Assembly (NCBI GenBank): GCA_963845565.1
Contig: CAWJSJ010000005.1
Coordinates: 160,001 to 224,000, forward strand
DNA length: 64,000 nucleotides
Direction: 5' to 3'
Source: an uncultured Methylomirabilota bacterium
GTDB taxonomy: Bacteria > Methylomirabilota > Methylomirabilia > Methylomirabilales > 2-02-FULL-66-22
The notes beneath the pieces were generated by a model that was not told the origin of the DNA, ran no database searches, and was given only the letters and a program-made list of their open reading frames with translations. This document shows, piece after piece, positions 1-64,000 of this stretch (positions are counted from its first letter, which is position 1; each line of letters begins with the position of its first letter). Made by a program: the position numbers and the translations under genes.

Positions 1-1018
1 GCTCGGGGCGGTGGAGAACGCGTTCCCGGGGCTGTCCTTTGCGTGCCAGGAGTTTCCGGCCGGCGCCAAGTGTTGCCAGGAGACGGGGACCGATCTTCCC
101 GAGGCGACCCTGGCCGCCTGCAAGGCAGCCGATGCCATCCTCTTCGGTGCGGCTGGGTGGCCCGGTCTGACGCTTCCGGATGGGACGGACATCCGTCCGC
201 AAATCAAGCTGCGCAAGCTCCTGGACCTGTACGCCGGCGTCCGACCGATCAAGCGGTACGCCGGCCTGCGCCCCGTGCTGGCCGGAGATCCGGCCATCGA
301 CTATGTCATCCTTCGAGAGAATACCGAGGGGCTATTCGCCTCCGAGGGGGGCGGCGCCCGCGTCGGAGAGCATGTTGCGGTGGACAGCCTGGTGATCACG
401 CGGCCCGGGACCGAGCGGATCGTCCGGTGGGCCTTTCGGCTGGCCGGGCGACGGCCGGGGGCGCGAGCCGACGGCGTGCGTCGGGTGACCTGCGTGGATA
501 AGGCAAACGTCTTCCAGAGCATGGCCTTCTTCCGACGGGTCTTCGACGAGGTGGCACGGGAGTTTCCGGGGATCCAGGCCGAGCACGCCCACATCGACGC
601 CATGACGCTGTTCATGGTGACGCGGCCGCTCCGGTACGATGTCCTGGTCACGGAGAACCTGTTCGGGGACATCCTCTCTGATCTGGGCGCGGGCACCGTG
701 GGCGGACTGGGGGTTGCCCCGTCCGGCGACATCGGCGACACCTACGGCCTCTTCCAGCCATCGCACGGGACCGCGCCGGACATCGCCGGTAAGGGGATCG
801 CCAACCCCATCGCCCAGATCCTCTCGGCCCGCATGATGCTGGAGTGGCTGGGCGAGACGAAAGACGACCCGCAGTGCGCACAGGCCGCGCAGGCGATCGA
901 GCGGGCGGTCGAGAAGACCCTGGCAGATCGAACGTATCACACGGCCGATCTCGGTGGCTCGGCCAAGACGGCGGCGGTGGGGGACGCGGTGGCCAAGGCT
1001 GTTCGGAGGGGCGATTAG
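1..1018 (+). CDS. Isocitrate/isopropylmalate/tartrate dehydrogenase family protein, 5'-truncated by the window edge
   Basis: Motifs ILRENTEG, VDKANV, ENLFGDILSDL, HGTAPDIAGKGIANP. Confidence 0.9.
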   Translation, partial: LGAVENAFPGLSFACQEFPAGAKCCQETGTDLPEATLAACKAADAILFGAAGWPGLTLPDGTDIRPQIKLRKLLDLYAGVRPIKRYAGLRPVLAGDPAIDYVILRENTEGLFASEGGGARVGEHVAVDSLVITRPGTERIVRWAFRLAGRRPGARADGVRRVTCVDKANVFQSMAFFRRVFDEVAREFPGIQAEHAHIDAMTLFMVTRPLRYDVLVTENLFGDILSDLGAGTVGGLGVAPSGDIGDTYGLFQPSHGTAPDIAGKGIANPIAQILSARMMLEWLGETKDDPQCAQAAQAIERAVEKTLADRTYHTADLGGSAKTAAVGDAVAKAVRRGD

Positions 1019-1152
1019 GCGATTGGGCAATTGGGGAACCGGGAAAGTGAGTCGGGGTCGCGGCAGCGCTCTTCCTGATTGCCGAAGTGCCTGATTGCCG
1101 AGTCGCCCTGTCCACGTCTTCCGTTGAAGGCGCCGACAGGGCCGGGGGAAAG

Positions 1153-1974
1153 ATGGATCTGCGCGGCGTGATCGAGTTGCACGTGCACGCGGGGCCGGAC
1201 GTACGGCCCCGCAAGATGGACGCGCTGACCTTGGTCCGGACGGCCAGGGCGGCGGGTATGCGCGCACTGCTGCTCAAGTCTCACGACACGATCACGGCCG
1301 ATCTGGCGCAGATCGTCGAAGCGGCCGTCGGCGGCATCCGGGTCTTCGGCGCTGTGACCCTGAACGAGGCCGTGGGAGGATTCAACCCCTCGGCGGTGAA
1401 GGCGGCCCTGGCTCTCGGAGTCAGAGAGGTCTTCATGCCGACCTTCTCGGCCGCCCATCACCGGCGGCAGGACAGGAGAGACGGCGGCCTGACCGTCCTG
1501 GACGGCGCCGGGCGGATGCGCAACGAGGTGAGGCAGATCCTCGACCTCGTGGCCCAGGCGGATGCGATCCTGGGGACCTCACACCTGGCGCCCGAGGAGA
1601 GCCTGGCCCTGGTTCGGGCGGCGCGCCAGGCGGGGGTTCACAAGGTCCTGGTCAGCCACCCCGAGATCAGCTTTCTGGCCATCCCGCTGGACATTCAGCG
1701 GGCCATGGCGGCTGAAGGCGCATACTTCGAACGGATGCACCTGCACGGGAATAGTTGCGTTGACTGGGCAGGTCTCGCTGCGGTGATGCGGGCGGTGGGG
1801 ATTGACCGGACGGTCCTGGTGACCGACCTGGGTCGGCCGGACGCGGTCGATCCCGTCGCCGGCATGCAGGAGATGCTGGAGGAACTGGAAAAGCAGGGCT
1901 TCAGCCGGGCCGAGCTGGATCGCATGGCGCGGCAAACCCCGGCGCGCCTGCTGAATCTGGACGATGAGGCATAG
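1153..1974 (+). CDS. Amidohydrolase-like TIM-barrel metal-binding protein (DUF6282-like)
   Basis: N-terminal ELHVHAGPD HxH motif, LKSH, SHPE and TDLG motifs; purine-rich RBS before ATG 1153. Confidence 0.75.
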   Translation: MDLRGVIELHVHAGPDVRPRKMDALTLVRTARAAGMRALLLKSHDTITADLAQIVEAAVGGIRVFGAVTLNEAVGGFNPSAVKAALALGVREVFMPTFSAAHHRRQDRRDGGLTVLDGAGRMRNEVRQILDLVAQADAILGTSHLAPEESLALVRAARQAGVHKVLVSHPEISFLAIPLDIQRAMAAEGAYFERMHLHGNSCVDWAGLAAVMRAVGIDRTVLVTDLGRPDAVDPVAGMQEMLEELEKQGFSRAELDRMARQTPARLLNLDDEA

Positions 1975-2105
1975 ACCGCCAAGGGGGCAACGATAGGTTT
2001 CGGCAATTGGGCAATTCGGCGATTCGGCAACTGGGCAGGCGAAGCGAGCGGATGTTCCTGGTTGCCGGATTACCCAATCGCCAAATTGCCTGAAGGAGGT
2101 TCGGA

Positions 2106-3149
2106 ATGGAACGACCGATTCTTGGAATCACCATGGGGGACCCGGCGAGCATCGGGCCCGAGATCGCGGCCAAGGCGTTGGCGGAAGCCGACGTGTACGC
2201 GAAGTCCCGCCCGTTCATCCTGGGGGACAAGGCCATCATGGCGGACACGCTGCGGTTCACGAAGCTCCCGTTGACGCTCCACCCCATCGCCGCGCTCCAG
2301 GAGGCTCGCTTCACGCTCGGAACGCTGGACGTGCTGGACTTCTCCAATGTGACCATGGCCGCGCACCAGTACGGTAAAGTCAGCGCCATGTGCGGCAAGG
2401 CCTCGGTCGAGTACATCGAGAAGGGCATCGCCATGGCCATGGCAAACCAGATCGACGCCGTGGTCACGGGGCCCATCCACAAGGAGTCCATCAACCAGGC
2501 GGGTTGCCCGCACCCGGGCCACACCGAGATCTTCGGCACGCTGACGGGCACCAAGGACTACGCCATGATGCTGGTAGGTGGCGATCTGCGGGTGGTGCAC
2601 GTCTCCACGCACGTCTCCCTCCGCCAGGCGATCGAGCGGACCAAGAAGCCACGCATCCTCACCGTGATCCGTCTGGCCAACCGGGCCTTGAAGGCGCTCG
2701 GGATCGCCGAACCTAAGATCGCCGTGGCCGGGCTGAATCCCCACGCCGGTGAGCACGGCCTCTTTGGGGACGAAGAGATCAAGGAAATCATCCCGGCCAT
2801 CGAGGCGGCGCGGGCAGAGGGGATCGCCGCGGAGGGGCCCATCGCGCCGGACACCGTCTTCGGCCGGACGCGGGGCGGCCTCTACGACATCGTGGTCTGC
2901 ATGTACCACGACCAGGGGCACATTCCCCTCAAGACTCTCGGCTTCACCTTCGACAAGGCCACCCAGAAATGGACCTCGGTGGCGGGGGTGAACGTCACGC
3001 TCGGCCTGCCGATCATCCGAACCTCCGTGGACCACGGGACCGCCTTCGGCAAAGCCGGAAAAGGCACCGCCGCCCACGACAGCATGCTGGACGCCATCGA
3101 GGTTGCGGTGAAACTGGCCCAGGGGCGGAAGCAGGGTTATTTCGCCTAG
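2106..3149 (+). CDS. pdxA: 4-hydroxythreonine-4-phosphate dehydrogenase PdxA (possibly PdxA2, 4-phospho-threonate type)
   Basis: ITMGDPASIGPE, GHTE, GLNPHAGE, MYHDQGHIP, RTSVDHGTAF; AAGGAGG RBS. Confidence 0.93.
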   Translation: MERPILGITMGDPASIGPEIAAKALAEADVYAKSRPFILGDKAIMADTLRFTKLPLTLHPIAALQEARFTLGTLDVLDFSNVTMAAHQYGKVSAMCGKASVEYIEKGIAMAMANQIDAVVTGPIHKESINQAGCPHPGHTEIFGTLTGTKDYAMMLVGGDLRVVHVSTHVSLRQAIERTKKPRILTVIRLANRALKALGIAEPKIAVAGLNPHAGEHGLFGDEEIKEIIPAIEAARAEGIAAEGPIAPDTVFGRTRGGLYDIVVCMYHDQGHIPLKTLGFTFDKATQKWTSVAGVNVTLGLPIIRTSVDHGTAFGKAGKGTAAHDSMLDAIEVAVKLAQGRKQGYFA

Positions 3150-3173
3150 ACACCCTCCTCCTTGACTTCGTTA

Positions 3174-3203
3174 ACCACGGCCGCCCCTCGGGGCGGCCGT
3201 GGT
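3174..3203 (+). terminator. GC-rich hairpin after pdxA
   Basis: ACCACGGCCGCCCC-TC-GGGGCGGCCGTGGT perfect inverted repeat; no U-tract. Confidence 0.5.
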
Positions 3204-3286
3204 GCGTCGTCCGGTCATCGCGCGGGACTCCCTCCCTGGGGCTTGAAGGTCCCGGCACAATCCCCTCGTCGTTTTCTCGGCGGCGG

Positions 3287-3347
3287 TTGACACGAGGGGT
3301 GAGTTTGGGTATATTCGTCTTATAAAAATGATTTCCACGATGCGAAA
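3287..3347 (+). promoter_or_regulatory. Sigma70 promoter of the iclR-gcl operon, with a putative IclR-type operator over the start codon
   Basis: TTGACA (3287)-17 nt-TATATT (3310); AAATGATTTCCA and quasi-palindrome TTTCCACGATGCGAAA at 3332-3347. Confidence 0.65.
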
Positions 3348-4233
3348 ACATACCGAGACGGCGAGCCTCGGGTCGGCTCCGAGGGGTGCCGAGAGGCAGA
3401 CCAACGGCGGCGTCCAATCCGTCGTGCGGGCTCTCCGCCTGATTGACGCCTTGGGGGAGAGTCGGGGAGAGGTCGGGATCGCCGACCTCAGCAAGCGGGT
3501 CGGGCTGCATGTCAGTACGGCGCACCGCCTGCTGGCCACCTTAATTCAGCAGGGATACTGTCGCCAAAATCCCGAAACGGGCCGCTATGCGCTGGGCGCC
3601 AAGTTGTTTCATCTGGGGGAGGTCTGCCTCGGACAACTGGACCTTCGGGGATTGGCGCGTCCGTTCCTGGAGCGCCTGAGCCGGGAGACGGGGGAGACGG
3701 CAAACCTCGTGGTTCTGGATGGGCAGGAGGTGCTGTACCTGGACAAGGTCGAAAGCCCGCAGAACCTGCGGATCTTCTCCCGCATCGGTCACCGCGCCCC
3801 CCTCTATTGCACCGCGGTGGGTAAAGTCCTCTTGGCCTATCGCGCGGCGGCGGAGAGCGAGGCCCTGATGGGTAAGGAGCCCCTCAAGCCGCTCACCCGG
3901 CACACCGTCACCTCGCTGACCCGCCTCCGGCGGGAACTGGCGAAGGTGCGCGAGCAGGGCTTCGCGCTGGACAAGGAGGAGTGCGAGGAGGGGGCCTACT
4001 GCCTCGCCGTACCGGTACGAAACGCCCAGGGTCGGATCGAGGCAGCCTTGAGCGTCTCGGGCCCCACGGTGCGTCTGGGCGACCACCGCATTCCGGATCT
4101 TGTACCCCTCATGCGTCGGGCCAGCGAGCAATTGTCGGCCCAACTCGGTTTCGGTGGGCGAGGCGAACCCCCCGCCCCTATCTCCAAGGTATCTGAACCG
4201 CAAGGGAGGATTGCATGCCCAAGATGCCCGTGA
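3328..4233 (+). CDS. IclR family transcriptional regulator (AllR/KipR-like)
   Basis: VQSVVRAL HTH, STAHRLL, ETANL, PLYCTAVGK, GFALDKEE. Confidence 0.93.
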   Translation: MISTMRKHTETASLGSAPRGAERQTNGGVQSVVRALRLIDALGESRGEVGIADLSKRVGLHVSTAHRLLATLIQQGYCRQNPETGRYALGAKLFHLGEVCLGQLDLRGLARPFLERLSRETGETANLVVLDGQEVLYLDKVESPQNLRIFSRIGHRAPLYCTAVGKVLLAYRAAAESEALMGKEPLKPLTRHTVTSLTRLRRELAKVREQGFALDKEECEEGAYCLAVPVRNAQGRIEAALSVSGPTVRLGDHRIPDLVPLMRRASEQLSAQLGFGGRGEPPAPISKVSEPQGRIACPRCP

Positions 4234-5963
4234 TGGAAGCTGCAGTGAAAATCATGGAGAGCGAAGGCGTAGACGTCTGCTTCGGGATTCCCGGAGCGGC
4301 CATCCTGCCTCTCTACAAGGCGCTCTCGAAGTCCAGCAAGATCAAGCACCTAACCATGCGGCATGAGGAAGGAGCCACCCACGCTGCCGACGGCTGGGCG
4401 CGCATCACGGGGAAGGTGGGCGTGGCCATCGGAACCTCTGGTCCCGCAGGCACGAACATGATTACCGGTCTGTACACGTGCATGGCCGACTCCATCCCGA
4501 TGGTGTGCATCACCGGCCAGGCGCTGAAGGCCAATCTCCACAAGGAGGCCTTCCAGGCGGTAGACATCGCCGAGATCGCCAAGCCGGTGGCCAAGAAGAC
4601 CTACTGCGTCAAGGAGGCTGCCCAGATCCCGCAGGTCTTCCGCGAAGCGTTCCGTATCGCCCGCGAGGGCCGGCCGGGCCCGGTCCTGATCGACCTGCCG
4701 CTGGACGTACAGCGGGGCGAGGTGGAATACGACCCCGACATCGACGCACCCCTCGAGGTCTTCAAGCCGTCGCCCGACGCCCGCAAGATCAAGCGGGCGA
4801 TGGAGATGCTCCTCAAGGCCGAGCGGCCGATCCTGATGATGGGCGGCGGGGTGATGCTGGCCCGCGCCAGCCAGCAGTTCGTCGAGCTGGCAGAGTACCT
4901 CCAGATCCCGGTCATCCCGACCTACATGGCGGAGGGGGGCATCGCCTTCGACCATCCGCTCTTCGGCGGGCGTGTCGGGCTGCAGACCAACACGCGAGGC
5001 GGAAATAAGCTGTTCCTGGAGTCGGACTTGGTGCTGGCTATCGGCGCCCGGTTCGCCGAGCGGCACACCGGGGATCTGGCCGTGTATCGCGGCGAGCGAA
5101 AGTTCATCCATGTCGACATCGAGCCGACGGTGATCGGGAAGGTCTTTCCGGCGGATCTCGGGATCGTGGCCGACGCCAAGCTGGCCATCGAGGGCCTGAC
5201 CCGGGTGGCCAAGGAGATGACGACGAAGCGCTCGCCCGGTGAATGGTCGAAGAAGGCGGCGGACTACAAGCGGCGCTTCCGGCGGAAGATGGATTTCGAC
5301 CAGGTGCCCATCAAACCGCAACGGGCCTTCAAGGAGATCAACGAGTTCTTCGATCCCGACACCATCTTCGTCACCGCCATCGGCCTCTACCAGATCTGGT
5401 CCGGCCAGTTCCAGGAGATCCAGAAGCCGTACACCTACTTCTGCTGCGGCCAGGCGGGTCCGTTGGGCTGGGAGGTGCCGGCCTGCATGGGGATCAAGCT
5501 GGGAAAGCCGGGCGCCCAGGTGGTGGGTATCGTGGGGGACTACTCGTTCCAGTTCCTGCTGGGAGACCTGGCCACGGCGGTTCAGAACAACGTGCCCTAC
5601 GTCATGATCATGCTGAACAACGGCTACCTGTCGCTGATCCGGCAGCCGTCCAAGTACATCTACGAGATGAACTACGCCGTGGACATCGGCTACGGGGACG
5701 GCTACGGCCCGGACTTCGTGAAGATCGTGGAGGGCTTCGGCGGCCTGGGCAAGCGGGTCATCCGTCCGGAAGAGATCAAGCCGGCTTTGGCCTGGGCGGT
5801 TGAAGAATCGAACCGCCGGAAGATCCCTGTGCTGGTCGAGATCCGCGAGGATCGCGACACCGACGCCGCCATGGGGGTCTCGATCGACAAGATCGTGGAA
5901 CGAGACCCGATCGTCGACATCCCTGCGGATGCACCCGCCAAGGAGCCGGCCGCGGTCCGCTAA
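4215..5963 (+). CDS. gcl: Glyoxylate carboligase
   Basis: FGIPGAAI, GTSGPAGTNMITGLY, LHKEAFQAVDI, CGQAGPLGW, GDYSFQF ThDP motif. Confidence 0.93.
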   Translation: MPKMPVMEAAVKIMESEGVDVCFGIPGAAILPLYKALSKSSKIKHLTMRHEEGATHAADGWARITGKVGVAIGTSGPAGTNMITGLYTCMADSIPMVCITGQALKANLHKEAFQAVDIAEIAKPVAKKTYCVKEAAQIPQVFREAFRIAREGRPGPVLIDLPLDVQRGEVEYDPDIDAPLEVFKPSPDARKIKRAMEMLLKAERPILMMGGGVMLARASQQFVELAEYLQIPVIPTYMAEGGIAFDHPLFGGRVGLQTNTRGGNKLFLESDLVLAIGARFAERHTGDLAVYRGERKFIHVDIEPTVIGKVFPADLGIVADAKLAIEGLTRVAKEMTTKRSPGEWSKKAADYKRRFRRKMDFDQVPIKPQRAFKEINEFFDPDTIFVTAIGLYQIWSGQFQEIQKPYTYFCCGQAGPLGWEVPACMGIKLGKPGAQVVGIVGDYSFQFLLGDLATAVQNNVPYVMIMLNNGYLSLIRQPSKYIYEMNYAVDIGYGDGYGPDFVKIVEGFGGLGKRVIRPEEIKPALAWAVEESNRRKIPVLVEIREDRDTDAAMGVSIDKIVERDPIVDIPADAPAKEPAAVR

Positions 5964-5989
5964 CCGCCACGCCTCATGACCGCACGCGA

Positions 5990-6030
5990 TCCGGGCACTC
6001 GGCCACGCGCCGAGTGCCCGGACGCTTTTT
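5990..6030 (+). terminator. Intrinsic terminator after gcl
   Basis: 14-bp stem TCCGGGCACTCGGC/GCCGAGTGCCCGGA followed by cgcTTTTT. Confidence 0.7.
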
Positions 6031-6159
6031 GGCCTCCGCGTCCGGTGGGATCTTGCGTGGAAGAGCGCACAAGTGTGTACATGACTTGACGGGGTTGTCG
6101 GCTTGCCCATAGAGTAGACCCGGTGTCGGGTCCCGGCGCGAGCGCGTGGGAGGCACGTC

Positions 6160-7561
6160 ATGACGGAACAGGTGTTGATCGAGGCGCTCCGGCAGGTCGT
6201 CGGAAAGGCCAATGTGCGGGCGTCCGCGGTGGACCTCCAGCTCTACCAGTACGATGCGTATCTGGAGGAGCGGCGCCCGGACGCGGTTGTCTTCGTGGCC
6301 TCCACCGAGGAGGTCGCGAGGGTGGTCAAGGTCTGCAACAAGTTCGGTGTTCCCTTTGTTCCTCGCGGTGGGGGCACGAATCTCTCCGGCGGCACCATTC
6401 CCGTCAAGGGCGGCGTCGTGATCGAGATGATCCGGATGAACCGGATTCTCGAGGTGGACATCCCCAATCTCCGGGCGCGCGTCCAGCCGGGCATGTTCAA
6501 CCTGGAATTCGGCAATGCCCTGGCCCCGCTGGGCTATCAGTACCTGCCCGACCCCGCCAGCCAGAAGGCAGCCACGCTGGGCGGCAACGTGGCGGAGAAC
6601 TCCGGCGGTCCCCACTGCTTCAAGTACGGCGTCACCTCGAACCATGTCCTCGGCCTCACGGTCATCCTGCCCGACGGGGAGATCGCCCGGATCGGGGGCA
6701 AGGCGCTCGACGTACCCGGGCTACGATCTGACCGGGGCCTTCGTGGGGAGCGAGGGCACGCTGGGAATCTGCACCGAGCTCACGGTCCGTATCGTGCGCT
6801 TGGCGGAAGGCGTGAAGACGCTGCTGGCCATCTACGACAGCATCGAGGCGGGCGGCGAGTCGGTCTCGGCGATCGTGGCCGCGGGCATGGTCCCGGCCAC
6901 CCTGGAGATGATGGACCAGTTGGTCATCAAGGCGGTGGAGGAGTCCATCAAGTGCGGCCTGCCGACCGACTGTGCCACGGTGCTGATCATCGAGGTGGAC
7001 GGGCTGAAGGACGACCTGGAGCGGCAGGCGCAGGAGATCGCGGACCTGTGTCGGACCCACGGCGCGCGGGAGGTCCGTCTCGCCAAGAACGACGCCGAGC
7101 GCGCCGCCCTGTGGGCCGGCCGGCGCGGGGCGTTCGGGGCGGTGGCGCGGATCACGCCGAGCTATCTGGTCTGCGACGGGACGGTGCCCCGCACGGCTTT
7201 GCCCGCGGTCCTGAAGAAGGTCGCCGAGGTCAGCAAGAAGTACAACCTGCAGATCCCCAACGTGTTTCACGCCGGGGACGGGAACCTGCATCCGCTGATC
7301 CTCTTCGATTGGCGGAACGCGGAGCAGAAGGCCCGCGTGATGCAAGCGGGCATGGAGATCCTGGCGCTGTGCGTCGAGATGGGCGGGACCATCAGCGGCG
7401 AGCACGGAGTGGGCATCGAGAAAATGGACGCCATGCGCCTGGTCTTCGGGGAGTCGGAGATCGAGGTGCAGCGAATGGTGAAACGGGCCTTCGACCCCAA
7501 GGACATCGCCAACCCCGGGAAGATGTTCCCCGCTCCGCGGGAGGTGGCCCATGCCGCGTGA
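6160..7561 (+). CDS. glcD: Glycolate oxidase FAD subunit GlcD; +1 frameshift at ~6715-6720, probably a sequencing error
   Basis: PRGGGTNLSGG and PDPASQ...ENSGGPHCFKYG in the first frame; PGYDLTG, FHAGDGNLHP and SGEHGVG in the second frame. Confidence 0.88.
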
Positions 7562-8906
7562 CCTGGAGGGGTTGCAGCGGAAGCTGTCCGAGATCGTCGG
7601 CGGCGAGCACGTGGCTGCCGGGCCGGCCGCCGCGGCCTGCGCCGTGGACGGCGTGGCGCCGCAGGTTGTGGTGCATCCCGGCACGCAGGAAGCGGTGGAG
7701 GCCGTCGTGGCGTCCTGTGGATCGGCCGGGGCAGCCGTCGCCCCCCGGGGGGGCGGGACGGCCATGGGGCTGGGGAACCCTCCGACTCGGCTGGATGTCG
7801 TGATCTGCCTCGACCGACTCACGCGGATCGTCGAATTCGACGCGGCGAACCTGGTGGTGTCGGCGGAAGCCGGGGTGCGTCTCGCGGACCTCGAGAGTGT
7901 GCTCACGGCGAACCGGGAGTTTCTCCCGCTGGATCCGGCCCGGATGGACCGACGGACGGTGGGGGGCGTCGTCGCGACCAACGCCAGCGGGCCCAGCCGA
8001 CTACTCTACGGTCTGGCAAGGGACCTGGTCCTGGGGATGCGGGTGGTGCTGGGAACGGGCGAGCGGGTCCGCTGCGGTGGGAAAGTCATCAAGAACGTCT
8101 CGGGCTACGACATGAACAAGATCCTGATCGGCAGCCTGGGGACGCTGGGACTCATCACCGAGGTGACGTTCAAGCTGCTACCGATGCCGGCGACCCGGGC
8201 CACGGTCGCGGGTGCGTTCGCGGATCTCACTCAGGCGGGGGCCGTCATCAAGCGCGCCTTGGAGTCGTTCCTCCTGCCCGAGGCCATCGAGTTGCTCGAT
8301 CCGCAGGCCCTGGCGACGGCCGCGACCAGTCTCGGGCTGGCAGGATCGGCGGGGTACGGGTTGGCCGTCTCGCTGGCCGGAAGCCCGGAGACGGTGGAGC
8401 GGCAGGTGCGTGACTTCACCCAGTTCTTCGCGGATGGGAAGGCGGTACGGACGACCGCGCTCGGGGCCGACGCGAGCCCGGCGGCCTGGCGCGAGATCCG
8501 TGATGTCCTGGATCGGGCGGTCACGGCGGCGGAGCAGTTCCGCGTGAAGATCGGCGTGCCCATCAGTCAGACCGCCGCGTTTGTCGCCAAGGCGGAAGCG
8601 TTGATGCGTCGCCACGGGTGGCGCGGGGCGATCGCGGCCCACGCGGGGAGCGGGATCGTTCGGGTGGCCTACGACATTGCGGCCGCGACGCCGTGCGAAC
8701 TGGCGCGGGATGGGATCGAGGCTTTGCGGCGCGAGGCCGAGGCGGCCGAGGGCAGCCTGGTCGTGGAGGCGGCCCCCGTGGCCGTCAAGCGCCACCTCGA
8801 CGCCTGGGGAAAGCCAGGTGAGGGGTTCACGGTGATGCGACGACTCAAGGCGGAATTCGATCCTCGGGGCTTCATGAATCCGGGGCGGTTTTTGGGCGGG
8901 ATCTGA
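7551..8906 (+). CDS. glcE: Glycolate oxidase FAD-binding subunit GlcE
   Basis: PRGGGT, TNASGPSR, GGKVIKNVSGYD, C-terminal FDPxxxMNPGRF; lies between glcD and glcF. Confidence 0.88.
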   Translation: MPRDLEGLQRKLSEIVGGEHVAAGPAAAACAVDGVAPQVVVHPGTQEAVEAVVASCGSAGAAVAPRGGGTAMGLGNPPTRLDVVICLDRLTRIVEFDAANLVVSAEAGVRLADLESVLTANREFLPLDPARMDRRTVGGVVATNASGPSRLLYGLARDLVLGMRVVLGTGERVRCGGKVIKNVSGYDMNKILIGSLGTLGLITEVTFKLLPMPATRATVAGAFADLTQAGAVIKRALESFLLPEAIELLDPQALATAATSLGLAGSAGYGLAVSLAGSPETVERQVRDFTQFFADGKAVRTTALGADASPAAWREIRDVLDRAVTAAEQFRVKIGVPISQTAAFVAKAEALMRRHGWRGAIAAHAGSGIVRVAYDIAAATPCELARDGIEALRREAEAAEGSLVVEAAPVAVKRHLDAWGKPGEGFTVMRRLKAEFDPRGFMNPGRFLGGI

Positions 8907-8996
8907 CGCGCTCCGGACCCCTTGGAACAGCCCGGACGGAACGGGCGTTTCGACCGGGACCGCAAGGGAAGTCCTTTCCGGACTGTGGAGAGCCGC

Positions 8997-10278
8997 ATGG
9001 TCATCCCAGAACTGTTGCCGCTGCACGATCTCATCGCGAAGTGCAATCGGTGCGGCTTCTGCCAGGCCGGCTGCCCAGTCTTCCGGGTGACCGGCGAGGA
9101 GCATTCGCTCTCGCGCGGCCGCCTGGCCGTGGCCCGCGGCCTGATGCTGGGCAATTTGGATTTGACGCCGGAGGTGATGCACGCCCTGGAGGACTGCCTC
9201 CTCTGCCGCGGCTGCACCGCCCACTGCTTCCCGGGCCTGAAGACCGACGAGATCGTCACCACGATCCGGCACGCCTACCTGAACCGTGAAGGGCAGCCGA
9301 TGTGGCAGCGGGTCCTGTTCCGGTCGGTCCTGGCGGACAGCACGAAGCTGGAGTGGGCCGGCCGGATGGCGGTCTGGGCCAAGCGGACGGGCCTGGCCAA
9401 CCTGGCCGAGAAGAGCGGCGCCATGAAGCTCGTGGACGAACGGCTCCACGGGACGGCCGATATCGTGCCCAGCCTTCCGGCGCGGTATTTCCGGCGCGGC
9501 GAGCGGACCCTCGGGGCCGAGCCGGCCAAGGCCAAGGCCAAGATCGGTTACTTCGTGTCTTGCGGCCTGAGCTTCCAGTATCCCGACGTGGTCGAGGCAA
9601 CGCTGCGGGTGCTGGGGCGGGCGGGCTGTTCGATCACCGTGCTCAACAACACCTGCTGCGGCCGGCCGGCGCAGGCCTACGGCGATCTGGATGCGGCGCG
9701 GGACATCGCGCGCCGGAACGTGGACGCGGCTGGCCTCGGCCATGGGCTTCGATGCCATCGTGTCGGAGTGCGGAAGCTGCAGCGCGCACCTGAAGGATTA
9801 CGGCGATATCCTGAAGGGCGATCCCGCCTACGCCGAGCGAGCCGCGGCGCTCTCGAAGAAGGTGAGGAGCTTCAGCGAGTTCCTGGTGGGGCTGGGGACG
9901 AATGGGAGCCTGGCGGAGGTCGCGGGCACGGTGACGTATCACGACCCCTGTCACCTCTCCAACCGGTTCTCCAAAGTCACGGCACAACCGCGGACGCTGC
10001 TGAAGAGTATCCCCGGGATGGCCTACAAGGAGCTGCCCGAGGCCGACTGGTGCTGCGGCGCCGCGGGGAGCTACACCTTCCTACACCATTCGGAGGCCGC
10101 CGGGGTCCTGGACCGGAAGATGGGAAACGTGGAGAAGACCGGCGCGGCGATCCTGGCCACCGAGTGTCCGGCTTGCATGATGCACCTGTCTTACGGCGTC
10201 CGGAAGAAGGGGCTGGCCGTCCAGGTCCGGCACGTGAGCCAACTCCTGGATCAGGCCTATGCCACTGCGGTGCGGTGA
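8997..10278 (+). CDS. glcF: Glycolate oxidase Fe-S subunit GlcF; +1 frameshift at ~9727
   Basis: Two CxxCxxCxxxC motifs and two CCG domains (CCGRP, YHDPCH, CCGAAG, TECPAC) split across two frames. Confidence 0.87.
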
Positions 10279-10307
10279 CGAGTCTGTCCCGTCGAACGGC
10301 ACCCCAC

Positions 10308-10351
10308 GCGGTGGACGATCTGACGGCCGGATCGTCCACCGCCGTGTTTTT
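10308..10351 (+). terminator. Intrinsic terminator after glcF
   Basis: GCGGTGGACGATC/GATCGTCCACCGC stem plus T-tract. Confidence 0.65.
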
Positions 10352-10434
10352 GTGGGGGATGCTCCAACCGACCGCAAACCGAGTCGCCCGATGCCGGTCA
10401 AACCATACGGGCCGAATGGACCGAATCTTTCGGC

Positions 10435-10488
10435 TTGACTTGCTAATGCCTTTCAATGTATGACAGCGCTACCATGACAGCGCTACCA
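10435..10488 (+). promoter_or_regulatory. Promoter with two tandem LacI-type operators
   Basis: TTGACT at 10435; TGACAGCGCTACCA repeated exactly at 10461-10474 and 10475-10488. Confidence 0.7.
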
Positions 10489-11502
10489 AACGGCGGAAGA
10501 AGTGGGGCAGTCACGCTCGCGGATATCGCGCGCCGCGCTGGTGTGGCCCCGATCACGGCCTCCCGGGCCCTGCGTTCCAACGCCGTGGTCGCCCAGGCCA
10601 CTCGCGAGAGGGTTCTGGCCGCTGCCGCCGAGCTGGGCTACGTCCCGAACCTGTTGGCGCGCGGCTTGGTCCAGAATCGAACCGCCACGGTCGGTGTGGT
10701 GGTCCTGGAGCTCTCCAATCCGTTCTTCGTCCCCATGCTGAGCGCCGTCGAGAGCATCGCCGCCAAGCGGGATTTCTTGGTGGTGGTCGGTGAATCGAGA
10801 AGGGATGCCGACAAGGAGCGGCGGTACGTCGAGCAGTTCCAGCAGCTCCGGATCGGCGGCATCATCGTCACCACGGCGTCGCGACAGTTTGACCATCTCG
10901 CCGCGGCGCGTGCCGGGGGGACGCCCGTGGTGCTGATGGCCCGGCGCTGGGACGAGGGCGATTACGTCACCGCCGACCACGTGGAAGCTGGGCGCCTGGT
11001 GGCGGGGCATCTGCTGTCGCGCGATTATCGCCGCATCGGCTTGGTCTGGACGCACGAGCCCGAGAACACCGCCATCGAGGAGCGCATCCTGGGTGTTCGG
11101 CAGGTGTTCGCGGAAGCGGGGGTCGAGTTGCCGCCCCGATGGGACCTGCGCACCCCCACGACCCTGCTCGAGGATGGCATGGAAGCGGCCGACCGGTTTC
11201 TGTCCATGACGGACCGGCCCAGGGCGGTCTTTGTATCCACCGACCGACAGGCCATGGGGTTCGTCGAGCGCGTGGTTTCGCAGGGGGTCCGGGTCCCGGA
11301 AGACCTGGCCATCGTGGGCTATGACGACATCCCGTTCGCGGCGTGCGCCCGGGTACCGTTGACCACGGTGGCCATCCCGATGCGGCGGATGGGAGAGTTG
11401 GCGGCGGAGATTCTGTTCGACCGGCTGGACGGCTCCGCGGGGCCGGGACCGCAGCAGATCCTGCTCCAACCGGAGCTGATCGTCCGGGCCTCGAGCCCGT
11501 AG
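10474..11502 (+). CDS. LacI family transcriptional regulator (start 10474 or 10456)
   Basis: TLADIARRAGVAPITASRAL, LGYVPNLLARGL, VPEDLAIVGYDDI, PLTTV. Confidence 0.93.
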   Translation: MTALPNGGRSGAVTLADIARRAGVAPITASRALRSNAVVAQATRERVLAAAAELGYVPNLLARGLVQNRTATVGVVVLELSNPFFVPMLSAVESIAAKRDFLVVVGESRRDADKERRYVEQFQQLRIGGIIVTTASRQFDHLAAARAGGTPVVLMARRWDEGDYVTADHVEAGRLVAGHLLSRDYRRIGLVWTHEPENTAIEERILGVRQVFAEAGVELPPRWDLRTPTTLLEDGMEAADRFLSMTDRPRAVFVSTDRQAMGFVERVVSQGVRVPEDLAIVGYDDIPFAACARVPLTTVAIPMRRMGELAAEILFDRLDGSAGPGPQQILLQPELIVRASSP

Positions 11503-11642
11503 TTGATTGCTGGGCCATTTTGAGCAACCTGGGTGAGAACGGGAATTTCAAGAACCTGTTCAGAACGCCCGTACCGTTTCGACCTTCGAGGGTGCGTGCC
11601 CGATCGGAGGGCACATTACGCGGCGAAGCCGAGGAGGGTGCC

Positions 11643-12950
11643 ATGCGGAAGATGACGCGCCGGCTGGTGTCGTTCGTTTGTGCAATGGGGCTTCTGATCG
11701 GCGGGGTCGCCCAGGCCGCCCAGCTCAACTGGTGGAGCCACTGGCCGGTCGAGGACAGCAAGAAGTCGGTCCTCTTCGAGGCCAAGAAGCGGTTCGAGGC
11801 CAAGAACCCGGGAAGCACGGTCACCATCACATTCTACGAGAAGAAGAATATGTGGCCGCCGCTCCGTGCGGCGTTCACCGCCGGCTCGGGCTTCCCGGAC
11901 GTCTTTTACTACGACGTCGACGTCCCGGAGTTCATCCCGGCGGGATGGCTGGCGGATCTTTCCCAGGGGATCCGCTGGGAGAACATCGAAGGATACGGCA
12001 AGGCCTTCTGGACGCTGCCCGGGCAAGGCGGAAAGATGGGGACGTGGGCCATCCCCGTCGAGGCGGCCTCGGACGAGATCTACTACAACAAGAAACTCTT
12101 CAAGCAGCTCGGCATCAACCCGCCGGCGAACTTCGCCTTCACCCAGGACGAATTCAAGGAGGTCGTCGCCAAGTGCGTCAAGGGTGGCTTCGCGGCCTTC
12201 GCCACGGGTGCGGCGGACCGGGAATGGGCGGCGATGTACATCCCGAACGCGCTGCTCTTGAGCAAGCTCGGGTACGATGATCTCACCAAGCTCATCAAGG
12301 GCGAGCTGTCCTGGAAAGACCCGCGAGTCCTTGAGGTTTTCCGCTATTACAGGGAGTTGATCGACGCCGGGGCGTACGCCAAGACGCTGACCAGCATGAC
12401 GCTGGCGGATGCGCACCGCTTCTTCCATACCGAGCAGAAGGCCTGCATGTTCCCGGTCGGCTCCTGGTACACGGGGCGCGCCTTCGTGCCGCCGGACAAA
12501 GGCGGCCAGCCCAAGGACTTCGAGTTGGGTTTGCTCAACAACCCCCTGATGAAGGACGGCAAGGGCCACGGGCAGAAGTTCTTGGGCGTCGCCGGCTCCC
12601 TGGCGGTGGCGGCGAAGAGCCCGAATCTCCCCCTGGCCATCAAGGTGGCGGATGCGTTTGCGGACGTGGAGATCGGCAACATGTGGATGGCCAGGACCGG
12701 CGTTCAGACCGGGATCAAGACCGATCCGGCAAAGATCGACTCCCCGAACAAGTGGTACTTCGAAGAGTACGGGAAGGTGAACAAGGCCACCACGTTCGTC
12801 AACTTCACGGCCCAGAATATCAAGGCGGTGATGAAGCCCGGCCTGTGGGAGGCCTACGTGGCCATGGTCAACCAGGGGATGCCGAACAAGCTGGTCGGTC
12901 CGGATGAGGCGATGGCCAAGATGGAAGACGCACGCGCGAAGGGGAAGTAG
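11643..12950 (+). CDS. Carbohydrate-type ABC transporter substrate-binding protein
   Basis: Signal peptide, GxxPDVF, YYNKKLF; GGAGGG RBS; followed by two permeases. Confidence 0.88.
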   Translation: MRKMTRRLVSFVCAMGLLIGGVAQAAQLNWWSHWPVEDSKKSVLFEAKKRFEAKNPGSTVTITFYEKKNMWPPLRAAFTAGSGFPDVFYYDVDVPEFIPAGWLADLSQGIRWENIEGYGKAFWTLPGQGGKMGTWAIPVEAASDEIYYNKKLFKQLGINPPANFAFTQDEFKEVVAKCVKGGFAAFATGAADREWAAMYIPNALLLSKLGYDDLTKLIKGELSWKDPRVLEVFRYYRELIDAGAYAKTLTSMTLADAHRFFHTEQKACMFPVGSWYTGRAFVPPDKGGQPKDFELGLLNNPLMKDGKGHGQKFLGVAGSLAVAAKSPNLPLAIKVADAFADVEIGNMWMARTGVQTGIKTDPAKIDSPNKWYFEEYGKVNKATTFVNFTAQNIKAVMKPGLWEAYVAMVNQGMPNKLVGPDEAMAKMEDARAKGK

Positions 12951-13085
12951 GCAGGCAGGGGCTGGGCGTTTGGGATTGGGTGTTCGGGAGCGGGGGCCAA
13001 GCGATCGCATGCCCCCGCTCCTGCTTCCCACCTCGACTCTCCACCCCAAATCCCTAACCCCGAATCCCTGACCCCGGATATCCTC

Positions 13086-14025
13086 ATGCCGACGGATCAC
13101 GCCAATTCGCCGGGCGGTCTCACGCCGACTCGAGCCGGTCGGCCGTGGGGGAGCATCCTGCTCTTCGTAGGCCCCGCGCTCGGCTTCTATTTGGCCTTCA
13201 TCATCTATCCCGTGCTCGTCACCTTCTACAACAGCGTTCACACCCTCCGGATGGACCTGGGGATGACGTACGATTTCGTCGGGCTTCAGCACTTCAGGGA
13301 GATCCTGAGCGAGGACGACATCTTCTGGCGGGCGGCGCGCAATACCATGACGTGGGCTGTCGTCGCACCCATCGTCGACATCCCGCTGGCGCTCGTTCTG
13401 GCTTTCATCCTGCACAGCAAGGTGCCCTTCTCCCGGTTCTTTCGGACTGTGTGGTTCACGCCATTGCTCATGTCGTATCCCGTGGTCGGCGTCATCTGGC
13501 TGTGGGTCTACAATTACGACTGGGGAATGGCGAATCTGACTCTGCGAGTCCTTGGCCTCGGCGAGTATGCCCAGGCCTGGCTCGCCAGCCCCACCACGGC
13601 CCTGCCGGCCCTGATCCTGGTGACTACCTGGATGTTTGCGGGTTTCAACCTGGTGGTCATGCTGGCGGCGATCCACGCCATCCCCATGGAGTACATCGAG
13701 GCGGCCCGGGTGGACGGCGCCGGTCCCTGGCACCGGCTCTTCTACATCATCGTCCCGCTGCTGCGGCCCACCATGGTGAATCTGGCCATCCTGGATGTTA
13801 TCGGAAAGATGAAGCAGTTCGCCTTGGTCTGGGTGATGACGCGGGGCGGCCCCATGTGGGGGACCGAAACCGTCGCGACCTATGTCATCAAGCGGGCCTT
13901 CGAGTGGAAGACCCTCGACCTAGGCTATCCCTCGGCAATCGCGGTGCTCTGGTTCATCATTATCTTCGGGTCTATCGGTCGGGCTCACCCGATTCCTGCA
14001 GCGCCGCGAGGCCCTGGAGTTCTGA
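13086..14025 (+). CDS. Carbohydrate ABC permease 1; a +1 frameshift at ~13970 artificially fuses it to the next gene
   Basis: EAARVDGA EAA motif; the shifted frame gives ...LSVGLTRFLQRREALEF-TGA(14023-25), overlapping the next ATG (TGATG). Confidence 0.85.
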
Positions 14026-14855
14026 TGCGCGCCAAAGCGACCAAGGCCCTCCTGATGCTGCCGGTCCTGCTGTACACCTTCTTCTCGGCGGGGCCGTATC
14101 TGTGGACCGCGATGATGTCGCTCCGGACGACCGACGAGATCTACAAGAGCCACTACGGTCTGCCGATCCCGCCCCATTTCTGGAAATTCTACACGGCCTG
14201 GACCGAATTCGGCTACGCGACCTACTTCAAGAACAGCGCCATCGTGACCGTGGCGGCCGTCGTCATCATCACCCTGGTCGGCTCCATGGCCGGGTACGGC
14301 TTCGCGCGGCGGCGCTTCGCCTTCCCTCTGCGGGAACCGCTCTTTCTCCTCCTCTTCCTCTCGATCATGTTTCCGCCCCAGATCATGATCTTGTCCTTGT
14401 TCCAGATCCTCATCAAGTACGGCCTCTTCAACACCCTGGTGGGACTCATCCTGGTCTACGTGGCCACGGAGTTGCCGGTGACGATCTATCTCCTGCGCGC
14501 CTTCTTTGCCCAGATCCCAGTGGAACTGGAGGAGGCCGCGCGCATCGACGGCTGTACCGACTGGAGCATGTTCTGGCGCGTCATGTTTCCCATCGCCCGC
14601 CCGGCGGTGGCGACCACCATGATTCTGAACTTCATCTATTTCTGGAACGAGTTCCTGTACGCGGTGGTGTTCATCACCAAGCAGGAGATCCGGACGCTGC
14701 CTCTGGCCGTTCAGTTTCTGGTGAGCGATCAGTTCTTCGACATCGGCATGCTGGCGACCGGGCTGATGATCGCGACACTGCCGGTCCTGGTCATGTATTT
14801 GTTCCTGTCCGAGTGGTTCGTCAAGGGCATGACCGCCGGCGCCGTAAAAGGATAG
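14025..14855 (+). CDS. Carbohydrate ABC permease 2
   Basis: ELEEAARIDG, WNEFL, KGMTAGAVKG C-terminus. Confidence 0.9.
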   Translation: MRAKATKALLMLPVLLYTFFSAGPYLWTAMMSLRTTDEIYKSHYGLPIPPHFWKFYTAWTEFGYATYFKNSAIVTVAAVVIITLVGSMAGYGFARRRFAFPLREPLFLLLFLSIMFPPQIMILSLFQILIKYGLFNTLVGLILVYVATELPVTIYLLRAFFAQIPVELEEAARIDGCTDWSMFWRVMFPIARPAVATTMILNFIYFWNEFLYAVVFITKQEIRTLPLAVQFLVSDQFFDIGMLATGLMIATLPVLVMYLFLSEWFVKGMTAGAVKG

Positions 14856-14955
14856 GACGTCCATTGGTCGACTCGTCAAATGGTCAACTGGGTAATCGCG
14901 GAAGTGCCAATTGACTAATTGACCAGTTGACAACTCGACTTGCGGGGAGGGGCGC

Positions 14956-15918
14956 ATGGGCTGCAACGTGGTTTACTGGAATCGCGCGACCGAGGACGTG
15001 TACGATGTAATCCGCGGCCAGATGCCGGCGGGCTGGAGGCTGGTCACGCTGGCCGGTGACGCGAAAGCGGAGTGGCATGCCCAGATCCGCGATGTCGACT
15101 TCATGCTTGTGGCCGACTGGGCCGTTACCGAAGAGACCCTGGCGGCCGCCCCACGACTCAGGATGGTGCAACACCAGGGGGTGGGCCACGAACGAATCGA
15201 CAAGCAGGCCCTGAAAGCCCGCGGCATCCCGCTGGCGCTGTGCCCGGCGGGGACGACCATCGGGGTCGCCGAGCACACCATGCTCCTGATCCTGGCGGTG
15301 TACAAGCGACTGGTGGTGGCCGACACCAAGATGCGGCAGGGGACCTGGCTCCAGTGGGGGCTTCGCTCCACGTCCTTCGAGCTGTGCGGCAAGACGCTTG
15401 GCCTGGTGGGGTTCGGCCGGATCGGACAGGCGGTGGCCAAGCGGGCGCATGCGTTCGATGCCAAGATTCTGTATCACGACGCTTTCATTCCCGCGCCCCC
15501 GGCCGAGGCGAAAGCCTGGGGAGTGGAACCCGTGAGCCTGGACGATCTTCTCCGTCGGTCGGACATCGTGAGCATCCACGTACCCACGACCGACGAGACC
15601 CGCAAGTTCATGAACGCGGAGCGTTTCGCCCAGATGAAACGCTCGGCGGTCTTCATCAACACCTCCCGGGGCGCGGTGGTGAACGAACCGGACATGGTGA
15701 AGGCCCTGCAGGACCACATGATCGCCGCGGCGGGCCTGGACGTGTTCGAGAAGGAGCCCATCAACGCGGACAACCCGCTCCTACGCATGGACAATGTGGT
15801 ACTCACGCCGCACATCTCTGCCGGGACGGTGGATGCCCTGATGGAGAAGATGCGCTCGGTTTTTGACAACCTCCAACGGTTCGTCGCGGGCGATGCCATC
15901 CGGGACCGGGTTATCTAG
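14956..15918 (+). CDS. D-isomer-specific 2-hydroxyacid dehydrogenase
   Basis: VAEH, GFGRIG, INTSRG, LDVFEKEP, TPH. Confidence 0.92.
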   Translation: MGCNVVYWNRATEDVYDVIRGQMPAGWRLVTLAGDAKAEWHAQIRDVDFMLVADWAVTEETLAAAPRLRMVQHQGVGHERIDKQALKARGIPLALCPAGTTIGVAEHTMLLILAVYKRLVVADTKMRQGTWLQWGLRSTSFELCGKTLGLVGFGRIGQAVAKRAHAFDAKILYHDAFIPAPPAEAKAWGVEPVSLDDLLRRSDIVSIHVPTTDETRKFMNAERFAQMKRSAVFINTSRGAVVNEPDMVKALQDHMIAAAGLDVFEKEPINADNPLLRMDNVVLTPHISAGTVDALMEKMRSVFDNLQRFVAGDAIRDRVI

Positions 15919-15966
15919 CGTTTTCCGGGTACGAAAAACGCAACCGTTTCAACAAGGAGAGGAAGT

Positions 15967-16686
15967 ATGGCTGCACAGCCAACCCTGAAAGACATCGTCG
16001 CGCGGTACCAGAAGCTCGATTCCGCCCTGATCTACGACACGCTGGACGCCATGGGGTTGCCGCAGCAGCAGCTCGACTTGGCGATCGCGCCGCTCGACGT
16101 CAACATGGTCGTGGCGGGCCCGGCGTTCACCTCGAAGTGGGTCGTGAGCGAGGAGACCAAGAAGGTCGCGTCACCGCGGCTGGAGGTTCGCTGCAACAGC
16201 TATCAGATGCTGAAGGAGATGACCCCGGGCTGCGTGTACGTCGAAGACGTGGGGAACGATCCCGTCTCGGGTGGTTTGGGCGAGAACCTCGGGATCTCGG
16301 TGAAGCTCGCCGGGGCGACCGGCGTGGTCTGCGACGGGGGGACGCGGGATCGGAAGGCGCTCGTCGCTATGGAATTTCCGGTCTTCTCGCGGTTCAGCTC
16401 CTGCACGTTCAGCTGGGGGCGGCGCCGATTCATCGACTGCCAGATTCCGGTGCGGCTGTCCGGCCATGTGTCCAGGTGGGTCACGGCGAATCCGGGCGAC
16501 TTCATCTTTGGTGACTGCGACGGGATCCTAGTGATTCCCAAGGCCCTTACCGTGGAGGTCTTGGAGGGTGCGGAAAAGGTGGCCGAAATCGAAGAAGATC
16601 AGCGGAAACGACTCCTCGCCGGCGAGGAGCGTGAGCAGGTGTACAAGGTGAACCGTTATGCACACATCCGACGGGTGGTGGCATAG
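15967..16686 (+). CDS. RraA/HMG-aldolase family protein
   Basis: DTLD, AGPAFT, GVVCDGGTRD, PGDFIFGDCDG. Confidence 0.85.
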   Translation: MAAQPTLKDIVARYQKLDSALIYDTLDAMGLPQQQLDLAIAPLDVNMVVAGPAFTSKWVVSEETKKVASPRLEVRCNSYQMLKEMTPGCVYVEDVGNDPVSGGLGENLGISVKLAGATGVVCDGGTRDRKALVAMEFPVFSRFSSCTFSWGRRRFIDCQIPVRLSGHVSRWVTANPGDFIFGDCDGILVIPKALTVEVLEGAEKVAEIEEDQRKRLLAGEEREQVYKVNRYAHIRRVVA

Positions 16687-16904
16687 GGGGGCTGTCACCG
16701 GGTCGGTTTTCCGTCGGGGCAAACCGCCTGGGACTGCCGATGGCGGACGATAGCAATGGCTGACGGTTGACCAAAACGCACACTCGTGGGAGGATACGTC
16801 GAATCGCACCCGGGCTAGACGGTCGGCTGGGGGCGGAAGGAGGAGAAAGGTAACCGTGCGGTGAACTCGCGTGAGGCGGGACGCCGACACAACAAGGAGG
16901 AGTC

Positions 16905-17906
16905 ATGCCACACTTCGTAGGGGCTCGCGCCGTCGCCGCCCTGGCGATTCTCGGCGCGGCCCTGGGGGTGCTGGCCTTGGCGGCGGACATCCGCGCGGCG
17001 GAGTTCGACCTGGTCGAGGCGCACACCACGACGCCGGAACACCCGTACACGCTGGGGATGGTCCGGTACGCCCAACTGGTCCGCGAGCGGACGCAGGGGC
17101 GGGTTGCCATCCAGATCCATCATTCCCGACAGCTTGGGGACGAGCGGCAGGTCGTCGAAGGCTTGCAGCTCGGCACCGTGCACCTGACGGTCACCTCCAC
17201 GGGACCGCTGGGCGGCTTTGTGCCCGAGATGAACGCCCTGGATCTTCCGTTTCTCTTCCGTGACGCTGCCCATGCCTACAAGGTCCTGGACGGGGAGATC
17301 GGCCGAGAGCTTCTCGCGAAGTTCGAGGCGGTCGGCATCAAGGGGCTCGCGTTCTGGGAGAACGGCTTCCGGCATATCACGACCGGCAAGAAGCTGATCG
17401 AGCGCCCCGCGGATCTGAAGGGACTCAAGATCCGGGTCATGGAGAACCGTGTCCACCAGGCGGCCTTCCGCCAGCTTGGCGCCGATGCCACGCCGATGGC
17501 CTGGGGCGAGGTGTTCACGTCGCTCCAGCAAGGGCTGCTGGACGCCCAGGAGAACCCAATTCCCATCGTTTCCACCTTCAAGTTGTACGAAGTGCAGAAG
17601 TACCTGAGCCTCACGGGCCACGTGTATTCCCCGGCGCCAGTTCTCATGAGCAAGAAGACATGGGATCGGATGCCGCCTGATATCCAGAAAGTCCTGTTGG
17701 ACACGGCGATGGAGGTGGCGAAGGTCCAGCGGCAGCTCAACCGGGGACAGGAGGAGAAACAACTCGGAGAACTTCGTGCCAAGGGAATGACAGTCATCGA
17801 GCACCCGGACCGGGCCGCGTTCCGGGAGGCGATGAAGCCGGTGTTCGAGCAGTTCCAGGGGCAGTTTGCCAAGGGCCTCGTCCAGCGTATCGTCGATACG
17901 AAATAA
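16905..17906 (+). CDS. dctP: TRAP transporter substrate-binding protein
   Basis: Signal peptide, WENGFR, DLKGLKIRV, LQQGLLDAQENP. Confidence 0.93.
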   Translation: MPHFVGARAVAALAILGAALGVLALAADIRAAEFDLVEAHTTTPEHPYTLGMVRYAQLVRERTQGRVAIQIHHSRQLGDERQVVEGLQLGTVHLTVTSTGPLGGFVPEMNALDLPFLFRDAAHAYKVLDGEIGRELLAKFEAVGIKGLAFWENGFRHITTGKKLIERPADLKGLKIRVMENRVHQAAFRQLGADATPMAWGEVFTSLQQGLLDAQENPIPIVSTFKLYEVQKYLSLTGHVYSPAPVLMSKKTWDRMPPDIQKVLLDTAMEVAKVQRQLNRGQEEKQLGELRAKGMTVIEHPDRAAFREAMKPVFEQFQGQFAKGLVQRIVDTK

Positions 17907-17934
17907 GGCAGCGCTTGAGGGCGAGGCCCCGCCG

Positions 17935-18426
17935 ATGTTTGACCTGCTGAGTCGAGAGCTGAACCGCCTGGCCGAATGGGCCATGGCCGTTTTGTTGGCG
18001 GCATTGACCCTCCTCGTTGGTGCCCAGATCGCGGGGCGCTTCCTCTTCGCCTATTCCATCTTTTGGTCGGACGAGCTGGCCCGTTTCCTCCTCGTCTGGG
18101 CTGCATTTCTTGGCATGAGCGTCGGGGTCCGTCGTGGGGCCCACCCCGCCGTGGACGGCCTCGTGCGCGGCCTACGCCCCAGGGGGGCCCGCGTGGCGTT
18201 CGGGGCGGCCGTGGCATGTTCGCTGCTTTTCTTTCTCGTGATGGTCGGTTACGGCACGGTCCTCGTGCAGCGGACCTGGCTCCAGCGCTCTCCGAGCCTC
18301 GGGCTCCGGATGGGTCTGCCCTATCTGGCCGTCCCGGTGGCCGGAATCCTTATGGGCCTTCACACGATCGCGATTGCCCTGAGGGGGGCGGCGGCCGACA
18401 GACGGACGGGAGGCTTGGATGGCTAG
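17935..18426 (+). CDS. dctQ: TRAP transporter small permease
   Basis: WSDELARF, H-x-x-VD, four TM segments. Confidence 0.88.
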   Translation: MFDLLSRELNRLAEWAMAVLLAALTLLVGAQIAGRFLFAYSIFWSDELARFLLVWAAFLGMSVGVRRGAHPAVDGLVRGLRPRGARVAFGAAVACSLLFFLVMVGYGTVLVQRTWLQRSPSLGLRMGLPYLAVPVAGILMGLHTIAIALRGAAADRRTGGLDG

Positions 18427-19702
18427 CCTCCTCTTGGTTGGCATTCTTCTCGGACTCCTAGCGATCAACGTGCCCGTCGCGGTCACCTTTGGCGTGACGG
18501 CGGCCCTCTTCCTCGCGCTGCTTACGGACGTCCCGCTCACACTGATCCCCCAGCAGATGTTCGGGGGCACGGACTCCACCGTGCTCCAGGCGGTGCCGTT
18601 CTTCCTGCTGGCCGGCGCCTTGATGGACAAGGGCGGCATCTCGCGGCGGTTGGTCAATTTCGCCAACGTCCTGGTCGGATGGGTCACCGGGGGGCTGGCC
18701 ATGGTGTCGGTGGTGGCCAGCATGTTCTTCGCCGGTATCTCCGGCTCTGCCGCGGCGGATTCGGCGGCCGTCGGGTCCGTGATGATCCCCGCCATGGAGC
18801 GGAAGGGGTACGCCAAGGACTTTGCCGCGGCGCTCATCGCCTGCGCCGGTACCATCGGGACCATGATCCCGCCCAGCATCCCGATGATCATCTACGGCGT
18901 GACTACCGGGACGTCGATCGGCGGCCTCTTCATCGCGGGTGTGGTTCCAGGCGTGCTCATGGGGCTGGCCTTGATGGCGCACGCCTACGCCGTGAGCCGG
19001 CGGCGAGGCTACAGCGGGCTGGCGCTCCCCTCGGCCCGTGAAGCATGGGTGGCCTTCCGCGAGGCGCTCCTCACGCTCCTCATGCCGATCCTCGTCGTGG
19101 GCGGGATCCTGGGTGGGGTCTTCACGCCGACCGAGGCGGCGGCGATCGCGGTGTTCTATAGCCTGCTCCTCGGCGGGCTGGTGTACCGGGAGCTCACGTG
19201 GTCGCACCTGCCGGAGATTCTCGTAACGACGGGTGTGGGCACCGGCGTGGTGATGTTCCTCATCGCCACCTCGACCGCGTACGGGTGGATCTTGGCGCGG
19301 CAGGGCATCCCGCTGGCCCTGGCCAATTCCTTCACCGGGATGACGGAAAACCCCTGGGTATTCTTGCTGCTCGCCAACCTCTTGCTGCTGGTGGTCGGGA
19401 CGGTGATGGAGACGGTGCCCGCCATCATCATCTTCGCTCCGGTCTTGCTCCCGCTGGCCAAACGGCTCGACGTGGATCCGGTCTTCTTCGGGGTGCTCAT
19501 GGTCGTGAACCTCTCCATCGGCCTGGCGTCGCCCCCCTCGGGCGCCACGCTCTTCGTCTCGACGGCGATCGCCAACGAGCCGCTCGAGCGCGTCTGTCGC
19601 GCGGTGTGGCCGTTATTCTTCTCGATGGTCGGCATCCTGCTGCTGATCACCCTGGTCCCACCGCTGGCCATGTGGCTGCCCGGTATGGTTTACGGGCGTT
19701 GA
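18419..19702 (+). CDS. dctM: TRAP transporter large permease
   Basis: AVPFFLLAG, ISGSAAAD, IPPSIP, FTPTEAA. Confidence 0.93.
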   Translation: MASLLLVGILLGLLAINVPVAVTFGVTAALFLALLTDVPLTLIPQQMFGGTDSTVLQAVPFFLLAGALMDKGGISRRLVNFANVLVGWVTGGLAMVSVVASMFFAGISGSAAADSAAVGSVMIPAMERKGYAKDFAAALIACAGTIGTMIPPSIPMIIYGVTTGTSIGGLFIAGVVPGVLMGLALMAHAYAVSRRRGYSGLALPSAREAWVAFREALLTLLMPILVVGGILGGVFTPTEAAAIAVFYSLLLGGLVYRELTWSHLPEILVTTGVGTGVVMFLIATSTAYGWILARQGIPLALANSFTGMTENPWVFLLLANLLLLVVGTVMETVPAIIIFAPVLLPLAKRLDVDPVFFGVLMVVNLSIGLASPPSGATLFVSTAIANEPLERVCRAVWPLFFSMVGILLLITLVPPLAMWLPGMVYGR

Positions 19703-19774
19703 TGCCGAGGCCGGCGCCGAGGCTCCCCGCGCGGAGGCCGGAAGCCGCAACGGCTCTTCAGGAGGAACGCCCCA

Positions 19775-20938
19775 ATGACGATTCAACCCATCGGCATCAT
19801 TCTGAACGGCGTGACCGGGCGCATGGGTACCAATCAGCATCTGGTACGGTCCATCCTGGCGATCCGGACGCAGGGCGGCGTCAAGGTGTCGGACGACCTG
19901 GCCCTGATGCCGGAACCGATCCTGGTCGGGCGGAACGAGGCCAAGCTCCGGGCGCTGGCGGAACAACATGGCGAGCCGGGTCATCCGTTGACGTGGACCA
20001 CGGATCTCGATCGTGCGCTGGCGGACCCCCGCTCCGCCGTGTTCTTCGACGCCTCGGGAACGCTGCAACGGGTCGAGTTCGTCGAGCGGGCGGTGAAGGC
20101 GCGGAAGGCGATCTACTGCGAGAAGCCCACGGCCACGACCACGGCCGAGGCGCTCCGACTGGCGAGGTTGTGCGAGGAGGCTGGTCTCAAGAACGGCGTG
20201 GTGCAGGACAAGCTGTGGCTCCCCGGCTTCCGAAAGCTCCAGGCACTGAAGGAGCAGGGGTTCTTCGGGCGGATCCTGTCCGTCCGGGGAGAATTCGGCT
20301 ACTGGGTGTTCGACGGATTCGCGAGCGAGCAGCCACCGCAGCGGCCGTCCTGGAACTATCGGACCGAAGATGGAGGCGGCATCGCCCTGGACATGCTCTG
20401 CCACTGGCGATACGTGCTGGACAACCTGTTTGGCGCGGTGCGGTCGGTGAGCTGCCTCGGTGCGACCCACGTTCCGGAACGGATGGACGAGAACGGCAGA
20501 CCCTATCGGTGCACCGCCGACGATGCGGCCTACGCCACGTTCCTGCTGGATAACGGCATCGTGTGTCACTTCAACAGTTCGTGGTGCGTGCGGGTGCGGC
20601 GGGACGATCTCTTGACGCTGCAGGTGGACGGTACCCACGGCACGGCGGTGGTGGGCCTGCGCAAGTGCTGGATCCAGTCCGCCGGCGCGACGCCGCGCCC
20701 GATCTGGAACCCGGACGTGGACCAGCCGCTGGACTTCTATCGGAGCTGGACCGAGGTGCCGGACGCCTGCGCCTACGACAATGCCTTCAAGGTCCAGTGG
20801 GAGCTGTTCCTGCGCCACGTGGCGCTCGACGAGCCCTTCCGCTGGACGCTGCGCGAGGGGGCCAAGGGCGTGCAGCTTGCCGAGGCCGGCCTCACCTCTT
20901 GGCGCGAGCGCCGCTGGGTGGATATCGAGCCGCTGTAG
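19775..20938 (+). CDS. Gfo/Idh/MocA family oxidoreductase
   Basis: NGVTGRMG, YCEKP, GVVQDKL, RPSWNYR, DMLCHW. Confidence 0.9.
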   Translation: MTIQPIGIILNGVTGRMGTNQHLVRSILAIRTQGGVKVSDDLALMPEPILVGRNEAKLRALAEQHGEPGHPLTWTTDLDRALADPRSAVFFDASGTLQRVEFVERAVKARKAIYCEKPTATTTAEALRLARLCEEAGLKNGVVQDKLWLPGFRKLQALKEQGFFGRILSVRGEFGYWVFDGFASEQPPQRPSWNYRTEDGGGIALDMLCHWRYVLDNLFGAVRSVSCLGATHVPERMDENGRPYRCTADDAAYATFLLDNGIVCHFNSSWCVRVRRDDLLTLQVDGTHGTAVVGLRKCWIQSAGATPRPIWNPDVDQPLDFYRSWTEVPDACAYDNAFKVQWELFLRHVALDEPFRWTLREGAKGVQLAEAGLTSWRERRWVDIEPL

Positions 20939-21110
20939 AGAGGCAATTGGGCAATTGGTCAACTGGTCAATTCGTCGAGAAGTCGATTGGGGAAGAACAA
21001 AGGCCAGACGTCAAGGACAGAGAACACAGAGGAGTGGGGCGCGGACGGCGGATAGGGAACACCGTGCCGCAGGACAATTCGGCGAGGCAGGCCAGAAAAT
21101 AGGGGGAGTG

Positions 21111-21473
21111 ATGGCGAAGAACGTGCTGGGCGGTGATTTGAAATCGTGTTGCGTCTCGCCGATGACGGGCTTCCACCGGGATGGATTCTGTCAAATCGGT
21201 CCCGGCGATCTTGGGGTCCACGTGGTCTGCGCGCAGATGACGGACCGATTCCTGGCCTTTACCAGCCGGCAAGGGAACGACCTGTCCACGCCCATGCCAG
21301 ACCATGGTTTCCCCGGCCTGAAGCCCGGCGACCGGTGGTGTCTGTGCGCCATGCGTTGGAAGGAGGCGATGGACGCGGGCGTAGCGCCTCCGGTAATCCT
21401 GGAGGCGACGCATATTGCGGCCCTGGAGTTCGTCAGCCTGGAAGACCTGAAGGCTAAAGCTCTCGCGGCATAG
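21111..21473 (+). CDS. DUF2237 family protein
   Basis: NVLG..CC..PMTGFHRDGFC, GNDLSTP, PGDRWCLCAMRW. Confidence 0.9.
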   Translation: MAKNVLGGDLKSCCVSPMTGFHRDGFCQIGPGDLGVHVVCAQMTDRFLAFTSRQGNDLSTPMPDHGFPGLKPGDRWCLCAMRWKEAMDAGVAPPVILEATHIAALEFVSLEDLKAKALAA

Positions 21474-21491
21474 GCCGCGCGCGTTGCACCC

Positions 21492-22574
21492 TCAACGAAA
21501 GATCGCGACGAGGTCGGCCGTTGTGTCGGTGTCCTCGGCGAGGCCGATCAGATTGACGAGGACGTAGTCGGGAAGTCGCATGCCCTCGCGGTTCGCCGCG
21601 TCCTGCCGCTCCCACTCCATCTCGCCGGGCAGGTAGATTCGCCCGCCTGCAGTCTTGGGCGCGCCCTTGATCTCTCGGATCATGGCATCCATCCGGGCCT
21701 TGAAGGTTGCCATGGTCATCATGGCGCCCACATTGATGGCTACAAAGGCGTGCCCCTGATCGGCTCGGTCCGGTATGTCGAAAAGCCAGCACTTCACGCC
21801 GCTGAGAACCGCAGCCCCCGTGACGATGGCGGTCAGCGTCTCGACCAGAACCGCCAATCCGTACCCCTTGTGTCCGGCCATGGGCAGGAGCGCGCCGTGT
21901 TCAGGATACCGGGACGGGTTGTCGGTGGGCACCCCATGCTCATCCACCAACCACTTGTCGGGCAGCGTTTTTCCCAGGGCCTTCGCAGCCAGGATCTTCG
22001 TCACCGCCACCGAGCTGGTGGCGATGTCCAGGAAGACCGGGCGCTCGTCGCCGGCCGGGATCGCGTAGGCGATGGGATTCGTTCCCATGATCGGCCCCTT
22101 GCCGCCCGGTACGGTCATCCACGGGTCCGTGTTGGTCATCGCCACGCCGATCATGTCGTGCCGGAGCGCCATTGTAGCGTAGTAACCGGCGGCGCCGAAG
22201 TGGCTGCTTCGGGTCACGCCGACGTAGGCGATGCCCGCCTCTTTCGCCTTTCGCATGGCCGTGTCCATCGCAAAGCTCGCCGTCACGGGTGGCATGGCAT
22301 GACGCCCATCCACCACGGCGAAAGCCGGCCCCTCCCGGAGAATCGTGGGGTGGGCCCTGGCGTCGATCCGACCATCGCGGAGGTTCTTCATCAAGGGCCG
22401 AATCTGTCGAGTCCCATGCGTGTGGACGCCCCAGCTATCCGTGGTGGCTAGCACGCGGGCGGAGACTGCCGCGTCCGCCGCGGACAGACCCGTCTGTTCC
22501 ATGACCTGCGCGCAGTACCGTTCGAGATGATATGGAAACACCCGTTTTGCGAGCAGTTCTTCGGTCTTCAGCAT
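21492..22574 (-). CDS. Ldh_2 family oxidoreductase (AllD/YiaK/ComC-like malate/L-lactate dehydrogenase)
   Basis: GVHTHG, SSHFGA, GTNPIA, LDIATS, GHKGYGL, PGE; AAGGA RBS. Confidence 0.9.
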   Translation of the reverse strand: MLKTEELLAKRVFPYHLERYCAQVMEQTGLSAADAAVSARVLATTDSWGVHTHGTRQIRPLMKNLRDGRIDARAHPTILREGPAFAVVDGRHAMPPVTASFAMDTAMRKAKEAGIAYVGVTRSSHFGAAGYYATMALRHDMIGVAMTNTDPWMTVPGGKGPIMGTNPIAYAIPAGDERPVFLDIATSSVAVTKILAAKALGKTLPDKWLVDEHGVPTDNPSRYPEHGALLPMAGHKGYGLAVLVETLTAIVTGAAVLSGVKCWLFDIPDRADQGHAFVAINVGAMMTMATFKARMDAMIREIKGAPKTAGGRIYLPGEMEWERQDAANREGMRLPDYVLVNLIGLAEDTDTTADLVAIFR

Positions 22575-22798
22575 GGTCGTCTCATCCTTTCGTGACTGAG
22601 TCGGGTTCATCCAGGCGGTCGAGCTTGACCGCAAGCACGGCATATCCGAGACCGGCGGGCCACGGAAATATGTCGCGGAATCCCCGGGAATGTCAAGACC
22701 AGCGATCACAGCGATCAAAGAAAGACCTTGACGGCGCCCCGCGCGTGCGCCGAAGATAACCTGAACCTACACTGGACCGCCCGAGCGAAAGGAGAGGC

Positions 22799-24169
22799 GT
22801 GATGAGGAGGCTGGGAGATCTCGAGCCTAGGGCCGAGGAGATTCTGACGCAGGAGCAGGCGGCCTACGAACGAAGCAATCCGAAGTCCAAGGAGGCGTTC
22901 GCGCGGTCCTGCCGCGTCCTGCCGGGCGGGGTCTCCCGCACACTGTGCTACTTCCCACCGTTTCCCTGCCAGACGGCTTCCGGCGATGGCTGCTGGATGA
23001 CCGACCTGGATGGGAATCGGCGATTGGACCTCTTCAACTGCGCCACGACTTTGATTCTGGGTCACCGCCCGGCGATCATGACGAAGGCCGTGGAGGAGCA
23101 ACTTACCCGCGGGACGGCCTTCCAGACGAACTCCGGCCTCGAGACGGTCCTGGCGGAAATGCTCGTCGAGCGTGTGGCCTCGGTGGAGCAGATCCGGTTC
23201 ACCAACAGCGGGAGCGAGGGGACGCAGATGGCGATTCGCGCCGCGCGGGCGTTCACCGGGCGGCCGAAGATCGCCAAGATGGAAGGCGGATATCACGGCT
23301 CGCACGACTGTGTCGAGATCAGCGTGCGCGTTCCGGCGGGCGGCGGCGGGCGGGCCGAGGCGCCGGTGCCCGTGGCGGGGTCGGCCGGGATCACCCAGCG
23401 CGTCCTGGACGACGTCATCATCATCCCCTACAACAACCTTGACGTGGCGCGACGCATCCTGGCGGCGCGCGCGTCCGACCTGGCGTGCGTCATCGTCGAA
23501 CCGATCCTCGGCAGCGTCGGCTTCGTGCCGGCGAAGAGGGAGTTTCTGGTCGGGTTGCGGGAGGAGGCGAAGCGGCTCGGCATCGTGTTCATTCTGGACG
23601 AGGTCCAAAGCTTCCGTCTGGATCGCGGCGGGGCGCAGAAGCTCTTCGGGATCACGCCGGATCTGACCTGTTTCGGGAAGATCATCGGGGGCGGATTTCC
23701 GGTTGGGGCTTTCGGCGGCCGGCGGGACATCATGGCGCTGTTCAACACGGCGACAGGCGGCGGTCTGATTCCGCACGCCGGGACGTTCAACGCCAACCCG
23801 ATAACGATGTCCGCCGGGATCGCCACCATGGAGCAGCTCACCGAACCGGTGTATGCCCGTCTGAACGCCAGAGGCGACCGGCTTCGCGACGCGGTGCAGG
23901 CGCTTGGCGTCCGGTATCAGGTTCCGCTCTACGTGAGCGGGATCGGCTCGATGTTCAAGATTCACTTCAGCGAGGCGCCCGTGCGCTGCTATCGCGATAC
24001 CTTGCAGACGAGCACCCTGCTGCACACCGCCCTGTTCCTGTTCGGCATGAACCGGGGCGTCTTCCTCTCCGAGGGCGGGCGATGCTGCCTGTCCGTTCCG
24101 ATCGGGGATGCAGAAGTAGCCACGTACCTTGGTGTCGTCGAGGAATACCTGGCTGCGCTGACCCGCTGA
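22799..24169 (+). CDS. Class III aminotransferase (glutamate-1-semialdehyde aminomutase-like)
   Basis: RFTNSGSE, GGYHG, DEVQSFR, FGKIIGGGFPVGAFGG, GTFNANP. Confidence 0.9.
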   Translation: MMRRLGDLEPRAEEILTQEQAAYERSNPKSKEAFARSCRVLPGGVSRTLCYFPPFPCQTASGDGCWMTDLDGNRRLDLFNCATTLILGHRPAIMTKAVEEQLTRGTAFQTNSGLETVLAEMLVERVASVEQIRFTNSGSEGTQMAIRAARAFTGRPKIAKMEGGYHGSHDCVEISVRVPAGGGGRAEAPVPVAGSAGITQRVLDDVIIIPYNNLDVARRILAARASDLACVIVEPILGSVGFVPAKREFLVGLREEAKRLGIVFILDEVQSFRLDRGGAQKLFGITPDLTCFGKIIGGGFPVGAFGGRRDIMALFNTATGGGLIPHAGTFNANPITMSAGIATMEQLTEPVYARLNARGDRLRDAVQALGVRYQVPLYVSGIGSMFKIHFSEAPVRCYRDTLQTSTLLHTALFLFGMNRGVFLSEGGRCCLSVPIGDAEVATYLGVVEEYLAALTR

Positions 24170-24436
24170 AGAGGGCGACAGGGATAGCGACAGGGACAGG
24201 GATGGGGATGGGAAACGGGGTCGCTGGCCTACTGTGCCTCACGCCTCACGATTTCTCTCTGCCGTCGCCACTGCGTTCGAAACCACAGACAATTGAGTGC
24301 CGGTAGGCCTGGCGGGCTTTTGCGAAGCGCGTAAGGGCGGTATCATACCTGCGGCTAGAGGTAATCCCTACCAGTCTTGAAACCGTCGGGATCCGGCCGC
24401 TTCGGAAATGGGTTCTACGGAATGAGGAGAGAAGTG

Positions 24437-25822
24437 ATGGCGACAGAAACCCGCTCGCTCGCCGCTGACCTGCGCCGAGTGCTTCCCGCAAAGCAGGTCT
24501 TCGATGGGGTCGAGGACCGGACGCTCTACGCCTACGACGGCACCAGCATCAAGGCCTTGCCGGACGTGATCGCCCAGGTGCGGAACCCCGCCGAGGTGTC
24601 GGCCGTCCTTCGTTTCGCCTCCGACCACGAGGTCCCCGTGGTCCCGCGAGGCGCGGGCACCGGCCTTTCGGGGGGCTCGGTTCCGGCCCAAGGGGGGATC
24701 GCCCTCGTCCTGGCCGGGATGCGCGCCATCAAGGAACTGGATACCGACAGCATGGTCGCAGTGGTGGAGCCGGGCGTCATTACGGGCGTCTTCCAGAAGA
24801 CGGTGGAGGATGCCGGAATGTTCTATCCGCCGGATCCTGCCAGCCTGAATTACTGCACGCTGGGCGGCAATATCGCCGAGAACGCGGGCGGTCCGCACGG
24901 GGTGAAGTACGGGGTGACCAAGGACTACGTCCTGGGGCTGGAAGTGGTGGTACCCAGTGGGGACGTGGTGCGCCTCGGCGGGAAGCAGATCAAGAACGTG
25001 ACCGGGTACAACCTGGTCCAACTCTTCGTCGGATCGGAGGGGACGCTGGGTGTGATCACCGAGGCCACGCTGCGCCTCCTGCCGAAGCCGCCGGCCAAGA
25101 AGGTGATGCTGGCCATCTTCGACCGACTGGATGGCGCGGCGGAGGCGGTGGCGGGGATCATGGCGGGCGGCGTGATCCCGTCCACGCTGGAGATCATGGA
25201 CCAGAAGAGCATCAACTGCGTGGAGGACTATCTGAAGCTCGGCTTACCGCGGGACGCCGAGGCCATTCTCCTCATCGAAGTGGACGGAATGCCGGCGGCC
25301 GTGGAGGCCGAGGCCGAGGTGATCGGCCGGATCTGCCGCGAGAAGGGGGTGCGGAGTTTCCAGGCGGCCAAGGACAAGAAGGAAGAGGAGTCGCTCTGGA
25401 AGGCGCGGCGCTCCATCTCGCCGGCGATCTCGGCGGCTCGCCCCAGCAAGATCGGCGAGGACATCAGCGTGCCGCGGAGCGCCATCCCCGCCATGGTGCG
25501 GGAGATCCAGCGGATCGCCAAGGAATACGATCTGCCCATCGTGATCTTCGGCCACGCGGGGGACGGAAACCTCCACCCGAACATCCTGACCGATCGGCGC
25601 GATCACAAGGAGATGGAGCGGGTCGAGCAGGCCATCGCCGCCATCTTCGAGGCGTCCGTGAAGCTGGGCGGGACGCTGTCCGGCGAGCACGGCATCGGAT
25701 TGAGCAAGCTGCCCTACATGGATTTGGCGGTCTCGAAGCAGACGGTGAAGCTGATGGCCGACATCAAGCGGGCGCTGGATCCAAAGAACATCCTGAATCC
25801 CGGGAAGATCTGGAGGGCGTGA
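24437..25822 (+). CDS. glcD: Second FAD-linked oxidase, GlcD/D-lactate dehydrogenase-like
   Basis: PRGAGTGLSGG, PPDPAS, ENAGGP, GHAGDGNLHP, SGEHGIG. Confidence 0.88.
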   Translation: MATETRSLAADLRRVLPAKQVFDGVEDRTLYAYDGTSIKALPDVIAQVRNPAEVSAVLRFASDHEVPVVPRGAGTGLSGGSVPAQGGIALVLAGMRAIKELDTDSMVAVVEPGVITGVFQKTVEDAGMFYPPDPASLNYCTLGGNIAENAGGPHGVKYGVTKDYVLGLEVVVPSGDVVRLGGKQIKNVTGYNLVQLFVGSEGTLGVITEATLRLLPKPPAKKVMLAIFDRLDGAAEAVAGIMAGGVIPSTLEIMDQKSINCVEDYLKLGLPRDAEAILLIEVDGMPAAVEAEAEVIGRICREKGVRSFQAAKDKKEEESLWKARRSISPAISAARPSKIGEDISVPRSAIPAMVREIQRIAKEYDLPIVIFGHAGDGNLHPNILTDRRDHKEMERVEQAIAAIFEASVKLGGTLSGEHGIGLSKLPYMDLAVSKQTVKLMADIKRALDPKNILNPGKIWRA

Positions 25823-27072
25823 TGGAGTTCGCCGAGATCGCCGCCCTCTTCAAGTGCAACAAGTGCGGCTCCTGCACCTCCGTCTGCCCGCTTTACCAGA
25901 ACACGGTGCACGAGGGGATGGCGGCGCGCGGGAAGGTCGCCTTGCTCGAAGCCGTGGCGGATGGTCGCCTGGAGGCCGGGGAAGCGGTGCGGGCCAAGCT
26001 CGAGGACTGCCTCCTCTGCGGGGCCTGTGCCGCCAACTGTCCGAGCTTCGTGCCGACGACCGACCTGTTTTTGGAGGCGCGGGCCGGCCTCGCCAAGGAG
26101 CTGGGCCTGCCGCTGCCGATCCGGTTGCTCCTCAAGGCGCTCTCGATCCCGGGCGCGCTGGCTGCAGGGACGCCGGGCCTTCACCTCGCTCACCGATTGG
26201 GGTTGCCCCAGCTCGCCGATGGACCCCTGGGCGAGAAGCTTCCGGCGACGATCCGGGCCGCCCTCCGCGCCATGCCGCCGGCGCCGCTGCGGTCTTTCCG
26301 TGCGAAGGCCGGGAAGCTGCCGACCAACGGCGACGGACGCCGCGGAACGGTGGGGTACTTTGCCGGCTGCTTCATGAACTGGGGGTATGCCGACGCGGCC
26401 ATGGCCACGCGGACCATGCTCGTCCGGGGAGGCTTCCGGGTGGAGGCGCCCGAGGTGGCCTGCTGCGGGGTGCCGCACCGGGCCTACGGCGACATCGAGA
26501 CGGCGCGGGACCTGGCCCGCAAGAACATCGCGACGCTGGAGAAGTACGATCACGTCGTCAGCGACTGCGCCTCGTGCGGCGCGGCCCTCAAGGAATACAA
26601 GCATCTCCTGAAAGACGACCCCGAGTACCGCGAGCGGGCCGAACGGCTCGCCGAGCGTGCGGCCGACATCTCGGAGTTTCTGGTCAAGCACGAGTTCCCG
26701 AAGCCGCAGTTCCACGCTCCGCTTCGCGTCACGTACCACGATCCGTGCCATCTGGTCAGAGGCCAGGGCGTCAAGAGCCAGCCGCGCGAGATCTTGAAGA
26801 GCATCCCCGGCGTCGAGTACGTCGAGATGAAAGGCGCCGACGTCTGCTGCGGGGCCGCAGGCTCGTTCTGCGTCACCCACCCCGAACTCTCGGAGGGGGT
26901 CGGCGGGAACAAGGCCGACAGCATCCTGGAGACCAAGGCCGACGTCGTGGTGAGCGGCTGCCCCTCCTGCCTCACCCAGCTCAAGGCCATGCTGGCGGCC
27001 AAGGGCTCGAAGATCAAGGTCATGCACCCCATGGAGCTGCTGGCGGAGAGTTACAAGAAGAACGAACCGTAG
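25819..27072 (+). CDS. glcF: GlcF-like Fe-S subunit
   Basis: CNKCGSCTSVCP, CLLCGACAANCP, CCG domains, YHDPCH. Confidence 0.87.
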   Translation: MMEFAEIAALFKCNKCGSCTSVCPLYQNTVHEGMAARGKVALLEAVADGRLEAGEAVRAKLEDCLLCGACAANCPSFVPTTDLFLEARAGLAKELGLPLPIRLLLKALSIPGALAAGTPGLHLAHRLGLPQLADGPLGEKLPATIRAALRAMPPAPLRSFRAKAGKLPTNGDGRRGTVGYFAGCFMNWGYADAAMATRTMLVRGGFRVEAPEVACCGVPHRAYGDIETARDLARKNIATLEKYDHVVSDCASCGAALKEYKHLLKDDPEYRERAERLAERAADISEFLVKHEFPKPQFHAPLRVTYHDPCHLVRGQGVKSQPREILKSIPGVEYVEMKGADVCCGAAGSFCVTHPELSEGVGGNKADSILETKADVVVSGCPSCLTQLKAMLAAKGSKIKVMHPMELLAESYKKNEP

Positions 27073-27124
27073 CATCTGTGTGCGGCGGCGTATACGTCTG
27101 AGCCGATCTTGGCGACTGGCCTCC

Positions 27125-27366
27125 AGGACGTTTCCGGCGGAAGCGGGGATCACGCCATGATGAAGTACAAGGAGTACATCGCTAAGGTCGAGTTCGACGA
27201 CAGCGCCGGACTGTTCCACGGGGAGGTCGTCAATCTCCGCGACGTGATCACTTTCGCGGGCAAGACGGGCGGCGAACTGCGAAAGGCATTTCGGGACTCC
27301 GTGAACGATTATCTGGAGTTCTGTAAGGCGCGGTCCGGCTTGACAGAGACGACAGGCAAGGAGTAG
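27125..27366 (+). pseudogene. hicB: hicAB remnant: hicA 3' tail (RTFPAEAGITP*) and truncated hicB (27157-27366)
   Basis: MKYKEYIAKVEFDD..FHGEVVNLRDVITF..ELRKAFRDSVNDYLEFC is the HicB N-domain; the DNA-binding C-domain is absent; ATGA overlap with a HicA-like tail. Confidence 0.65.
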
Positions 27367-27415
27367 CTTCGGCCGACAGCGGCGGTTCTCCGAAACAAAT
27401 GCGGAGGGCGGTCGG

Positions 27416-27747
27416 ATGAGGTTGGTCAGGGATTGTCAAAGAAGCTACCGCTCGAAAAGACTCTGGGAAGTTCCAAGCGGCCCTCTCGGGTTACCCACCA
27501 AGAGGGCCGTCGTGTTTTGCTCAGTGCCCCGGTGGCCATACACCATTCCGAGTTTCAGCGCACACAGCCCACGACTTGGGAGGCAGACCAGGACGCGTGG
27601 CGGGCCGCGCTTGAGCGGTTTGTCGAGCGGGGCCGCAAGGGTGGGCCGTTCGGACCGCACCCGGGCTTCGGGTCTCTTTCCACCAAGGAATGGGGCCGAC
27701 TTGTCTGTCTGCACAACGACCACCACCTGCGGCAGTTCGGGGTCTGA
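27416..27747 (+). pseudogene. DUF1569/DinB-like fragment
   Basis: C-terminal HPGFGSLSTKEWGRLVCLHNDHHLRQFGV; N-terminus missing or frameshifted. Confidence 0.6.
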
Positions 27748-27802
27748 TATCCACAACCCAGGCTCGGCGCAGCCGCATTGGGCGCGCTGAAGGAACCACC
27801 TC

Positions 27803-28571
27803 ATGGCGATGAAGCGGAAGGTCGTTCGGTTTGCGTGGGAGAACGAGGATTCCCAGGAAGGTTTTGCGGCGTTGGTTCCGTTTCCGGACGCTCAGGCAAG
27901 CGCCAAGGATGTGGATGTCATCGAGGATTTCGTTGGCCTGAACCCGCCGCTGGATGTCTTGGACGTGGGATGCGGAATCGGCCGCCACGCGATTGAGTTC
28001 GCGCGGCGAGGTTACCGCGTGGTCGGGATCGATATCGCCCAAGGGTTCCTCGCTCAAGCGAAAGAGGCCGCGCTGGACGCTAGTGTTGCCGTGGAGTTTC
28101 GCTTTCAGCCTGCGTCCGCGTTGACCGAGAAGGCCCATTTCGATTTCGTGCTGGCGTACTGGCATGTGATCGGATTCATGAGGGACGAGGAGATCAAGAA
28201 ACATTTCTCGGCCATACAGGCGGCGCTCAAGCCAGGCTGCTCATTCCTCTACGTGTTCCAGGGGCCGCGGTTGGTACCGAGCCGAAAAGGGGAGACGGCG
28301 CAGCCCGTCAGGAGCTGGACGGAGAAGGACGGGAAGTTCATCCTCACCGAAAAATCCATTCAGGATGGCGTTCGAGACGAGTATTGCATCGTCATTGACA
28401 CCGACGGCGGCCGAGATCGTCGAGTACCGGGAGCATCAACGCGCACTCGGCTACACGGAAGTGCTCGACTATCTGCAGGGTGCGGGGTTCACATCGGTGA
28501 AGGCGTACAAGGATTTCGCGAAGAACCCGGCCACACCCGAGGAGTTCTCGATCTTCGTCTGCCAGAAGTGA
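27803..28571 (+). CDS. Class I SAM-dependent methyltransferase; +1 frameshift at ~28405-28412
   Basis: VLDVGCGIGRH, VVGIDI, ALKPG; C-terminus EIVEYREHQRALGY..FVCQK in the shifted frame. Confidence 0.8.
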
Positions 28572-28621
28572 GCGTTCAGCCGGGTTCGATGGGCCGGTGC
28601 GCTGCCATCCTCTAGAACGGA

Positions 28622-29242
28622 TTGACCTCATGGGCGTCACGCAAGACCCAGAACCGCCGCGCTCGACCGCAAACGACCACGTATTTTCTCCAGAGCGAGC
28701 GCCTTGGATTCCGCACGTGGTCGGAGGCGGACATTGAACTGGCAATGGGCCTCTGGGGCGACCCCGAGGTGACCAGACTCATCGGGGGACCTTTCTCCAG
28801 GGAGCAAGTGCAGGAGCGGCTCTCCCGAGAGATCGCGACCATGCAGTCGCACGGCATCCAGTATTGGCCTATATTCCTGCTTGCCACGGGCGAGTATGCT
28901 GGGTGCTGCGGGCTGCGTCCCTACAAGTCGGAGGAGGGGATTTGCGAGATTGGGGTCCACCTGCGGAAGGCCTTTTGGGGCCAAGGGTATGCGCCGGAGG
29001 CGACGCAAACAGCGATGGAGTACGCCTTCCACACTCTCGGAGTGAAGGCGCTCTTCGCGGGGCACAATCCCGGCAACGCGGCCTCTCGGCGGGTCCTGGA
29101 GAAACTGGGCTTTCGGTACACGCACGACGAGTATTATCCCCCGACCGGGCTCGACCATCCCTCGTATCTTCTCACAGTTGAGGCGTATGCTCAGAAGCGC
29201 AGAAAGGAATCCAGGTCTCCGGGATCACGCCCATGTGATTGA
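28622..29242 (+). CDS. RimJ/RimL-type GNAT N-acetyltransferase (start uncertain)
   Basis: SERLGFR, EIGVHLRKAFWGQGYA, NAASRRVLEKLGF. Confidence 0.85.
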   Translation: MTSWASRKTQNRRARPQTTTYFLQSERLGFRTWSEADIELAMGLWGDPEVTRLIGGPFSREQVQERLSREIATMQSHGIQYWPIFLLATGEYAGCCGLRPYKSEEGICEIGVHLRKAFWGQGYAPEATQTAMEYAFHTLGVKALFAGHNPGNAASRRVLEKLGFRYTHDEYYPPTGLDHPSYLLTVEAYAQKRRKESRSPGSRPCD

Positions 29243-29627
29243 CTTCCGGAAAATAGGGAGGCTGCCCGGGGTGCCTGGATTTGAAGAGCGGCAAGAATTC
29301 TGCCTGCCCCCCGACCATCCGACCGAGTTGCCGAGTAATCGTCTATCCCATGTCGACCGCTTTGGCCAGGACCGTCACGGATTCATCTCTCCTGAGGCGG
29401 TGCTCTGCATTAGCTCCAGAGGATAGTGGTCGCCCGGAAGACCAAGCACAGACCGGCGCCGGGCCTGTCACGGAACTGTAACATCGTTCGCCGGGCCTTT
29501 GTGCTAGACTCCTTTCTGATCAAGTAATTCCTCGGGACGGAACGGCTCTGGGCGTGCGCCGGTGGCGGGACTGTGGCGATCCCTTTCGCACGGGACCAGC
29601 GGGGCCATACAGAGGCGTGGAGGCTCC

Positions 29628-31229
29628 ATGAGCGCGAACGAGAAAGAGAAAAAGGACCGTGAGCCCCAAGCCCCCGCACAAGTCGTTGGTGGGGTGGACA
29701 TCGGTTCGAATGCGATCCGGTTGGTCGTGGCCGAGGTGCTGCCGGATGGGAGCATCGAAGTTCTCGAAAACCTGCAGAAGGGTATCCGGCTTGGTCAGGA
29801 CGCATTTCGACGCGGCCGGTTGAGCGGTCCGACGATTCGGGCGGCCGTGGGGATCCTCCGGGAGTTTCGCCGGATCCTGGACACGTATCGGCCGGTGCAC
29901 CTGCGCGCGGTTGCGACCAGCGCGGTGCGTGAAGCCGGCAACAGCGACATGTTCCTCGATCGGGTGCTGATGACCACCGGGTTGGAATTGGAGATCCTGG
30001 ATACGGCGGAGGAGAGTCGGTTGACCGTGGCCGGCGTTCGCCGGCATCTCAGTCCGGAGCTGCGCGCCAAGCGGGGCCTGCTCCTGGTTGCGCATGTCGG
30101 CGGGGGCAGCACGTTGCTCACGGTGCTGTCCCAGGGGGAGATCGTCGAATCCCAGAGCCTGCCTATGGGATCCATCCGCATGCGGGAGGGATTGCTGGGA
30201 GGCGGCGAACCTGCCAACCGGGCCGCGGAGATTCTGCGTCAGCATATCTCGAACGTCCTCGGTGCGACGCAGAGCGGTGTCCCCCTGGATCGCATCGGGA
30301 CGTTCATCGCGATCGGAGGCGACGCGCGGTTCGTGGCCCGGCGGATCGGAAAACCGGTCGGCTCGGAAGGCCTGTTCGTGGTGCCTCGGGGCCCCTTTGA
30401 CAAGCTGGCCCGTCAGTGCGAGCGTCAGACCACCGAAGAGCTTTCCCGGACTTTCGAGCTGGAATTTGCGGACGCTGAAACGCTCAACCCGGCGCTCATG
30501 GTCTACCGGGCGCTGCTTGACTCCACGCAAGCCGCCGAACTGTTCGTCTCGCAGGTGTCCATGCGGAACGGCCTGCTGCTGGACTTGGCCAGTCGGGTCA
30601 CCGGCAAGGAGGACGAGGCACTGGCAAAAGGGATCGTGCGGTCGGCGCAGGCTGTGGCGCGAAAATACCGCGCAGATCGTCGCCACGCCCAGGCCGTGGC
30701 CGATCTGGCGATCCGCCTCTTTGATGAACTGCTGCCGGAACATGGCTTGAACCCGCGCCACCGACTGCTTCTCCGAGTGGCGGCGCTCCTGCACGAGGTC
30801 GGAGGCTTCGTCAGTAACCGCTCCCACCACAAACACAGCTACTACTTGATCGCCAATGCCGAGATTTTCGGCCTGAGCCGCGAGGAACACCTCCTGGTCG
30901 CCCATGCGGCCCGCTACCACCGCCGGGCCGCCCCACAGCCCGCCCATCTGGATTACATGGCTCTGACACGCGACAAGCGCATCGTCGTCAGTAAGCTGGC
31001 GGCCCTCCTGCGGGTCGCGGACGCCTTGGATCGAGCCCACGCCGCGCAGGTGCGGGATTTCCGTTGCGAACGGAACGACGACGAGTTGGTCCTGAGCATC
31101 CCGGGCGTGTCCGATCTCACCCTGGAGCGTCAGGCCGTCCAGCAGAAATCCGATCTGTTCACGGACATCTTCGGATTCAAGATCCGCCTGGAAGAAGAGC
31201 GCGCGGCGGCTGTCGCTCTCCCGGCGTGA
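29628..31229 (+). CDS. ppx: Ppx/GppA phosphatase family protein with HD domain (degenerate catalytic loop)
   Basis: VDIGSNAIRL, VATSAVREA, AALLHEVG, HHKHSYY; GGAGG RBS. Confidence 0.88.
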   Translation: MSANEKEKKDREPQAPAQVVGGVDIGSNAIRLVVAEVLPDGSIEVLENLQKGIRLGQDAFRRGRLSGPTIRAAVGILREFRRILDTYRPVHLRAVATSAVREAGNSDMFLDRVLMTTGLELEILDTAEESRLTVAGVRRHLSPELRAKRGLLLVAHVGGGSTLLTVLSQGEIVESQSLPMGSIRMREGLLGGGEPANRAAEILRQHISNVLGATQSGVPLDRIGTFIAIGGDARFVARRIGKPVGSEGLFVVPRGPFDKLARQCERQTTEELSRTFELEFADAETLNPALMVYRALLDSTQAAELFVSQVSMRNGLLLDLASRVTGKEDEALAKGIVRSAQAVARKYRADRRHAQAVADLAIRLFDELLPEHGLNPRHRLLLRVAALLHEVGGFVSNRSHHKHSYYLIANAEIFGLSREEHLLVAHAARYHRRAAPQPAHLDYMALTRDKRIVVSKLAALLRVADALDRAHAAQVRDFRCERNDDELVLSIPGVSDLTLERQAVQQKSDLFTDIFGFKIRLEEERAAAVALPA

Positions 31230-31278
31230 ATCCATCCCTGGCGCATGCGCGGCACATCGGAGGAAAGCGGAGAATCCC

Positions 31279-33387
31279 ATGGCAAAGGTCGATCTCGACA
31301 ATCCGGAGATCTACATCAATCGCGAGCTCAGCTGGCTCGAGTTCAACGACCGGGTTCTGCGAGAGGGGTTGGCGGAAGAGTTGCCGCTTCTGGAGCGCCT
31401 GAAGTTCCTGGCCATCGTCAGCTCGAACCTGGATGAGTTCTTCATGGTCCGGGTGGCCGGCCTGCTCCAGCAGAGGGCAGCGGGTGTGCGCCGCCGGGAT
31501 CCTAGCGGCATGAGTCCCGGTCAGCAACTCGAGCAGATCGGCCGGCGCACCCATCGGATGGTTGCGGAGCAGGGAGAAGGGATCGCTCGCGTGCTCGGAC
31601 TCTTGCGCGAGCGGGGACTCGACGTTCTGGAGCCGCAGGCGTGGACGCCTTCGCAGCGGACCTTCCTGCGGGACCACTTCGCCGCCGAGATTCTCCCCGT
31701 TCTGACGCCGCTGGCGGTTCAGGATCTCGACCCGACGCCGCTGCTGCCCGGCCTCCAACTCCTGGTGGCGGTCGTCGTGGAGGCGAAGGGGGCGGAGCCC
31801 CCGTGGCGGATCGTGGTGGTGCCGCAGCCCACGCCTTGGTCCCGTTTCCTGGCGGTTCCCGCGGAGGCGGGGGTGAAGCTTGCCCGTCTCGAACACGTCA
31901 TCGTCGCCAATCTGGATCTGCTCTTTCCCGGCGTCGCGATTCAGGGCACGGGGCTCTTCCGTGTCACGCGGGATGCCGATGTACCCATCCGGGACGACGA
32001 CAGCGAAGACCTGCTCCACGTCGTCGAAGAGGCGGTCCTGTCTCGGCGCCGCCGGGCGACAGTGCGTCTCGAGATCAGCGCGGACGCGGACCCGCGCATT
32101 GCCCGCTGGCTCCCGGAATGGTTGGGCGTTCCGCCCGAGGGGATCTACCAGATTGAGGGCATGCTGGACGCCACCGCGCTGATGGACCTGGCGAACCGTC
32201 ACGGTTTCGACTCGCTGCGGTATCCCGACTGGCCGCCCCAGCCTGCGCAGGATCTGGCGGGCACCGACGATCTTTGGGCGGCAGTCCAGGATCGCGACGT
32301 GTTGCTCTTCCATCCGTACGAGCGATTCGATCCGGTGGTTCAGCTTCTGGATCTGGCTGCGGAGGATGCAGGAGTTCTGGCGATCAAGCAGACGCTCTAC
32401 CGGACGAGCGGTGACTCGCCCATTGTTCGAGCACTTGAGCGGGCGGCCCGGAACGGCAAGCAGGTGACGGTACTGGTGGAGTTGAAGGCGCGGTTCGATG
32501 AGGCGCGGAACGTCGGATGGGCGCGGCGAATGGAGGACGCCGGGTGCCACGTGATTTACGGGGTGGCCGGGCTCAAGACGCACGCCAAGGCCTTACTGAT
32601 CGTCCGGCGCGAGGCCGGACGTATTCGCCGCTACGTGCATCTGTCAACGGGCAACTACAACGACCGAACCGCGCGACTGTACTCGGATATTGGCCTGCTG
32701 ACCGGCCAGCGCGATCTGGCAGCGGATGTCGCCGCCTTCTTCAACGTACTCACGGGGGCGTCTGAGATCACCGGCTGGACCAGCCTGACCATTGCCCCCA
32801 CGGATCTCCGGCAGCGTTTCGCGGAGTTGATCGACCGCGAAATCCAGGTCTCGACGCCGGACCGGTCTGGGCTGATCATGGCCAAGGTGAACTCCCTGCA
32901 GGATCCCAAGGTCTGCAAGGCGCTCTACCGGGCTAGCCGAGCAGGTGTCAAGGTGCTGCTGAATGTCCGGGGGATCTGCTGTCTTCGGCCCGGGGTGAAG
33001 GGTGTGTCGGAAACGATCGAGGTGCGCTCGATCGTCGACCGTTATCTGGAGCACGCGCGTGTCTTCTACTTCCGCAACGGCGGGAACGACGAGGTGTACC
33101 TGAGCAGCGCGGACTGGATGTCGCGCAATCTGGATCGGCGGCTGGAACTCCTGTTCCCGGTCCGGTCGCCGGCCCTGGTGCGGCGACTCGTCGGAATCCT
33201 GGAGACATGTTTCGCCGACACCGCCAAAGCGCGTCGACTGCTTCCGGACGGCACCTATGAACGGGTCAAGGGGAAGACTCCGGCGGTGCGAGCCCAGGAG
33301 AGATTTTTCCTGGACTCCGTCGAGGCCACACGCGCCGCCAAGGCATCCCCCACGCGGTTCCGACCCCTGACCCGGCCAGAGGAGTAG
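31279..33387 (+). CDS. ppk1: Polyphosphate kinase 1
   Basis: NRELSWLEFN, SSNLDEFFMVRVAGL, KQTLYRTS, ELKARFDE, KTHAK, STGNYN, SSADWMSRN. Confidence 0.96.
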   Translation: MAKVDLDNPEIYINRELSWLEFNDRVLREGLAEELPLLERLKFLAIVSSNLDEFFMVRVAGLLQQRAAGVRRRDPSGMSPGQQLEQIGRRTHRMVAEQGEGIARVLGLLRERGLDVLEPQAWTPSQRTFLRDHFAAEILPVLTPLAVQDLDPTPLLPGLQLLVAVVVEAKGAEPPWRIVVVPQPTPWSRFLAVPAEAGVKLARLEHVIVANLDLLFPGVAIQGTGLFRVTRDADVPIRDDDSEDLLHVVEEAVLSRRRRATVRLEISADADPRIARWLPEWLGVPPEGIYQIEGMLDATALMDLANRHGFDSLRYPDWPPQPAQDLAGTDDLWAAVQDRDVLLFHPYERFDPVVQLLDLAAEDAGVLAIKQTLYRTSGDSPIVRALERAARNGKQVTVLVELKARFDEARNVGWARRMEDAGCHVIYGVAGLKTHAKALLIVRREAGRIRRYVHLSTGNYNDRTARLYSDIGLLTGQRDLAADVAAFFNVLTGASEITGWTSLTIAPTDLRQRFAELIDREIQVSTPDRSGLIMAKVNSLQDPKVCKALYRASRAGVKVLLNVRGICCLRPGVKGVSETIEVRSIVDRYLEHARVFYFRNGGNDEVYLSSADWMSRNLDRRLELLFPVRSPALVRRLVGILETCFADTAKARRLLPDGTYERVKGKTPAVRAQERFFLDSVEATRAAKASPTRFRPLTRPEE

Positions 33388-33534
33388 CCGGCCGCTGAAA
33401 ACGGCACAGCCGCGGCGTACCCGTCCTCGGGATGGGCCGCCCATCCTCTGGATGGCTCTTCGGCCCGGTTCGGCGCTCTTTGCGTCGGACTCACTGTAGG
33501 GCTTTGCCTCAGGTCCGTGCGTGGCCACCCCTGG

Positions 33535-35289
33535 TTATGCGTCTCCCGCCGTCTGCGCCTTCTTGAGTGTTCCACGGGATTTGGGTTTCGTCGCCAGCGC
33601 CATGATCTCCCGCATCCGTCGGGAGAGTGGGTCGACTCGGCTGTCATCGGCGGGCCGAATGCTCGACCTGGGTACGGGCGCCTGCCGCATGCGCAGGATC
33701 AGGCTCTTCTTGAAGGCATCCTGGAACAGGTCGGATTTCCGCTCCGTAGCCCACAACTCGGTCGACGCGTCGCCCCGCACCAGGCACTCCAGGGTCACCG
33801 ACCGGGGCTGGATGCGGCACCGGATGGTGTGCACGACCTGCGTCCGGCTGCGTTCCAGATACTCCGCCAGCCGAAGCAGAGCTCCCAGCTTCCGAATCCG
33901 CTCGTCGTCGTCGTGCGTGAGGAGTCCGGGGAAAGGCTGCGCCTTGGGCATCCCGCGACGGTGGTAGAGCACGAGTTGCGACATCAGGGCCACTTCGCGG
34001 TGCCGGAAGCCGGGGAGATCGGCGTCCAGGAGGATGCGAGATGAGTATTCGTGGTGGCTGTAGTAGTCGATCGCCAATCCGAGATCATGGAGGAGCGCGG
34101 CGGCGGACAGCGCCGCCCGCTCCTGGTCGCCGTAGCGGTGCAACGGACGCAGTTGGTCGAACAGGGACACCGCCAGCCTTTCCACGTGGCGGGCATGCGG
34201 CCAGTTCAGATCGTAGAGGAGGCTGAGGTTCGCGAGTCCGAAGGCGCGCGGATTCTCGACCGTATCGCGTCCCGTGTTTCTCAGAAAGTGCTCGTAGAAC
34301 ACACCCTCGCGAAGCCCCTGGCCCGAAACCACCAATTCGCCGTATCCGGCCTGCTCCAGGACCTGAAACAGCACCAAGGCGCCGGCCAGGATGACATCCG
34401 CCCGATCGCTGCTCAGTCCGGGAAACTTCCGACGTTTTCGCAGGGGCAGCTTGGCCAGTCGCTGCACGATCTGCTCGAGCCGGCGGCGACTGAGGACGTA
34501 GCCGTGGACCCGGTCCAGGGGGTAGTCCTGCAGATGCTGGTCGATCTTGGCCAGCGTCCGGATGGTTCCGCCCATTCCGACGAGGCTCTCGCCCGGTCCT
34601 CCTTCAATCCAGGACAGGTCGCGCAACAAGTACTCGATGTACCGAGACAGGGTGCGGATCTCGGCGGCCTTGGGTGGGTCTTCGCGCAGAAAGGCTTCGG
34701 TCAGGCGCACCGCCCCGGCCGGCAGCATGACGGTCTTGACCGGCCGGCGGTCTTCGACCCGGACCAACTCCATGCTCCCACCGCCGATGTCAACCACCAG
34801 ACTGTTCCCGATGGCGAGGCTGTTGACTGCCCCGAGAAATCCGTAATGGGCCTCCTCCTCTCCGGTCAGGACGCGCAGGGTGAGGCCGACCTCTTCCCGG
34901 ATTCGCTTCAGGAACTCGGTCTGGTTGCGGGCATCGCGTACGGCGCTGGTTCCCACGGCCACGATGGTGTCGATGCCGTTCGCCTCGCAGAGTCCCCGAA
35001 AGACCCGGAGCAGGCGAATCGTGCGTTCCATCGGTTGCGCCCGCAACAGACCCTCCGCTCCCATTCCCTCGCTGAGGCGGACCTGTTCCCGTACTTGATC
35101 GATCAGGCGGAACGAGACCCCTGGGGTGTGGGCCAGGATGATCAATCGGCTCGTATTTGAGCCGACATCGATCACCCCGATCTTGCGTGGGCCGAGGCGG
35201 GATTCCGGCTCCTTGGGCGTGCGGATTTTGGGTATGCGACCACGGCCGGGCGGCGTGCGCCTGAGAGGGAGACTCGGGAGGCGAGGCAC
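33535..35289 (-). CDS. ppx: Second Ppx/GppA phosphatase with HD domain
   Basis: IDVGSNTSRL, GEEEAHY, DIGGGSME, GLREG, AALLHDLG; GTG start after GGAGG. Confidence 0.9.
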   Translation of the reverse strand: MPRLPSLPLRRTPPGRGRIPKIRTPKEPESRLGPRKIGVIDVGSNTSRLIILAHTPGVSFRLIDQVREQVRLSEGMGAEGLLRAQPMERTIRLLRVFRGLCEANGIDTIVAVGTSAVRDARNQTEFLKRIREEVGLTLRVLTGEEEAHYGFLGAVNSLAIGNSLVVDIGGGSMELVRVEDRRPVKTVMLPAGAVRLTEAFLREDPPKAAEIRTLSRYIEYLLRDLSWIEGGPGESLVGMGGTIRTLAKIDQHLQDYPLDRVHGYVLSRRRLEQIVQRLAKLPLRKRRKFPGLSSDRADVILAGALVLFQVLEQAGYGELVVSGQGLREGVFYEHFLRNTGRDTVENPRAFGLANLSLLYDLNWPHARHVERLAVSLFDQLRPLHRYGDQERAALSAAALLHDLGLAIDYYSHHEYSSRILLDADLPGFRHREVALMSQLVLYHRRGMPKAQPFPGLLTHDDDERIRKLGALLRLAEYLERSRTQVVHTIRCRIQPRSVTLECLVRGDASTELWATERKSDLFQDAFKKSLILRMRQAPVPRSSIRPADDSRVDPLSRRMREIMALATKPKSRGTLKKAQTAGDA

Positions 35290-35489
35290 GGAATGTCCTC
35301 CTGTTTTCGGATGATCGATGCTCACCCCGGGATCGAGCCGTCGTTGGACAAAGCCGCGGCGCGGTCCTGTTCTACCAAGGGAGCGGCGATTGGTCAAGCC
35401 GGCACCCGTGGCCCGATTGCCTCTGGGGACAGTGGACAGGCGGGAGACGGACCTGATACCATCCTCGCGCACGTTGGAGGAGGCGATCA

Positions 35490-35879
35490 GTGGGATTTTG
35501 GGCCACGTGGACGGGGCGAGCGCGGGCGCTGAAACGGGAGACGTACGCCGTCTATCTGGCGTGCCGGGACCCGCGGGTGCCATGGTACGGTCGGGTGCTG
35601 GCAGCCTGCATCGTCGGGTACGCGTTCAGCCCGATCGACCTCATCCCCGATTTTGTCCCCGTCCTCGGCTACCTGGACGACCTGATCCTGATTCCCCTTG
35701 GCATCGCGTTCGTCCTCAGGGCCATCCCGCCCGAGGTGATGGCCGAATGCCGGGAGAAGGCGGCGATCGCCATGGCGGGCGGCAAGCCCAGGAACTGGAT
35801 CGCCGGCGGGATCATCGTGTTCATCTGGATCGTGCTCGCCGTAGGCGCCGCCGTACTTGGTTTCCGAATTCTGCAATAG
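35490..35879 (+). CDS. YkvA/DUF1232 family membrane protein
   Basis: [28 protein letters not shown]. Confidence 0.9.
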
Positions 35880-35947
35880 CACTCACCGTCTCGGTCTCTG
35901 TTGGCACGGCCTAATTGTGGATCTCAAGAACATTCGAAGGCATTGGA

Positions 35948-35994
35948 TTGCCACACGCGTCTCAACAGACTATCATATGCAGACACGTGCATGT
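35948..35994 (+). promoter_or_regulatory. arsR1 promoter and operator
   Basis: TTGCCA-17-TATCAT; inverted repeat ATATGC-N8-GCATGT at 35975-35994. Confidence 0.6.
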
Positions 35995-36007
35995 GTTGAG
36001 GTCGAGG

Positions 36008-36376
36008 ATGAAGGACATTGCTCGCGTCCTGGATATGTTGGCGGACCCGACACGGCTCCGACTGCTGCGGTTGCTGCGTCAGCAGGAACTGTGCGTCTGC
36101 GAGCTTGTGGATACGCTCCGCATGCCGCAGTACAAGATCTCCCGGCACCTGCGCAGTCTCCGCGCCGTCGGCCTCGTCGAGGCCCGGCGGGACGGCCGGT
36201 GGATGCACTACCGTCTGGGGCGCCGTGGCGTGCAGGCTCGCCTGGTGCAGGATCTGCTCGCAGTGTTGTGCGGCCACCTGGACAAGACACCACTCGGCCA
36301 ACGGGACGACTCCAGTCTGCGGCGTCGGTTGGCCGCGGGAAAGGTCGGGCGGTGTCTGACGCGGAGCCGTCCGTGA
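36008..36376 (+). CDS. arsR: ArsR/SmtB metalloregulator
   Basis: [29 protein letters not shown]. Confidence 0.92.
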
Positions 36377-36390
36377 CTCTTGTGGGCAAA

Positions 36391-36412
36391 CATATGCGCT
36401 CTGCGACATATG
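36391..36412 (+). promoter_or_regulatory. Second ArsR1-type operator, before acr3
   Basis: CATATGCGCTCTGCGACATATG inverted repeat with the same spacing as the 35975 box. Confidence 0.55.
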
Positions 36413-36453
36413 ACGCTGGGTACGGGACCGCAACGAATCATAGGAGCGAGCGC

Positions 36454-37536
36454 ATGACTGACGGTGTGGTGAAAAAGCTGTCGTTTCTCGATCGGTATCT
36501 CACGGTCTGGATCTTCCTGGCGATGTTCATTGGAGTCGGACAGGGATACTTCTTCCCAACGAGCACGGCGTGGATCTCCGCCTTTCAGGTGGGGACGACC
36601 TCATTCCCCATCGCGATCGGCCTCATCCTGATGATGTATCCGCCGCTCGCCAAGGTGAAGTATGAGGAGATCGGCCGGGTCTTCAAGGACGTCAGGATCC
36701 TTCTCCTTTCCCTGGTGCAGAACTGGGTGATCGGCCCGATCCTGATGTTCATCCTGGCGATCACGTTTCTGCGGGATTACCCCGAGTACATGGTCGGGCT
36801 GATCATGATCGGCCTGGCCCGCTGCATCGCCATGGTCATCGTCTGGAACGAGCTGGCGCGGGGCGACACGGAGTACTGCGCGGCCTTGGTGGCGTTCAAT
36901 TCCATCTTCCAGGTCTTGTTCTTCTCGGTGTTTGCGTATGTGTTCATCACGGTGCTGCCCCGCTGGTTCGGCCTGCAGGGTACGGTGGTGAACATCTCCA
37001 TCGGGCAGATCGCCGAGAGCGTGTTTATTTACCTGGGGATACCGTTCATCGCCGGGGTCATCACGCGCTTCACCCTCATTCCGCTGAAGGGCAAGGAATG
37101 GTATCAGAAGGTATTCATCCCGCGGATTTCCCCCATCACGCTGATCTCGCTGCTGTTCACCATCGTGGTGATGTTCAGCCTGAAGGGGGAGTACATCGTC
37201 CGCTTGCCCCTGGACGTCCTGCGGATCGCGGTGCCGCTCCTGATCTACTTCGTGGTGATGTTCCTGGTGTCGTTCTACCTGAGCTACCGGCTGGGGGCCG
37301 ATTACCCGAAGAGCGCGTCGCTCTCCTTCACGGCGGCCAGCAACAATTTCGAGCTGGCGATCGCCGTGGCCGTGGCGGTCTTCGGCTTGAACTCCGGAGC
37401 GGCCTTCGCCGCGGTGATCGGCCCGCTGGTGGAGGTCCCGGCGCTGATCGGCCTGGTCAACGTGGCGTTCTGGTTCCAGCGGCGGTATTTCGCCGATGCA
37501 CCGGCGGCGAGGCTACAGCGGTGCCCGGGGGAGTGA
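36454..37536 (+). CDS. acr3: ACR3 family arsenite efflux transporter
   Basis: [54 protein letters not shown]. Confidence 0.96.
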
Positions 37537-37537
37537 C

Positions 37538-37795
37538 ATGGCGGACACGATCATCATATACGGCACCGATACCTGTCCTTACTGCAGCCAGGCGCGAGCG
37601 GCCTATGGGGACAGGGCGGTGTACGTGAACGTTGGCCAACACCCCGAGAAGCTCTCGGAAATGCTGGCTTTGACCGGGGGCAAGAGACATGTGCCAGTGA
37701 TCGTAGAAGGGGGAAAGGTGACGGTTGGCTTCGCAGGAGAGGCCTCTCTGCGCGGTGGCATCCCCCTCTTCGGGGGAACCTGATCCGTCAAATAG
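37538..37795 (+). CDS. Uxx-star glutaredoxin-like selenoprotein (TGA 37781-83 = Sec)
   Basis: CPYC Grx fold, VPVI; ends GGT-TGA-S-V-K-TAG; hairpin 37784-37811 with an AGGTCTG core. Confidence 0.75.
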
Positions 37796-37840
37796 GTCTG
37801 CCGTGGGCGGACCGCGAACCGACGTCAGAAAGGGAATGAC

Positions 37841-38152
37841 ATGATTGAAATCACAGAAACCGCACGGACGGCAATCGAGGGGGTCCTCGGGCAGCACAAA
37901 GGGCGGCCCGCGGTGAGAATCCTTTTGCAACCCGGCTGAGGCGGGCCCAAACTGGGTATGGCTCTGGACGAGCCCCAAGAGAACGATGTGACCCACACTG
38001 ATCACGGTGTCACCTTTGCGATCGAGAAGGATCTGTTTGAGCAAATCAAGCCGGTCCGCGTCGATTTCGTGGAGTCGGCAGACGGATCAGGATTCCACCT
38101 CACCTCGAGCCTGGCGCCAGGCGACGGCTGCGGGAGCTCCTGCGCGTGCTAG
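37841..38152 (+). CDS. HesB/IscA-like selenoprotein (TGA 37937-39 = Sec)
   Basis: MIEITETARTAI...VRILLQPG-U-GGPKLGMALDEP...CGSSCAC; TGA at the conserved G-C-x-G cysteine; RBS AAAGGGA. Confidence 0.88.
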
Positions 38153-38235
38153 TGTCCGGAGAATAGCGGTCGGCCAGGTCGACGGCGGGCGCGTGGCCCC
38201 AGGAGAGGAGTCGAGCGGCAGGAGGGCAGGAGCGC

Positions 38236-38658
38236 ATGGAACCCACGATCAAGGTCTTATTTGTGTGCACCGGAAATTCCGCCCGGAGCCAGATGGCCGA
38301 GGGCTTCGCGAGGCACTTCGGTGGCGAGCAGATCGAGGCGCACAGCGCCGGGGTGGAGCCGAGTCGGCTGAATCCCGTTGCCGTGGCGGTCATGCAGGAG
38401 AAGGGGATCGACATCTCGGGCCACCACTCGAAGGCGTTCGACTGGGACCTGGCTCGACAGATGGACGTGGTGGTGACGGTGTGCGGTCATGCCAACGAGT
38501 CCTGCCCGGTCCTGCCGCCGGAGGTGAAACGCCTCCACTGGCCCCTAGAGGACCCGGCTGCCGCCAAGGGCACGGACACGGAGATCATGGCCACGTTCCG
38601 TCTCGTGCGGGATCAAGTCGAAACCCGGGTCGTGGACTTGCTCCGTACGGTGCGCTAG
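38236..38658 (+). CDS. arsC: Arsenate reductase, LMW-PTP/thioredoxin type
   Basis: VLFVCTGNSARSQMAEG, SAG, TVCGHANESCP, HWPLEDPA. Confidence 0.93.
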   Translation: MEPTIKVLFVCTGNSARSQMAEGFARHFGGEQIEAHSAGVEPSRLNPVAVAVMQEKGIDISGHHSKAFDWDLARQMDVVVTVCGHANESCPVLPPEVKRLHWPLEDPAAAKGTDTEIMATFRLVRDQVETRVVDLLRTVR

Positions 38659-38735
38659 CGCGATCAACTCCCGCGACATCCGTGGGCACGCAATCCGGCG
38701 GACACGCGCGTGACGACTCACAACCGGGGGTGACC

Positions 38736-39026
38736 ATGAAGATCAGTGTCAAGGTCGTCGGACTTTGGAAACTGGTCGAAAAGATGGGGAACAAGGGGTG
38801 CGGAGTGGTGGAGTTTCCCGGGGGAACGGCGAACGATCTCTTTCGACACCTCCTGGCTCACCACGGGTTCGTGTGGGCGGACTTTCCGCTCTTGGAGAAA
38901 TGGGAGGAGAATATCAACCTCTCCATCGTGCATAACGATGACATCTTGTTGAAGGCCGACTATGGCCGAACGCCTCTTGCGGACGGCGACAAGCTGTCGC
39001 TTTACGTTCAGACGGGGTGTTGTTAG
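38736..39026 (+). CDS. MoaD/ThiS ubiquitin-like protein ending in GCC
   Basis: MKISVKVVG, beta-grasp pattern (..IVHN..TPLADGDKLSL..); C-terminus TGCC instead of GG. Confidence 0.7.
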   Translation: MKISVKVVGLWKLVEKMGNKGCGVVEFPGGTANDLFRHLLAHHGFVWADFPLLEKWEENINLSIVHNDDILLKADYGRTPLADGDKLSLYVQTGCC

Positions 39027-39118
39027 GCGGGAGCGGCGGCGATGATGGCTGCGGTTCCGCCGTGGTGCCCCGCGTTGGCGGCGGGACCGATGAGTGTACC
39101 CAATTCCGAGATGCCTCC

Positions 39119-40370
39119 ATGACCGTTCAACCTGAATCTGCAGCGCACGACGACGAGGAGGGACGCGGGCTGCTCCATCCGGCGGTAGTGTCTCGCTGCG
39201 ATCTGAGCCGTGGTGACCAACCTCACATGGTTGTTGGGGCGAACGGCGCGCAACAGCGTCAACCAGGGGACCGCCTGGCGAAGGTTTACGTCGAGCCGAC
39301 GAATCGCTGCAATCTGGAGTGTCGCACGTGCATCCGGCACGGGTGGGACGAGCCGCTCGGCCAGATGGATGAGGCGACCTTCGCCCGGATCACGGATGGG
39401 CTCCGCGCGTTTTCGCCGCCGCCCACGGTATTCTTTGGCGGCTTCGGCGAACCGTTGGCGCATCCGCGCATCGTGGAGATGGTGGCGAAGGCGAAAGCCC
39501 TCGGCGGGCCGGCGGAGCTCATCACCAACGGGACGCTTCTCACCCAGGATGTGTCGCGGCGTTTGATTTCGGCGGGGCTCGATCTGCTCTGGGTCTCCCT
39601 GGACGGCGCCACACCGGAAAGTTACACGGACGTGCGCCTCGGCGCGGCCTTGCCACAGGTCCTGGCCAATCTCGCGGCGTTCCGGGATGCGCGCACGGCC
39701 GCTCCGGATCGGACCGCACCCCAGATCGGCATCGCTTTTGTGATGATGAAGCGAAACGTCGCCGATCTGCCGGCGGTGCTGCGCCTTGGGGACCGTTTGG
39801 GGGCGACCCGATTCATGGTCAGCAACGTGCTGCCGTACACGAAGGCGATGTGCGAGGAGGCGCTCTACCCTCGAGTGCTCACGCGTCGCCTGTACTCTTC
39901 CTCCGACCCTCCCCTCAACTTGTCCGCTCTGGACGGGCGACCAGATTACCTTCGAGTCTCGGCGGGACGTGATGCGCGGAGGCCTGCGCATCAGCCTGAA
40001 CGGCGGCGACCTGGCGGAGGCCAGGAACCGCTGCCCGTTTGTCGAGCGCGGCGCCATGGCGATCGCCTGGGATGGGAACGTTAGCCCGTGCCTACCCCTC
40101 CTGCACAGCCATGTCAGTTATCTGGGGGGACAAGACCGCATATCGCGACGGTACGTGGTCGGCCAGGTGGCGGAGCGCGATCTCCGCGACCTGTGGACCG
40201 CGCCGGAGTATGTGGCGTTTCGCCGGCGCGTCCAAGGATTCGAGTTCTCACCCTGCACCGGGTGCGGGGGCTGCAATCTCTCGGAGGCGAATCAAGAGGA
40301 CTGCTACGACAACCCGTTTCCCACCTGTGGCGGGTGCCTTTGGGCGCAAGGCATGATCCACTGCCCTTAG
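39119..40370 (+). CDS. Radical SAM/SPASM protein, tungsten-oxidoreductase-maturase-like; +1 frameshift at ~39935
   Basis: EPTNRCNLECRTC, GGFGEP, TNG, SLDG; second frame CPF..DGNVSPC..PCTGCGGC..DC..PTCGGCLWAQGMIHCP. Confidence 0.85.
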
Positions 40371-40372
40371 CC

Positions 40373-40492
40373 GGCTGCTCAAAAAGGCCCACCTGCGGCG
40401 TTGGCGCGCTCGGGCGCTCGTTGCGGCGTACCTCCAGTACGCCTCACTCGGCCCATCACTTGCCGCCTTGCATCTGGACTTTTTGAGCAGCC
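40373..40492. repeat. 120-bp MITE/REP-like element
   Basis: Perfect 14-bp terminal inverted repeats GGCTGCTCAAAAAG / CTTTTTGAGCAGCC; partial ends also at ~11513-11531 and ~45359-45378. Confidence 0.75.
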
Positions 40493-40567
40493 TGGGCGGG
40501 AGCCTTGCGAACTGAGCGGCCCCAGGCAAGTTCAATCCATTACACCCCAGATTTCAGGCGGTTGTTC

Positions 40568-40607
40568 TTGACAAGGCGGGATGTGTGCAGTAGATTGCAT
40601 GGTACAA
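40568..40607 (+). promoter_or_regulatory. marR promoter and operator
   Basis: TTGACA-17-TAGATT; palindrome TTGCA-TGG-TACAA at 40595-40607. Confidence 0.7.
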
Positions 40608-40633
40608 GTAGTATGGAGGAGGCGGGTGAGGCA

Positions 40634-41092
40634 ATGATGACACTGGACGAAGGGGCTGAGCGGCTACACCGTTTGACGAAGGAGCTTCTCCGGCGGTACC
40701 AGTTCCGCGACTGGAACCAGGTCTGCTGCTATGGGATCTCTATCAGCCAGAGCCATATCCTGGACGTCCTGGTGGAGGACGGCGACCTCACCATGCAGGC
40801 GCTCGCGCGGCGGATGTTCAAGTCCGTCAGCACCATGACGCGAGTGGCGGGACAACTGGTCCGGAAGGGCTACATCAAACGCCGACAGGACCCCGAGGAC
40901 CGGCGGGTCGTCCACGTGTCCATCACACCGCAGGGCAAGGCCATCATCGCCGCGATTCAGCGGGACATGATCGAGACACAGAAGGCCGTCCTCCAGACCG
41001 TGCCGGCCGACGAATGGGCAGGGGCTTTCAAGGTGCTCGAGGCCCTGTCCCGAGGCGCGCGACGGTGGCAGGAGACGTGCTGCAAGGTGTGA
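40634..41092 (+). CDS. MarR family regulator with two vicinal Cys pairs
   Basis: wHTH (STMTRVAGQLVRKGYIKR..DPEDRR); VCCYG and ETCCKV. Confidence 0.9.
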   Translation: MMTLDEGAERLHRLTKELLRRYQFRDWNQVCCYGISISQSHILDVLVEDGDLTMQALARRMFKSVSTMTRVAGQLVRKGYIKRRQDPEDRRVVHVSITPQGKAIIAAIQRDMIETQKAVLQTVPADEWAGAFKVLEALSRGARRWQETCCKV

Positions 41093-41108
41093 TTTGGTTT
41101 GCACATAT

Positions 41109-41125
41109 GGTTGTATACTGCAACC
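41109..41125 (+). promoter_or_regulatory. Second MarR-type operator, overlapping a TATACT -10
   Basis: GGTTGTATACTGCAACC, the same TTGYA-N3-TRCAA pattern as at 40595. Confidence 0.6.
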
Positions 41126-41150
41126 GTCGTGATACTCAAAGGGAGGCGCC

Positions 41151-41438
41151 ATGCTCAAGCCAAAGCAGGACCAGTTGGCAAACGAATTTTACCAGGCCGC
41201 CTTTGCCGATGGTGAGGTGGACGCGAAGACCAAGATCCTGATCGGGACCGCCGTCTCGATGACGCTGGGGTGCTACCCCTGAATGCGGTATTACCTTGGC
41301 GTGGCCAAGGAGCAAGGAATCTCGGAGGGGGCGATTCGGGAGGCGATGGCCGTCGCGATGGCGGTGAACAGCGGACGTGTCCGCATGCAGGCGCGTGAGG
41401 CGCTCAAGGGCTTGCTGGAGCCGCTGGCTTCAGCGTGA
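41151..41438 (+). CDS. AhpD/CMD-like selenoprotein, CxxU motif (TGA 41280-82 = Sec)
   Basis: MLKPKQDQLANEFYQAAFADGEVDAKTKILIGTAVSMTLGCYP-U-MRYYLGVAKEQGISEGAIREAMAVAMAVNSG...; GGGAGG RBS; hairpin 11 nt after the TGA. Confidence 0.88.
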
Positions 41439-41453
41439 TGCGAGGAGAATGAC

Positions 41454-42923
41454 ATGAGTGCGAAAGAGTTCAGCCAGGCGGAGATCAAAGACGCGGTGAA
41501 GTCCCGGTATGCGAAAGCCATCCAGGGCCCTTCTTCCTGCTGTGGCCCATCAGCCACCCCGGCGGGGGCCCCGTCGAGCTCCTGCTGTGGACCGATCACG
41601 ATCGAGCAGAAGGGGGGCATGGTCAAGATTGCCGGCTACGATAAAGCCGACTTGAGCCGGCTGCCGGCCGACGCCGTCCAGAACTCCTTCGGGTGCGGAA
41701 CGCCCCTGGCGTTCGCGGGAGTCCAAGAAGGCCAGACGGTCCTCGACATCGGATCGGGCGCAGGCATTGATTGCTTCATCGCCGCGGAAAAAGTGGGGCC
41801 GACCGGCAAAGTGATCGGCCTGGACATGACGCCCGAGATGATCGAGCGCGCCCGCCAGAACGCCAAGGACGCCGGCCTCACCAACGTGGAGTTCCGCTTT
41901 GGCGAGGCGGAGAAGATGCCGGTCGACGATGCCTCCGTGGACTGGGTGATCTCGAACTGCGTGATCAACCTGAGTCCCGACAAGCCGGCGGTCTTCGGCG
42001 AGATCGGAAGGATCCTGCGCCCCGGCGGCCGGATCTCCATCTCCGACATCGTGGCGCAAGACCTCCCGAAGGCGGTCCGGGAGAGTCGCGACGCCTGGAC
42101 CGGATGCCTGGCCGGGGCGATCAGCGAAGAGGCTTATGTCCAGGGGCTTGAGAAGGCTGGATTACGCGACGTGCGCGTCACGTCGCGCATTGTGTATGAC
42201 GCGAGTCAACTCAAGGGCTTGTTTGGCAGCTCCTGCTGCGGGGCGGGAGAAGGGCAAGACGTGGCGGCCCTGGCGGACGCCGCGGCCGGGAAGATCTGGA
42301 GCGCGCGGTTCGAGGGGGTCAAGGCGCAACCGACGTCAGTGGTCGCCGGGACAACCATCGAGCCGGCCACGAAAGGCGACCTTCCCATGCTCGAAGCACT
42401 TCTGGTGGAGGCCGGTCTCCCCACAGATGTTGCCCCGCATCTGGCCGACTTCCTGGTGGCCCGACATCACCGAAAGGTTGTGGGGTGCGGGGGTATGGAG
42501 ATCCAGGGCACAGACGCGCTGTTTCGCTCGCTGGCGGTCAGTTCCGCCTATCGAGGGGTCGGCATCGGCCGACGGCTTTACGAAGCGCTCGTCGAAAAGG
42601 CTCGAGGAAAGGGCATCCACAGAGCGTACCTGCTGACAACCACGGTTGCTTCCTTGGCAGAGTCGTGGGGATTCCAGCGCATTGCGCGGGACCAGGTGCC
42701 TGAGGCGATCCGCGACACCACGCAGTTCCGTGGCGCATGCTGCGCCTCGGCGGTTTCCATGTGGAAGGAACTGGACAGTCAGCCTAGCGAAGTGCTGCTC
42801 TTGCTCCTGAACGTGACCGGGCGGTCCGGTCCGGACCGAAGAACGCAAGGTATCCCAGGTCCTGCGGGTTCGCCAACGGGACTTCGAACGTGCGGTGAGG
42901 AACTGCTGCAAGGGAATGGGTGA
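41454..42923 (+). CDS. arsM: Arsenite S-adenosylmethyltransferase fused to an ArsN2-like GNAT; the true end is probably ~42810 (..KCCSCS*) after a +1 shift at ~42786
   Basis: SCC repeats, SFGCGTP, VLDIGSGAGID, SNCVINL, WTGCLAGA; GNAT: LVEAGLP, LFRSLAV..YRGVGIG, AYLLTTT, QFRGACCASA. Confidence 0.9.
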   Translation: MSAKEFSQAEIKDAVKSRYAKAIQGPSSCCGPSATPAGAPSSSCCGPITIEQKGGMVKIAGYDKADLSRLPADAVQNSFGCGTPLAFAGVQEGQTVLDIGSGAGIDCFIAAEKVGPTGKVIGLDMTPEMIERARQNAKDAGLTNVEFRFGEAEKMPVDDASVDWVISNCVINLSPDKPAVFGEIGRILRPGGRISISDIVAQDLPKAVRESRDAWTGCLAGAISEEAYVQGLEKAGLRDVRVTSRIVYDASQLKGLFGSSCCGAGEGQDVAALADAAAGKIWSARFEGVKAQPTSVVAGTTIEPATKGDLPMLEALLVEAGLPTDVAPHLADFLVARHHRKVVGCGGMEIQGTDALFRSLAVSSAYRGVGIGRRLYEALVEKARGKGIHRAYLLTTTVASLAESWGFQRIARDQVPEAIRDTTQFRGACCASAVSMWKELDSQPSEVLLLLLNVTGRSGPDRRTQGIPGPAGSPTGLRTCGEELLQGNG

Positions 42924-42938
42924 AGACGCAGTTCGCGC

Positions 42939-42985
42939 TTGACTGGGTTCGGAGTGGGGTATACTATATGAGCATATAGTCATAA
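42939..42985 (+). promoter_or_regulatory. arsR2 promoter and operator
   Basis: TTGACT-17-TACTAT; ATATGAG-N6-GTCATAA at 42966-42985. Confidence 0.65.
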
Positions 42986-42997
42986 GGGGGAGGTGTT

Positions 42998-43312
42998 GTG
43001 GCAGACGATCGATTGCGGCAACTGAAAGCAGATCTGCTCAAGGCGCTCGGGCAGCCGACCCGACTGAAGATCCTGGAACTGCTCGTCGATGGGGAGCGGT
43101 GTGTCTGCGAGATCTTCCCGGCGATTCAGGGGGAGCAGTCGAATACCTCGAAGCACCTAAGTTTCCTGCGAAATCACGGCATCGTGATTTCGGAACGGCG
43201 GGGGATGCGAGTGTTCTATCGTCTGGCGGATAAACGAATCGCCCGACTACTGGAGGATGTGGAAGCGTGCGTGCGGGGAGGCCTCCAGGCGCAGGCGAGT
43301 CTGGTGGCCTGA
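42998..43312 (+). CDS. arsR: Second ArsR/SmtB regulator
   Basis: KALGQPTRLKIL, GERCVCEI, SKHL; GGGAGG RBS. Confidence 0.92.
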   Translation: MADDRLRQLKADLLKALGQPTRLKILELLVDGERCVCEIFPAIQGEQSNTSKHLSFLRNHGIVISERRGMRVFYRLADKRIARLLEDVEACVRGGLQAQASLVA

Positions 43313-43329
43313 TTTTTTTTGAGTTAAGC

Positions 43330-43349
43330 ATATGAGTGCATGCTCATTT
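43330..43349 (+). promoter_or_regulatory. Second ArsR2-type operator, before the permease
   Basis: ATATGAG-TGCATG-CTCATTT, matching the 42966 box. Confidence 0.6.
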
Positions 43350-43396
43350 ATTCCTATCGCCTCGATTCTCCGATGGCGAGGGAAGGGGGAATACTC

Positions 43397-44530
43397 ATGG
43401 CCGGTGTGGAGGCGAAGTGCAATTGCCGGATGGACCTGCCGGAAGACGAACCCGAACGGGTCGCAGCCAAGGGGAATCGCAGCGTGGGGCGACAGGCCGC
43501 GATCCTTGGAGCCGCCGTGGTGGTCTGGTGGGTCATCTACGGGCAACTGGCCCCCTTGGCCGAGTGGGCCACCTATGGACCGCTCGGCCTCGAGCGGGGA
43601 AGCCACCTGGCAGACGCCGTGGAATTCTTCCTCTACGACACACCCAAGGTGCTCATGCTGTTGACTCTGGTGGTCTTCGGCGTGGGCGTGATCCGCTCCT
43701 TCTTCACCGCAGAGCGGACCCGCCGCATTCTGGCTGGGAAGCGCGAATCAGTCGGCAATGTCCTGGCTGCGCTCCTCGGGATCGTGACTCCGTTCTGCTC
43801 CTGTTCTGCCGTGCCGCTCTTCATCGGATTCGTCACGGCGGGCGTGCCGCTGGGCGTGACTTTCTCCTTTCTGATCTCGGCGCCCATGATCAACGAGATC
43901 GCCCTGGTGCTTCTCTACGGTCTCTTCGGGTGGAAGGTGGCAGCCATCTATCTCGGGACCGGCCTCGTCATCGCCATCCTGTCCGGGTGGGTGATCGGCC
44001 GGTTGAAGATGGAGCCGCACGTTGAGGCGTGGGTGTACAAGACAACGGCGGGTGTCAGCGGCGCGGAGGAAGAACTGGATTGGTCTGGCCGCATTCATGC
44101 GGGGCTGGACGCCGTGCGGGACATCGTGGGGAGGGTGTGGGTTTACGTCGTGCTGGGAATCGCCGTGGGGGCGGGGATTCACGGCTACGTCCCGGAGAAC
44201 TTCATGGCATCCATCATGGGGAAGGGGGCCTGGTGGTCGGTCCCGCTGGCGGTGCTGATCGGGATCCCCATGTACTCGAATGCCGCCGGAATCATCCCCG
44301 TGGTCCAGGCGCTATTGGGGAAAGGGGCGGCGCTGGGGACCGTTCTGGCATTCATGATGGCGGTGATCGGGCTGTCCTTACCCGAGACCATCATCTTGCG
44401 AAAGGTCCTGAAGCCCCGTCTTATCGCCACGTTCATCGCGGTGGTTGGAGCGGGGATCCTGCTCGTCGGGTACCTTTTTAACCTGTTGCCACTTCAAGAG
44501 ATCGTGACCACCGGTCGGGCGATCTCGTAA
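43397..44530 (+). CDS. arsP: ArsP-family (DUF318) permease
   Basis: FFLYDTPK, TPFCSCSAVP, SFLISAPMINE, IHGYVP, GIPMYSN, LSLPE. Confidence 0.9.
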   Translation: MAGVEAKCNCRMDLPEDEPERVAAKGNRSVGRQAAILGAAVVVWWVIYGQLAPLAEWATYGPLGLERGSHLADAVEFFLYDTPKVLMLLTLVVFGVGVIRSFFTAERTRRILAGKRESVGNVLAALLGIVTPFCSCSAVPLFIGFVTAGVPLGVTFSFLISAPMINEIALVLLYGLFGWKVAAIYLGTGLVIAILSGWVIGRLKMEPHVEAWVYKTTAGVSGAEEELDWSGRIHAGLDAVRDIVGRVWVYVVLGIAVGAGIHGYVPENFMASIMGKGAWWSVPLAVLIGIPMYSNAAGIIPVVQALLGKGAALGTVLAFMMAVIGLSLPETIILRKVLKPRLIATFIAVVGAGILLVGYLFNLLPLQEIVTTGRAIS

Positions 44531-44592
44531 TCCGTCGGGAGCGGGGGACGGAGCCGTCCCGCCTGCCGCACACGACTCAAAAGGAGCGACAC

Positions 44593-44829
44593 ATGAAGAA
44601 GATCGCGGTGTATGGACCTGGTTGCATGAAGTGCAAGAAGGCCGAGGAGAATGTTCGTCAGGTACTGGCGGAAACGGGGATCCAGGCGACGGTGGAGCAT
44701 GTGACGGAGATGCAGGCCATCGTGGCCGCCGGCGTGATGTCCACCCCGGCGGTGGCCATTGACGGCGTGATCAAGCTGTCGGGTCGTGTTCCTACGACCA
44801 CCGAAATCCGGCAATGGATTTCGGCGTAA
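44593..44829 (+). CDS. Small thioredoxin-fold redox protein (MTH895-like)
   Basis: YGPGCMKC, GVMSTPAVAIDG..GRVP; AAGGAG RBS. Confidence 0.9.
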   Translation: MKKIAVYGPGCMKCKKAEENVRQVLAETGIQATVEHVTEMQAIVAAGVMSTPAVAIDGVIKLSGRVPTTTEIRQWISA

Positions 44830-44883
44830 CGCAACCGGCGTGCCCGGATTCTCCCGGGCCGGAGTGTGCCAAGTCTCTCTGTA

Positions 44884-44921
44884 ACGCAGAACCGGAGCCC
44901 ATTCGGGCTCCGGTTCTGCGT
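44884..44921. terminator. Hairpin between convergent genes
   Basis: Perfect 17-bp stem ACGCAGAACCGGAGCCC-ATTC-GGGCTCCGGTTCTGCGT. Confidence 0.6.
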
Positions 44922-44953
44922 CGGCTGTCTGTCGTAGCTTCCGTGACTCCAGG

Positions 44954-45181
44954 TTACCCGGCCAGCTTCGCCTGGAACTTTCCCGCCGCCTGGATCGCGG
45001 CCACGATCTGGTCCGGGGAGGGGGCCCCACCCTCGACGGTCACGCGCGCTTCCTTCTTGATCCGATCCGCCGCCGCACCCTTCACGCCTGCAAGCCTTTC
45101 CAAGGCTTGTTTCACTTCTCGCTCGCAGCCGCCTCAGGTCATGCCGGTGACGGAGAATACCAACTCCTTGGTCTCAGCCAT
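44954..45181 (-). CDS. Heavy-metal-associated (CopZ/MerP-like) selenoprotein, UxxC motif (TGA at 45134-36)
   Basis: MAETKELVFSVTGMT-U-GGCEREVKQALERLAGVKGAAADRIKKEARVTVEGGAPSPDQIVAAIQAAGKFQAKLAG*; GMTCxxC motif with the first Cys as TGA; AAGGAGG RBS. Confidence 0.88.
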
Positions 45182-45398
45182 TGCATCCTCCTTGTGTGAA
45201 GGCCGTGTGCCCGAACCCGACGAGATACTAACGCGGCTGCCCCCGGTGGGGGAAGCGGATTCTTCCCCGGAAAGAACAAGAGGGAAGGGGGTGTTCCCCT
45301 TCCCTCTCTGCCAACAAGATCCTGCATGCCAGACAGCCGAATACCCCCTTCTCGACCAGGCCGCTCAAAAAGGTCCATTGGGCCTTTTCACTGGCCTG

Positions 45399-45866
45399 CT
45401 AGGCGGCTTCGACCTTGATCGCCTTTGGCCGGGCCTCTTCCTTCTTCGGGAGCTGGATCTCCAGCACGCCATCCTTGTAGGTGGCCTTCACCCGCTCGGT
45501 GTCCACCGTCGGAGGCAGGGCCACGGACCGCTGGTAGGCGCCATAGCTCCGCTCGATTCTGGTGAATCCTTCCTCGCTGACCTCGGACTCGTTCTTCCGC
45601 TCGCCCTTCACCGTCAGCATGTTGTCTTCGATCGAGATGTTGATATCTTCCTGCTTGACGCCGGGGACGTCCATCTTCAACGAGATCCCGTCCTTGGTCT
45701 CCACGACATCCAGCAGCGGCTTCCACTCGTCGGCATTCGTGTTCATGCCCTCCCGCAGGAAATTCACGAGGGGCTCATCAAAGATCCGGCGGAAACCGGC
45801 CAACCCTTCGAACGGGTTACAGGTGTGGAGCGATGCGAACCGCGGCTGCAATCTGGTCATCAACAT
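45399..45866 (-). CDS. Hsp20/alpha-crystallin small heat shock protein
   Basis: DVPGVKQEDI, LTVKGERK, ERSYG.YQRS..LP, ATYKDGVLEI.LPK. Confidence 0.94.
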   Translation of the reverse strand: MLMTRLQPRFASLHTCNPFEGLAGFRRIFDEPLVNFLREGMNTNADEWKPLLDVVETKDGISLKMDVPGVKQEDINISIEDNMLTVKGERKNESEVSEEGFTRIERSYGAYQRSVALPPTVDTERVKATYKDGVLEIQLPKKEEARPKAIKVEAA

Positions 45867-45972
45867 TGTCGTCTCCTCCTCTTGGATTAGTCGAGCGATG
45901 CTCGACTTGGTTTCCCTTCCGACCACCACCATTTATGCCCTGTCGCTTCTGTTTCCTCAGTCATTAGTCGCT

Positions 45973-46006
45973 AATATATATATAACTTGAGCCGTATATT
46001 GTCAAT
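45973..46006 (-). promoter_or_regulatory. hsp20 promoter with a HAIR-like (HspR) site
   Basis: Minus-strand TTGACA-17-TATATA; plus-strand CTTGAGC-N7-TGTCAAT versus HAIR consensus CTTGAGT-N7-ACTCAAG; AT-rich upstream. Confidence 0.55.
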
Positions 46007-46311
46007 ATCAAAATATTAAGTGGAAAAGTAGTCATAAAGCTAATCATTTTCAATAATTTATGTAATCAATAGATCCTCCATACTATTCTGGAAAAAGTTT
46101 GAGCGAGGAGTCTTTCTTGTTCGATGAGGGCTGGATGGATCCCCGTCTGGGGGGGGAAGGCCCCGACCGATGGCCCGTGAATCCAAGCCGAGACAGGCAA
46201 GGAATGGGGCGGTATTTCTGGTGTGATTGTGCGGGGAAAGATGAGCGACTATACTAGGCTAGCAGCGAGGGCACGCATGATGCGCACCGTAGGGATTAAG
46301 GAGGGGAGCAG

Positions 46312-46485
46312 TTGGCGGACGTACACCTCGAGATCGGCCTGAAGAAGGCGATCGAGTGGATCACTCACAGACGGCGGGATGAGCCCACGGCGGGTCTGGC
46401 GGTGATGGTGGATGAGGCCTGTCGACGGTTCGACCTGACCCCGATCCAGGCGGAGTTCCTGCTCCGCCATTTCTCCCAGGGCTGA
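46312..46485 (+). CDS. Small hypothetical protein (57 aa), not in the ORF track
   Basis: AAGGAGGG RBS + TTG; ..LKKAIEWITHRRRDEP..VDEACRRFDLTPIQAEFLLRHFSQG; helical protein-like pattern. Confidence 0.65.
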   Translation: MADVHLEIGLKKAIEWITHRRRDEPTAGLAVMVDEACRRFDLTPIQAEFLLRHFSQG

Positions 46486-46492
46486 AGGCCGC

Positions 46493-46780
46493 TCACGGAG
46501 CGACGGCACTTCCCTTGCGCTTGATGTCCTCGATCGCCTGACGAACGGCTGGCAACAGGAACACACCTTCCAGATCGAACTGGGTCAAGCCTGTGGCGAG
46601 CAAACGTGCTTTGTCTCGAACGCCGAGCGTCCGCTCGATGATGATCTGCCGCTCCCCACGGAGGACGCATAGCCCGCCCCGTCCGGCCAGCTCTTCCGTG
46701 GCGAGGTTGGCGTAGCGGACAGGAATCTCGAGCTGTTCGGCCAGCGCTTCCAGTTTGGACAACAACTCCCGATCCAGCAT
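46493..46780 (-). CDS. Conserved hypothetical protein
   Basis: LEALAEQLEIPVRY..GGLCVLRG..FDLEGVFLLPAVR. Confidence 0.7.
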   Translation of the reverse strand: MLDRELLSKLEALAEQLEIPVRYANLATEELAGRGGLCVLRGERQIIIERTLGVRDKARLLATGLTQFDLEGVFLLPAVRQAIEDIKRKGSAVAP

Positions 46781-46834
46781 GGCGCCGGACCCCTGTTCGA
46801 TCCCGTACGCTCGAGCCCGCTGCGAAACCCGGCG

Positions 46835-46940
46835 GTTAGGAGCCGTTACGAAATAACCTATACATCTCTTTCTATTTCGTTACGGCTCCTTATGCCGTTT
46901 CGGAATGTCTCCGCTCAACGAATTCTTTGACAACGGCTTA
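46835..46940 (-). repeat. 106-bp composite palindromic repeat, copy 1 (at the folP stop)
   Basis: Reverse complement matches 61117-61222 at 104/106 positions. Confidence 0.9.
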
Positions 46941-47777
46941 CCTGGGCCGGAGGGCCTCGACCATGCGAATCACATCCCGCGTGGCCCCGACGTCGTGCGT
47001 GCGAACCATGTGCGCGCCGTTCAAGATCGCCACCGCCGTTGCGGCCAAGGATCCAGCCAGGCGATCGTCCGGTTCCGGTCGGTCCAGGAGCCTTCCGATG
47101 AAGGACTTCCGAGAGAGCGCGATGAGGATCGGCCGGCCGAGCGCTCGCAACTCTCCCAGTCCGCGCACCACCTCGCAATCCCACGCATCCCAGGGAAGCG
47201 CCGCTTTCCGAAAGAAGCCAATGCCCGGGTCCAGGACGATGCGATTGGCCGACAGGCCGGCGTCGTGCGCCAGGGTGAGGCTCTCTCGCAGAAGACTCCG
47301 CACCCGGTTGATCGGCTCCTGCGCCCCCGGCCCGGTTTCCGAGGCCATCAGGATCGCGCCCACCGCCCGTTGGGCTGCCACCGCGGCCATGCCGGGATCG
47401 TGGCGAAATCCGCTCACGTCGTTGATCACCACGGCCCCCGCGTCAAGGGCGGCCAGCGCGACCCGACTGCGCTTGGTGTCAACGGAGATCGGCAAGGCGG
47501 TCGCCGCGCGGAGCGCGCCGATGGCCCGGGTGAGCCGGCGGATCTCTTCCGCCTCAGAGATCTCGGTCTCCAGATAGGGGGCGGTGGACATGGCGCCGAC
47601 ATCGATCATGTCCACGCCCTCGGCGTCCATCTGCTCTGCGCGTTGGCGGACCGCGTCCTCGGTTTCAGCGACGGAGCCCTTGAAAAAGGACTCGGGGCTG
47701 ACGTTGATCGCCCCGAGGAGACGAACCGGGAATCCGTCCCCCACTTCGAGACCGGCCAGGTTTGCGTACACGGCCAT
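46938..47777 (-). CDS. folP: Dihydropteroate synthase
   Basis: INVSPESF, IDVGAMSTAP, ISVDT, INDVSG, LDPGIGF, SRKSFIG, VRTHDV. Confidence 0.93.
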   Translation of the reverse strand: MAVYANLAGLEVGDGFPVRLLGAINVSPESFFKGSVAETEDAVRQRAEQMDAEGVDMIDVGAMSTAPYLETEISEAEEIRRLTRAIGALRAATALPISVDTKRSRVALAALDAGAVVINDVSGFRHDPGMAAVAAQRAVGAILMASETGPGAQEPINRVRSLLRESLTLAHDAGLSANRIVLDPGIGFFRKAALPWDAWDCEVVRGLGELRALGRPILIALSRKSFIGRLLDRPEPDDRLAGSLAATAVAILNGAHMVRTHDVGATRDVIRMVEALRPR

Positions 47778-47822
47778 GCGGGTTCTCCGATGGGCTCACG
47801 GTGCGACGTCTTGCTCACAAAC

Positions 47823-47857
47823 AAACGGCGTCAGGAATCTTGCTCCTGACGCCGTTT
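47823..47857 (-). terminator. Hairpin after the slipin gene
   Basis: AAACGGCGTCAGGA/TCCTGACGCCGTTT 14-bp stem. Confidence 0.55.
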
Positions 47858-47882
47858 CGGGTCCACACCCTGCGGCGGGCCG

Positions 47883-48680
47883 TCAGGCCGACTTCTTCAA
47901 CCCTGAAAAGGCCTGCAGGAAGTCAATGGGGAGCGGGAAGACGATGGTCGAGTTCTTCTCCGTGCCGATCTCCGTCAGTGTCTGCAGGTAGCGGAGCTGG
48001 ATCGTGACAGGCTCCGAGGCGATGATCTTTGCCGCCTGGGCCAGCTTCTCGGACGCCTGCAGTTCGCCCTCGGCGTGGATGATCTTGGCGCGCTTCTCCC
48101 GCTCGGCCTCGGCCTGGCGGGCCATGGCGCGCTGCATCTCCTGGGGAAGATCGATGAACTTGACCTCCACGGCGCTGACCTTGATGCCCCACGGTTCGGT
48201 GTGCTCGTCGATGATCCGCTGGAGCTTCTGATTGATCTTGTCGCGCTCCGAGAGCAGTTCGTCCAGCTCGGACTGGCCCAGCACGCTGCGCAGCGTGGTC
48301 TGGGCGATCTGGGAGGTGGCAAACAGGTAATCCTCCACGGCGACCACCGCCCGTTCCGGGTCCATCACCCGGAAGTAAATGACCGCATTCACCTTCAGGG
48401 AGACGTTGTCGCGGGTGATCGTATCCTGGGACGGCACGTCCATGGCCACGGTCCGCAGGCTGACCTTGACCATCTTGTCGATGAGTGGCAGCAGTAAGAG
48501 GAGCCCCGGGCCGTTTCCCTGTCCCCCCGGATTCAGCAACGCCTTGGATAGGCGGCCCAGGCGGAACACGACCGCGCGTTCGTACTCCCGCAGGACCTTC
48601 AACGAGCTGGACAGGACGTAGATGGCCAGAATGATGAGAAAGACCATCGGGACGAAGGTGAACGGCAGGATGTTGTTCAT
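47883..48680 (-). CDS. SPFH/slipin (stomatin-like) protein
   Basis: [44 protein letters not shown]. Confidence 0.94.
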
Positions 48681-50029
48681 TCTGACCTCCCCGGCGTGAC
48701 GGGGCCAGGGGCCGCCATCACGCGCTGGACCGGAACGACGCGCAGGGTGAGTCCCTCGATCTTGGCCACTCGCACCGAATCGCCGGGTTCGACCGGCGAT
48801 TCGGCCTCGGCGTTCCACAGTTCCCCGCGCACAAAGATCTGGCCCCGCGGGGCCAGTCGGCTGCGGACGACCCCTACCTCGCCGACCAGTCCCTCGCGGC
48901 CCGTGGTCGTCCGAGACCACAGGGCGCGCGCCGCCGTGCCGACGATGAGCGTGAAAAAGCCGGCCATCACCAGCGCGGTGACGATGATGGTGGTGAGCGG
49001 GATCCGCATGTCGGGTATCGGGCTGTCGATGAGCATGACGGAGCCGAGGATCATCGCCGCAACGCCTCCCAGCGTCAGGATGCCGTGAGAGACGATCTTG
49101 ATCTCGGCGATGAACATCACGACGGCCAGCAAGATGAGCAGGACACCGGCATAGTTGATCGGCAACTGCTGGAACGCGTACAGGGCCAGGATCAGGCTGA
49201 TCCCGCCGAGGACGCCCGGCAGGACCGCGCCGGGCGTGCTGAACTCGAAGTACAGGCCGGCCAAGCCGAGCAGCAGGAGGAAGTAGGCGATCGTCGGGTC
49301 GGCGATGATCTTCAGGATCTTCTCGCGGAGGTTCATTTCCCCGCGGGTGACGGTGGCGTCCTTCGTTTCGATCTTGACTTTGCCGGCCGCTGTGGTGACC
49401 ACGCGGCCGTCGATCGTCTGGAGGAGGTCCTCCAGCTTCGGACTGACCACATCGATGAGCTTCGCCTTCAGGGCCTCGGTCTCGGTCTTGGCGGTGGCCT
49501 TCCGGACCCACTCCTCGGCCAGATCGATCGGCCGACCGCGCTTCTCGGCGATGGTGCGCATGTACGCCGCCGCGTCGTTGGTGACCTTCTTTTCCATGGT
49601 CTTGTCCATCTGACCGCCCATCGCCACGGGGGCGGCGGCGCCGATGTTGGTTCCCGGCGCCATGGCGGCGACGTGCGCGGCCACGGTGATGAAGGCCCCG
49701 GCCGAGGCGGCGCGGGCGCCGCTGGGGGCGACGTAGACCACGATGGGACGCTCGGCGGCCAGCATCTCCTTGATGATGGCTCGCATGGAGGTGTCCAGGC
49801 CGCCGGGCGTGTCCAGCTCGATGACGAGCGCGGCGACCTTGTCCTTCTCGGCCTGCTTGATGGCGGCCACGATATATTCCGCCGCGCTGGACGAGATGAC
49901 GCCCTCCACCCGGATGACGTTGACCTGAGGGGAGGCGGCGAAGGCCGGCGAAATACCACAACACAGGGCGACGAGGGTCAGGACGACCCCGGCGCGGCGA
50001 ACGCGGGCTGCGAAGTCGAGAGATCGCAT
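48677..50029 (-). CDS. nfeD: NfeD membrane-bound serine protease
   Basis: [25 protein letters not shown]-terminal GELWNA; paired with slipin. Confidence 0.93.
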
Positions 50030-50069
50030 TGGACACCCCTGGCCGCGGCGGCTCCAGAATTGTGCCTTA

Positions 50070-50945
50070 TTATAGCACACCCAGAAAGCGCAAGATAGCG
50101 GGGGCAATGTCGGTCAGGTCGCGGATGCCGGCGGCCACGGCGGGGGCGTCGCGCCCCCAGAGGAGGGTCGGGACCGGGTTCAGCGTGTGTCGTTTGGTGG
50201 ACAGGTCTTCCAGGTTGCCGTGATCGCTGGTCAAGATCACCAGGTGCCGGGAGAGGTCGAGGTGCGCGAGGAGCCCGTCCAGCAGACCCTCCAAGTTCTC
50301 CAGCACCTCCACCGCGCGGTCCATGTCCTGCGAGTGGCCGGCGAGATCGGTCAGGAAGTGCTCGTACATTGTGAAGGCGTGACCGGCGGTAATGGCGGCC
50401 AGGCGCGCTCCGGCTTCGCGGGGCGTGATGGGGGGCAGGTAGCATCCGCGCTCCGGCAGGAGGCGGTTGGTGAAGTCATGGAAGAGCGCCTCACCACGAG
50501 CCAGGTCCTCCAGCGTGCGCAGGCGCACGCCGGCCTGCGTGACGGCGACGGTGCTGACCGAGAGGAAGCGCGGGGGCTTTTCGAAGAAGCCGGGTGTGAA
50601 GGCATTGGCGTAGGTGACGCCCCCGCCGGTCTCCTTCACGCGACTGAAAATCGTCTGACCGTCGAGGAGCGCCGCCAGGGACTTGGTGCAGTAGCCGTTG
50701 ATGTGCCGACCCACGGTCGCGGCCGCGTTCATTCCGGCCAGGATGGAGGTTTGGCCTGTGGCGCTTTGTGGCAAGCCGGGCACCCCCAGACAGGCGTCGG
50801 TCGGCACCAGAACAGCCGCGGGGTCCGGTGCGGGCAGGCCCTGCGCCAGGCGCAGTCGCGTCAGGCGTGCGCGCACGAACGGGTTCTTGGCCGGGTCGGC
50901 CTCGCCCAGCCCGATGCCATCCACGAAGAGAAGCAAGACACCCAC
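50070..50945 (-). CDS. Metalloenzyme (alkaline-phosphatase/phosphopentomutase superfamily); start approximate
   Basis: FVDGIGLG, GLPQSATGQT, TDLAGH, TSDHGN, HTLNPVP. Confidence 0.85.
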   Translation of the reverse strand: MGVLLLFVDGIGLGEADPAKNPFVRARLTRLRLAQGLPAPDPAAVLVPTDACLGVPGLPQSATGQTSILAGMNAAATVGRHINGYCTKSLAALLDGQTIFSRVKETGGGVTYANAFTPGFFEKPPRFLSVSTVAVTQAGVRLRTLEDLARGEALFHDFTNRLLPERGCYLPPITPREAGARLAAITAGHAFTMYEHFLTDLAGHSQDMDRAVEVLENLEGLLDGLLAHLDLSRHLVILTSDHGNLEDLSTKRHTLNPVPTLLWGRDAPAVAAGIRDLTDIAPAILRFLGVL

Positions 50946-51033
50946 GGCATGCACCCGGAAAGCGTTCGACAGTTCGGCAGGTCGGCGGCGACCCCTCAGA
51001 ACCGTCGAACCGTCGAACGGCCGAACCGTTACC

Positions 51034-53019
51034 CTACACGGTGGTCGCCCCGCCAGAACGCTGCCCGTCAAAGAAGCGCCGCAGATCCTCTCGGTCGCTG
51101 GTCATCGGGCAGGGCGGAAGGCTCTCCAGGAAGGCACGGCCATACCCCTTCGTCAAGAGGCGGCCGTCCAGGATGCACAGCGCGCCACGGTCCTGCCCGC
51201 TGCGGATCAACCGTCCCAACCCCTGGCGCAACGCGATGATGGCGGAGGGCACCTGGTATTCCCAAAATGGCTCGCTGCCTTGCTGCTGGAGGTATTCCAG
51301 ACGGGCCTCCAGGACCGGGTCGCCGGGGAACCCGAAGGGGAGCTTGTGGATGATCAGGCAGCTCAGGGCCTCGCCCACGACATCCACCCCCTGCCAGAAA
51401 CTCCGGGTGGCCAGGAGCACCGACGACACCTCCTGCCGGAATCGGTCTAGAAGCTGCGTGCGGGGCGCCTCGCCCTGCACCATCAGGGGGAACGGAAGCG
51501 TGCCCTGGAGCAGCCGGTAGGTGGTCTCCATGGCTTCCAGGCTGGTGAACAGGATGAGGGCCCGCCCGGCGGTGAGCTCCAGGATGGCGCGAATCTCCTC
51601 GGCCGCCACCTCCAGGAAACTGCGATCGCGGGGGTCCGGCAAGTGGCGCGGGATATAGAGGACCGCTTGCTCGGGGTACTCGAAGGGCGAGGCGGCCTGA
51701 AACTCCCGCGCACGCTCGATACCCAGCCGACCGCGCAGGAAGTCGAAGTGGCCGGCGGCCGACAGCGTTGCCGACGTCAGGACGACCGTCTCGGCGGACT
51801 CCAGGATGGCCCGTCGGAAATCCGCCGACACGTCCAGGGGCGAGGTGCGCAGGACCAGCGCGCGCCCCCGGCGCTCCGACCAGCGCACCAGCGGGCGCTC
51901 TTCCGGGGTATGGGCGGCACCGGCCCCCGGCCGCAGGAAATCGTGGAGGATGTCGGCCTGCTCCCGGGCTCGCCGGGCGCATCCCAAGAGCGCCTCCGGT
52001 TTGCCCGGCAGGGCGTGGATGAGGTCGTGGAGGAGGATGAGGTGCTGCACCAGATCGCGCCCGACTGCGCTAGAGAGTTCCCCCAGGGCCTCCTCGCGCA
52101 GGCGTCGGGCGCCCTCGGCGAAATCCAGGGAGCGGAAAAACCGGGCGGAGGCCTCGGCCAGCCGCATCAGCTGGGTCGGGATACTGGCGTCGCCCGCCGC
52201 CGACCCGCGCCATTCCCGTTCCGCGTCCCGGACGAGGCGCTCGATCCGCAGGTTGCTGATTTCGGTGCCGAAGAAGTCAGTGGCCACGTCCTCCAAGAGA
52301 TGGGCCTCGTCCAGGATCAGGGTGGCATACGAGGGGATGACCTGAAACAGGCTTCCCTCTCGCAGAGCCGCGTCGGCCAGGAGCAGGTGATGGTTCACGA
52401 TTACCAGATCCGCCGCCGCGGCTTCTTGCCGCATCCGGGTGAGGAAGCACGACTCGTAATCCTCGCAAGCGGTGCCCAGGCAGGTCTCGGACCACGCGGC
52501 GACGTCATCCCAGAGCGGATCGGTATCGGACAGGAAGTCCAGTTCCGCCCGGTCGCCTCGGAGCGACGCGGCCGACCACTTCTGGATCTTCACCAGCCGC
52601 TGCCGCTCGGGCCGGGTATGGGTCTCGGTGAGGGCGCGCCGCAGGCTCCGACGGCAGAGGTAATTTCCCCGCCCCTTCATGAGGCTGGCGACGAACGTCC
52701 TGGGAAGCGTCCGAGCGAGGAGGGGAATGTCCTTGAAGAAGAGCTGCTCCTGGAGGGTCTTGGTGCCGGTGGCGACGACCGTCTTCTTGCCCGAGAGGAT
52801 GGCCGGGACGAGGTAAGCCAGGGTCTTCCCGGTCCCGGTGCCCGCCTCGGCCAAGAGCGTCTCGCCGGTATCGATGGCGCGCTCGACCGCTTCCGCCATC
52901 TGAAGCTGGGCGGGCCGATACTCGAAGTCCGGTATCGCCGAGGCCAGCATACCGTGAGGACCGAGAAACCAACCCAGACCCGCCTGTTCTTCCACCTTCG
53001 GAAATCGCGCGTTGTGCAT
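51034..53019 (-). CDS. dinG: DinG/YoaA family ATP-dependent DNA helicase (start uncertain)
   Basis: EAGTGTGKT, KGRGNYLC, DEAH, TSATL, LFTS, FWQGVD, QGLGRLIR. Confidence 0.93.
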   Translation of the reverse strand: MHNARFPKVEEQAGLGWFLGPHGMLASAIPDFEYRPAQLQMAEAVERAIDTGETLLAEAGTGTGKTLAYLVPAILSGKKTVVATGTKTLQEQLFFKDIPLLARTLPRTFVASLMKGRGNYLCRRSLRRALTETHTRPERQRLVKIQKWSAASLRGDRAELDFLSDTDPLWDDVAAWSETCLGTACEDYESCFLTRMRQEAAAADLVIVNHHLLLADAALREGSLFQVIPSYATLILDEAHLLEDVATDFFGTEISNLRIERLVRDAEREWRGSAAGDASIPTQLMRLAEASARFFRSLDFAEGARRLREEALGELSSAVGRDLVQHLILLHDLIHALPGKPEALLGCARRAREQADILHDFLRPGAGAAHTPEERPLVRWSERRGRALVLRTSPLDVSADFRRAILESAETVVLTSATLSAAGHFDFLRGRLGIERAREFQAASPFEYPEQAVLYIPRHLPDPRDRSFLEVAAEEIRAILELTAGRALILFTSLEAMETTYRLLQGTLPFPLMVQGEAPRTQLLDRFRQEVSSVLLATRSFWQGVDVVGEALSCLIIHKLPFGFPGDPVLEARLEYLQQQGSEPFWEYQVPSAIIALRQGLGRLIRSGQDRGALCILDGRLLTKGYGRAFLESLPPCPMTSDREDLRRFFDGQRSGGATTV

Positions 53020-53060
53020 GGGCGTTCGGGGCCGCCCACGGTTGCGGCCGGTCCGTTCTC

Positions 53061-53092
53061 CTGCCCGCTGCCCGCTGCCCGCTGCCCGCTGC
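53061..53092. repeat. Heptamer tandem repeat (CTGCCCG)x4
   Basis: Four perfect copies plus a partial copy between mazG and dinG. Confidence 0.85.
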
Positions 53093-53094
53093 TC

Positions 53095-53891
53095 CCTGAC
53101 GCCTCCCGTCGTTTCGCCTCGGCCCACAGCGCGTCCATCTCGGCCAGGGTCACCTGGCCGGGTGTGCTGCCACGGCGCGCCAGCTCTTCCTCGATGTACT
53201 GGAAGCGGGCGATGAAGCGGGCGATCGTCTTTCGCAGCGCCTCCTCGGGATTCACGGTGATGAAGCGGCTGAGGTTCACCAGCGAGAAGAGCAGGTCGCC
53301 GAGCTCCGCTTCCATCCGGTCGGGCTGTTCACTCTCCATGGCGGCGCGCAGCTCGCCGAGTTCCTCCTCGACCTTGGCGAGGACGTCACGAGCCTCCTTC
53401 CAGTCGAAGCCGACGCGGGAGGCCTTTTCCTGGAGCCGGTGGGCGCGCAGCAGGGCCGGCAATTCGCGCGGGACGCCGTCCAGAAGCGAGGCGTGGCCCT
53501 TGGCGTTCTGCCGCTCTGCCTTCTTGATCTGCTCCCAGTTGAAGAGGACCTCTTGCGCTGTGTCGGCCTGGACGGTGCCGAACACGTGGGGATGGCGGCG
53601 CACGAGCTTTTCGTTGATCGCCCGGAGGACGTCGCCGATCTGGAAGAGCGCCGCCTCTTCGGCCATGCGCGCGTGGAAGACGACCTGGAGCATGACGTCG
53701 CCAAGTTCCTCGCAGAGCTTGCCCGCGTCATCCTCGTCGATCGCTTCCAGGACCTCGTACGTCTCCTCGACGAAGTAGGGCTTGATGCTCTGATGCGTCT
53801 GCTCCCGATCCCACGGGCAGCCGTTCTCGCCCCTGAGGCGCGCCATGATCCGGACCAGCTCCCCGAACAGTTCGTTTGCGGACTCGGCCAC
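53095..53891 (-). CDS. mazG: Nucleoside triphosphate pyrophosphohydrolase MazG; no stop at the expected end (frame runs on to 52677)
   Basis: GCPWDREQT, EETYE, EELGD, RRHPHVF, GFDW, MDALWAEAK. Confidence 0.92.
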
Positions 53892-54200
53892 GGTCGGTCT
53901 CCTGGATGAAGAAAGCGGTCAGCGGTCAGCATTCAGCAATCAGCTTTCGGCTCCATCCGCCAGGCTCCGTTGTGTCCCGAGTCTTGCCTGATCGCTGAAT
54001 GCTGACGGCTGAAAGCCGCCTGCCTACCTTACGAGCAAAGCCGGGAATCGGCAAGGGGAAATGGGGCTGCGTGGGGGCAGGGAAGGGGCCGGCAACAAAC
54101 GACGGGGAATCGATGCGCCGACTTCGTGTGGGTGCCCGTGCCAATGGGACGCGGTGGCACCGAGGCGGGTCGGGCCAGGAGGCGCCGGCGAGGCGTCGCC

Positions 54201-55179
54201 CTAGCCGGGGCGCTGGGACGTGGCGCGAAGTCCGCGGTCGGTCCAGGCGGCGTCGCGCAGTGGGTCCTCCAGGCCGGGGAATGCGCGCAGAGTGCCGAGC
54301 AGCAGGCCCAGCAAGGCCTGGTGCTGCGCCTCGATTTCCATCAGGAGCGGCTCGAGCGCCGTCAGGGGTACACCGAGCCACTCCCAGGCTGCCTCCTCCG
54401 GCGGGGGCACGACGTCCTCACCGCTTGCGCCGAGGCCCAAGGCATGGGCCAGGATGTCTGCGACGTGAATGATGGCGCTCTCCCATTGCGCTTGACGCGC
54501 GAGGCTGGGGCGGTGATGGCAACCGACCGCTTCGCACAGCTCTGCGGGGAGTCGCCAAGCCGCGAGCAGCGCCCGACCCACCTGGGTGTGGTCGAACCCC
54601 CAGACGCGAGTCTCGGCCTCGTGAAGGGGGAGGTCACCCTCCCGGGCCAGTGCCAGCGCCTCCAGGAATTCAGGGCGAAGACACTGGTGCTGGATCAGCT
54701 TCCCGACGTCGTGGAGGAGACCGGCGACGAACACCGCCTCGTGGGCCTCGTACCCTGCCGTACGAGCGAGCAGACGGGCGGCAACGGCGGTACCCACGGC
54801 GTGCTGCCACAACCCGACCGGAGAAAACTCAGGGGTCTCCTCTGCCTGGAGGAGGTCCACCACCGTGGCGGTGAGCAGCAGGTGCTGGACCGGTCGGAAC
54901 CCCAGAATCGTGAGCGTCTCCGTCACCGTGGCGATCTGTCGAGGGAATCCGTAGAAGGGGGAGTTCACCAGGCGCAGGAGCCGGGCCGTGAGGGCCTGGT
55001 CCTCCAGGATCGCGCTGGCGAGTTGGAGCGCGGAGGTCGCGGGGTTCCGGATCAGGTTCGCCACCCGCAGCAAGCACCGGCGGGAGGGAGGGGAGCGCAT
55101 CGATCTGCTCCAGCAGATGGTCGGGAAGTGCGAGCCGTTGGCAGCTCCTCGCGCCGACTGCCGTCGGGTGCGGCGGCAT
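54201..55179 (-). CDS. HDOD domain protein; +1 frameshift at ~55072
   Basis: LPSLPPV, then in the next frame DQALTARLLRLVNS, LWQHA, AGLLHDVGK, HTQVG..W.LP..HH. Confidence 0.82.
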
Positions 55180-55541
55180 TGTCCCCAGGGCTCCGTGCCT
55201 CTTCCGTGGCCGCACAGGTCGGTCCGGACGGGCGGACCTCTCTCAGTGAATTCCGGAGGCGTCGCTTCGGGTCCGTACGATCCATGGTGTCTCCCTCGGG
55301 AGGCGAGGTGTCATTCCCAGCGCGCGAACAAGGCACGCGCCGCGCCGCGCGGCTCTGTGCCCCTGCAGGGCGTATCGGCACTCTGCGCTGGTTCCTGAAG
55401 GAGAGAATGCGTGCTGGCGTACGATCCGGATCTAGTCCTGGTGCCGGGAGCCGGCGCGTTTCGTTGGCGGACCGAGGGACTGGCGGAAGGGGCGTTCTGG
55501 AGACATCCTCACGAAGGGGGTGGTCGCCTGGCGGCGGTGGG

Positions 55542-56045
55542 TCAGAGCTGGCGCAGCATGGTCTCCGCGTCGCTCACCTCGAACTTGCCGGGTTGCTCGA
55601 TATTCAGTCGCTTGACGACGCCGTCCTCGACGAGCATGGAGTAGCGCAGCGAGCGGACACCCATGCCACGCGCGGTCAAATCCTGGTCCAGTCCGAGGGC
55701 TTTGGTATAGGTCGCGCTGCCGTCGGCCATCATGCGGACCTTGCCCGTGGCCTGTTGCGCCTTGCCCCACGCACCCATCACAAAGGCGTCGTTGACCGCC
55801 AGACACCACACCTCGTCCACGCCCTTGGCCCTGAGTTGGTCATGGTTCGCGATGTAACCGGGCACGTGTTTGGCCGAGCACGTCGGCGTGAACGCGCCGG
55901 GCAGGCCGAAGATGACGACGCGTTTGCCCTTGGTGAGCTCGGAGAGGTTGAAGGTGTTGGGTCCGATCGTGCACCCTGGCGCCTCGTGCTCGATCAATTC
56001 CGTCAGGGTTCCCTCGGGCAACTTGTCGCCAACCTTGATTGTCAT
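55542..56045 (-). CDS. Peroxiredoxin, type II (Prx5-like)
   Basis: GLPGAFTPTCS..HVPGY, VNDAFVMGAW, ADG, RSLRYSM; AGGAGG RBS. Confidence 0.94.
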   Translation of the reverse strand: MTIKVGDKLPEGTLTELIEHEAPGCTIGPNTFNLSELTKGKRVVIFGLPGAFTPTCSAKHVPGYIANHDQLRAKGVDEVWCLAVNDAFVMGAWGKAQQATGKVRMMADGSATYTKALGLDQDLTARGMGVRSLRYSMLVEDGVVKRLNIEQPGKFEVSDAETMLRQL

Positions 56046-56163
56046 GTCGTTCCTCCTCCTGTCGTGATGGAGTGCATGTGCGCGTCGGATTCTGCGGATA
56101 AAGGAAACGGCGACCATCTTGTGAGGCGGTCGCCGTTTCCGTGAAAAGCTTTGGGACCAACGA

Positions 56164-56295
56164 TTACGTCTGGGGCTGAGGCTGCGAGGTGGGTTTCGCG
56201 GTGTCCGCGTGGTCCACGCCGCAATTGGCCAGAGCACTTCCCGCCACACCCAGGACCAAACCAAACGCCAAAAGCAAAGCTGCCAGTCGTCGCAT
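56164..56295 (-). CDS. 43-aa secreted peptide, not in the ORF track
   Basis: AAGGAGGG RBS; MRRLAALLLAFGLVLGVAGSALA-NCGVDHADTAKPTSQPQPQT. Confidence 0.65.
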   Translation of the reverse strand: MRRLAALLLAFGLVLGVAGSALANCGVDHADTAKPTSQPQPQT

Positions 56296-56510
56296 CACTA
56301 TTCCCTCCTTTTCACGTCATGTGTCTCATTTGACGTACCATTTTTATACCGGACTCATTTGCTCCTGTCAATAAAGTTCTTGGAACCTAACCTTCATGTT
56401 GGCTCTACGCGGGGCCGATGTCTCGTTGAAAAAATGACGTATGGTCCCGGATTTGTTGGCCGGAATAACCGTAGCCACGCGATCCCCACGCGCTGATTTC
56501 GAGTCCTGCA

Positions 56511-56539
56511 TGGCTCCCCAGGTAGGGACTCGAACCTAC
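56511..56539 (-). other. Isolated tRNA 3'-end fragment (Asn-like), possible att site
   Basis: Minus strand GTAGGTTCGAGTCCCTACCTGGGGAGCCA = T-arm + acceptor strand + G73-CCA; no 5' half upstream. Confidence 0.7.
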
Positions 56540-57630
56540 TGGGGTAACACGAATCGCCGGGGCGTGGGAGGGACTGTGGCAGGCGGGCCTAGCGTCGGCT
56601 CAGGGCCTGTCACCTTGGAGACGAAGGCCCGGATGTTGTCGGTTGGAGCCTTGGGTGGCATTCCTCCGCCGCAGGAGAAGAGGATCCGTCGAGTGTCCGA
56701 CAGCGAGCGGAACTGGGCCTCCACGGCCCGTTCCACGTCCTCTGGCGTGCCGGAGGCCAGCACGTCTCGCGGCGGGATGTTGCCCATCAGCGTCACCTTG
56801 CCGTCCGTCAATCCCTGGAGGTCTTTCACGGTGACTTCGATGCCCATGTTGTAGAGATTGATGCCGGTGTCGTGGAGGTGCGGGGCGGAGGCGGTGCACG
56901 GCGAATCGTTGTGGAAGAAGCGGACCGCGGCGCCCAGCGTGGTGAACAACTCCTTCAGATACGGCTGGGCGAACTCTTTATAGTCCTCCTCGCCGATGAA
57001 GCCGACGATGTCGTCCAACAGCAACACACCGTCGATGGTGGGGAAGCATTCGCGCTGGTACGCCAGCCAATCCCGGGTGAAATCCGTGATGAGCCGCAGC
57101 AGGTGGTGGATCTTGTCCGGGTTGAGCTTCATCTCCATCAGGAACTCGGTGGTCCCCATCAGGAAGGACGCGATATTGAGCGGCCCGCGCGAGACGGCGA
57201 ACCGGATGGCGTGTCCGGCGGCCCGGATGCGCGGCTCGGCGTGCTGCAGCCGCTTGATGACGAAGGGCAGCAGGCCGTCGCGGCGCGGGTCGGGCCGGGC
57301 GAGCTGGTCGACGTCGTCGATGGTGTGGATCAGCTTCTCGGCAAAGGGGAACTCGTTGTCGTGGAACAGGCACTTGGCGCCGAACGCCGACGGCTCGGTG
57401 CACATGCCGTACTCCGACCAGAAGCCGGGGAGAAAGAGGCACTCCGGAAATTCCTGGATCGCCTTGAGGTTGGCCGCCAACCAGCGCTCCTCGCTGGCGT
57501 AGTAGTCGAGGATGCTCATCTCGGCCCAGTTCGGCAGCCACGGGCTATCGATGATGAAGGCCACCGGCACGGGCGTCAGGTTCTCGCCGCGAATCACGGC
57601 CAGCAGGGTTTGCCACTGCGCGTCGTTCAT
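56536..57630 (-). CDS. Uroporphyrinogen decarboxylase / MtaA-CmuA family protein
   Basis: EPSAFG, GPLNIASFLMG, LLDD, FFHND, MGNIPP, SCGGG. Confidence 0.85.
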   Translation of the reverse strand: MNDAQWQTLLAVIRGENLTPVPVAFIIDSPWLPNWAEMSILDYYASEERWLAANLKAIQEFPECLFLPGFWSEYGMCTEPSAFGAKCLFHDNEFPFAEKLIHTIDDVDQLARPDPRRDGLLPFVIKRLQHAEPRIRAAGHAIRFAVSRGPLNIASFLMGTTEFLMEMKLNPDKIHHLLRLITDFTRDWLAYQRECFPTIDGVLLLDDIVGFIGEEDYKEFAQPYLKELFTTLGAAVRFFHNDSPCTASAPHLHDTGINLYNMGIEVTVKDLQGLTDGKVTLMGNIPPRDVLASGTPEDVERAVEAQFRSLSDTRRILFSCGGGMPPKAPTDNIRAFVSKVTGPEPTLGPPATVPPTPRRFVLPQ

Positions 57631-57645
57631 CTCGTCGATCTCCGA

Positions 57646-58822
57646 TCAGTGCGTCAGGCCGGCGGCCGATTCCAGGATGCGCGTGAGGTCCTGGACGGTC
57701 GCGGCGCGCGGGTTGTTCTTGAGCAGTCGCTGATTGCCGAAGGATTCCTCGGCCAGCGCCGGGATCCGGTCCTCGGAGATCTTGACGTCGGCCAGGACGT
57801 GCGGCAGCCCGACATCGGTCACGAGCTGGTGGACGGCGAGGGTCGCCCGGTGGGCCGCCTCCCGCTCGGAGAGTCCCTCCAGTGATTCGCCCAGCGCCTC
57901 GGCGAGGTTGGCAAACTTCTCCGTCGCGGCCATCTCGTTGAATTCCATGACGTAGGGAAGCATCAGGGCGTTGGCCACCCCGTGGGCCACGTTGAACTGC
58001 CCGCCCATCGCCATGGCGATGGCATGCACACCGCCCAAGAACCCATTGGCGAAGGCGACCCCGGCCAGCATGCTGGCATTGGCCATGTTTCGCCGGGCCT
58101 CCAGGTCGCTCCCGTTGGCCACGGCGCGGCGCAGGTATTTGCCGATGAGCCGAACGGCTTGGAGAGCCAACGGCAGCGTGAGCGGCTGCGCACTCCGGGA
58201 CACGTAGGTCTCGATGGCATGCGTCAGGGCATCCATGCCGGAGGAGGCGGTGATGCCGGGCGGGGCGCTCACGGTCAGGAGGGGGTCCACGATCGCGACG
58301 CGGGCCAGGATGTGCGGGCTGACGATGCCCTTTCTTCATGTGGCCGCCGTTCGGCTTGACGTCGGTGAGGATGCAGTTCGGGGTCACCTCGCTCCCCGTG
58401 CCGGCGGTGGTCGGCAACAGGATCATCGGTAGCGCCGGTTTCGGGACATTCCCCACGCCCCACATCTGCTCCAGCGGCGCGTCGTTTGCCAGGATTGCCG
58501 CGGTGGCCTTTGCGATGTCCAGAGGGCTGCCGCCGCCCAGACCGACGATCCCGTTCGGCGCCGCGCGACGGGCAAACTCCGCGCTGCGCCGGGCGGTATC
58601 GATCAGCGGGTCGGGCTCGACGTCGTCGAACACCTCGGCGGTGATCCCCGACGCCTTGAGGTCGGCCACGGCGATCGTCACAAACTCGGTTTTTTCGTGA
58701 AGCACCTTGTCGGTGACCAGCACTACCTGCGTGATGCCCAGCGCTCTTGCCTGGGAGCCCAGGCCCTGCGCCGAGCCGTCACCAGTGAGAATCTTGGCCG
58801 GGCATTGGAATTCCTGCGCCAT
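57646..58822 (-). CDS. Iron-containing alcohol dehydrogenase; +1 frameshift at ~58331
   Basis: GLGGGSPLDIAK and PTTAGTGSE; then GMDALTHAIE, HAIAM, HGVANA in the second frame. Confidence 0.87.
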
Positions 58823-59024
58823 GGCGCACCTCCTCGGAAATTCGCACGGTTTTTCAGCGCACACACGCCATCTGCGGAGCGTCTCGGGTTGGGTCCCGTT
58901 CATGCCGTTCGACGGTCGCCTACCGGACACCGATGTTTGCCTTATAACAGAATCGCCGGCGGATGTCACGGGGCCCATGATTCCGGCTTGCCACCCGTGA
59001 AACGGTCTGCTATATGGTCCAGAT

Positions 59025-59750
59025 ATGTGCAACCGACTGATCGTGTTCGTAATCTGGAGTGTCGTAGCGTTCGCTCCCTGGCTGCCCGCTCAGGCGGCGG
59101 TCTACGGGTACGTGGATGCCGAGGGCACAGCGCACTTCACCGACGCCCCGACGAAGACGCAGTTCCGCTGGCTGCCGGCTTTCGGCGTGCCGCCGGGCGC
59201 GAACCTCGACCATGGGCAGTACGCCGAGTTGATCCACGCCATCGCCGCCGAGAACGGGGTCGATCCGGCGCTGGTCAAGGCGATCATCCGCACCGAGTCC
59301 AATTTCAACCGGCACGCCGTCTCCCGGAAGGGCGCCCAGGGCCTGATGCAATTGATGCCCGGGACCGCCGGGCGCTACGCCGTGGGCAACGCCTTCGACC
59401 CCGCCGAGAACATTCGCGGCGGCGTTCGGTATCTCCGGTTCCTCCAGGATCGCTTCCCGGGGCGGCTGCATCTTGCCGTCGCCGCGTACAACGCCGGGGA
59501 AAACGCCGTCCTGCGGTATCAAGGAATTCCGCCCTACGCCGAGACCCGCCAGTACGTCGCGCGCGTCCTCGGGTTTTATGGGCGGTCCGATGCGACCGGC
59601 GCCGCGTCCGGTCGCGCGAGTACCGGCACGGAGCACACCCCGCAAGCGGCAGCCACGGGGAAGGTGTACCGCCAGGTGGCGTCGGACGGGACGCCGCAAT
59701 ACAGCAATCTGCCCCCGCTGGTTCGGACGCCATCCCCCGCCTCCCACTGA
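59025..59750 (+). CDS. Lytic transglycosylase (SLT) with DUF4124-like flanks
   Basis: ESNF, SRKGAQGLMQLMP, AAYNAG, PPYAETRQYV; signal peptide. Confidence 0.92.
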   Translation: MCNRLIVFVIWSVVAFAPWLPAQAAVYGYVDAEGTAHFTDAPTKTQFRWLPAFGVPPGANLDHGQYAELIHAIAAENGVDPALVKAIIRTESNFNRHAVSRKGAQGLMQLMPGTAGRYAVGNAFDPAENIRGGVRYLRFLQDRFPGRLHLAVAAYNAGENAVLRYQGIPPYAETRQYVARVLGFYGRSDATGAASGRASTGTEHTPQAAATGKVYRQVASDGTPQYSNLPPLVRTPSPASH

Positions 59751-59783
59751 TCGCCCCACCCCGTTTTCGGCCGGGCCTTTTCC

Positions 59784-59812
59784 TTGACAGGCCGTGGGCC
59801 CAAGGCTAGACT
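59784..59812 (+). promoter_or_regulatory. glyA sigma70 promoter
   Basis: TTGACA-17-TAGACT. Confidence 0.7.
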
Positions 59813-59868
59813 CGACCCCCTAGTCACCGGGCACGACACACGCGTACTGCGCGCGGAGGAGAGCAGCC

Positions 59869-61119
59869 GTGAAGCGCCTCATCGATGCGGATCCGGACAT
59901 TGCCAAGATCATCCGACTGGAAACGGAGCGGCAGGCTTCGAAGCTGGAACTGATCGCCTCGGAGAACTTCGTCAGCGAGGCGGTCCTGGAGGCCATGGGG
60001 TCCCCGCTCACGAACAAGTATGCGGAAGGATACCCCGGGAAACGTTACTACGGGGGCTGTGAATTCGTCGACATGGCCGAGTCGCTGGCCATCGAACGGG
60101 CCAAGCAACTCTTCGGCGCCGATCACGTCAACGTGCAGCCGCATTCGGGGGCCCAGGCGAACATGGCGGCCTACTTTGCCCTGCTGGAGTACGGGGACAC
60201 GATTCTTGGCCTGAATCTGGCCCACGGCGGTCACCTGACCCACGGGAGTCCGGTCAACTTCTCGGGCCGGTTCTTTAAAGTGATCCCGTACAGCGTGGAA
60301 CCGAAGACCGAACAGATCGACATGGCGGAGGTGCGGCGGCTGGCGAAGGAGCACCGGCCGAAGATGATCGTGACGGGGGGGAGTGCCTATCCCCGCACGC
60401 TCCACTTCGACAAGTTCCGGGAGGTGGCGGACGAAGTGGGCGCATTCCTGATGGCCGACATCGCGCATCCCGCCGGGATCATCGCGGCGGGGTTGCATCC
60501 GTCGCCGGTTCCCTATTGCGACCTGGTGACCACGACAACGCACAAGACGCTGCGCGGGCCGCGGGGCGGGATGATCATGTGCAAGGCCGCGCACGCGGCG
60601 GCCGTCAACAAGAATATCTTTCCGGGGATGCAGGGCGGCCCCTTGATGCACGTCATCGCCGCCAAGGCGGTGGCCTTCAAGGAGGCGCTGGCGCCCGAGT
60701 TCCGGGACTACCAGCGCCAGATCGTGGCCAACGCCAAGGCGCTGGCGGAGGCGATGATCGCCCAGGGCTTCCGCTTGGTCTCGGGCGGGACGGATACCCA
60801 CGTGATGCTGGTGGACGTGGCCGTGAAGGGGCTGACCGGGAAGGCCGCCGAGGTCGCGCTGGACAAGGCCGGCCTCACGGTCAACAAGAATGCCATCCCC
60901 TTCGACACCAAGTCGCCCATGATCACCTCGGGCATCCGGCTGGGGACGCCGGCGCTCACCACCCGCGGGATGCGCGAAGGCGAGATGCGGACGGTGGCGG
61001 CGCTGATCGCCGAGGTTCTGACCGATGTCGAGAATGCCGCGCTGCACGCCCGCGTCGCCGGGAAGGTGCGGGACCTCTGCTCCTCGTTCCCTCTGTACCC
61101 GGAGCGACTCGCCGGCTAA
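59869..61119 (+). CDS. glyA: Serine hydroxymethyltransferase
   Basis: [44 protein letters not shown]. Confidence 0.97.
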
Positions 61120-61222
61120 GCCGTTGTCAAGGAATTCGTTGAGCGGAGACATTCCGAAACGGCATAAGGAGCCGTAACGAAATAGGAAGAGATGTATAGG
61201 TTATTTCGTAACGGCTCCTAAC
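61117..61222 (+). repeat. 106-bp composite palindromic repeat, copy 2 (at the glyA stop)
   Basis: Inverted near-identical copy of 46835-46940. Confidence 0.9.
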
Positions 61223-61378
61223 GATCGCGGGACGCCTATGGCCACAAGAAGCACAAGAGGCACACACGGTCTCGGATTCCTGCGTAACTTGGCCTGGCGC
61301 CTGATTGTTTCTTGTGCTTCTTGTGGCTGATTCGAGCCCCCGATGGCGTCTTGTGGTTTCTTTCACGGAGGAGACGTT

Positions 61379-61849
61379 GTGCGCTGTCCCTACTGTAGCG
61401 CGATGTCGGAGAAGGTGGTGGATTCCCGCGAAGGGAAGGATGGCGACGTGATCCGGCGGCGCCGGGAGTGTCTGCAATGCCACCGGCGTTTTACCACCTA
61501 TGAGCGGATCGAAGAGATCCACTTCATGGTGGTGAAGAAAGACGGGCGGCGCGAGCCGTTTGACCGGCACAAGCTGCTGGGCGGCCTGACCAAGGCCATC
61601 CAGAAGCGTCCGGTCAGCGTCGCGCAACTCGAAGAGATTGTGGACGACATCGAGAGCCGGCTCGCCGAGAAGCCGGATCGGGAGATCTCCTCCACCGAGG
61701 TGGGGGAATTGGTGATGCGCCGCCTGCACGATCTCGACGAAGTGGCGTACGTCCGGTTCGCGTCGGTGTACCGCCAGTTCAAGGACGTCAATCAGTTCGT
61801 GGAAGAGGTGAAGAGCCTGCTCGGCCCGGTCAAGCGCACCAGGGACTAG
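61379..61849 (+). CDS. nrdR: Transcriptional repressor NrdR
   Basis: CPYC..KVVDSR..RRRREC..C..RFTTYE, ATP cone, [10 protein letters not shown]. Confidence 0.96.
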
Positions 61850-61928
61850 CGCCGCCCTGCCTCCTGCTTGCGATGGCCCGAGGCGCGCCTCCGGCAACGG
61901 GCTGCGGCTCGGGAGAACGTCGCTCGCC

Positions 61929-62567
61929 ATGCCGACGTACTATCCGATGATGGTGGACCTGGCCGGGCGTCGCTGTCTGGTCGTGGGCGGCGGGCGGGTC
62001 GCCGAGCGCAAGATCGCGCGTCTTGTGGACTGCGGCGCCGAGGTGGAGGTGGTCAGCCCGGCCACCACAAGCAAGATCACAGAACTCGCCGCCGCCGGCA
62101 CGATCCGTCTGCGCCGCCGAACCGTGAGAACCGCCGACCTCTCGGATGCCTTCCTGGTGTTCGCAGCCACCGACGACCCGGAGGTGAACCGGACGGTGGC
62201 GAATACGGTACGGCGCGCAGGCGGTCTGGTGAACGTGGCCGACCCTCCGGATGCATGTACGTTTCTGGTCCCGGCGGTGGTGCGGCGGGGGGACCTCTCC
62301 ATCGCGATCTCCACCGGGGGCGGCAGCCCGGCGCTCGCGAAGCGGTTGCGCCAGCGACTGGAGGCGACGATCGGGCCCGAGTATGAGGCGTTCCTCGCGG
62401 CGCTCAGCCGGTTGCGCACCCAGGCGCGACGCACCATTCACGATCCGGCGGAGCGGCAGGCGCTCTACCGGCGGGCGGTGGACTCCGACCTGTACGATCA
62501 CGCCGCCCGCGGGGATCACGCCGCGGTGACGGCGTGCATCGCGGACCTGTTGCGCCGGACCCCCTGA
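61929..62567 (+). CDS. sirC: Precorrin-2 dehydrogenase/sirohydrochlorin ferrochelatase
   Basis: LVVGGGRVAERK, AATDD, NVAD, ISTGGGSP. Confidence 0.9.
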   Translation: MPTYYPMMVDLAGRRCLVVGGGRVAERKIARLVDCGAEVEVVSPATTSKITELAAAGTIRLRRRTVRTADLSDAFLVFAATDDPEVNRTVANTVRRAGGLVNVADPPDACTFLVPAVVRRGDLSIAISTGGGSPALAKRLRQRLEATIGPEYEAFLAALSRLRTQARRTIHDPAERQALYRRAVDSDLYDHAARGDHAAVTACIADLLRRTP

Positions 62568-62604
62568 GATACGGGCCGAAGTTCCTTCAGCGAGCCGAGC
62601 GACG

Positions 62605-63420
62605 ATGCGGATCGACGAGTTTTTCTTCTATGCAGCGCTGGCGGGGTATCTGCTGGGGGCGTTCCACTACCTGCTCCACGTGGTCACCTCCAACCGGCGC
62701 ATCGGGACGGTGGCCACGGCGGCTACCCTTGCAGGGTTCGCCGCCCATACCGTGTCCCACCTGTGCCGCGTGTACGCGCTGAAGCGGCCGCCGCTCACCA
62801 GTCCCTACGAGAGCCTCTCGTTTCTTGCCTGGGCCATCGTCCTGATCTACCTGGCGATCGAGCTCCGGTACCATAACCGGATCATGGGGGCGTTCGCGCT
62901 GCCGCTCGCCGTCCTGGCCGGCTCGGCGGCGGCAGCCCTGCCGCGTCGTATCGCAGAGCTGGCTCCGACGCTGCAAGGCGTGGGGCTCTGGTCGCATGTG
63001 GGGTTGGCCCTGTTCGGGAACGCCGCCTTTGCCTTGACGTTCTGCGCGGGTCTCATGTATCTGATGCAGGAACGGCAGCTGAAGTCGCGGCATCCCGGCC
63101 GCCTGTACTTTCGGTTGCCGGCCTTGGAATTCCTGGACGACATCGGATTCAAGTCCATCCTGTTTGGGTTTCCGCTGCTCACGCTGGCCCTGATCAGCGG
63201 GTCGCTGTGGGCCGAGCAGGCCCGGGGGTCGTTCTTTACCTGGCGTCCGCGCGAGGTCTGGTCGGTCGTCAGCTGGCTGATCTACGCGGGGCTGCTCTAT
63301 GCCAGGGTGTCCGTGGGGTGGCGGGGCCGAAAAGCGGCCATCCTGGCCATCCTCGGCTTCTGTCTTGTACTGATCACGTTCATCGGCGTCAAGGTGGTCA
63401 AGAGCGGCCAGTTGATGTGA
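62605..63420 (+). CDS. ccsA: Cytochrome c assembly protein CcsA/HemX family
   Basis: Multiple TM segments, MYLMQERQLK, LPALEFLD, GSLWA..W.PRE; upstream of hemA. Confidence 0.88.
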   Translation: MRIDEFFFYAALAGYLLGAFHYLLHVVTSNRRIGTVATAATLAGFAAHTVSHLCRVYALKRPPLTSPYESLSFLAWAIVLIYLAIELRYHNRIMGAFALPLAVLAGSAAAALPRRIAELAPTLQGVGLWSHVGLALFGNAAFALTFCAGLMYLMQERQLKSRHPGRLYFRLPALEFLDDIGFKSILFGFPLLTLALISGSLWAEQARGSFFTWRPREVWSVVSWLIYAGLLYARVSVGWRGRKAAILAILGFCLVLITFIGVKVVKSGQLM

Positions 63421-63510
63421 GGCGGCGACGGGCACCGCATGCCGGTTGCCCCTGACCCGTCGACGCCGACACGCCGGACCGTGGTACCCGCGGCGGCTCG
63501 TTAGGTGGGA

Positions 63511-64000
63511 ATGGAACTCTTCGTTCTTGGATTGAGTCACAAAACCGCCCCCATCGACGTGCGGGAACGCCTGGCCGTCCCGGAGCGTGAGCTCCCGAAG
63601 GTCCTGGAGACCCTCGGCGAGGTGCCCGAGCTCGCGGAGCGGATGTTCTTCACCACCTGTAACCGGGCCGAGGTCTACGGGGTGGCCGCGGGGCCGCTCC
63701 CGCAGGCCGTCGAGGCGGTCCGGAGCAGCTTGGAGCGGTATCGCAATCTGGAGCCCTCGGCGCTGGCGGGCGCCCTGTATACCCACACCGCGGGGGAGGC
63801 GGCGCGGCATGTGTTCCGGGTGGCGGCCAGCCTGGACTCCATGGTCGTCGGCGAGCCGCAGATTCTCGGCCAGGTCAAGGCGGCCTACACGGTTGCACGC
63901 GCCCAGCAGGCCACCGGTATCATCCTGAGCAACCTGCTGGAGCAGGCGTTTCACGTCGCCAAGCGGGTGCGGACGGAGACCGGCATCGCCACCGCCCCCG
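63511..64000 (+). CDS. hemA: Glutamyl-tRNA reductase, 3'-truncated by the window edge
   Basis: MELFVLGLSHKTAPIDVRERLA, TCNRAE, ASLDSMVVGEPQILGQVK. Confidence 0.95.
   Translation, partial: MELFVLGLSHKTAPIDVRERLAVPERELPKVLETLGEVPELAERMFFTTCNRAEVYGVAAGPLPQAVEAVRSSLERYRNLEPSALAGALYTHTAGEAARHVFRVAASLDSMVVGEPQILGQVKAAYTVARAQQATGIILSNLLEQAFHVAKRVRTETGIATAP

Follow-up and report, generated by a model that had tools for sequence, protein, structure and literature searches.

Layout of the arsenic-resistance island

The arsenic-resistance (ars) island occupies positions 35948–45181 of the window (the whole 64-kb stretch of DNA analysed), and every gene that an earlier note on this DNA had named was found at the position given for it (Table 1). 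Rather than one module, the island is a mosaic made up of three regulons, each with paired operator candidates: the ArsR1 unit (acr3-grxU-hesBU-arsC-ubl-rSAM), the unit of a MarR(ars)-like repressor (ahpDU-arsM/arsN2) and the ArsR2 unit (arsP-trx). Three of the four predicted selenocysteine (Sec) genes, grxU, hesBU and ahpDU, lie, as had been proposed, within these ArsR- or MarR-controlled units, and have candidate operators 5′ of them. The fourth, hmaU, is convergent on the opposite strand and outside all three; its inclusion in an ars transcript was rejected on the grounds of its strand, the shared hairpin and the absence of the three operator patterns from its vicinity. The gene previously read as arsM with a GNAT domain does contain arsM, its identity now being refined to an ArsM-ArsN2 fusion that scores above both NCBIfam cut-offs; by comparison of its tail, its real end is probably near 42810, if one base has been misassembled.

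Table 1. Features of the island (positions in the window)
Feature	Positions	Strand	Evidence
Sigma-70-like promoter and first ArsR1 operator candidate, CATATG-N10-CATRTG (35974-35995)	35948..35995	+	Motif fitted to both island sites; 2 genome occurrences only
arsR1, ArsR/SmtB repressor, ELCVC motif	36008..36376	+	NF033788, 95>55 bits
Second ArsR1 operator candidate, before acr3	36391..36412	+	Motif match
acr3, arsenite efflux transporter	36454..37536	+	TIGR00832, 463.9>282.8
grxU, long-arm UXX-star family-1 glutaredoxin-like selenoprotein, CPYC and GGT-U-SVK-stop; TGA 37781-37783	37538..37795	+	NF041114, 92>72
grxU SECIS-like hairpin: 8 bp, GTG loop, 19 nt past TGA	37795..37813	+	Covariation, 101 distinct homolog hairpins
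hesBU, IscA/HesB-family selenoprotein, G-U-GGP; TGA 37937-37939; hairpin 37960-37974	37841..38152	+	NF038090, 94.2>85
arsC, LMW-PTPase-fold arsenate reductase, C11/C83/C90	38236..38658	+	TIGR02691, 168.6, slightly below the 174.3 cut-off
ubl, ubiquitin-like (ThiS/MoaD-like) protein, terminal G-C-C	38736..39026	+	Atlas lead PF02597 at 0.91
rSAM, radical SAM/SPASM protein, start uncertain	39119..40370	+	Closest TIGR04317, under cut-off
Promoter and first MarR operator candidate, TTGYA-N3-TRCAA (40595-40607)	40568..40607	+	≤1 mismatch in 15/17 genus loci
marR, MarR(ars)-like repressor, C31-C32 and C-terminal C149-C150	40634..41092	+	PF01047; Cys pattern
Second MarR operator candidate, immediately 5′ of ahpDU	41111..41123	+	≤1 mismatch in 16/17 genus loci
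ahpDU, CMD/AhpD-like selenoprotein, CxxU (CYP-U); TGA 41280-41282; hairpin 41294-41310	41151..41438	+	PF02627, 52.6>23
arsM-arsN2 fusion, Cys-type ArsM	41454..42923	+	NF008823, 303>263; NF040501, 130.9>125
Promoter, arsR2 (42998-43312) and paired operator candidates ATGAG-N6-STCAT (42968-42983, 43332-43347)	42939..43347	+	Motif: 6 genome occurrences
arsP-family permease	43397..44530	+	PF03773, 256.9>32.3
trx, MTH895/ArsE-family small thioredoxin, CxxC, without Sec	44593..44829	+	TIGR00412, 96.1>62
Perfect inverted repeat (17 bp) separating convergent trx and hmaU; probably a terminator common to both	44884..44921		Inverted repeat
hmaU, stand-alone HMA (CopZ-like) selenoprotein, UxxC (MT-U-GGC); TGA 45136-45134; hairpin 45109-45091	44954..45181	-	PF00403, 49>24.8

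In-frame TGAs and the selenocysteine machinery

All four small open reading frames carry the in-frame TGA and a conserved SECIS-like hairpin; of these hairpins only three had been called clear before. When hairpin filters were run on 2054 ordinary TGA stops, the strict one passed 11 and the loose one 125. The Grx and AhpD hairpins passed the strict filter and that of HMA the loose one, while that of HesB passed neither although it is conserved: it is weak (−6.9 kcal/mol) and just misses the energy filter, but most of the 40 homologs parsed have it too. Pairing in the Grx hairpin was found in 552 of 606 cells, compared with 466 ± 6 when the arms were shuffled. An Rfam search returned no match at E ≤ 0.1.

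The proposal that the TGA stands at a conserved Cys of the family was borne out by a TGC in the hmaU relative G015 (in which the hairpin is lost), by CxxC homologs of AhpD and, by eye, by the GGCSG motif in the genome's own IscA paralog for HesB; each of the four proteins is similar to a catalogued selenoprotein family, as had also been claimed. Contigs independent of the assembly retain the TGAs of grxU, hesBU and ahpDU, with no TGC, TGT or TGG in their place: record 25 of X7 spans 37540–38213 with 0 differences, and TGA is present in Grx, HesB and AhpD of metagenome contig L204. As to RNA support, the contigs of run X15 cover portions of the island but come from diverged strains, and the Grx bin has no depth; contigs cannot show expression. 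In the contig listing examined, no same-species contig crosses the HMA codon, which is TGA in 12 of 13 close relatives and TGC in the other (G015). The corresponding codon of ahpDU is TGA in 11 of 12 relatives and TAA in one, and the hesBU TGA is kept in 39 of 40 parsed homologs. Sequencing error as the origin of the TGAs was rejected in view of the independent contigs and of TGA conservation in homologs, and Sec decoding of all four is, as judged from sequence, very likely.

A rough census gave ∼19 Sec candidates in the 5.36-Mb genome (14 outside the island, picked by eye from a strict scan, one further and the four island genes); four within 9.2 kb has a Poisson P of ∼5 × 10–8, or ∼3 × 10–5 genome-wide. 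Selenoprotein genes tend to cluster anyway. Gene finders shorten or omit such genes: in databases the majority of Grx copies end after 81 residues, and the majority of HesB copies consist only of the 64-residue half downstream of the UGA.

The Sec machinery sought in the earlier note is represented by selA, selC (the tRNA-Sec gene) and selD, which itself carries a TGA, but selB is frameshifted as assembled, with three 1-base insertions within ∼300 bp. Were selB truly broken, the UGAs would go undecoded in the source strain and the four genes would be silent relics. The three insertions are in line with this, in an assembly that is not generally error-rich, selB being the sole break attributable to the source genome in 66 ORF comparisons. 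Against it, a near-identical full-length SelB of 636 aa exists, with ∼2 residue differences outside the junctions, so that the insertions are probably assembly errors; the window contains at least one similar one-base error, and selD and ∼14 further genes with a TGA show no other damage. The relic reading is thus very improbable. Intact selB above the cut-off was found in genus relatives, and in the SelB cluster of 21 the protein is full length in 9 of 15 among the members listed.

A long-arm UXX-star glutaredoxin

The new element of the island is grxU, a variant of UXX-star family 1 with a 14-residue arm before the C-terminal Sec. It scores above the cut-off of that family (NF041114, 'distant Grx-like protein 1', with UxxT and two Sec) and shares its U-x-x(-x)-stop tail, but the match stops at residue 68, and grxU has a single Sec (tail U82) and a CPYC active site, with Cys at position 13, instead of the N-terminal UxxT. 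The arm consensus in homologs is SLRGG[IV]P[LI]FGGT. Among 155 long-arm homologs the active-site motif is UPxC in 102, CPxC in 47 and UPxA in 6, residue 13 thus being always U or C, and residue 16 Cys in 149 and Ala in 6, a pattern that fits a pair formed by residue 13 and the tail. The tail TGA was kept in 148/148 parsed homologs, with no Cys counterpart in any homolog examined, and a Val two codons past it occurs in 141/149, encoded by four different codons. An exact UXX-stop is found in 46/146 homologs, the tail of grxU (U-S-V-K-stop) being one residue longer.

The long-arm subfamily (U/C-P-x-C) differs from the canonical family in its near-obligate ars linkage. An ars gene lies within 1.5 kb in 57/63 genome loci, mostly Syntrophales-type, and in 44/44 loci at ∼7 kb with full flanks present, compared with 0/30 and 0/30 for canonical members (60 control loci); these counts are not independent, since the Syntrophales-type genomes are related. 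The commonest neighbour within 1.5 kb is acr3 (40/63 loci, against 7/63 for arsC), which is directly adjacent upstream in 19/77 and downstream in 11/77 genome loci. HesB was near in 9 of the 44 full-flank loci. Redox genes of the Trx, TlpA-like and CcdA-like kinds are present at these ars loci as well.

An AlphaFold model of GrxU (pLDDT 71), built on an alignment of only 27 CPxC-type sequences, gave a glutaredoxin core and no Foldseek match at E ≤ 0.001. Arm residues 65–76 are of low confidence in it and are probably flexible; the model does not reveal the tail position. Some long-arm homologs carry the UXX-star family-1 name at NCBI already. No account of a long-arm Grx linked to ars genes was found in the literature searched; one may be given by Haft and Tolstoy 2025 (mSystems), reportedly the source that defines UXX-star and the ArsM fusions.

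Proposed origin of the island and role of its selenoproteins

The earlier note had suggested one coherent selenium-based module that it did not recognise as an operon type already described. The gene content of relatives led to rejection of one conserved four-selenoprotein module: the four Sec genes occur together in no other examined genome, the full island form was found only in the source's species-level group, and the parts have differing histories. L160 carries grxU, hesBU and a distant ahpD-U together with acr3. Multi-selenoprotein operons of the SAO and Tso types likewise bring several selenoprotein genes together in surroundings linked to metal(loid)s, but as conserved gene sets, whereas the set in this island is not conserved across distant genomes. 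The view of the type as undescribed is also partly wrong, ArsM/AhpD fusion selenoproteins (NF041537) and UXX-star proteins being catalogued already and ars operons with small redox accessories having been described in 2010. The island as a whole, a mosaic assembly of known parts, is less surprising than first thought.

The grxU-hesBU pair looks imported. It was found in no ars island of other examined genomes of the order, and hesBU, which has the UGGP motif of the IscA/HesB selenoproteins (NF038090, UxGP) but lies behind grxU in an ars unit, is the only match above that cut-off among 66 genomes of the order. The GC3 of the pair is 0.72, compared with 0.85–0.89 for acr3/arsC, which is weak evidence of transfer because that of arsR2 is also low (0.70). 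The pair would derive from a Syntrophales-type ars cluster and have been inserted between acr3 and arsC, donor and direction being read from distribution alone. By comparison, marR-ahpDU-arsM/arsN2 would be a genus-level unit. Its repressor has the adjacent Cys pair (kept at all loci compared), the C-terminal Cys and the ars context of the MarR(ars) subfamily (bioRxiv 10.1101/2021.08.12.456183), but is predicted to act on ahpDU-arsM/arsN2 and not on arsV; arsM is unmentioned in that work. AhpDU has the CMD domain (PF02627) with CxxU, is under the NF041047 cut-off, and matches the AhpD part (model residues 269–343) of the NF041537 fusion. That fusion is a single chain of Sec-ArsM and CxxU AhpD, whereas the island has two genes, ahpDU directly 5′ of a Cys-type arsM fused to arsN2, scoring 69.8 and 179.9 bits against a cut-off of 510. 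In relatives ahpDU is dispensable, being absent or a remnant in 4/16 genus relatives that retain marR and absent in 4/4 examined genomes of a second genus. As for hmaU, its HMA domain with U as first metal ligand resembles NF041115 and CopZ-like chaperones, but its motif is UxxC rather than UxxU and its score (54.1 bits) is below the cut-off of 95; the available part of Table 1 of a review has a row for UxxC in a P-type ATPase and none for a stand-alone UxxC HMA. It lies near ars genes in 4/10 relatives examined at wide range, and would be a general soft-metal chaperone and no more than a neighbour.

The reading considered probable on balance is that the ars island is a mosaic in which three units are regulated separately, and that its selenoprotein accessories are real and act as thiol/selenol redox relays. 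Glutathione synthetase (PF02955) was found neither in the source genome nor in five others, and thioredoxin reductase is present; a selenol relay replacing glutathione, recharged by thioredoxin reductase, would for this reason be the best mechanism. The flexible arm of GrxU would bring the selenol to the active site at residue 13, taking the role of glutathione in an ordinary glutaredoxin, to re-reduce ArsC or to release thiol-bound As(III) from proteins to Acr3, the neighbour counts fitting ArsC reduction less well than efflux support. AhpDU would re-reduce the active-site cysteines of ArsM, as a split form of the ArsM/AhpD fusions. The Sec proteins would improve arsenic handling and not be required for it. 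The Cys-type small thioredoxin of the island could alone serve ArsC and ArsM, which counts against a selenol relay, as do the lack of a Cys counterpart to the tail U in the homologs examined and the sparse ars linkage of close AhpD-U homologs in another phylum. In the ars operons of the 2010 paper, redox accessories were proposed to serve ArsC, and the Syntrophales-type long-arm Grx loci are of the same type; this island lacks CcdA/TlpA, and the paper does not mention selenoprotein, glutaredoxin or HesB.

GrxU might instead be mainly a chaperone or trap for As(III)/MAs(III), with residue 13 (C/U), C16 and U82 forming a three-ligand site like those of ArsR/ArsD and the metalloid passing to Acr3 or ArsP. 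The prevalence of acr3 as neighbour agrees with this, as do the conservation of C16, unlike the canonical UxxT family, and the statement in the review that UXX-star Sec residues may be metal ligands. The six homologs with Ala at residue 16, the ordinary glutaredoxin core predicted by the model, and the Trx, TlpA-like and CcdA-like genes, which suggest a redox chain, make it doubtful. As–Se bonds may also be too tight for hand-off. That the Sec genes are general oxidative- or metal-stress passengers in As-inducible islands, with no specific ars partner, is less probable still: hmaU and AhpD-U homologs are often located elsewhere (close AhpD-U homologs from another phylum lie near ars genes in 3/12 wide loci, and one follows hgcAB), ahpDU was lost repeatedly while marR-arsM/arsN2 persisted, and HesB seldom accompanies Grx, but the ars gene beside every full-flank long-arm Grx, the MarR operator candidate immediately 5′ of ahpDU and the existence of ArsM/AhpD fusions all speak for specific partners.

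Wetland and sediment anaerobes shape arsenic mobility and methylation. In the many anaerobes where the long-arm Grx accompanies arsenic-export genes, it may contribute to arsenic handling that does not need glutathione, which would link selenium availability to bacterial arsenic resistance. Tentatively, and at longer odds than the relay reading, the long-arm Grx could be a protein dedicated to ars function, so far unrecognised as such, in anaerobes that lack glutathione. Its tethered C-terminal selenol would replace glutathione and make up an S/Se triad together with residues 13 and 16, stripping As(III)/MAs(III) from thiols and passing it to Acr3/ArsP. In that case the supply of selenium would set a direct limit to both efflux and methylation of arsenic in sediment syntrophs and NC10 bacteria. 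The review gives the role of UXX-star Sec residues as unknown, and this ars-tied subfamily of small soluble proteins offers a concrete, testable job for the motif.

Also in the island are a ubiquitin-like gene, its product ending in GCC, and a gene for a radical SAM/SPASM protein. The former as a hidden fifth Sec gene, or as the Cys form of a Sec-Sec family, was not supported: 4/6 representatives end GCC and 2/6 stop early, those relatives that reach the end having GCC. The latter has an extra G near 39935, absent in L204 and X15 and probably an assembly error; in L204 the gene is an open frame of 427 codons.

TGA codons in the arsenic island

The arsenic island holds 13 genes on the plus strand, in the order arsR1, acr3, a glutaredoxin-like gene (grxU), a HesB-like gene (hesBU), arsC, a ubiquitin-like gene (ubl), a radical SAM/SPASM gene, marR, an AhpD/CMD-like gene (ahpDU), an arsM-arsN2 fusion, arsR2, arsP and a small thioredoxin gene (trx), together with an HMA gene (hmaU) on the minus strand. 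The four small genes with an in-frame TGA described in the earlier note were all recovered.

Positions of the features discussed (window coordinates unless a contig or locus is named)
Feature	Position	Strand
Arsenic island	35948-45181	
Grx in-frame TGA	37781	+
HesB in-frame TGA	37937	+
Ubiquitin-like gene	38736-39026	+
Radical SAM/SPASM gene	39119-40370	+
Short intergenic repeat	40370-40500	
Copy of the repeat	near 45379	
AhpD in-frame TGA	41280	+
HMA in-frame TGA	45136-45134	-
selB, source genome	C4:5490-7400	
selB region, source genome	C4:5490-9871	
Second ArsM-like gene, source genome (G000)	C2:869184-869920	
YeeE/YedE-like gene pair, source genome (G000)	C2:2494387-2494809	
ahpD with TAA, genome G001	L046:233-478	
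AhpD-U homolog beside hgcA-hgcB, genome G508	L385:6860-8374	

As judged from sequence conservation, these TGAs are real and behave like Sec codons. Record 25 of sequencing run X7, which covers the Grx and HesB codons, showed 0 differences, and metagenome contig L204 bears TGA in Grx, HesB and AhpD. TGA recurred in homologs of every family. In Grx, TGA followed the arm in 148/148 parsed loci (158 in all; of the 10 unparsed, eight had a stop at the arm end by eye and two were fragments), and Val was the second codon after it in 141 of 149, with all four Val codons in use. HesB rendered 39 TGA and one TTA in 40 parsed loci (53 loci had a match), and AhpD 11 TGA and one TAA among 12 genus relatives. 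For HMA, TGA and a 5-8 bp stem were present in 12 of 13 close relatives, the single one with TGC having lost the stem. In the AhpD gene with TAA (G001), the hairpin is kept; this is either a recent inactivation or a sequence error.

A recurrent stem downstream of the TGA, of the SECIS type that had also been proposed for checking, was present in homologs of all four genes. The Grx hairpin has a triloop starting with G, 17-20 nt 3' of the TGA, and T-A/C-G swaps occur at several stem pairs; over 101 distinct hairpins, 552 of 606 cells were paired versus 466 ± 6 (maximum 486) with shuffled arms, a contrast somewhat inflated by anchoring each hairpin on the best of four offsets. A GGCTC/GAGCC-type stem recurs in HesB homologs, and a 6-7 bp stem in 12/12 genus relatives for AhpD. 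When 2054 ordinary TGA stops were used as background (11 passing a strict hairpin filter and 125 a loose one), Grx and AhpD passed the strict filter and HMA the loose one, while HesB narrowly failed both.

Sec machinery and the assembled selB

The Sec machinery expected by the earlier note was found as regards selA, selD (itself with a TGA) and tRNA-Sec (selC), but the assembled selB, when set against several relatives, has one extra base at each of three places between C4:5630 and C4:5940. This counts against the Sec reading, since among 66 ORF comparisons selB was the only break attributable to the source genome; the other five multi-frame rows, judged by eye, were shadow frames or reference breaks. 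The insertions are probably assembly errors, because a near-identical full-length SelB exists (636 aa, about two residues different from the source-genome pieces, junctions excluded), intact copies occur in the genus and similar extra bases lie in the window: the radical SAM gene has one near 39935 that is absent from L204 and from run X15, and a second is probably present near 42790, at the ArsM-ArsN2 tail. The 636-aa cluster has 21 members, full length in 9 of the 15 listed, and the closest named homologs are labelled NC10/Methylomirabilales, to which the host probably belongs as well. A selB match above cut-off was obtained in 17 of 21 genus genomes; a 95%-complete relative (G017) gave no such match. 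That genome has only an ahpD remnant, yet keeps the HMA TGA. In the source genome, selB lies about 2.4 kb from tRNA-Sec, close to the contig start.

A strict scan of the source genome rendered ~14 further plausible Sec genes, whose names, given by eye from their motifs, are presumptive. A second ArsM-like methyltransferase has an in-frame TGA (WSD-U-IAG) plus hairpin and is not in any ars cluster seen; two neighbouring genes, YeeE/YedE-like by eye, each have both features as well.

Mosaic composition and regulation of the island

The observation in the earlier note held, and its interpretation was supported in part. Sec decoding is very likely, and three of the Sec genes belong to ArsR or MarR units; the single coherent selenium module it proposed was not borne out, the parts of the island differing in distribution across relatives. 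On these comparisons, the island is of mosaic make-up. In G014, the nearest relative, the gene order is retained except that grxU, hesBU and ubl are missing, and a similar island lacking these three genes is present in G007. Tallies for the order, with the unpublished genomes G031 and G041 counted in, gave a HesB above the NF038090 cut-off in 1/66 genomes and the canonical UXX-star family in 60/66, the source genome having a separate copy on contig C3; the CPYC long-arm Grx form was seen within the order in the source genome only. Of 20 genus relatives, 16 have marR, and among these ahpD is full in 12, a 5' remnant in two and absent in two; in a second genus, marR-arsM/arsN2 occurs without ahpD in 4/4 genomes examined. 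In the phylum to which G251 belongs, ars genes were near the close AhpD-U homologs in 3 of 12 wide loci, one of them arranged arsM-ahpDU-acr3, and ArsM-AhpD fusions were found as well. One close homolog (G508) lies directly 3' of the mercury-methylation genes hgcA-hgcB. hmaU was present in 12/20 genus relatives, with ars genes near in 4 of the 10 examined at wide range.

Three promoter-like sites were found, one upstream of each regulator (arsR1, marR, arsR2), and each regulator has a palindrome upstream and a second copy just downstream, ahead of the first structural gene. The candidate ArsR1 operator pattern occurs in the genome only at the two island sites, a count that is not independent, the pattern having been fitted on those sites. 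With one mismatch allowed, the MarR pattern TTGYA-N3-TRCAA recurs in 15/17 genus loci upstream of marR and in 16/17 downstream; in the island, the downstream candidate stands directly 5' of ahpDU. MarR has a CC pair and a C-terminal Cys, a pattern like that of MarR(ars), a subfamily that senses As(III), as presented in part of a preprint (bioRxiv 10.1101/2021.08.12.456183). hmaU, convergent with trx across a perfect 17-bp hairpin, has none of the three island operator patterns.

Long-arm glutaredoxin and its linkage to ars genes

GrxU scored above the NF041114 cut-off (UXX-star family 1); the match stops at residue 68 and is followed by the 14-residue arm, placed at low confidence in the predicted structure next to a Grx core. 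Named long-arm homologs are mostly from Syntrophales, Smithella and Syntrophorhabdus. Across the long-arm homologs as a whole, active sites are UPxC (102), CPxC (47) or UPxA (6), with a second TGA in most; in database homologs P0078 and P0110, TGA is translated as Trp, exposing both Sec sites. The 78 loci were retrieved by Grx patterns alone, independently of neighbours; 15 were dropped at 1.5 kb and 34 at 7 kb for short flanks or no match. Of the 63 genome loci left at 1.5 kb, 57 had acr3, arsC, arsP or arsM inside that distance, and at about 7 kb all 44 full-flank loci had one of these genes, counts that overstate independence because the genomes are kin. Canonical UXX-star controls gave 0/30 in each of two sets, the 30 best-scoring loci of the order, among them one of unpublished G031, and the best 30 of 106 loci in G251's phylum. 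The long-arm loci are arsR-arsP-trx-TlpA-CcdA-acr3-type clusters.

Three-Cys ArsC enzymes of this fold require a dithiol reductant, ArsM cysteines must be re-reduced, and AhpD proteins are reductants of partner disulfides. No glutathione synthetase match was obtained in the draft genomes of the source and of five others, while TrxR is present. For this reason a selenol relay, in which the Sec on the GrxU arm would take the place of glutathione, is the favoured reading and somewhat probable. Neighbour counts partly weaken its ArsC version: of the 63 loci with 1.5-kb flanks, 40 have acr3 inside that distance and 7 have arsC.

As(III) is bound by three soft ligands, and the same preference for acr3 may be set beside the possible, if doubtful, role of the long-arm Grx as an As(III) chaperone; the Trx, TlpA-like and CcdA-like genes of the ars loci suggest a redox chain. 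That the Sec genes are general stress passengers is unlikely: the sparse ars neighbours of AhpD-U and hmaU would suit it, the long-arm counts much less so. Silent relics, to which the broken selB could point, seem very improbable beside the near-identical full-length SelB and the other TGA genes, selD included, that are otherwise intact.

In the relevant part of a 2026 review (PMC13188914), HesB-like, CMD-like CxxU, UXX-star family 1, metal-binding NF041115 and ArsM/AhpD fusion proteins are already catalogued. The review associates selenoproteins of the transport and UXX-star types with metal(loid) resistance without settling what they do, and refers to Haft and Tolstoy 2025 on UXX-star family 2 and on the ArsM fusions. 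Ars clusters like the long-arm loci appear in Castillo and Saier 2010 (PMC2963123), selenoproteins being unmentioned in the part concerned; a passage of 10.1101/2022.10.17.512643 mentions ArsE and no selenoproteins, and the SAO system, as far as part of its preprint (10.1101/2022.07.06.499078) describes it, differs from that of the island. No description of an ars-linked long-arm Grx was found at the level of abstracts, a coverage outside which Haft and Tolstoy 2025 and supplements lie. The island combines catalogued parts in a mosaic, and the ars-linked long-arm Grx is a well-supported, testable lead.

The radical SAM/SPASM gene, TIGR04317-like and under ArsR1, may encode an unrecognised ars-associated enzyme, since homologs lie near the long-arm Grx in 13 of 44 full-flank loci. 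The ubiquitin-like protein ends in G-C-C, not G-G; its family has 6 representatives only (50% clustering), four with this end and one with an N-terminal stretch that is CMD-like by eye, and further MoaD-like genes recur in Syntrophales-type ars loci. The short intergenic repeat, at very high contig depth in four runs, has a second copy in the matching region of G014.
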